From Basidiobolus ranarum (taxonomy: Eukaryota): DNA of 39,414 bases. The notes under the pieces were generated by a model. That model saw nothing but the letters and a program-made list of their open reading frames with translations. It made no database searches and was not told the DNA's origin. The stretch covers positions 1-39,414 of the forward strand of contig JASJQH010000042.1 in assembly GCA_040143965.1 (NCBI GenBank), given 5' to 3'. This document shows positions 1 to 39,414 of this stretch, piece by piece (positions within the stretch are counted from its first letter, which is position 1; each line of letters begins with the position of its first letter). The position numbers were made by a program, and so were the translations under genes.

Positions 1-240
1 AAGTAAATTCCGATTGAGAATAATTGATAATATCTTAGTGAATTACAAGATAACTAAGTACTAAGCTATATATGACTATATAGGTGTTTAGGCAATGCTA
101 ATTTCAACACTAAGTTGGTGTCAATATTCCAAGTAAATTCCTCATGAGATTAATGGATGATATCTTAGTTCATTATAAAATAACTAAGTACTAAGCTATA
201 TATGACTATATAGGTGTTTAGGCAATGCTAATTTCAACAC
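1..240. repeat. 130-bp-period tandem duplication, truncated at window start
   Basis: 51-110 and 181-240 are identical 60-mers (TAACTAAGTA...TTTCAACAC). 1-50 aligns to 131-180 with many substitutions. The core contains the hairpin CTATATA-TGAC-TATATAG. Confidence 0.9.
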
Positions 241-617
241 AAACTATATTTATATAGAAAGACTGCTCAGATAAACATTGTAAGCTTTGACTGCTTACAT
301 ATGACTGTCAGTTCTTTTGTCAAGGACTTGGTATTTATGAGTGTTGAATAAATATGCACTTGTACTTTATAGCTGCATGACTGAAAAGAAGAATGATGGA
401 TAAAACTCAAGTATCCATCTAAAAAAATGATTTATCAATAGTGAATTATATGAAAATTAGGGGAGCAGTAAATCTGCGATTCATCATCGATAATAACAAA
501 TTTATGTTTACTTTTACTAGTCAACAAATGATAACAACCAAAAAAAACGTATAGAGGGGGGAAAAGAATGATTTAACGTTAGGTTTCAATTAACCATAAC
601 ACTACTTATATACAATC

Positions 618-1878
618 ATGGTCACCACTAGAAGTACAAAACAGTTGAGTGTTAAGGATATGTTTCAACGTCAGAAAAGTGACTTAAAAGAAGAACAAGT
701 TAACTTACCACCGGTTGAGGAAACCAAGTCAAAACCAACTGAAGTCATGGAGAAACGTAAAAGAGCCCCCTCTGAAGAACTAACTTTACCACTGCCCAAA
801 CAAATAGAAGTGGAAACTACCGACACTTTGGTTGGTCAAGACAACCAAACTATACCTTCTTCTCCTAAACGAGTGAAATTAACGGAAACAGAACCAACTC
901 CCACAGTAGAACTTATTGCCTGTACAAACACTACAATGCCTGATACTTATTCATATAAGGATATCAGTGATAATCAGATGAAGATTGTTTCTTGGAACGT
1001 TAATTCCCTTAATGCTGCTATGAAAAAGGGGTTCCTGGATTATGTGAAAGCGGAAAAGCCGGATATTTTATGTTTACAAGAAACGAAGTTGAACCAAACT
1101 CCCAAAGATATATTGAAGAAAGAGTACAAATATCAGTATTGGTGGTGCTGTAATTCGGGGAAAAAAGGCTATGGTAAATTGAAAGTTTCTTTACTTTATT
1201 GCACAAGAAGTATTGTTAAATATGTATTCTAGCTGGATCTGCCGTACTTTCAAAGATTGAGCCATTGAATGTTACATATGGACTAGAGGATACCGACTTG
1301 GATGACTCGGGAAGAGTAATCACATTAGAGTTTGAAGAATACTATCTGATAGCTTGCTATATCCCAAATGCTGGTGAAAAGCTAGTCCGACTAAAGTACC
1401 GTGAAGAATGGGACATAAAAATGAAGAACATGTTGGAAAATCTAAACGCCAAGAAACCAGTGATTTGGGCAGGGGATTTAAATGTTGCCCATCAAGAGAT
1501 TGATTTAGCTAGACCTGCACAGAACCGTAACAAGTATAACGGAAATCTCATATATTCTCTCCTTTAATCTTATTACTTACGAGGACTTTTAACTGCAGAA
1601 CTCCTGGCTTCACCGATGCTGAACGATCCGGGTTCTCCCAGATTTTAGAACTGAAGAGTGGTAAATTGGTTGACACTTTTCGCCACCTACATCCCGATCG
1701 GTCAATTTATACATACTTCTCGTACCGGTTTCAATGCCGTAAGAAGGACTTGGGCTGGCGACTGGATTATTTCGTGGTAAACGAGACGCTACTCTCCAAG
1801 GTTGTGGAATCAATCCCAAGGTGTGAATGCTATGGTGCCAGTGATCATGTCCCCATAGTGTTAATTCTTGAGAAATAA
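618..1878 (+). CDS. APEX1: ExoIII/APE1-family AP endonuclease, 3 exons (618-1173, 1233-1533, 1599-1878)
   Basis: Motifs SWNVN, LCLQETK, GYAGSA (across intron 1), YIPN, GDLNVAH, TPGFT, GWRLDYF and SDHVPI. Both GT-AG introns restore the frame. Low-complexity N-terminal extension. Confidence 0.93.
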
Positions 1879-2489
1879 ATTATATGTTATGTCTCGATAA
1901 CTTAGCTACCAAGAAGCGCTGTCAATGGCTAATACAAATGAATCCAATGAATCGATCAACTATCGGAACTTTACAAGCCACGCTATTAAGAGCCTTCGGG
2001 CTATGAATAAAACTGGCTGAAACCTGTTTGAAGGGTGGATAATGCAGGTTTCAAATAGTGTAGAATGTGGAAATTGGAATTGAATTGATTGTAATATAAT
2101 ATAACTCAATTCCCAATTTTGGCAGTCTGGGTGATTAAGAAAGGAATGCCAAGAACTATGCTGTACATTAATTAGACATTTTCAGATGCTCTACAACCCT
2201 AACCCTAGCCCAAACTGGGAAATATCATTCTTTTATCTTCTCCCACAGCGTTTGCTCATTATTCCGTCATGTTTCGGAACATTCGGGATTTTCGGTGAAT
2301 AGATGATATGGAAACGGGAAATTGATGGAGGAAAGTAATGATTGAACAGCCGACGCAGCACTAGTTGTATATGTTCATGAGCATAACTTGCTTTGTATTT
2401 GAATGAGATAAAGGAAAGAATGGGGAAAGAATGAAGAAACAAAACAAATTACAATTAATTACAAATGGGAAATATGGCTGCAAACAAAT

Positions 2490-3645
2490 TTACGATGGTT
2501 GTATCTTGCGCACGTTCCCTCCGACTCGTAATGACAAGATATTACGAAGATTATGGACAAAACGCAATGCATCTAAGAAAGGGAGTAACTCTAGCAACGC
2601 TTCATCTTTACAGTTGTTGTTCATCCAGCCTTTGATTGGAATGGCATTTTCTATGGACCGGTTTAGTTGGGGATCAGTGGCAGTAAGCCCTACAATAAAC
2701 TTACCTTGGTTGTAGGAATAAGTGATGGGCGAGTTGTCAACGAGTGCAATTTTGTTCAGATCCGCTTCGATCTTGGTGAGATCTTTAATGAAGGCACCAT
2801 TCTTGTAAATACATGACTAGTATCAATAAGTAATTAGTCCAAGTTGCAAGCAATCCACCTCCAAGCTTAGTTGGATTCATACCTCACGGAAATATCTCGC
2901 AGAAAAGATCTTTTTCTTAATATTATAACGAGACATTACAGATGCCTCTAGCCAATCGATCACCGGATCCGCATATTCGGCAACCGAGGCGGTAAAGACA
3001 ACAACCTTATACCATTCACAAACCTGAGGAAAAAGTCAGTAGCTAGCTAAGATACTCAATAGTGGCAGGACGTACCTTGCTAAGGAAGTATTCAACGTGA
3101 GGTCTTTTAAATACATAGTAGAGACAGGCGTGGTTGTCTATGCGAACTTCTATCATATGGTCAGCCTCATGGCTAGTACCTCGGGAGGTTGAGTGTATTA
3201 GAGTCTCGTCCAGATCCAAAACCAATATTTTAGCTTCTAGAGAAAGTATGGGACGACGAGGCTTGGAATTAAGCAAGGGTGCTGGGTTAGGTAATTTACT
3301 GGATTTTTTACAAGAGCCTTTTCTTAAAGGCTCGGAGGTATTAGGAGTGGTATTCTGGGTTAAAGCGCTTTCAGAAGCCATTGTAACTCCGAAAACTCTC
3401 TGCAGTTGGTTATAAACTTTGACTACAACAGAAAACTTGGATATTAAATCGTAAAGAAATGCGTGAAAGACAATGTAGAGATTATTGACTGCAGATGGTT
3501 TTGTCAAAACTGCAGTGCTAATAGAGTTGTCTGAATTATCCATGGAGATGGTAGCGGCTGCTGCTGCTACAAGTATGCCAGTATTGAGAGATATAGTAGT
3601 AAGGTCGGAGATGCTCGAAGTAGAGGCAACGTTTTCCGCTGTCAT
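2490..3645 (-). CDS. NEM1: Nem1/Dullard-like FCP/SCP HAD phosphatase, 4 exons (3645-3076, 3023-2883, 2816-2705, 2650-2490)
   Basis: LVLDLDETLIHS, YVFKRPHV, WYKVVVFTAS, YADPVIDWL, KDLTKI, VDNSP and C-terminal LLELLPFLDALRFVHNLRNILSLR, typical of Nem1/CTDNEP1. Start codon less certain. Confidence 0.88.
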
Positions 3646-4757
3646 ATGACTAACGTAGTGTTGACTGGATGAAATGTTAGTCAGGATGTTACGAGTAATT
3701 AATTCCTTCCGTTATGAAAGGAAGGGATCTAAAGGGGGTTATTTGTATTGAAGTAGAGATCCTTACAATAAATTTGGATCCCTGAACAAGTGAAGAGACA
3801 GAGAGATAACGACCTCCTAGAGTTGCTTTAAGCCTGCTAAAGAACGGTTGAAACCGGATTTAAGAGTGAAGCCAAAACGGAAACTCCTCAAATACAGATA
3901 TAAAATCAATAATCTGAACAAAAGGTACAGTCAAATCAAAAACTAGAATATACTGCGGTGACTGGTTCACCAATTTAATATGAATAAATTCCAATGATTG
4001 CTTGTGCATATGGATTGTAGAAATCTGTGGCTAAAGAAATAAGATTATCAAACAAATGCCGCTAGAAAACAATGATCAAGATAATAATAAAATGCAACCC
4101 ATATAAATCCTTAACAGCGGGAAAATTGACATCCCATTTGCAAGGTGACGAAACTGACAGTTCTTGGAGCTCTAATGAGGCCCTTGGATTGGCTACAACC
4201 CATCTTCCTTATTTTAGACAAGATAGGCCAATATAGGCGAGATTGTTGTGTCCTCCCCTGTAATCGCTTTTAAGTAAGGCAAATTATGTATGCGGCAGGT
4301 ACACAGTGACCGATATCGCGCGGGAGACCCTGTTGAATAATCCATACATTCCGCATGATTACCACATGTTCGAGGTACTATTGTGTATCGATACTCTTGT
4401 GCGTGCTCAATCCATTTAATTCTTTCGGTTAATAAGGACAATACACTTAACAGTTTTAAGACTTGTTGCTGATCATGAAGGTTAGCATATATAGAACAAG
4501 TAGTAGTATGCCTTTCTAAAAGCTGTACTAGGGTTGGCAGTTATCGCTGATCAATCTCATAGTAGTTGTCACTTATTATTTCTAAATTGTCGTAATTCTC
4601 GATATTTAATATAACTCCATCTTGTGACAAAAGTTAATGCGATGATTTTTAATGAATTTTTATCATGTGACTGTCGCTGTACTTTGAGTAATTCCCTGTT
4701 TCTGTTTGTCACTTAATATTCGTTTCTAGTCTTTCTTTAACCTCTTAATATTTTCAC

Positions 4758-5993
4758 ATGTCTTTCAATGACTTGGAAAGAGGACTTGAGCCAGTAAATT
4801 CGAACTTATCTGGGCGCGAGGGTATTTCCTATCTTTAAAATATATTTATGGTCGTTTTTTACTTACAAAGGTCCTGGTTTCTCCTAATATTTAAAGGAAA
4901 TGCTCACTTGGAGTATAAGCAATTAGCACAAAAGGTAGCTCAGAAAACCTATAAAATTACGAGCAATGTTACCTCCATCCAAAGATTGGTAAGTTACATG
5001 GGAACTGTTAGAGATACGCCTACTTCCCGAGATGAATTGTAAGCGAACTTATGTTTTTTTTCTTTTAGAGCTGAATATTCATCATTTTGACTTTATTTAG
5101 ACACAATATTACTGAAACCACCCGAGATTTGGTTAAAGATGTCGGCAATGATATTAAACACCTGGGAACTTACGAGGCAGGCTCACCTCGTGAAGCTGTA
5201 AGTGAAGGATTTTGATTTGATTTTTCATATGTATATATGGTACCAAGCAAAATATTTATGGGTCATTTCTCTTAGAGACAACGTAAACTTGAGCAACAAA
5301 AACTATCAAAAGATTTCCAAAAAGTTCTTGAACAGTTCCAAGCCGCTCAGCGATTGTCAGCCGAGAAATCTCGTGAATTCGTAGATCGCGCGAGAAAACT
5401 TTCAACTCATAATGATGATTAGTAAGTATTTACATAGGTTTGTTGAAATATTACGTACGACTAACCTCTCCTAGTGATGACGAAGATGTAGATGGGGCTC
5501 CAGAAGAGCAACCTCTGATGGGTAACTCTCAAAGAAGGTTACAGATAGAGTTATTATATTAATGTATTAACTTGACGTACTAAACGAAAATAATTTCCCT
5601 ATATTCTAGACTTCAACTTGAAGGCTTAGATAATGAAGTCGAATTTAACGAAAATCTGATTGCTGAACGTGAGGTTGAAATTCGAGAGATCGAACAAGGT
5701 ATAACCGAATTGAACGAAATATTTAGAGATCTTGGAACCATCGTCAATGAGCAGCAGTCACTTCTAGGTACGTATCTAATAGCACTTGTGATTTTTTTTC
5801 ACTCACTCAATTTTGGCTATGTGTAGATAATATTGAAAGCAACGTCACTAACATGGCTGTGCATGTTCGCAATGCCGCTGAAGAGCTTGGCTCAGCAGCC
5901 ACATATCAAAAGAAGGCCCGGAACAAGATGTGTTGCATGCTGTTGATTTTTGCAGTTATTGCAGTCGTCATAGTACTTCTTGCTATTTCATAA
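4758..5993 (+). CDS. PEP12: Qa-SNARE syntaxin of the Pep12/Vam3/STX7-12 type, 7 exons
   Basis: Spliced product MSFNDLERG...QQKLSKDFQKVLEQFQAAQR...IAEREVEIREIEQGITELNEIFRDLGTIVNEQQSLLDNIESN (SNARE motif), then C-terminal TM CCMLLIFAVIAVVIVLLAIS*. All introns GT-AG. Confidence 0.88.
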
Positions 5994-6231
5994 TTCCTTA
6001 CCCTCATCATTTGTACAGTCAATGACTTATGATTCATTTTAAATAGCATCGTTTTCACTTAAATGTCTTCGCTCTGCAGTAGCATGAAATTGTTAACTAA
6101 TATATGAAGAAACTCCCGCAGCATGCATTCAACAGTCAATAAACCTTTCATATTTATTCAGTATAACCCAATGGTTCAAATGGGTATCATAAATATCTAG
6201 TGCTGTCTCGTTCTTGCATCTGCTCAAGTCT

Positions 6232-7663
6232 CTAATCCAAATATGAATCTGGATCAATTGATGATTCTGCTGTCTTCTCGATAACTAGGGTATCTCCATT
6301 GAATACTTGGCCTTCTAGGCTCAACAAAGACTCGGTGATGGGAAGTTTTTCCCCAGTTCTTTGCAGAAATATATGTAATTTCTGAACAAATATCAATGAG
6401 TGTTACGGGTTGTCAAAAAAATATTAAAACTATGTATTGGATACCTGAGCCGGATCTTGAACTCTGTTGTTCATGTTAGTCACCTTCGCAGCAGATGTTA
6501 CTTTATCTAATACCTTGCCAAGGCTCCAATTCTACCATATATATATTAGATACAAATAAGAGACTTTCCCGAATTGTGTATCACTATCTTTACCTTGTCG
6601 AAAAACATAACCACGGGAGGTGTCTTACTTTCGATGGGTAAGAAGCATTTCAAGTAGAACCTTAAGGCCTGAGGCACTTCATTATCACCCTACAACGTGA
6701 ATATATCAATAAAATGAGGGATATGGGGTATACTCTAGATGGCCCTAGTTTCAACAAACCTTAGCTTTTCCTTTCATTCTCATGAGCTCCACGACAGGAC
6801 TCTTTTTTCGAGGTTTGGAGGGAACACTAGTGGTGCTGGTAGTAGAAGTAGATTTCTTTATATTTTTTGAAATAAGATCCTGTATATTTTTACGTTTTTC
6901 TTGAGCTTTGTTAGCGTTATCTTCTTTACTAGAGCATTCGTGATCAGCGGCATGTCGGTGTCTGAATAAACAGGATACTAAGAGATTGTTCGATAAATTT
7001 AAATAAAAGAAATTCAATATACTACTTTAAACAATATACACTAGTGCAGTACAAGCATAGTGAAACAACACTCTCCGACTGTCCACAAGTAGAAAATTGA
7101 CACTTTTGCTTGATGCTTGGAAGAATTCGAACATGACGTTTGCAGTTAGACTCAATGTGTTCTCTAAGCTGTAGTATGTGAGTGAAATTGAGGTGATATC
7201 GTTAAAAGTTGAAAAGTAAGGTGACATACTATTTGATCTGTATCTATATTTTCTTCGTTCTCAAGCGCCAAGCCACAAGTCTTACAAACTGGTGTATTTA
7301 TCTAAAGACAAGGATATAGTATGGTTTTAGTAGGCAGAGAAAAAAGTGACAGTTATAAACTACAGTGTCTAGGAACCTACATCCTGAGCTAGAGCACAAT
7401 TGTGCTGAAAAATGGAGCGATGTTCAGAACTAAAAAACATCGAAAACCGGTTCAATAAAATAAAGTCTCTGATTCAAGTCATTTATTCTTCACTAATTTC
7501 TTACCAGAAAATGTGTTTACATAGACTGCAACGAAAGGGTAAAAAATCTGGATCAGAATACTTTCAGTTTAAGTTTTTTCTCACACGTAAGAATATTTAG
7601 ATGTCTACCTAGTTGTTGACAACTTTCGAAAGTACATTGTGTGCCAAGCTTAGGAAATTCCAT
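6232..7663 (-). CDS. CUZ1: AN1-type zinc-finger protein with C-terminal ubiquitin-like domain (Cuz1/ZFAND1-like), multi-exon
   Basis: Spliced N-terminus [37 protein letters not shown]...HNC. Second AN1 finger (...CLYCTSVYCLKHRHAADHEC), VELMRMKGKAKG, WSLGKVLDK and VFNGDTLVIEK. Confidence 0.85.
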
Positions 7664-8244
7664 TTTTCAACCGATTCTGTATGGGACGTAGATACCTTTG
7701 CTATTCTAATGATGGGTGCGTATATAATATATATTCAAACAATTTAGTTGTGACTGACTGTATATATAGCTTAAGTTAACTGGAGAAATAATCACCAATT
7801 TAATCAATCATGAATGAGAGTAACCGGATAAGGCAAATGCGGAGTTCCTTACACAAACAATTTCAGACATTAACTAAATGCTGATATATTACTATATTAG
7901 TGATATATTAGTAACATAACCAACCAAGATTTTGGATTGTAGTACATGTACTAGTCATAGATTTTCTCAACAGTATATAATAAAGCATAATAGTTATCTC
8001 TGAGTAGCACATTTTCTCGTGAATGACTGGATACTACCGTTTAGGTGAAGCAAGTTTCAGAAGAAGCAAATCGCTATGCAGCTCTAAGTTAATCAAATGC
8101 AATTGGAATAATAGGTTTCTTACCTTTTTGTATCTAGCTTCAACACTAATAAAAAAAACGAAGACTGCTCACATCTACTGAATACTTTTGATCCCTTGAA
8201 CTTATTCTTTCACCACTTATACTTCACTACCTGTACCTCATATC

Positions 8245-10167
8245 ATGACAATCGACTCTGAAGCAGTTCTCCCTATAGCCCACTCGGTATCTGATATTTA
8301 CCCCGGAAATAGCGTTTCTGCACAAAGGTTAGCTTTGGTTGAATGGCTCTGTCTAAAAAACCTTAACCTATTTTTTAACATCTCTCTTTGGTTTCCAGTA
8401 TACGTTTTAAGAATCTCCTTGAACGTTTCCAAGAAAAATATGGTCGTAAAGCTGATTTCGTTGTTCGTTCACCTGGTCGAGTTAACATCATTGGGGAACA
8501 TATCGATTATGCAGGGTTTCCAGTCTTTCCTATGGCAATAGAGAGAGATTGTCTAATTGCAGTGGCGACAGACAAAAGCCCAGTTAATCCTCACGTAGAG
8601 TTGGCGAATATCGATTCCAAATACACTATGCGTCAATTTGATCATGTTCAGGAATCTTATGTAGAAGTCGATTCCTCCGTACACGATTGGGGAAACTATT
8701 TCAAAGCAGGCTACAAGGTATTTTTTGGTCTTGGTAAACTATACTTCTTCTAGTTAATATACCAATGCTTATTGGCAATTCTACAGGGAATGCATGAAGC
8801 CATTGAAGTTCAATCTCCCGCTACTATGTATTGTTTAGTGGATAGTATTGTGCCAAGTGTAAGTCAAGTAAATAAGGCTAAGCATTTTGTATTGTATATT
8901 GATCATATTGTGTGATATTTTAGGGTGCTGGTCTTTCAAGTTCTTCTGCCCTTGTTTGCTCTGCAGCTATGGCCACTATGATTGCTAATGACTGCGAACT
9001 TCCAAAAGTGTGGATTATTTTAATCATGATTCAATGTTCATATCAAACTAACGATTTGTGAAATTAGCAAAAAATTGTCCAAATTGCTGTAGAAAGTGAA
9101 CGCTACGTAGGAACTAACGGCGGAGGGTATTTCGATTTAGAATTCATGAGATGGGTTTGAATCTAGTCTAATTGCATATTTTATTCTCTAAAGCATGGAT
9201 CAAACTGCCAGTATTATGTCAACCTCGAATAATGCACTTTTCATCGAGTTCTACCCTTCGTTCAATACAACCCCCGTTCGCTTTCCCAAAACCCAACCAG
9301 CCCTTTCTTTTGTAGTAGCCAACACGTTGGTCACTGCCGATAAGGTTGTTTCGGGCCCTGTTTGTTATAACCTTCGTGTGGTGGAGACTCGTATTGGCGC
9401 TCTGCTTATGGGCAAAGAATTGGGACTCGCTGAATACAAGCCACAGACTCTTATGGAGATTATGGATGCTTATTTCAACGTGAATCCTGAGCCGACATAC
9501 ATAAATGAGACAGCAAAATGGATCCATCGTCTATCAGTCATGCTTAAATTGGTGGAAAAGGTTTTTATCAAGCAGGAAGGATATACCAAGGAAGAGATGG
9601 CAGAAGCTACAGGCGCATCCCTGGACGAGCTTGTTTCCAAATTCATGACGAAGTTCCCTGTACGCGCTGAGCTTTTCCAACTTTATTCTCGCGCCAAGCA
9701 TGTTTATTCGGAAGCACTTCGCGTAGTTCTGTTCCGTGATATATGTGAGGTGGAATTCAATGTGGCCGTTGTCGACAGCGAAAGCACTTTTAGAAAATTG
9801 GGTAAATTAATGGATGAAAGTCAATCTTCATGTAAAAATGAATTCAACTGTTCCTGTCCAGAATTAGACGAATTGACTAAGTTATGCAGGTAAATATCAT
9901 CCCTTCTTAGCGTTCTCTTAAATGATATCTTACCAAATTCAATCTCTTTGTAGAAATCATGGAGCGGCTGGGTCCCGATTGACCGGGGCTGGTTGGGGAG
10001 GGTGTACGGTTTCTTTGGTTCGTGAAGACCAAGTGGAGGCCTTCATTTCAGGAATTAAACAGGACTATTACGCGAAACATTTCCCAAATCTCAGCGAATC
10101 CCAGCTCGACAATCTTATATTTCCGTCTCGTCCCAGCAATGGAGCTTACATTTATAGAGAGAATTAG
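8245..10167 (+). CDS. GAL1: Galactokinase (GHMP family), 7 exons
   Basis: RSPGRVNIIGEHIDY, WGNYFKAG, PSGAGLSSSSA, GGMDQ, YNLRVVE, RAKHVYSEALRV, CSCPELD and GSRLTGAGWGGCTVSLV. Confidence 0.95.
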
Positions 10168-10521
10168 GTATCGGTTTGAGAAATATATGTCTCTAGCCAT
10201 GGATGTTTTGCGCTAGTCGCCATGAATATTTAATAGGTTTCTCCATTCTAATTCATCTATAATCTACCTTATCTATACATAATAAGCCAGTCTAATACCA
10301 CTCTTCGGGTTTTCTTGGGATTTCTTCGATTTTTATCATGTAAAATAAAGAAAATTTCAATAGTTCATCATAACATCAATAATATAGAAAATATTGTTGA
10401 ACCAAACAACAAATCTCCAACCGCAATGGGAATGGGAATGATTGGATACTATCTAAACTACACAGCACAGAAGAATTTCTAATTTATACGAATGATCTAT
10501 GGTACAAAAGTTGGCATTGCT

Positions 10522-12066
10522 TCAAGAGTCAGCGGGGTGAAAGGTAGTTGATTCGGTCAATTTAGAATAATCTTTAAATTGAAGCAGTAACTCAGGCGGA
10601 GTATTAGATGTGATCCATGGATGACGTTTTACCTCGGACAGTGGTAATCTACGATTAGGATTACGAACCAATAACTAAAAATAAACACCAACATTAAGAG
10701 TAGTTCATTAGTAACAAGTACATCACAATTTACCTTGGTAATTAAATCGGCTGCTTCTGCAGAAACGCTATCAGGTATTCTCAAATCCACTTTACTGATC
10801 CTCTTATAGGTAGCTTTTACGCTGGTTAAATCTTCAAATGGTGGATTTCCTACCAGGAATTCGTAGGTTAACACCCCTAAACTCCACAGATCCACTTTTT
10901 CGGTATGATCACGAGCCTCTACCATCTCTGGGGGTAAATAGTCAAGGGTACCACAAAGTGTTGTACGTCTATGTAATCAATCACTTAGAAATCACATCTA
11001 AAAAGAAAATGAATCTGATGTACCTATTTCCAGTGCTATGAACGGACCAGCCAAAATCAGACAATTTAACCACATCATCAATATCAACAAGTAAATTTTC
11101 CGGTTTGATATCTCGATGAATGACATGCTTAGAATGGAGATAATCAAGAGAGTCAGCAATTTGCGCAATATACTAGATGGTTAAGTGATTAATAGATATG
11201 CTTGTATGTCCATCACAATATGTACATTGACTTACAATAGCTGCCTGCTTCTCCGGGAAACAACCAAGGTTACGCAATTGCTTATAGAGCTCACCCTTTC
11301 CAGCAAACTCAATCATAAGGTAGATCATATCATCATCCCAAAAGTATCCAAATAGACGAAGGATATTAGGATGTCTATCAATAAAGAGCGATTAATGCCA
11401 GGGGATAAGTATATATTTCTGTATTCAGAAAACGTACCTTAGATGCATCTGAATTTCAATCTCTCTTCGTACTTGTTTCTCAAGTTGAGATTCTAAAAAT
11501 TCCGACTTTTTTAATGCTTTTAGGGCAAAGATAAATCCGGTACTTTTAAGCTTGGCCAGATAGACTCTACCAAACTTTCCACGACCTAAGGTTTTAGCGA
11601 TGTGAAAATCATGTAAACTGAATTGTTGATATGGGATCCTAGAATAGAACAACTCAATAATCACTCTGGCATATATACATAATAATATTAAAGTACCTTT
11701 CTTCTTCACTAAAATGGTTCATGGTTTTTTGTATCTTGGGAGTTAAAGCGGGCGGAGGCATCAGTTGTGCGTCAGTAAGCTTCGCTTGTGGGTGACCATT
11801 TCCTTTACCCATTACACGATTGGCCAAGCCTTTGTTCACCGAAGGTTTATTCTTGAGATCTGGTTGAGTGCCAAGCTTGGACTTGACTGAAGTGGTGATA
11901 GGGACTCTGGTTTGCTTGGGAACTGCTTGTCGAGGCCGGTTCTACAATAGAAAGGTTAGTGGTGTATATATATGTATCAGTGGTATTTTGAAGACTTTAC
12001 AAGTTCGCCTTGAGTTACTGGGTTTTTAACACGAGGCTTAACTTCAGGTCTTTTTAATGTCTCCAT
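10522..12066 (-). CDS. IPL1: Aurora kinase (Ipl1/Ark1), 7 exons
   Basis: [67 protein letters not shown] and [21 protein letters not shown]. Confidence 0.95.
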
Positions 12067-12496
12067 ATCAAGATGTGGCTGGTAAAGTGAAAAGAGTTGG
12101 AATGAAATATTAACTAGAGTCCAAGTAAAAAATGACCGTCCAAACACTGTAGTATGGCGGAAAAAGAAAATGTCAAAGTATTCCACGCAATCTACCAATG
12201 ATTTCATTTCATTTATAATCACCATCACGTAGGTTTATCCAGTCACAAGTCACATACATAGTCCCACCAATCAAACAGGAATGATTGATGATACAAAATC
12301 AAAACAAACATAGGCCCGCTGCTTAGGTGTAAGGTGAACAATGTGCCAGAGTCAACTCAAAACACTCAAACCCATCTATGAGAATGCTTGGTTGCCAACA
12401 AAGGGTAGATCGAAGTGATATGCAAGGCATCTATTGGAATTGTTCCACTGGAGGGATACTTATTTTATTATTATTGTTACTATTACAGTGTGGCCT

Positions 12497-15281
12497 TCAA
12501 TTTACTTGCTCCTTGCCCAGCATACCAAGCTGTTGCAAGAATCCTCTGGGAGTGAGAAGTTCAGTGGATCCGTAAGTGATCTTCTTTTTAATTACCTGTC
12601 GCTGAATTCCATGTGAATCACGTTAGAAAGAGAGATCAAATCAGTCTACAATCTGATTATTTTACCTGGGCAAACTCCTGTAAATTTTGATATTCCACAT
12701 AATTTCCTCCACCCACAACGAACACAATAGCCTCTTGGAATGGGACTTTACCACGTGTATATTTTCCAACACTACTACGACTCAATTTAGGATTGAAATA
12801 AAGGTAATCATCCGTTTCGTTAATGACACTGTTAGGATCCATCATTTGTTCTACCACCTTGGTGACATTCAGATCTTTACGTGTGGGTAGCAAATTCTTG
12901 AAGCTAGATAAAAGATTTCCATAAGCTCCACCCATGATACCTCCTTCCTTCAAATGATCAGTTAACTAGTAAAATCACATATTTAGCAGGCTTAGTAGAT
13001 TCTCTTGATGGGAGAGGCAGCTTTAACCCCTTACCTTATTACTGATGGAACTAAAGCGATTAAGGAAATCTGGTCCCTTGTAAGCACTTGGGTTCACATT
13101 CGTGACCGAAGTCATGCGAGTGAAAGCACGAACCCTGATATTCCATATGGTTAGTGTGAAGGACTTCAACAAGCGGAACAAGCGATTCTCTGATATTACC
13201 TTTTGAGATAATACAACGGTTTCATATCACATTCTGCTTTTTCTAAAGCAGCTTCGTACTCATCCATATCTTCTTGTAAGATCTTTTCTACTGACAAGTA
13301 ATAAATCAAGAATAGACGCATCTTGTCCTCTGGCTTTTTGGTCGCATCGTTGATAGCCTCAAGGATGGTGCTTTTGTTCTAGTTCATGCCAATGTTACTC
13401 AAGAAAAGTGTCAAATGTTCACCTCAAGGTTAACTAACCTGTTTCCCCATAGACTCTTCCATTTGAAAGAAAACATCCAATTGACGATCTTTGATGATGT
13501 TTAAAAGTGCGGTAGCAATGTTCATATGCATATCAATGGTGGTTTTTCGAGCAGTCAACTCAGGAAGGGCCGTGATTGCGGACTTTAAGTGCTTGGCGTT
13601 AGAAGTAACGTCCCTGTAATTGAGATAGGTAGTTGGCTGTCAGCATCAAATATGACAGTGACTTAGACATGATATACCGACATTTGATTCACATCGTCAA
13701 GAGAAGTAAGGCCGCTCATTCGGGTGATTTCAGCTGCATCTTGCTTGTACTTGCTTAGCTCCAGATCGATTTCCTCTAAGGAAGATGTATCAATACAAGT
13801 CATTAAAAAGATCAGCATCCATTTGGACTATTACCGGCAACTTGAGGGAAAGGGGCAGATGCATTCTTAGCCCAAAAGAAGTCTTGAATGTCAAGATCAT
13901 AGCCTTTCTTGGTGACTCGTCCTTGATCTTGTGTCTATAATTATAAATATGTTATCGTCTAGTGGAACTAAGTGTCGTAACAAAATGTCTGATGGCTAAC
14001 CTGGATGACAATTCTGTTCAATTTCATATCCAACGCATCGTGAACCAAAGCTTGGTATGTCCATGAATGGCTGAATAATGGAGCAAGATCAATGCTTCTA
14101 TCAAGCAAAATAAGTACTAAAAAGTATAAAACAAAAACGGTTAGTAAGACTGGCTCTTGCCAGTGGACTAGGAGAATACTTGCCTGGACTCTGTGTAGCT
14201 AGCCCATTAGTATCAGCGAACAGGTTTGCTCTGTTGTTCAATACATGATCTCTTAGTTTACTATCAAGACGCTGAGATATCATCTCGGCGGCACCACCCC
14301 TAGGGCATCTAATAACGGGAACAACACCTAATGAACATATTAGTAAACACCATTGCAATGTGTAAATATGCGAAGAACAATACCCATGGTCACTAGCACA
14401 GAGAACAGTGAATTGACAATTTGATCAATCATGCCTTGTATAGAGGTTTCAGGGGCAGAAGGATCATTCAACTGAAGGTAAGAATTCTGTATGTTCAAAG
14501 AGAACATGTTGGATTCCGAGCATACAAAATTCAGATATTGATCGTACACCTATTCAAAAATAACTTAGATAAGATGTCACAACTATAAAGAAAAATAAAG
14601 CACTACTTGAGCGATTTGATCTGAGGAGTTTGTGGTAATAGCAACGGAAGCAAGATCTTCAAGTAACGGGCGAGGAAGAGCAGAAGAAAAATTCAAATAA
14701 TATGACTCGTAAAGATTCTTTGTAAAATCCTGTATCAACCTTGATGTTAAATAAAGCCAAGCTATATCAAAGATGTCACTAAACTAGGGTAAGTCTCTAC
14801 CCTACTCTACCTCACTAATCTTCCTAACATTTTCTTGGGTAGGTTCTACAAAATAAATGGCGGGGACATCAGGGATTGGCAAACGCTCACTATTTAAAAG
14901 CCTATTGTGTTTTGAAGAGGTAAGGAAACTAAAAATATTGGTTGATTGACATCAATGAAGCTTAAGTGTCCTACATATGGACTGTGACTCCGTTTTCTCG
15001 TAAATCATTGACACGAAGCACAGAGGAAATGAGGTCTTGACCGAATTGATCGAAGATGAGGACCTTCCAAACAGGATCACCTGATGCTAATCCAATCAGT
15101 GGAATGTTAGACTCTTCGTTGGTTGATGTGTCCTCATGATTGAGGTTGAGCATTTTAACGATAGCATCTGTGAAGTAAAAAATTGGACGGCTTAGGAAAT
15201 GGTTAACTTTACAATGGAGCAGTCAAAAACAAAGAACTTACCTATTTGTTTATCCCTCAAGGATTTTTCAGTAGTCTCCAT
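12497..15281 (-). CDS. SLY1: Sec1/Munc18-family protein Sly1, about 13 exons
   Basis: [96 protein letters not shown] and YGSTELL. Confidence 0.95.
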
Positions 15282-16760
15282 ATTTTGTAACGTTCTTGGA
15301 TAAAGTTGGCTTAACGTGACCTCGTCCTGTACAGTTTAGAGGAATATGCTATGCTATGAGTTTATGATAGAAGATTGGAAATAGCTTTAATTAGATATTT
15401 GTGGCAATTCTAAATAATTATTGAATTTGAGAAAAACAAATTACGAACAGTTAAAATCAGCATATTATTGAATCAGGCTTAATAGTTTGGTATACGTGGT
15501 GAGTTTGATTTGGTCCAAATGTTACTATGGTTAGCATTTGTTAAGCAACAATTAATGCCATCAATGTTTGTTTAATAATTAAGGATTTCCTTCGAAGCAT
15601 TTTAATCTCACATTTTATTCATTGTAAGCATTGCTAACCCATTGCTCATTTCCAAGAATAGTCTACGTAAATAGAAGAAATAACGATGGCTTATCATATT
15701 ATATTCTTGTCGCTACTATTGTGGAGAAAGTATGAGATAGCCTAACCCTAACCCTAAGCCACCTGCCAGTATGTGTCGCCTTGGCCTGCAGAAACTGGAA
15801 ATTTATTCAGCCAGCTTTGACCAATTAAAGTTCCAAGTGTACGTAAAGGTTGTACGTGTATAGTAAACCGAAGGTAAACCATTTAACGATGATTGAATGT
15901 CAATCCAAAATGACATTATATCGGTGAAATGGGAATATAAGGTTTTCATGAAGACGGCGTGAGAACCATTGAAGATCTTGACGCCAGATGTTAAATTTAC
16001 CCGCTGCTCTTCCCTTGAATATGCCTGATTCTTACCTAGATTCACCTGCTACATTTCCATTTTTATATTATACATATATAACGTACATATAAACAGGAAA
16101 CATCAATCGCATACTAGAAGTCCCCTCAATCCCACTCTATTCCTGTTGTTGATCTGGCTTTAATCAATGTATACTCTTGAATCCGGGGTAGGGTGACCCC
16201 CTGAAAGCACCTTTGGATGAAGTTGAAGTTACAACTCATCTCCAATAATTGGATCAGCATTCACTGTCTTCGCGACTCTTGAAGCTATAAATTAGCAATA
16301 CTGTAATGGCATGCAAGAAAGGAGTCAGTTGAACCTTAAGCCATTGATCTTCTCCCATTATCGTCTCTCCCTATTCTCCTTTTGCCCCTTAACTTTCACT
16401 TCTCCACTTGCGTAAACGTAGCCAGTATAATCTCCTTAACCTGTCATACAATAACCATTTTGTGGGCCTTTTTACTCAGATCAGACATCCCTTTATTTTC
16501 TTTTCTTTTAAAAAAGCCAATCTCCCATTGCTTTGCTCTTGGAATGAATATTGATATTACTTTTTAAAAGCATTCATCCAAGGAGCTAACGAAATCCCAC
16601 TAAATCCTTACACTCACATATCCCTATAATTAACGATCCTTTGCACCTCTCCTTTAGTTTGATATTCATCAGACCATAATATAACATAGTATATACGAAC
16701 GTAATTATATTCAACAAAGCTAACTTACCTATTTGGGCACTATAATACACAACAAATAGG

Positions 16761-17381
16761 ATGCCAGCTTTAACGCTTTGTGGAGTTAGGGAAGAAGCTC
16801 GTGAGCTAGGACAACGACTCTTTGAAGAAGATATATATTTTCAGTTACCTCTTACAGAACCAAAGATAATTGAATTCGAACGAGAACATTTCATTCGTTT
16901 ACCTGAAGACTATCGTATTGTACTCAGTCAAGTAGGAAACGGAACCTGTCCGAGCGGTGGAATTCTACCATTAGGCTATGTTCCGTATGAATATCCCGTA
17001 CCTTATAACGACTTATTAAGAAACCTCTGCGAGCCTTTTCCTTTAACCGAGGACTTCATATTTGAAGCTGAAGGTAACTTAGAAGAGGATTTTTTGGATT
17101 CTTTGAACCACGGTCATTTGGTCTTGGCCAGTGATGACTATCTTAGCCACTGGATACTTATAGTTGAAGGGCCTTCGAGGGGGGAGGTGTGGCGAAGAAA
17201 GAGTGACATAGGCTTTACACGCTGCGCTGCCAAAATGGAGTTTTTAGGTTGGCTAGAAGAAAGACTGATAGCCCTTAAAAGTCGAATTGAAGAAACTAGC
17301 GATGATGATAGCGATATGGGTATGGATACGGATGAAGAGTCGGACGGTGAATGGGAAGAGGATGTCAAAGATGAAGTGTAA
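16761..17381 (+). CDS. SMI1/KNR4 (SUKH) family protein, intronless CDS with acidic tail
   Basis: PLTEPKIIEFEREHFIRLPEDYRIVLSQVGNG matches the SUKH N-terminal motif (E..I..FE..HG.RLP.DY). Later PFPL, LIVEGPSRGEVW and FLGWLE resemble bacterial members. Confidence 0.8.
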   Translation: MPALTLCGVREEARELGQRLFEEDIYFQLPLTEPKIIEFEREHFIRLPEDYRIVLSQVGNGTCPSGGILPLGYVPYEYPVPYNDLLRNLCEPFPLTEDFIFEAEGNLEEDFLDSLNHGHLVLASDDYLSHWILIVEGPSRGEVWRRKSDIGFTRCAAKMEFLGWLEERLIALKSRIEETSDDDSDMGMDTDEESDGEWEEDVKDEV

Positions 17382-18081
17382 TTCCTCAATCCACCTTTCA
17401 CTATACAAACTATATTCACTTTTCTCTATTCTGTACTACTACATCAACATATCACTCAATTGAAAATATCCTTGTTCTAGGCAATTTCTACTTTTTTCAC
17501 GTGGTCGTGGCCTAAAAGCTTTCGATTATTTCTCATGTAAATACTTCCAATAGAAGAAGATCTTACTTCATCCGTCGCGTGCGAAGTTTAGAGTACAAAA
17601 TAGACGTACTTGAATATGTTTATATCCCTTAACCCAATCTCAGTTGACACAAATAAATACTTGAACGGCAAGTGAATCAAGAAACTCATGATCCATCGTA
17701 AATATTGGAATTTTGGTGGGTTACCAGATTCAACAGTAAAGTTGTGGGACGTTTCATTGCTTCTACACTAACTCATCATATAAGCGGGATTATTTAACTT
17801 CTCCATTGGCTGGATTCCAGCTGTTTCATGAAGGCATAAGCTTATTGATACAAGGTTCAGCTTTTCTTTGTATTGCCTCATCATATTTAATGCAAGATAT
17901 TGAAGCATTCAGATACGTTTTAGAGCAGAGCAACTGTTAAAGAATAAACCGCTTGTGGTATCTGCTACAGACTAATCCGAAACCTGCAACATGATATCTC
18001 CGAAAGTACATTATAATACGGATATATAACTTAAAGATTAACGGTAAGTTTTTGATATCTGGTGATCTCTTCTGTCTCATA

Positions 18082-19309
18082 ATGCGTTCACTTTACCTTC
18101 AACTAGCTTTGATCTCTCTTGCGGCAGCCTTACCAGTAGATCAAGTAGTATTTAGTTTAAAGAAAAACAATGGAGTCATCAGCGATACACTTTCATCAAC
18201 TGGAGATGTAAAGAATATTCAGATTTCCTGGGATGGCAAAGACATCAATACACCTAAACTTAAACAGCAGAACCTCGAACGTAAAATGACCATGTATCCA
18301 TTAGATCAAAATCTACCTATAAACCAGGGTAAAATGAATGCGGAAGGCTCAGGTACTTCACTATGCATGGTCAAAAATACGAGTAGCAACTAACCCTCCA
18401 TAGAATTGAAAATGCAGGAGACTGGATGTGACGGAATGGATAGTGAGTACAATGATCCATTGGTGGCAATCCCTCTAGATATGATTAAAGGACAGTCTCA
18501 AGATTATCCAATAAGTGAAGATCCTTTTGGCCTTGGAAATGATGGTAAATGGTAAAAACTTTGAGAGCTACAGTATCAACTCTAAATTCCCATCTAGGTA
18601 TATTTACACAGTTGATTCCTCAACCATTCATGGGTATGTTGAAGATTTTCTAGAATAGGGAATTCCTGACCGCTCTTTACTCATCAATTCCCTTTTTCGT
18701 CAGATAATACTATCCAATCTGGAATGAGTGATCTTTTACAACCAAGTAGGTCAAAATAGGTGATTTTTTTATACCTCAAATGGCTCTAACATCTCGTTTA
18801 GGTATTTTCGCTAGCCCATTCAGTCAAATCCAAAATCTCATTTCTGGTAAGTGGTGTAAATATATCTTATTGGGTAACTGCTCGTTAATATTTATCCCAT
18901 CCTCAGGAACAAACTTCATCCCAGGATTTCCTACAGGAATCCTACAAGGTGAGATTATCCTCTTTTACCTAACTCAGCGCTTGTCCACTAATTTTAATCA
19001 CATCCCTTCAAGATATGATGTCTAACTTGCCATTTGGTAATGGAATGATCGAACTTGGCTCACCTATGGATGGTATTTTACTTAGTAAAGCTTAACATTA
19101 TGCACATATTCCCTTAAGCAAAATCCATACATAGGCATCAACATGAGTCCAGAGCTTGGTGTTGAGATGTCCGAAATGCTAGTTCCGGATGGTTTCCCAT
19201 TACCAGATCTAACCTCAGTAAGTAAGAGTGGAATCTGTACTTAGCAAACACACCATTCATTTACACTTAATTCCAGGGACTCTCAATGATGGAAATCTTG
19301 GTGACATAA
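18082..19309 (+). CDS. Secreted orphan protein (~250 aa), 9 exons: 18082-18352, 18404-18544, 18598-18633, 18704-18745, 18802-18846, 18907-18948, 19013-19072, 19135-19217, 19277-19309
   Basis: Signal peptide MRSLYLQLALISLAAA-LP. Eight GT-AG introns splice into one uninterrupted 753-nt frame. The product is Pro/Gly/Met/acid-rich. Confidence 0.75.
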
Positions 19310-19462
19310 AACTTGGGATAATTGAACCAACCTGTCGGCTTTTGTTGAAAAAAAAACTAATAAAACACGTCTTTAATTAAATAAGTGGGGATTAAATGTT
19401 CAGTATTTGAATGGTTGTGATTTACACGAGATAAATCGCTCTATTTCCTATATATACTCCCT

Positions 19463-20425
19463 TTAAATAAGAATTCGGGAGTAAACGTCATCTCCGATTA
19501 ATGGGACAATCTCCTTCAATTGTTCTTTAACGAAGAGTCGAATCTCCTCAGTAGTTAAAGCAGCAGCACGAAGAATTACACCATCTTCATCACCAATCAC
19601 CGATGCGGACCAAATAGGACTTTGAGGAGGAAGTTTGGAGCTTCTTGGTGAGATGGTGATTTGATTAAATTGTTCAAGAATACTATGGACCAAAGTCTTC
19701 AATTGGGGACCATATAACACCAGGATAGCGTAACATTCATAAGGAGCAACACGATAACCATAATTTGTACGTTGTCCAAAGTGATTCATGGATTGTTTGG
19801 TCTCTTCTGAACGTAATTCATCACCTTCCAATTCTTTCACTCTATGATCATCACGAATAAGCTGAGCGTCACGAAGGACAAGTTTATCATCATGATAAAT
19901 ATTGTTAATGGAGTTATATTCGGCAAATTCCCAGCTTTCTCCTCTACTCATTCTACCACTGGTAAACCAATCGAGTAAAACCAAGGAACCGGTCCCGGAG
20001 AGGCGAAAGTCTTGTGTCTGATGATACATAGCATCTTTGAAGCAGGTCACTTGGTCAGGAAGTAATACTAAGAGGGCATCTTCTTCTATGACATACTTGA
20101 AATGTTGTGCTGAGGCGTCAGTAGAGAGTGGCAGATTAGGGTTTCTCTTTTTGAACACTTTGGTAGAACCTTGAGTGAGCATGGATAATTTGGCACCTTT
20201 CTTTACTGCAACGTCCATGGTGACCACGTCACCGCAAACCAAACCACCACCATAGGTTAAAGAGTAGATTAGAGCGGTCTTTTTCAAGAGAGCAGATGGT
20301 CGGATCAATTTTAAAGGATAACGTGAATGGAAACGGGTTAGGGTGGCGGTTTCTCCTACCAAGGCACACTCAATTTTACCTTGGCCTTGCTCTATAGTAA
20401 TGGTTTTGGAGAGGATTTTAGACAT
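19463..20425 (-). CDS. ureD: Urease accessory protein UreD/UreH (Ure4), intronless
   Basis: YPLKLI, TYGGGLVCGD, LTQGSTKVFK, LLPDQVTCF, LLDWFTSGRMSRGESW and LVLRD. ATG at 20425. Confidence 0.93.
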   Translation of the reverse strand: MSKILSKTITIEQGQGKIECALVGETATLTRFHSRYPLKLIRPSALLKKTALIYSLTYGGGLVCGDVVTMDVAVKKGAKLSMLTQGSTKVFKKRNPNLPLSTDASAQHFKYVIEEDALLVLLPDQVTCFKDAMYHQTQDFRLSGTGSLVLLDWFTSGRMSRGESWEFAEYNSINNIYHDDKLVLRDAQLIRDDHRVKELEGDELRSEETKQSMNHFGQRTNYGYRVAPYECYAILVLYGPQLKTLVHSILEQFNQITISPRSSKLPPQSPIWSASVIGDEDGVILRAAALTTEEIRLFVKEQLKEIVPLIGDDVYSRILI

Positions 20426-21614
20426 GAGGAAAGATAGATATGGACAAGAAGACACGCGGTTAAGATTTCAAGTATTAATCAGTGAGATTTATTGTTGTTC
20501 ATGTGGATTCTTTTATGTAAAAAATCCACCCGGTGGCTAGATTCACTAGATTATAATTGGTAAAAATCATTTACTAAATATGGGAAACATCCATATATAT
20601 ATACTTCACTGAATCTGGTAAAAATATGGAAATCGAATGGGCTCGTTTCCATTTTACCTTGATCATAGAAAATACTGTTTTTAGAAAAGCTGAGTTCAAT
20701 CCCACGAGTATAGGGCTAGCTAGAATAGGGGGAGGGGGAGAGGGAGGGTGGTGAGACAGGGATAATGGAAACAAAACATATGTAGTAAACATACAAGGTG
20801 GCAAGAAATAGGGGTGACAATAGGGATGAGGTATTTACTTAAAAGAAGCTATAGACTCCAAAAGTATATCCTAGCTCAAAATAATCCATTACGTGTACAA
20901 CGGTTTCTGATGGTAAAGAATTGAGCATCAAGCGCTTAGTCAGCTAATCCAGAATATCTCTAAGATTATCAGACTTCATAACTAAACCAACCTCAAGATT
21001 AAGATTATCATCATTTCGCTAGTTGTGCAAGTCCATACCTTATGAATAGTACTAATTAATAGTAGGATAAATATAGAGCGAAATAAAAACATTCCCTAAT
21101 TCAAGTTATCAAATATGATATTCGAAACTTAACTCTCGTATAAATGAGTTTAGCTAGGTTTAATTCCAGTGTTCCTTTAAACAATAACTTGAGATTTAGT
21201 CAATGTAGCAATATTGATACTGGATAGATATAGTTACCAGTAAGAAATATCTATCTTGGGGAGAATATTTGGAATCTGAGTTATTGTGTAGGAATATCAA
21301 GCGAAACTCATTTAAATAACGCGATACTAACCAAATATTTAAACTTGGTTTGAGGAAGAAAATATACGAATTCAACAACAACCATATTTGATCTGTTAAA
21401 GCTGATAGATATTGTTTTTTTCTTCAAAATTCGATCTATTTATTGCACTTACCCCTTGCTTAGATAGACAGGGGACAGTTGAATGGGGTTTTTTTTTCAT
21501 TAAATGATGAGTATATAAGGTTGTTTTTCTTCCTAAGGATAAGTCACTCAAAATCATCGATAGCATTGACAGCGGAGTTGTAAATAGGTAAGTGAGAGAA
21601 AAGTTTATATTAGC

Positions 21615-21703
21615 GAAGTGGATGACGAGACTAAGCACGTCAGTCAGTAAGTTCTTCGGAACAGTGTTGACCCAATTATCTATACCCAAATTTCCGACAC
21701 TTC
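21615..21703 (+). ncRNA. Box C/D snoRNA copy 1 (snR40-like)
   Basis: C box ATGACGA at 21622, variant D box CCGA at 21694-21697, terminal stem GAAGTG/CACTTC. Guide CTATACCCAAATT is antisense to LSU rRNA AAUUUGGGUAUAG. Confidence 0.8.
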
Positions 21704-21825
21704 AATCCTACTTCATTCCTATGACACTTTTATTAATTTTCCCATTTCATAGATTGTAAAATAGCTCTCTGCAAGTTCTTGTCTAATCTGAAGTCAATTA
21801 ATGTAAGTATTTTTTAGTGAAATAA

Positions 21826-21920
21826 TGCATCTAGAATGACGAGACTAAGCACGTCAGTCAGTAAGTTCTTCGGAACGCTGTTGACCCAATTATCTATACC
21901 CAAATTTCTGACTAGATGCA
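21826..21920 (+). ncRNA. Box C/D snoRNA copy 2 (snR40-like)
   Basis: C box ATGACGA at 21836, D box CTGA at 21908-21911, 9-bp stem TGCATCTAG/CTAGATGCA, internal GTTC-TTCG-GAAC hairpin, C'-like TGTTGA. Confidence 0.85.
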
Positions 21921-22048
21921 CAATTCTATTTTTTTTTTCATTCCAACTTATCGTTCTCTCTTCAGGATTTACAGTATGTACATATAAGCGAATTACATCT
22001 GGAGGTTTATGACTTTGTAATGGTAAATATCTTTCATTATGTGAATTG

Positions 22049-22137
22049 TATGCGAATGACGAGACTAAGCACGTCAGTCAGTAAGTTCCTCGGAACGCTG
22101 TTGACCCAATTATCTATACCCAAATTTCTGACGCATA
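22049..22137 (+). ncRNA. Box C/D snoRNA copy 3 (snR40-like)
   Basis: C box at 22056, D box CTGA at 22128-22131, stem TATGCG/CGCATA, same guides as copies 1 and 2. Confidence 0.85.
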
Positions 22138-23925
22138 TTTAAACATTATCCAACACTTATTCATCTTGCTAATTACTTTCAATTAGTTTCCTTATAGGCA
22201 TCACAAATAAATAAATCATTTAAACCAAACTATTGATCATTATCTTTTTGTTAATCAACCATCATGGAAATATAGAATGTGTATTCGCTATTGATAAGCA
22301 GTGATAGCTTTAAACAAGCTTAAATTATAATTATCAATGTCTTACAATATTTCTTTTCGACATCAGCAGCTAGTGTTTAAAATCAGGGTCTTATAGTTAG
22401 TTGTATGTATAATCATTTAATCGGATGGAGCTATTGCAATTATCCATCAAGTTTCAGTAAATACAAAATTAGAAAATGGAATTACTATTACCAATATTTC
22501 TGAATATGCATAGATGAGAAGTGTAATGGAGTATTTATTTCGGCACCTTGTTCATCTAGAGATATACTTGGATTATAGAGCATCGATAGTTAATGATGTG
22601 TCTCATTTTAGCATAGATATCTTGATTCGTTTGTTGCTGATTTCTTGTATGTGCTTCTAATTATCTACTCTTGACTTGGCTAATAAGAATAATCACTGAA
22701 CAGTAGACATAATTTATATCAGTACATACCGCAACTGTATTCCGATGCAGTCATGCATTAAACTCTTGTTTGAATAGAATAAACTAGCTAACCCTAATTA
22801 TCAAAGATATCGTAGGGGTACGAGAAAAGCCACATCGCTTGCAATCACGATTTCTCATCTTGGTAAGTTTGAACCAAGAGATTTTTTAGATATACCGAAA
22901 TGAAAGGCTTTCACTACATGTGAGTTAGTTGACTTGAGTTATCTTTTACTTGACCCAGGTTTACGCGTTTTTTTGCCACTAATTTTTGGAATAATTATAT
23001 CGATGATATATAAATGGTTAAATCATATCGTAATATTTACTAACTACTAAAGGAATTTCTCTTCAAAAATGGTAATGAACTTATCGATCGGGAGAGTACA
23101 ACTCCAAGTCTAACCCAGCTTTGGAGGCTCTATGGGAGACATGTTGAGGACCACCCCCTAATTATACCTTCGTTATTCGATACTAGATTTGATATGAACT
23201 GAAGTACTAGTCGCTCATGTGCATGTGGGAAGACATTTAACGACAGCATTTGGTTCCAAGTCACTTCCGTTGGTAAACAGAAAACCGGATTTTCACATGA
23301 CAATTATCGATCCTTCCGTAGCATATCGTAATGGAAATAAGATTGGTGACTGATTTAAAATTTACCAGGATATTATCAGCTTGTATGATTACCCTCAGGG
23401 GAAAAAAAAAGCAAAGTTATTCCTTGGTGATGGAATCCATATATAGATTCCTCATAGCAACAAATACGAATGAAAACATGGAAGTTATACATGCTAATAA
23501 ATGTAGCGAAAGACTGGCGTATTTAAGGGGCGAATCCCAATGCAGTAACAATGATAATTCTTCTTTCTTGGCTCATTGTCAAAACTTGACGAAATCCCCT
23601 AAATCTGTACAATCGCTGCACTGAGAATGGGTGTCTGTACTATATTTGGTGAAAAAATAAATTTGAATGTTGCACAAACACTGCAGCTGGTCATATTGCC
23701 AACGGTCATGATTAAAATGCTATATTATATCTATATTGGTACATGTCGATGATGGTTCGGGACCTGAGTTCGATCACGAACATTCCAACCTAATTAGGTT
23801 GATATGTAGAGATTGGATGAGATTGGTTCCGGTGTAACCGAAACCCTATATAATGAGAACAAGTAGCCAAGAATACAGCACCAAAAGAATTCTCTCGCTT
23901 CTCCCACTATATATATATTTTTACC

Positions 23926-24180
23926 ATGGGTTGTGTTCCTTGCTTGCAACGTCCTTCACAGTACCAACCTTTAGATTCTTCAGAGACGAAGTTTGAGACT
24001 TTTCGCTCGACACAATATCTTCCTCCGAGAAACTCCTCTTTAATCAATACTACAGCGATGCCATATAGCTGCGACAAGTCAGGAGCTATCCAAAACCGCT
24101 CGAATCTACCACGATTCGAAGAAATGCTTCAAAACGATTTCATTGTACGCATTACACTGACTCCAAACGTTGCCATGTAA
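23926..24180 (+). CDS. 84-aa microprotein, predicted N-myristoylated/palmitoylated (MGCVPC); paralogue of 25395-25658
   Basis: Good start context (ACCATGG), upstream TATATAA at ~23846, and clear protein similarity to the convergent ORF. Confidence 0.75.
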   Translation: MGCVPCLQRPSQYQPLDSSETKFETFRSTQYLPPRNSSLINTTAMPYSCDKSGAIQNRSNLPRFEEMLQNDFIVRITLTPNVAM

Positions 24181-25394
24181 CTGATCTTGCTCAAGCTGGT
24201 TGAATTGTAATACTGAGCCCATCCTAATTTTGTGGCGATTTGACATCGTCATCTTAGTATAATAGACTTTCTATAGAGATTATTTAGACACTAATAATAT
24301 ACCCAACACTTCCCATGTACTTTTTTCATTCACTTGATACTTAATATCGTCGAGACCTTCATAGTCATAGAGGACGCAGCAATAAATGTGATATATAGAA
24401 CCTACATTTGATCTCCAATGTTTTCATGGCATAGTTGAAAATCATATCCTGCTACCCCAATATTATTCATTACATTGAAATGGGGTCTAGTTTATCAATA
24501 CCACATGCAATCAGCCGAGACAGTGAGAGAAAAGGAGGTGGCTGTAGACAACGAGGAAGATATGTTTTTAGATAAGGGATACCTGTTGTGAAATCATCTG
24601 TTCTGGAGAAGGAAGGTTTCAAAAAGTCACTTTGGGTTTCAATACGTATCGTACTACTGTTCCATTATGAGGTAATACATCTGGTATTTTGAGATCTTCA
24701 TGCAATCGAAGGTCAACTGAGGGATTTTCATGCACGCCCACTTTTCATGATGTGTGACGATCAAAGTGAGTCAGCACTCCTTTTCGTGCTGTTCGATTCA
24801 TACTTATACAGCAAGAACTATATTCCCATTCTATTCAAACTGAGCCAAGTAAATGATGAAACCATTTTCCCGTAAGTTTCCCCCATTTGGCTTGTCCAAT
24901 CAATTAGAAGAGCACTCTTTATGCTATAATTGGAATATTGAAGTCTTCCATTATTCAAAACACACCAATCATATGATTTCCTAAAAACTAGAATTGGTCA
25001 CAAGGTTACATCTCAAAGCCTAGATTTCATCGAATCAGGCAGACTCATAGCAGTCGGAATTCTCGGGTTACGACTATCGAATTAAAGATTCATCAGCGGG
25101 GTAGATTATTTATTTAGTGAAATTAGTAAGCTTAATGGGTATGGTTGATGGTATGGTAATTTGTTTATGTGGTTAGGCTACGGTGATTCTATTCACCTGT
25201 TCTTCCCATGAGATATAGCTCTAGAGCTAGCTTTTCTTATTCTGTCATAAGGCTTTGATGCTGTATATCCTCATTGGTGCGGTGTGGGAAACCTGGTCAA
25301 TGAATGGAAGACCAGGTGCTTTTTAGCCGTCTATCCATGGCAGTGCGGTAGACTCAAGGTCAAGTGAACTAAGTCAAGTCAGAGGGGTTTTGAT

Positions 25395-25658
25395 CTATCT
25401 AGCAATGGCTGGTGTGATTCTAACTCGGACTACATCGTTGTTCTCTAACATTTGTTCAAACTTGGGTAAGTTGTGTCGGTCTTGTAAAGTCCCATCAGGA
25501 TTGCATTTATATACTAATCGATGGTTCTGACGAAGCGAATCCCTTCTTGGTGGAGGTAGTATCTTTTTGTAGCTAGATTGTACCATCTTTTCCGTCTCTG
25601 AAGTCTCCAGGAGTTGATAGTTGCTGAAAGGAAATTTGAAGCATGAAATGCAAACCAT
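25395..25658 (-). CDS. 87-aa microprotein (MVCISC...); paralogue of 23926-24180
   Basis: Aligned motifs YQxLxxSET, LPP(P)RxxSL, YxCxxxGxxQxRxNLPxFExMLxN and VR(I/V)x(L/I)TP. TATATAAA lies just upstream on the minus strand (~25700). Confidence 0.75.
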   Translation of the reverse strand: MVCISCFKFPFSNYQLLETSETEKMVQSSYKKILPPPRRDSLRQNHRLVYKCNPDGTLQDRHNLPKFEQMLENNDVVRVRITPAIAR

Positions 25659-27109
25659 TTTTTGTTGATGTACCGTAGACGGAGTTCCAAGTAAGTTCAT
25701 TTATATATCATAGAGCCTGAGTGGTAACCTACAAATTCGGTCATCATCCATATATGGTAACAGTACTCTTACACGAATAACATCATTATTATAAAACACG
25801 CTAGGTTCTTTGTCATGGTAGGAATGGTGCTGATGATGGCTCAGAGGGGCAATTGAGCCAATAATCTTTTATACATCATAGCTAGCCTTAATCAGAATAG
25901 TTAAATTGAATCCTCATTTTTATGTTCATGTTGATTCTATCATTCTAATTGTCACGAATTTTCTAGCCGATCATGAGCCGATCACTATCCACCTTCCACT
26001 TGTTTCTTATTAATCCGTACCATTGACACGTAGCTATGCAGAGAGCAGATTACGTGTCGAGAGCTCTGAAACTTAAGGTTAAACATATCTGGTTCATTTG
26101 GGGGAGGTATATGTAGTTGGAACTAGAGTCAGATAGAGACGATTTCAGCATGTCATTAGAAAAGTTTACTCACTCAACTGGAAGAGTTCCTTCCTTTTAC
26201 ATCGTCACCATATATTTTGTCATCATGCTGGGATAGCTATTTGAACTTTGGTACTTTTTTCGTTGAGAGTAGTTTTGTCAATGGGCGGACGGAGTATTTC
26301 CGAATTACATTGAAATTCAATCACCTGCATTTCCTAGAATTTCATTCAGCATTGGCGTAGTTTTGTTAAAGCAGTTGGAGTCTACATTCGACTTCTAAAT
26401 AGGTATATAACTTGTTTGTAACATTCTACCGCACCGTAACACACTTGTTCACAACTGAATCCAAGGACAAGAATGGCAAATTGAGAGCAGATGGAATTTC
26501 TTTAGTGAAATAAACGAATGTCATACCGGTAATCTTATCAAAAACGATAAAAAACCATGTGTCCTTTCCTTAATTCATACATTTTTAAGAAGTGATTGAA
26601 TTTGGTAGTTCAATCTTATCTAAAACCTCTTCCAATTTGAAGCGTATTACCAAGAGTAGCGCTCATATTGGTGTAACCCGAGGCAGTTGTTCCCTTTGAT
26701 CGTCGATTAATTTATTGATCAACGACGTATTTTTTGGGCGAATAATAATAATCTTTTGGTATGCATATTTATTTGCATGCACATATTGGGGATAACCATA
26801 CGAACAAATATGGTAATAATGTTCGGTTTTTGCATAGTGACCATGGATGTTGCAAATGTAGAGTTAAGTACTGAAGTTTTCTATTGATAAGAAAGTTCTT
26901 ACAAATAGAATGGATTGGACTCCAATTCAATATATTCTATACAGGTGGGCTGCATGTTTTACATCAAAAATAAGTTGTTTTATTGACAATAATCTCGAAA
27001 AGCTAATAGTATTATATCCAGTAAATAATGAGTTCGTGAATGCAGAAGCGTGTACATAGTGGTACTAACAGACATAACAAATCCTTGTTTATCCCAAAAT
27101 TGATTTTCG

Positions 27110-28272
27110 TTACTTCATCAATTGTTGTTCTTCATTAGTATCGTCAGATGTGTCAAATTTTTCGTCGTCCAATTCTGATTCATATTGAACAATTCTTGAA
27201 TATTCCTCTTCATGGATATAGCCCAAGCCGTTACGTTCACGTAAACGACGATAAACAAGTAGTGGTAATACAACAAAGCAGGCAAGGAATCCACTCAACA
27301 TTAAGGATACTAAAGCACTGGCCCTGGCTGCTTCAGGGTTTTCATGTATCCAGGAATGAAGACGGTTACGAAGAGAAGAGAAATTGCAAGGATATTCGGA
27401 GGAGTCTACAAAAAATATGAGAAATTAGAGAGGTTCAGAGCAGAAGGTGGATACCATGCTGGGAACTCACCTGTTTCTTCTGGCATAAGTGGTACATTAG
27501 GCTGAGAAATTGTAAGTTCTCCTTGTAGGGAAGGTAAATAGCCTGTGACATTTCCATCGACATCGAGATCAACAATTTGTTGACTAATATTTGTTTGAAC
27601 CACTTCACACCCATTGATTTCAGTGATGATTTCCTCCAATATGACTCGATCTACATCCCGACCTAATGCGGAACTGTATACTTTATCTCTGATAGCAGTC
27701 ACTTGAAGTGCGATGATACCTTGATCAAATGCTCCAAGTACTTGTTCAGGAGGTATCATGAGTGCTTCAGGTGTGATGGCTAAGGCAGCCTCAATCTAAT
27801 AAGTTTTAATATAATCCCGTGAATACGAATAGTTCATTTTGTCAATTACCTGGATATCAGAGGTTCCATATTCAATAGGAACATTGTTAAGTTTGATCTA
27901 AGAGGAATCATATCAGTATTATTATCAATATTCAAGGTGGCTTAGATTTTGGAATCATACTTGATTTTTGGAAATGTCAAAGTCCAATACTACATGACTG
28001 AACTTGGCTGCGATCAATTCGCCATTATCTCCAAAAAGATCATCCACACGGTCAATAGCAATGGCTACTCGTCGAGAGTTATTTGGAGTCTCACCAATGG
28101 TGAGATCCAAGGATGTACGAGGGATGTCAATGAGTGGATCACTATGTATTACAGCTAGATGGAAATGTTGGCCTTTGATTAGTGTCGTGTTAGGAGGAGT
28201 CAATAACTACAACGCAGAATTACCCAGTGAGGCCATTACGAGAGCCAAACATACATTGAAGTGTCTAAACAT
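27110..28272 (-). CDS. Uncharacterised single-pass membrane protein, 5 coding exons
   Basis: Spliced frame MFRHFN|LLTPPN...SKNQ|IKLNNV...DIQ|IEAALA...EET|DSSEYPC..., then TM ALVSLMLSGFLACFVVLPLLVY followed by RRLR and an acidic tail. A probable 5'UTR intron lies upstream. Confidence 0.7.
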
Positions 28273-29403
28273 TGCCGATTGTTTCTATATTCAAGAAAAT
28301 ACGGTTAGAGTTTCCAACGCAGAGTGATCAAAGTTTCACTAATAGCCTACCTTTCAGATACGAAGGATAATATATATTGGAATCAAAGGGAAAAATTGAA
28401 AGTGAAGGAGGGAGTGAAAGAGAGAAATCAAGGCTTATTCTGATGAGTAATGAGTGGGTGCTATATATATATATATAATATAGCATATAGCATACATACA
28501 GGCCATGAAGTATTTAATGTAGGGATGCACAACACTGTTTCAAAGATCCTTGACACCCATCCCTCGCCTATGATTGCATCTGGTGATTTTCATATTGGCT
28601 GAACCTAACTAACATCAAAATCTAAAACATCACGGGAACTCCATTGGACATCAAAAATAATCTGTCACAACGTTTATGTTTAGCACTGTAATGATCAGGG
28701 TCTTAAGCCAAACAGCGCTTCCATCCTTTCTCAAATCAAACACCTCCATCCTTTCTATCACTTTATATCAATCAGAAACAAGCGATATTAAGCTATTGAA
28801 CATGGTACATCAAGTTTGAATCTAGATGAAAATGGATGCGACGCGGGTGTAAAGCAATGGATTGTATTCTACTTGAGTTACTCCTTATTAATATCGGAAA
28901 ATGAGGCAGTATGTGGGCCTCATTGAGCAGTGATCGGATCACATCAATATTAAACAATGGCTGTGGGTAGCATACATACAACAATGGTTATTAGTAACAT
29001 ATATCCATCCGATTCCTAAATCCCGAATGAATTCCTGGAGAATAATGGAATAATATGTAACTTTCTATGAGTTTTGACTAGATTTTACTTCGTGCAGACC
29101 AGCTTGCTTCTACCTGCATAGTTCTAAACAACTCGAAGCTTTCTCGTGAGTTTACAATTGTTTGAATTTTCTCCATGTAAAGGATCTCTTAATTGACTCT
29201 TTCTCTTAACTATCTATTGCAGCTCGTTGTTTCTTCTCTCCAAATATCACCTACTTCCTCTTTCCCCGTCTCAAGCAAAGTGATATCATATAATACACCC
29301 AAAATATATTATAGCCCTTCCTATTGTGCCTTCTTTCAACTCGACTTTGGATCTGGTAAAGAGTGTTTTTAAGTGTGTCAGATTGTATCCTGGATGTTTT
29401 AGT

Positions 29404-30219
29404 ATGAAGCATCACTCGTGTTTGAAGTGGTATCCTATGCTTATTGTGCTGATTTGTACTACGACGCTATCAGATCACGTCTCTTCCTCACATATGGCCA
29501 GAAGAGATTTGAATGCGAAGCCTTCGAATCCGCTTGGTCTTCAAATTAATTATAGAGTGGCATGGCTTGACGAAGGTACTGGGTTGTTTGGTGGAAATCT
29601 AACCGTAACCTTCCCTGCTTCTTCACTAAGTTCCAAGTGGAGTTTGAAGTTCATTTTCAGCGATATCAAGACAAAGGTCAATGAATATTGGGGTGACTGG
29701 ACCTTGGAAAGATACCGAAGTGGATGGTATGTAATCTTACCCGTTGCCAATTCCACAAGTTTAACGGATTCTTATCTTTTCAACGGCCAATTTCTTCCTC
29801 AACGCGGAGCTACTCAAGGAACTTTGTTCAATGTGACCACACCTTCTTCCTATACATTAGTAATGAGTGCCTCTCCTGCCGATGGCCCAGGTGTTCCTTT
29901 AGTATCACCATTCGACTACGTGAATATGCCCATAGATTCTAGCGTACAAACTAAGCCATTTGGTCCATATTTTCGAGCTTCGTTACCACTCCCAAAGCCC
30001 TTTTCCCCAACCTCTGATCCAAGTCAGTACGGAGAAGGGACGAATATTCAGACCACACCGATTGGACTCTACATTTATTCGGTTGTCTTTGTGATCGGAC
30101 TGATAGTTTTTGGAGCAGGGACTATCCAGCGTCGATTATATCGTAACCAGTTCAGGGAGCAAAACAAATTACAACAAGAGCAGATTAAACTTGTAGAAGA
30201 GGCAATCAAACCGTTCTGA
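29404..30219 (+). CDS. Type I membrane protein with a CBM2-like extracellular domain, intronless
   Basis: Hydrophobic N-terminus, then INYRVAW...FGGNLTVT...KWSLKF...VNEYWG (Trp spacing resembles CBM2), a Pro/Ser/Thr stalk, and TM IGLYIYSVVFVIGLIVFGAG followed by RRLYR. Confidence 0.7.
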   Translation: MKHHSCLKWYPMLIVLICTTTLSDHVSSSHMARRDLNAKPSNPLGLQINYRVAWLDEGTGLFGGNLTVTFPASSLSSKWSLKFIFSDIKTKVNEYWGDWTLERYRSGWYVILPVANSTSLTDSYLFNGQFLPQRGATQGTLFNVTTPSSYTLVMSASPADGPGVPLVSPFDYVNMPIDSSVQTKPFGPYFRASLPLPKPFSPTSDPSQYGEGTNIQTTPIGLYIYSVVFVIGLIVFGAGTIQRRLYRNQFREQNKLQQEQIKLVEEAIKPF

Positions 30220-31124
30220 AGGAGCTTGGATTTTTATCACTACCTTTTCCTTCATAGTGTATATTAAAGAAAAAGCCCACTGGTACTTCAATATGAATAG
30301 ATGTTTATCGAGTTGTACTCAAGCAGCGGTATAGATAGATATATATAGAGATCGATTGATTGTCCTGCGTTTCTTGATTTATATTCTTCTCTTTTTCCTC
30401 ATTATAACATATCTGTCCAGGGTAAATATTAGCGCACTTCCAAATACTAATTCCTTTTTTTGTTAATCTTTACTACATAAACAACTTGTTGAAATTCCCT
30501 TACCAATCTGACCCGCTTGTAAAAAATAAACCAATCTCTCCACATGCGCTAGATACAACCAGTAAGTATCAAGAACTTATACCATGTGTTACCTTGAATT
30601 CTCTAAAGGTAACCTTAATTGAGCTATACATGGTACAAATACTAGGGAATCAATATGAATTTCATTTTGCAAGTTCTGCCAGCTCTGTTGAATTGTCTAA
30701 ATTTCCCACGATTTACTTGACATACTAAGAATATTGCCAACTATTTCTCCAGCAGCTTTCCTAGCGAAGTTCAGAATCTGTCAGAAAATTAAGTATTAAA
30801 TTATTTGCTTAGTTTCGTTAATCTCAAGTTTTCCTGGTAAAATCAGCCTTTTGACCAGAGCCCTTTCTCATATAATCCTCACCCCTATTTTATATTCCTC
30901 CCAGACTTTATCTTGATTAGGTCTCTATTGGACCTCTCTTTCTTCTCCCCTCTTCTCCTTCCTTTTCGTTTCAGCTCTCACATATCTAACTTCTTATTCA
31001 TCTGAATTATTACTTCAAACGAAGTTACACTTCCCTTCGTCTCATCTAGAGTTTACTTCAATTCCTTTTGAAGCCAAGACATCTCTTGTATAGTCATACA
31101 AAAATACATAACAACTCATTAAAT

Positions 31125-32015
31125 ATGGCTAAAGAGATTCTGAAAGTTGTTTTGATCGGGGATGGTGGAGTCGGCAAAGTTAGTTGTGTTCTATATACTT
31201 GTTTAAGCTTACTAAAAACAGCCGCGGATGAAATTAACTAATTGACGGTCTTTTCTTTGAAACATTTTCACTTTTTCAAGACTTCATTGCGTAATCAAGT
31301 CAGTATATACACCTTTTCTTAAGATGGAGAAACCAACCACTTGGAGAGAAACTTTAACAAGTTATTCAACTCGTTTTACTTCATTTAGTTTATTCACAAA
31401 CGCTTCACGAACGCTTATAAGGCAACTATAGGAGCTGACTTTATTGCTAAAGAGATTAACTTGGAAGATGGGAAAAAAATCATGTTACAAATATGGGATA
31501 CAGCAGGTAAAGAACTACCTTTGACTTTTCCTCTCTTATTATATATCATGTATTAATGAAAACTTGGTTAAGGTCAAGAACGTTTCCAATCCTTAGGAGT
31601 GGCATTCTATAGAGGCGCAGATGCTTGTGTATTGGTATACGATGTTAACAATTATCTCACTTTCGAGCACCTAGAGCGTTGGCGAACCGAATTCTTAAAG
31701 CAGGCAGGTGTGGCTGATCCAACGGAATTCCCTTTTGTCATGATTGGGAATAAAATTGATATCGACGAAAGAGTTGTGTCTCGTAGACAAGCCAAAGCCT
31801 TCGCCCTACGTCACAGTGGGAAAGTCATGGAGATCCCCTGCTTTGAAGCTAGTGCTAAGGAAGGTACGAATGTGGAACAGGCATTTAGTTATATAGCGAA
31901 AATGGTGAAAATTCCTCAAATGGAATTTGATATGTTTGGTGATGGAGATATAAGAAATACAAGTTCTTTTCATTTACCTACGAGAACTCCTACAAAACGT
32001 TATGGATGTTGTTAA
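31125..32015 (+). CDS. Rab7/Ypt7-like GTPase, 4 exons (31125-31178, 31281-31298, 31389-31506, 31573-32015)
   Basis: [61 protein letters not shown] and a C-terminal CC prenylation motif. Confidence 0.92.
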
Positions 32016-32597
32016 CCTATGTGGATAGATTCCTTATTTTTTTCCAGTTGTATTTTCTTTATCTCTTTCCTTTATTTTTCCCATCACCTCTACACTCACA
32101 AAGTTAATATATCCGTATGTCTTACATCGATCTTTGTAGCTTCATGTCTCTGACTGGCACTCATCATCGTCACTCTCCTTTGTAATTTAATCATTGAAGA
32201 AAAGCTCTAATAATAATATCGCTTGATTATGTCAGATGATCCAAATGTAGTCACTATTCTACCGTTGCTGTCATGGGATCAGGGTAATAACTTGTAATTT
32301 ATGTGTTAAAGTAGAAATGAGTCTAATAATATGTTATTACATTTTAGTATTTCAGTGATAAGATAACGTTACAGGTAAAGACAAAAAGAGCTACATGAAG
32401 AGAATAATACAAGTTTCTGAGGTGGATAATCATGCATAAACAGCAGTTAATCACATTATATCCCTCATTGTAAGAAGGTGCAATCGATACAATTCAAAGT
32501 GGACGTAACCGGTGAGAGTAGATTAATGATACGATGAGAGGACATAGGCTAGGTGTGGAAGTAATGGTAATTAACGGATGGGTGAAAGGTGGTCATT

Positions 32598-33119
<522 letters not shown>

Positions 33120-34466
33120 TCAAAGGCCGAGTGAAAGCACATCTGTGAGGAGTACAGCTCATTTATACTCTCATATCAGCTGGCGGTCACGTAATGAAGG
33201 TTGACAAATCAAGCAATTCTGTAATTGGCAGGAATGTGATCGACTAAATCAAGCAGTTCTCCCTTCCTACCAATTACTACTACTGCATCTCCTGATCAGA
33301 GGTTTTTTAGTAATATGACTCGTTCTTCTAACGAGCTCCATTTGTTTCTAACAGTAGGATGTGTATTAAGCAGACATCCATTGAGAACGAGGAGAACACT
33401 CACCAGAAGGTGGAGTGTCATTTAAGTCGTTAATCTGTGTATGCTCAAACATTGGCTTGGCGAAATGGCCAATATTACTCAGCACTGGTATTCAACATCT
33501 AGCGTTCATGGCATATAGATGATATGTGAGTGCACATATGTTTCAGGGCTAATATTTTCAGTTGCCATATCCAGATCCGCAATCAGAGCCGGTTAGCCAC
33601 TTACATAAACTAAGGAAGGACACATTGCTAAATAAATATTAAGAGCAAATGATTCTTTGGGTCGGTACAACCTGTCCCTACTCTGCCATTCACATCACTA
33701 TCTTTTTCCGAAACTGGTAAAATGCTTAGTGTGCTATTTGCGTAGAGTGTTGTGTAAAATAGGAAGTGATTAAATCAAACTCTTAATTCGTGGTGACACA
33801 GATTCCATACTATATACCGATATAATTGGTGTGTTCGAGTGATTTCGATTTCTGAATCTTCCTCATATAATTGGTGTGTCCTGGTGTTGCAGTTTTTATT
33901 GAATTCGATGATTTCAGTGATTTCTAAAGGTTGGCAAGTTTAAGGTGCATACAAGCATATAAGCATACAAGCATATATATATATATTGATTGATGACTCG
34001 GTTTTCCATCTACGCCTGAATCTTCTACATCAGATCAGTGATAATCGCAGGGATAATCGTGCGTTACCATTAATATTTGATGCGTTAAAAATTATTCGCC
34101 AACTCTGATGAAATCGCAACGTACTATATATCTGTCCCATCACTTCCAATTGTATCCTACTACAATCACCCTTTGTCCAGGATGTGCGAAGAATGATTCG
34201 AATCTTTCCTGAGATAACCAATTCCAGCCATTTCCTTCCAGAAGTTCGAAGATGACTAAGCACATAGCTGAGGATGGAGTTGGAGCATGTACCAAATGAA
34301 CTTCGAGTCATTTTCGTTCCAAGTTACAGGGTGATCAGAGATCAAATTGGTATCACTTTCTCACTTGAAGGCTAGTGCTATGTAGATTTTATTAAATAAG
34401 AGTAGTTTTCAGCCGAGGTGTAAATATTGAGGGGGAGGAGTGAACAAGCAACAATTTTATTTGAAT

Positions 34467-36429
34467 CTAGCCCATGCTTCTGCCCATACCACCTACACTG
34501 GCTGCTAAAGAGAGTGCTCCATCTCCCTCATAAGTGAAGCCAGCGAATTGCTGCTGAATGGTTTCCGATAATCGAGAATCCTCTGCTACTGAATCATGTG
34601 GCACCTCAGAGGTAAATTCCTCATCAAAGTTTGAAGTATCAAAAGCAGAAGCCTGCAGAAAGTAAAATATGAGCAAATTAGAGGGTATCTATTACGTCAA
34701 TTTGCAAACATACCACAGTAGGCTTGAATGGTGGTTGGTAGCGTTTGGCCAGAAGATTTGCCCAGTCAATCTCCTTGAAAAAGGGATGGGATTTGATTTC
34801 TTCAGCACCATTGTTTCCTAAACGCTTGGTAGGATCACGCTCCAAAAGCTACAGGTGAGTCAGGTCAGTATAACTAGCCCTCATAAACAAATCGCTTAGC
34901 ATGACTTACACCGCTCAATAGATCTCTGGCTTGAGAGCTGACGTGATCTGGGTATCGTAACTCCTCTTCGACAATCTTACGATACATTTCATGGGTATTC
35001 TCATCGTAAAATGGTGGCAATCCCGTCAACATTTCATAAAGTAACACACCAAATGTCCACCAGTCGACTGTTTTCGTGTATCCTTGCCCATACAACAGCT
35101 CAGGAGCAAGGTATTCAGGTGTTCCACAAAAGGTATTCGTGGTTTCATTTTGGTTCATATTTAGCTTACAAAGACCAAAATCACACAAAGCTATATGTCC
35201 ATTATAATCAAGTAGTATATTTTCAGGCTTGAGATCACGGTAAATCACATTGTAACTATGAAGGCGATCTAAAGCACAAAGCAACTCGGCTGCATAAAAC
35301 CGACTGCGGGTTTCATCAAAGCGCTCTTCGCGTTGAAGGTGCAGAAAAAGTTCACCACCATTCACAAAGGCCAGGACCAGGTATAATTTCTCTGGACTTT
35401 GAAAGGAGAATTTTAATGGAACAATGAATGGGTGATCGATTTGCCCCAGAACTGTTCTTTCAGCCAGAGTGTGGGTAACTTCATCACGAGAAACGATCTT
35501 CGATTTGTTCAAGATCTTCATCGCATAGATTCGGTTCGTGTCAATTTTGCGAACTTGCATTACCTGATGATTAATATTAGTGTTTGCCAAATGCTTTCTA
35601 CCTCAAAGATCGACCTCTCTACCTTGCCAAAACTCCCTTTACCAATTAGTTTCAATAGATCAAAATCGTCCACCGATAGAGGTTTGGCTCTCTATGAATA
35701 AAATTTGAGAATTGTTGGAAACGCCGTCCGCGGATCTCATGTAACTTACATCAATTCTTTTGTAGCATAACTGAACTCGAATATGTCCTTCTCCTCCTTT
35801 GATTGGAAACCAATCATCTTGAAGTCGCTATACATCATCAAAGATGATCTGGATTAATTGAATATTTGGAATACTTTCAATGGTTAATGCCCATTTAACT
35901 TACCCCATCAGCAAACTCTGGCATAATCTGAACTGAGCCTAAGAGTATTGCTTTTCCCGACGATGTCCTAGAGTCCTCAGTTCTGATATTTACAGATACG
36001 GTCACCTCAGTCTCACAAGAGACATCACTACAAGTGGATACATTTTAAGAACTGAACGTACAATGTTTATGGATAAGAAATACTTCTTACAAGTTGGCTT
36101 TATATTTCCATACTGGGTTGTTTTGTTCCCCACCCAAAGCCTCAATCAGTAATTCGTTTCTATCGAATTCCAGTACAACATAAGGCAATCTCCAAGTCTC
36201 TAGCTTGTTGCTTGACTTGGCATTGGGAGGTAGGTCTAAATTCTTAGCTTCAGCTACACGAATGAGTAAAGTACCAGACTTGGGCGCTTTCCCTCTTGGA
36301 GACAAAGGTTCTGGGTCTACCTCCTTAGTTTCTGTTTTTATCAATAAAAATAAGTTTTGATTAATTCAAATGGACTTGCTTTAGTTACCGCAAGCTTGGC
36401 ATACTTTTTGGAGATAGTTTCCAAGACAT
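34467..36429 (-). CDS. YPK1: AGC kinase Ypk1/Gad8 with N-terminal C2-like domain, 8 exons
   Basis: [74 protein letters not shown] and hydrophobic motif FAGFTY. Confidence 0.95.
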
Positions 36430-38020
36430 TTTGTGGTTAAGGGGTACGAAAGAGAGTAGCAAACGTAGGTAAGCCTCGAGCTAGTAATGATTTTGATAAT
36501 GAGTCAGGAAGCCAGTCCATGAAGATACGCCAATATTAAAACTAGGTGGCAACAAAAGAGGGGGCTGAGGGGTTGAGATAGGATTTGAGCTAGGATCGAA
36601 GCTGACTGTAATAACAAATGTATTCTAAATGTGGTTAGCAGTAGTATTCAGAATAGAACTAACCCTAGCTCTAAAATAAATATTACAATAGAAAATATAT
36701 AACATTGTATTCCTAAATCTTCTTAGACGGTCTAGCTTTCATGAATCCAATCCTAATCCTAATCCTAATCTCCAACTAACACTGCAATCATTCTGGTATA
36801 TTCCTACGTGCCTCCTACAGATTGACCGACTCAACAATCCCTATCACTACAATATCTTACATGCTGGTATATTTGTGATATCAGTCACCATCATCATAAT
36901 ACTGCTTCCGCAAAGTAATTCAAGCTAAAGAAAAAACCACACCAAAGGTGGACTGCTGAAGGATAGTATTTTTACACGGAGGTTATATTTGTCTAATCAT
37001 ACGTTAATATGAGGTGAACCTCTAGGTAAGCTGTGAATCCAAGCGTAATTCTCTCCTAACCCTAGCCATAGCCCTTATTCGGTGGCTGTATTAGTGTAGT
37101 AATATTGCATTGCTCTAGCATGAAATCCTGTGCTAGCACTATATTAAATTCGCAACCAATATGACTAACTACCAGATTTTGATTATTCTCAAACCTGGCG
37201 AATGCTTTCTAAATATACAAGACAGATTGATTTATGCAGATTCACATCATTTCTGCATTCTGACATCATCAATTAAATCCATCTCTTAATCAGATTCATA
37301 GGGTTAGTGCTAGCATTGAGGGGCTTTCTGCTCACAACGCATGCATAAACGAACGACAGATATGGAGGTCACAATTAACCCCAAGTTTTGTCCAAAAGAG
37401 AATGTTTACCTAATAATCTAAGCATCACAGAGTCTCATATCAGTACTCCCAAAACCGTACGGAGTAATCTAATAATCATGGGGAGCCACTGAGGTGCATA
37501 CTATGCTCGAGACAGCGATGGTAAGGCCAAGCAGTATTCACTTCACCTCAAAAACGGTGGTAGAGGCAGCTTTGTAGACCGACCTATTGATTCTACATAT
37601 TGTTGACGATCTGTTTAACTTGCGCTATTATTCAAGGAGGATACAATGTTGTAGCGATAATACGTAAATGGATTAATTGTACCGCTTGAAATGGCTTTCA
37701 TAAACAATGTATCAGTGACCAAATTAGAAGAATAATAAATAGACTGATAATAAATGAATGTCACGAAACATGTGAAGAAACTGCAGTCATATTGACAGCA
37801 ACATCGCAGCCAATAAGCAATCCGAGGAGCTTCAATACGAGTGTTTGGTGCTAAGGATTTAATCTCATTATGTCATGACAACTCTAATGTCTCAGCTACT
37901 ACTACTACTTATGTCTCAGCTACTAACGAAAGTACTGGTTCTAGCTTCCCAAATGAATGATCGATTGCCTTCTTGATGTAAATACTCAGATATGCATAAG
38001 AAGATACGATCTCTGGGTAA

Positions 38021-38060
38021 GGTGACAAAAAGAAGGGTAACAAAAAGAAGGGTGACAAAA
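38021..38060. repeat. 15-bp minisatellite (GGTRACAAAAAGAAG) x2.7
   Basis: Read directly from the sequence. Confidence 0.85.
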
Positions 38061-38563
38061 CCTTAATAACTGTATTGCATCGCACTACCAAAATAGAATG
38101 TTTAGCCAAGACCGTATATTAAAGCGTCTCACACACCCTAACCCTAACTTGATCTATGCTGCTTTTGAATAGATGAGTTTGATCAACGCATGAGCTGGAG
38201 CTGGACATGAGTCATTTCAAATCGATATGTGCAAGAGCATATATCAAGCATACATCGAGCGTACGTCAACATGGTTTATGCATCGGTATTGCTGGCCATT
38301 TCACCTTGATTTAGCTGAGCTAGGGTCAAGTGACAATCGCCTTCAGCTTTAGTGCTTGTAGGATCCTTCCTAACTAGGGAATGTTGAGTAAATACATGGA
38401 GTAGCAAAAAACGTTCACTCAGTGTATTGGATATGTTAGCACAAATCCCCCCTCCACAATAGACCAAATATAGTGATGGCTATTCAAGTAGCATGGCGAG
38501 TGAATATAAGATTGGAGACTCAATATATATTTCATCGACTTTCCCTGCATGACAAGAAGGATG

Positions 38564-38760
38564 TGGGCGCGGGTGCGAGTGCGAGTGAGGGTGGTTCAAC
38601 AATACGGTATCAGTTGCAATATGTTGCACCTGGATTATGGAGGCCCATAGTAGTTCCAGTTAAAGGCTATCGGTATCTCGGGCTTTGCATGCTCAATGTG
38701 CTAGCAAGCGTCGAACATTATGAATGCGTAGTACCGCACCCACACATGCACCCGCGCCCA
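38564..38760. repeat. GC-rich inverted repeat pair enclosing ~170 bp
   Basis: TGGGCGCGGGTGC (38564-38576) is the exact reverse complement of GCACCCGCGCCCA (38748-38760), with imperfect inward extension. Confidence 0.7.
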
Positions 38761-39414
38761 AACTTGTGCGCACATTCGCCACATAATCTTTTTAGTAAAT
38801 TGTTTCTTTGTTACGAATCGGGCAACTGCTCTGAGCTGGCAAATTCTTGGAATCTCATTTGTATGGTTTATCCCACCAAACTTGGTTTGAGCTCGTATTA
38901 GATGACACATTAATTGGCTCCGTGGCTCCGTGGACACATTGATCTTTAAATTTAAACCATCTTAAATCGATTTCCTTTTTGTGTGGCATTGCCGCAATGC
39001 CTCAGGGGGGAGAGACCTATTTGAATGTAAGACCTCCTATTCATTACTTGGCTTAATGCGTTGTCTTGAGTAGTTAGGAGATGATCTTAGCAACAAAACA
39101 ACTGACAGCGAGACCCATCTGCGAATCAGCATTGGCTGTAGATAATTAGCCTAATCTCCTCCAGTTCCGATAATTCACTCGATCCCAACGCTGCTAACTC
39201 CGCAAGTGGGCTGCTCGAAAATTATAGAGTTTTATCGATGGTAGCCTGAAAATCACTGGATTTGCTGAGTGAGCGATCACACTTGTTGTCATCCACGCAC
39301 ACACCTATTCATCACGATGAACCTCAGCATCCAATGATTCTGTTGACAATCTCCCGTCACGATTCATAGTTGAGATTCTATGGTTCAGATGGACCAGTTA
39401 TAATCAAGTCAAGG

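Follow-up and report, generated by a model that had tools for sequence, protein, structure and literature searches.

A probable non-coding host gene with three intronic snR40-like box C/D snoRNAs in Basidiobolus ranarum

In this study, we describe three copies of a 79-nt unit in Basidiobolus ranarum that, in all probability, are intronic: the sequence argues for a small non-coding host gene of about 0.7 kb with three introns of about 164 nt, each carrying one snR40-like box C/D snoRNA. A non-coding host of intronic C/D snoRNAs had been put forward in an original prediction, and that proposal is supported here by the boxes, the rRNA guide and the Rfam match of the unit, by the register of the predicted intron boundaries, by the geometry of orthologous loci and by the lack of an ORF in the exons. 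The host-gene arrangement is already known in fungi and animals; the locus is a clean example of it and leaves current understanding unchanged. For annotation, it does put an identity on what would otherwise pass for an odd repeat.

The repeat unit as an snR40-like box C/D snoRNA

A repeat search of the window (the whole stretch of DNA analysed, 39,414 nt) returned a 79-nt direct-repeat family with three members on the forward strand, at 21620-21698, 21834-21912 and 22054-22132, with 95%, 100% and 99% identity to the reference copy for copies 1, 2 and 3, respectively. It is the same as the 77-bp unit previously placed at 21622, 21836 and 22056, which was numbered from the C-box ATGA. The copies start 214 and 220 nt apart, are separated by spacers of 135-141 nt, and have cores that are 94-99% identical to one another (74-78 of 79 positions alike), copy 3 departing from copy 2 by a single base change in a hairpin loop (TTCG to CTCG). 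The flanks are 26-32% identical from unit to unit, with 28% expected by chance, the exception being the upstream flanks of copies 2 and 3 (15 of 31 positions identical). Only the three repeat sites in the 39,414-nt window were matched by a 26-nt piece of the core allowing up to three mismatches (0/100 shuffles matched), and likewise by a query made of the guide and D box; low-stringency blastn found no further significant copies in the window. A candidate decayed fourth copy at 22479-22503 was rejected as not significant, its local alignment score of 28.0 being equal to the best scores of unrelated parts of the window. CRISPR arrays are prokaryotic, with neighbouring cas genes, repeats of about 23-47 nt and spacers of comparable length; such an array was dismissed for this locus, which has 79-nt repeats and 135-141-nt spacers in a eukaryotic context with spliceosomal introns.

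Box C/D snoRNAs are stable RNAs of about 70-120 nt bound by fibrillarin/Nop1, Nop56, Nop58 and Snu13, with a RUGAUGA-like C box near the 5' end and a CUGA D box near the 3' end. A terminal stem draws the two boxes together, and immediately before the D box an antisense element of at least 10 nt pairs with rRNA so that the methylated nucleotide stands opposite its fifth position. In the B. ranarum unit the C box ATGACGA stands at 21622, 21836 and 22056, and the D box is CTGA at 21908 and 22128 and CCGA at 21694. Directly flanking the boxes is a terminal stem of 6, 9 and 6 bp in copies 1, 2 and 3: GAAGTG/CACTTC (21615-21620/21698-21703), TGCATCTAG/CTAGATGCA (21826-21834/21912-21920) and TATGCG/CGCATA (22049-22054/22132-22137). 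The three stems differ in sequence, pair perfectly and are present in all three minimum-free-energy folds, which bears out the earlier claim of a different but perfectly paired stem in each copy. Taken with their stems, the predicted snoRNAs occupy 21615..21703, 21826..21920 and 22049..22137 on the forward strand, each supported by the repeat, the snR40 match and the fold, and copy 2 also by its rRNA pairing. Within copy 2, the C box at 21836 is followed by the element GCACGTCAG (21849-21857), a putative D' box CAGT (21859-21862), a hairpin GTTC-TTCG-GAAC (21865-21876), a putative C' box TGTTGA (21879-21884), the D guide (21894-21907) and the D box (21908-21911); its fold has a z-score of -2.84. 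Copy 1 is laid out with its D' region element at 21635-21643, its D guide at 21680-21693 and its D box variant at 21694-21697, and its fold is devoid of the extended internal pairing that copies 2 and 3 show. The CCGA D box of copy 1, in place of CTGA, is absent from the original prediction; together with the lost internal pairing, it suggests that this copy may be impaired.

A covariance search against Rfam, which had been proposed as a check, gave snR40 (RF01201) as the best match, covering the whole model in all three copies with 27.7 bits for copy 1 and 31.6 bits for each of copies 2 and 3 (E 7e-4 to 5e-3 in a 1-kb scan), none of which reaches the gathering threshold of 50 bits. At gathering thresholds, Rfam gave no hits over the whole window, and a relaxed scan of 20400-23900 gave no credible RNA besides the three copies. 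The C box and the D guide with its D box are nearly identical to the Rfam snR40 consensus, while the D' region aligns to the model with gaps. Moreover, when the unit was compared with a complete eukaryotic rDNA unit (L130), the longest complementarity was that of the D guide, with 15 contiguous pairs, 14 of them Watson-Crick, to LSU 896-910, the fifth nucleotide upstream of the D box pairing with U900. A search for the D-guide complement in viral contigs returned 116 loci, which were set aside as chance matches in unrelated sequence from their context. In yeast 25S rRNA, Gm867, Am876 and Um898 are guided by snR50, snR72 and snR40, respectively (PMC5199042). Since G869, A878 and U900 of the L130 LSU are 9 and 22 nt apart, the spacing that the G, A and U sites have in yeast, U900 corresponds to yeast Um898. 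From its boxes, terminal stem, fifth-nucleotide rRNA match and best Rfam hit, the unit is predicted to be a box C/D snoRNA of the yeast snR40 kind.

A second antisense element lies in the D' region. The 9-nt sequence GCACGUCAG is a perfect complement of LSU 875-883 in L130, 13 nt upstream of the D target on the same rRNA, and both LSU complements, 13 nt apart, were found in 44/44 loci returned by a pattern scan, all four of those tested with Rfam being eukaryotic LSU rRNA. When the D' region was shuffled, only 88 of 20,000 trials gave 9 or more Watson-Crick pairs no further than 60 nt from the D target, and complements of at least 9 nt anywhere in the rRNA arose in 392 of 2000. Through a degenerate D' box, CAGU, the element might guide methylation of the A that corresponds to Am876 of yeast, a weak reading given that CAGU lacks the usual GA and that the duplex is only 9 bp; alternatively, it might act as an accessory base-pairing element that strengthens the interaction at the Um898 site.

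The predicted host gene and its intron geometry

Each copy lies within its own GT-AG interval, and the lengths originally given for these (165, 163 and 164 nt) were confirmed as sequence intervals, the splicing itself being a prediction. Intron 1 would extend from 21588 to 21752 (GTAAGT...TAG, with a TTAAT branch-like motif), intron 2 from 21803 to 21965 (GTAAGT...CAG) and intron 3 from 22023 to 22186 (GTAAAT...TAG, with a GCTAAT branch-like motif), all on the forward strand. Direct reading agrees with the reported placement of the C box 33-34 nt after the donor and the D box 54-55 nt before the acceptor: the distance from donor to ATGA is 34, 33 and 33 nt in the three units, and that from the end of the D box to the acceptor 55, 54 and 55 nt. 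The donors (GTAAGT, GTAAGT and GTAAAT) and the YAG acceptors are thereby held at the same register within otherwise random flanks. Branch-like motifs occur 13-25 nt before each acceptor, as in the introns of coding genes in the window; these neighbouring genes have introns of 52-66 nt, hand-picked as the shortest in-frame candidates, in which the donors are of the GTRNGT type and the branch motif is CTRAY or TTAAT. In intron 3 the donor GTAAAT is weaker, and a second possible acceptor AG is present at 22196-22197, 11 nt further on. This alternative acceptor had gone unmentioned in the original prediction.

The predicted exons are short, and their sequences are not conserved between units. Exon 1 (21545..21587) has a guessed 5' end and a 3' end set by the donor at 21588, and contains no ATG; exons 2 (21753..21802, 50 nt) and 3 (21966..22022, 57 nt) appear non-coding, and the last exon is placed at 22187..22235, with overlapping AATAAA motifs at 22206-22215. 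Translations of the 199-nt spliced model contain no ATG-initiated ORF longer than 8 codons, in keeping with the original description of the exons as free of ORFs, and an antisense frame of 101 codons (21399-21701, reverse strand) matched no Pfam family. Hosts of the UHG/GAS5 type have an RNA polymerase II promoter and a polyadenylated, spliced RNA, with a 5'TOP in vertebrates. A candidate TATA box, TATATAAG, is found here at 21512..21519 on the forward strand, about 70 nt upstream of the first donor, its function being suggested by its sequence. A TATAAG-like motif is also seen inside predicted exon 3, in the spacer before copy 3, which could be a separate promoter for that copy.

The snoRNA has orthologues at 50 metagenome loci. 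A GTRNGT hexamer occurs within 60 nt upstream of the C box in 32 of 46 distinct orthologue contexts, compared with 73 of 920 control positions, and in 31 of those 32 it falls 25-34 nt upstream. When orthologues were clustered at 90% identity, 13 of the 14 clusters with a D' element of the G867 type had a GTRNGT at 25-34 nt, and every G867-type cluster with a YAG in its available downstream sequence had one 46-61 nt after the D box. The orthologue introns predicted in this way measure 147-184 nt, mostly 158-169 nt. At one metagenome locus, L180, two copies stand in tandem; a predicted 17-nt exon separates them, and each is enclosed in a GTATGT or GTAGGT...CAG interval. The budding-yeast D' type had no donor-like hexamer within 60 nt in any of its five clusters (0/5), with one hexamer at 76 nt. 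Only yeast-type orthologues reached the Rfam snR40 gathering level (4/18 tested metagenome loci, 57.8-100.4 bits), and no other snoRNA family was found at that level in the 18 loci. The ORFs spanning the junction in orthologues are mostly short (20-113 codons when read at whichever acceptor comes closest to the common geometry) and are indecisive on whether the host is protein-coding. As predicted from sequence, the donor and acceptor geometry is a property of the whole family; the fixed geometry first noticed in B. ranarum is present there, but it recurs in the metagenome orthologues and is not peculiar to the locus. This offers a checkable rule for locating the snoRNA and its host introns where fungal genomes are poorly annotated: a donor 25-34 nt before the C box and an acceptor 46-61 nt after the D box would bound an intron of about 150-170 nt.

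Alternative explanations and a proposed origin of the array

In budding yeast and plants, the precursors of snoRNA clusters are cut by an endonuclease and trimmed by exonucleases. The B. ranarum snoRNAs could be real and yet be released in this manner from a polycistronic or independently promoted cluster, the GT...AG intervals being incidental; the yeast-type clusters without a nearby donor (0/5) indicate that the snoRNA family can be expressed without introns, the TATAAG-like motif before copy 3 would suit independent transcription, and long terminal stems such as the 9-bp stem of copy 2 could act as processing signals. We consider this unlikely in view of the identical registers of donors and acceptors in 3/3 units despite flanks at chance level, the same geometry in 13/14 clusters of intron-type orthologues, and the branch-like motifs 13-25 nt before the acceptors, like those of coding-gene introns nearby. 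A TATA-like box about 70 nt before the first donor, overlapping AATAAA motifs about 20 nt after the last acceptor, the lack of a Pfam-matching ORF within 1.6 kb downstream, and orthologue contexts mostly without long junction-spanning ORFs (20-113 codons) all argue that the three introns are not part of a longer transcript, such as one in which they would lie in the 5' leader of a protein-coding gene further downstream. Both ends of the host gene are nonetheless predictions, AATAAA motifs are common in sequence of 36% G+C, and about 1.7 kb without a recognised gene precedes a small ORF beginning near 23926, so that a longer transcript, though slightly less plausible still than an unspliced cluster, deserves mention. 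It is highly improbable that the repeat is non-functional, whether a minisatellite, fragments of a mobile element or snoRNA pseudogenes. Conserved cores with randomised flanks are the opposite of what a young repeat would present, each copy has a compensating terminal stem, the fifth-nucleotide rule puts the guide on an rRNA site that is conserved and methylated, orthologues exist at 50 metagenome loci, and the 39 kb contain only three copies; the D-box change in copy 1 would fit decay, and the copy count covers the 39-kb window, leaving room for dispersed copies elsewhere.

For the spliced host gene that we favour, the following sequence of events can be proposed. Transcription in this intron-rich eukaryote would probably be by RNA polymerase II, and after splicing each lariat would be debranched and trimmed by exonucleases down to the snoRNP core, as is established for intronic snoRNAs. 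The limits of the core would be set by the C and D boxes together with the terminal stem of each copy, giving an RNA of about 80-90 nt, and the short spliced exons would have no part in coding. Upstream of the D box, the 14-nt guide is expected to direct 2'-O-methylation of the LSU U equivalent to yeast 25S Um898, which is the function of snR40.

Tandem duplication of a unit made up of an intron and an exon is the most likely source of the three copies. Gene conversion that does not reach beyond the core has most likely kept the cores alike, and the flanks would have drifted under constraint only in splice signals, spacing and terminal-stem pairing. Duplication of whole intron units is our inference, as the flanks hold no trace of common descent; its precedent is the two-copy L180 array. 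With near-identical cores, randomised flanks and three stems that differ in sequence yet pair perfectly, the locus offers a compact case for studying homogenisation of snoRNA paralogues and which parts of a host intron face selection. More tentatively, and with alternatives that we would collectively prefer, these observations may be read jointly as an old unit constrained in size, in which an intron of about 165 nt places the snoRNA some 31 nt past the donor and some 53 nt short of the acceptor; distant fungi would have retained it because this snoRNA needs its position in the intron for snoRNP assembly. The unit would have been triplicated in B. ranarum, with gene conversion stopping exactly at terminal stems that evolve by compensation, and its D' guide, directed at 18S in yeast and at Gm867 in other fungi, would here have turned to the neighbourhood of Am876. 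Were this true, a single RNA would methylate two positions of one rRNA strand, separated by 22 nt.

Relation to known snoRNAs and host genes

Yeast snR40 (Rfam RF01201) is family CD_43 of 'The fungal snoRNAome' (PMC5824354). The B. ranarum unit shares with it the ATGACGA variant of the C box, a D guide and D box near the consensus, and pairing at the Um898-equivalent LSU site, but differs in its length (79 nt against a 93-nt model), its predicted intronic position and its three copies. The D' guide of snR40 targets 18S Gm1271 and Gm562 (PMC4344503); no complement to these sites was found when the unit was scanned against the SSU of L130, and its element matches LSU 875-883 instead. With yeast snR72, the guide for 25S Am876, the shared predicted target is the sole link, the fifth-nucleotide rule falling on the Am876-equivalent A if the D' box is CAGU. 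Extra base-pairing elements are reported to stimulate methylation up to five-fold, and snR40 is listed with the snoRNAs that carry such elements (van Nues et al., 2011, PMC3116282); the conserved element at the second guide position in B. ranarum, complementary to rRNA near the methylation site, would resemble these.

With regard to the host gene, the arrangement is of a known kind, as the available text of a Neurospora crassa study describes UHG-like non-coding genes that host a single C/D snoRNA in each intron and were verified by RT-PCR; they are compared there with mammalian UHG and gas5 (PMC2780460). To the extent covered by that text, the N. crassa hosts also resemble the B. ranarum locus in having canonical splice signals (predicted here) and only short ORFs in their exons (PMC2780460). 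They differ in that the N. crassa clusters are made of different snoRNAs, conserved with yeast clusters, as far as that text goes (PMC2780460), whereas one snoRNA is present three times here in a gene of about 0.7 kb. For early-diverging fungi, a literature search on host genes of snoRNAs in Mucoromycota gave nothing relevant.

Mammalian tandem intronic arrays of the SNORD115/116 type repeat a single C/D snoRNA many times over in a repetitive non-coding host, with one copy to each intron. They are imprinted, run to tens of copies and are not known to have an rRNA target; the B. ranarum array has three copies and a canonical rRNA guide. A parallel in layout, L180, has the same D guide, predicted introns of about 165 nt and a very short exon between copies; its C boxes lie 32 nt past the donor, and a YAG follows its D boxes at 52-54 nt. 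Unlike in B. ranarum, the flanks of its two units are nearly identical, which points to a recent duplication in L180. Its D' element, of the GAATCGCTAC type, is complementary to the LSU around the Gm867 equivalent and not to the Am876 stretch. The second antisense element appears to differ between lineages while staying in the same rRNA neighbourhood, which fits the guide reshuffling reported among fungal snoRNAs.

The repeat unit and its boxes

A repeat search of 21000-22800 yielded a single direct-repeat family on the + strand, made up of three 79-nt copies: copy 1 at 21620-21698 (95% identical to the middle copy), copy 2, the middle copy and reference (100%), at 21834-21912, and copy 3 at 22054-22132 (99% identical), with starts spaced 214 and 220 nt apart. 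Searches of all 39,414 nt of the window that allowed up to three mismatches placed a 26-nt piece of the core at three sites only, all of them array copies, and the guide with its D box (18 nt) was likewise confined to the array; shuffle controls for neither sequence reached three matches. Low-stringency blastn detected no further significant copy of the core in the window. A possible fourth-copy relic at 22479-22503 (AATTACTATTACCAATATTTCTGA, 25 nt, about 370 nt past copy 3), which resembles the guide and D box, was rejected because the best chance alignments in other parts of the window score just as high.

All copies start with ATGACGA and end with CTGA (copies 2 and 3) or CCGA (copy 1). Directly outside the boxes each carries a perfect stem (GAAGTG/CACTTC, TGCATCTAG/CTAGATGCA and TATGCG/CGCATA) that is present in the minimum-free-energy fold of all three copies, which bears out the original prediction of terminal stems different in sequence but perfect in pairing; selection on a terminal stem would leave just such a set, unlike in sequence yet paired throughout. 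An internal hairpin, GUUC-UUCG-GAAC, stands between the second, upstream antisense element (the D' element) and a C'-like UGUUGA. Across the window, all Rfam families stayed below their gathering scores. In a relaxed Rfam scan (1 kb), the top three matches were the three copies against the C/D family snR40 (RF01201), at 31.6, 31.6 and 27.7 bits (E 7e-4 to 5e-3), with the model covered end to end, though below gathering score. This low score is explained by the finding that yeast-type orthologues alone pass the Rfam threshold (4/18 loci tested). Nearly every letter of the C box, and of the guide with its D box, agrees with the snR40 consensus. Judged by its sequence, the repeat unit is a box C/D snoRNA.

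Guide elements and their predicted rRNA targets

The rRNA reference for the guide was L130, a full eukaryotic rDNA unit other than the host's own, on a contig filed under prokaryotes; viral contigs tried as the rRNA source gave chance matches only. The longest complementarity of the snoRNA to the L130 rDNA is the D guide, the antisense element directly 5' of the D box, with 15 contiguous pairs (14 Watson-Crick) at LSU 896-910, and U900 is the partner of the fifth nucleotide 5' of the D box. The L130 sites G869, A878 and U900 are spaced 9 and 22 nt apart, equal to the spacing of yeast 25S Gm867 (snR50), Am876 (snR72) and Um898 (snR40) (table, PMC5199042). The pairing at U900 and this equal spacing therefore identify the D guide as the predicted Um898 guide, that is, the snR40 function, which the window snoRNA has in common with yeast snR40.

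The D' guide of yeast snR40 directs 18S Gm1271 and Gm562 (PMC4344503; PMC5824354); this 18S guide belongs to yeast and is missing from the window snoRNA, the D' position of which holds GCACGUCAG, a perfect complement to LSU 875-883 (L130). At least nine pairs anywhere in rRNA occurred in 392/2000 shuffles and are hence unremarkable, whereas only 88/20,000 placed nine pairs no further than 60 nt from the D target, a rare outcome. If the tetramer CAGU aligned with the Rfam D' box is indeed the D' box, the element would guide A878, the equivalent of Am876. Alternatively, it may provide extra base-pairing adjoining the methylation site, as described by van Nues et al. for elements in the second guide position, whose pairing beside the site increases methylation by as much as five-fold (PMC3116282). 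In most intron-type orthologues from metagenomes (L163-L210) the D' element is GAATCGCTAC, followed by U and UCGA; it complements LSU just upstream of the window D' target, and the fifth-nucleotide rule leads to the Gm867 equivalent. The predicted second guide of the Um898-guide family therefore shifts from lineage to lineage between sites that adjoin one another in a single region of the rRNA. The D' switch fits the report that guide elements were separated and recombined during fungal evolution (PMC2780460).

A gapped pattern made of the reverse complements of both antisense elements, run over a prokaryote genome collection, returned 44 loci, every one with an identical 13-nt gap. These loci (L117-L160) are short contigs with eukaryotic LSU rDNA in bacterial or archaeal assemblies or MAGs; all four tested with Rfam were eukaryotic LSU rRNA, evidently on contaminant contigs, and the set is eukaryotic contamination of prokaryote genome records. 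L130, L132 and L139 lie on a single contig of 24 kb, which has three rDNA repeats, and the L130 LSU rRNA gene holds a group I intron (RF00028, 109.5 bits) at 5464-5806.

Predicted introns and the probable host gene

As read from the sequence, predicted intron 1 runs on the + strand from donor GTAAGT at 21588 to an acceptor TAG ending at 21752 (165 nt), intron 2 from GTAAGT at 21803 to CAG ending at 21965 (163 nt) and intron 3 from GTAAAT at 22023 to TAG ending at 22186 (164 nt). The near-equal GT-AG intervals proposed for the copies were thus recovered on recomputation, the splicing itself being predicted. A TTAAT, CTTAT or GCTAAT motif lies 13-25 nt 5' of each acceptor. Comparison introns, which we selected as the shortest in-frame GT...AG candidates joining neighbouring coding ORFs of the window, measure 52-66 nt, with donors GTAAGT, GTACGT, GTATGT and GTGAGT and motifs CTAAT, TTAAT and CTGAC. 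A snoRNA of about 90 nt, stems included, added to a minimal intron of this coding-gene type gives the size of the host introns.

Metagenomes were scanned for C-box motifs that have the identical guide and D box 46-76 nt further on; the 50 loci obtained represent 46 distinct contexts and 22 clusters at 90% identity. In 32/46 contexts a GTRNGT hexamer precedes the C box by no more than 60 nt, against 73/920 control positions, and it does so at 25-34 nt in 31 of the 32. Among the 14 clusters with GAATCGCTAC, 13 have the donor 25-34 nt before the C box, and a YAG lies 46-61 nt past the D box wherever the downstream sequence holds any, a figure flattered by our choice of the YAG nearest 53 nt. None of the five clusters with the budding-yeast D' guide has a donor at 25-34 nt (one hexamer stands at 76 nt), and their YAG is as a rule outside 46-61 nt. 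Predicted orthologue introns measure 147-184 nt, mostly 158-169. The window values (33-34 nt from donor to C box, 54-55 nt from D box to acceptor, 163-165 nt per intron) fall within these ranges, so the fixed geometry of the original prediction is real in the window yet a property of the family rather than of the locus.

The TATA-like TATATAAG stands at 21512-21519 and overlapping AATAAA motifs at 22206-22215, both read from the sequence. In a spliced model that assumes a start near 21545 and gives an RNA of about 199 nt, the longest ATG-initiated ORF has 8 codons, in keeping with exons said to carry no ORF; a 101-codon antisense open frame had no Pfam match. We consider it probable that the locus is an intronic non-coding snoRNA host gene. 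The remaining probability is partly that of an unspliced snoRNA cluster, in which the GT...AG boundaries would be incidental, and partly that of a longer host transcript containing the three introns. A non-functional repeat has very low probability beside the paired stems and the rRNA complementarity.

For N. crassa, RT-PCR-verified hosts of the UHG-like, non-coding type are on record that carry one C/D snoRNA in each intron, and they are compared there with mammalian UHG and gas5 (PMC2780460); the predicted window host would be of this kind. A keyword-level literature search turned up neither this locus nor any snR40-type host with three copies; the individual locus is new to the literature searched, and the kind of arrangement is already known.

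Among recognised genes, one for the urease accessory protein UreD (19466-20467, minus strand) lies closest. An inverted repeat CCCCT...AGGGG, then GGGG and nine T, lies at 21453-21499, just 5' of the TATA-like box. Small ORFs at 23857-24177 (+) and 25398-25700 (-) encode, in opposite orientation, paralogous proteins of about 85-100 aa (41% identity over 86 aa, E 3e-21, shared motif NLP(R/K)FE(E/Q)ML) with no Pfam family.

Proposed evolution of the array

With the three units aligned in register, core identity is 74-78/79, and flank identity is 8-15/31 upstream, 13-17/53 downstream and 9-16/45 in the following exon, where chance expectation is 28%; introns 2 and 3 alone retain some flank likeness, and only over their first dozen bases. 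That the donor hexamers and AG are kept in register amid chance-level flanks argues for selection on both. Between species, core positions outside boxes and guides are mostly free to differ, as the orthologue comparison indicates, while within the array cores differ at 1-5/79 positions and flanks are saturated. It is therefore unlikely that selection alone holds every core position, and gene conversion limited to the core probably keeps the copies alike, with the flanks presumably constrained in splice signals, spacing and stem pairing only. The array probably originated by tandem duplication of an intron-plus-exon unit, for which the metagenome orthologue L180 offers a precedent. Its two copies stand in tandem at a distance of 243 nt, and each is enclosed by a GTATGT or GTAGGT...CAG interval; the exon between them measures 17 nt, and the flanks have stayed nearly identical. 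L180 is a young version of the window's arrangement.

Besides the D-box change of copy 1 (CCGA instead of CTGA, 21694-21697), the copies differ in the hairpin loop, in the spacer that precedes C' and at one base ahead of the C box. Copy 1 also has AG for GC at 21663-21664, with loss of the extended internal pairing predicted in copies 2 and 3, and is possibly weaker or in decay.
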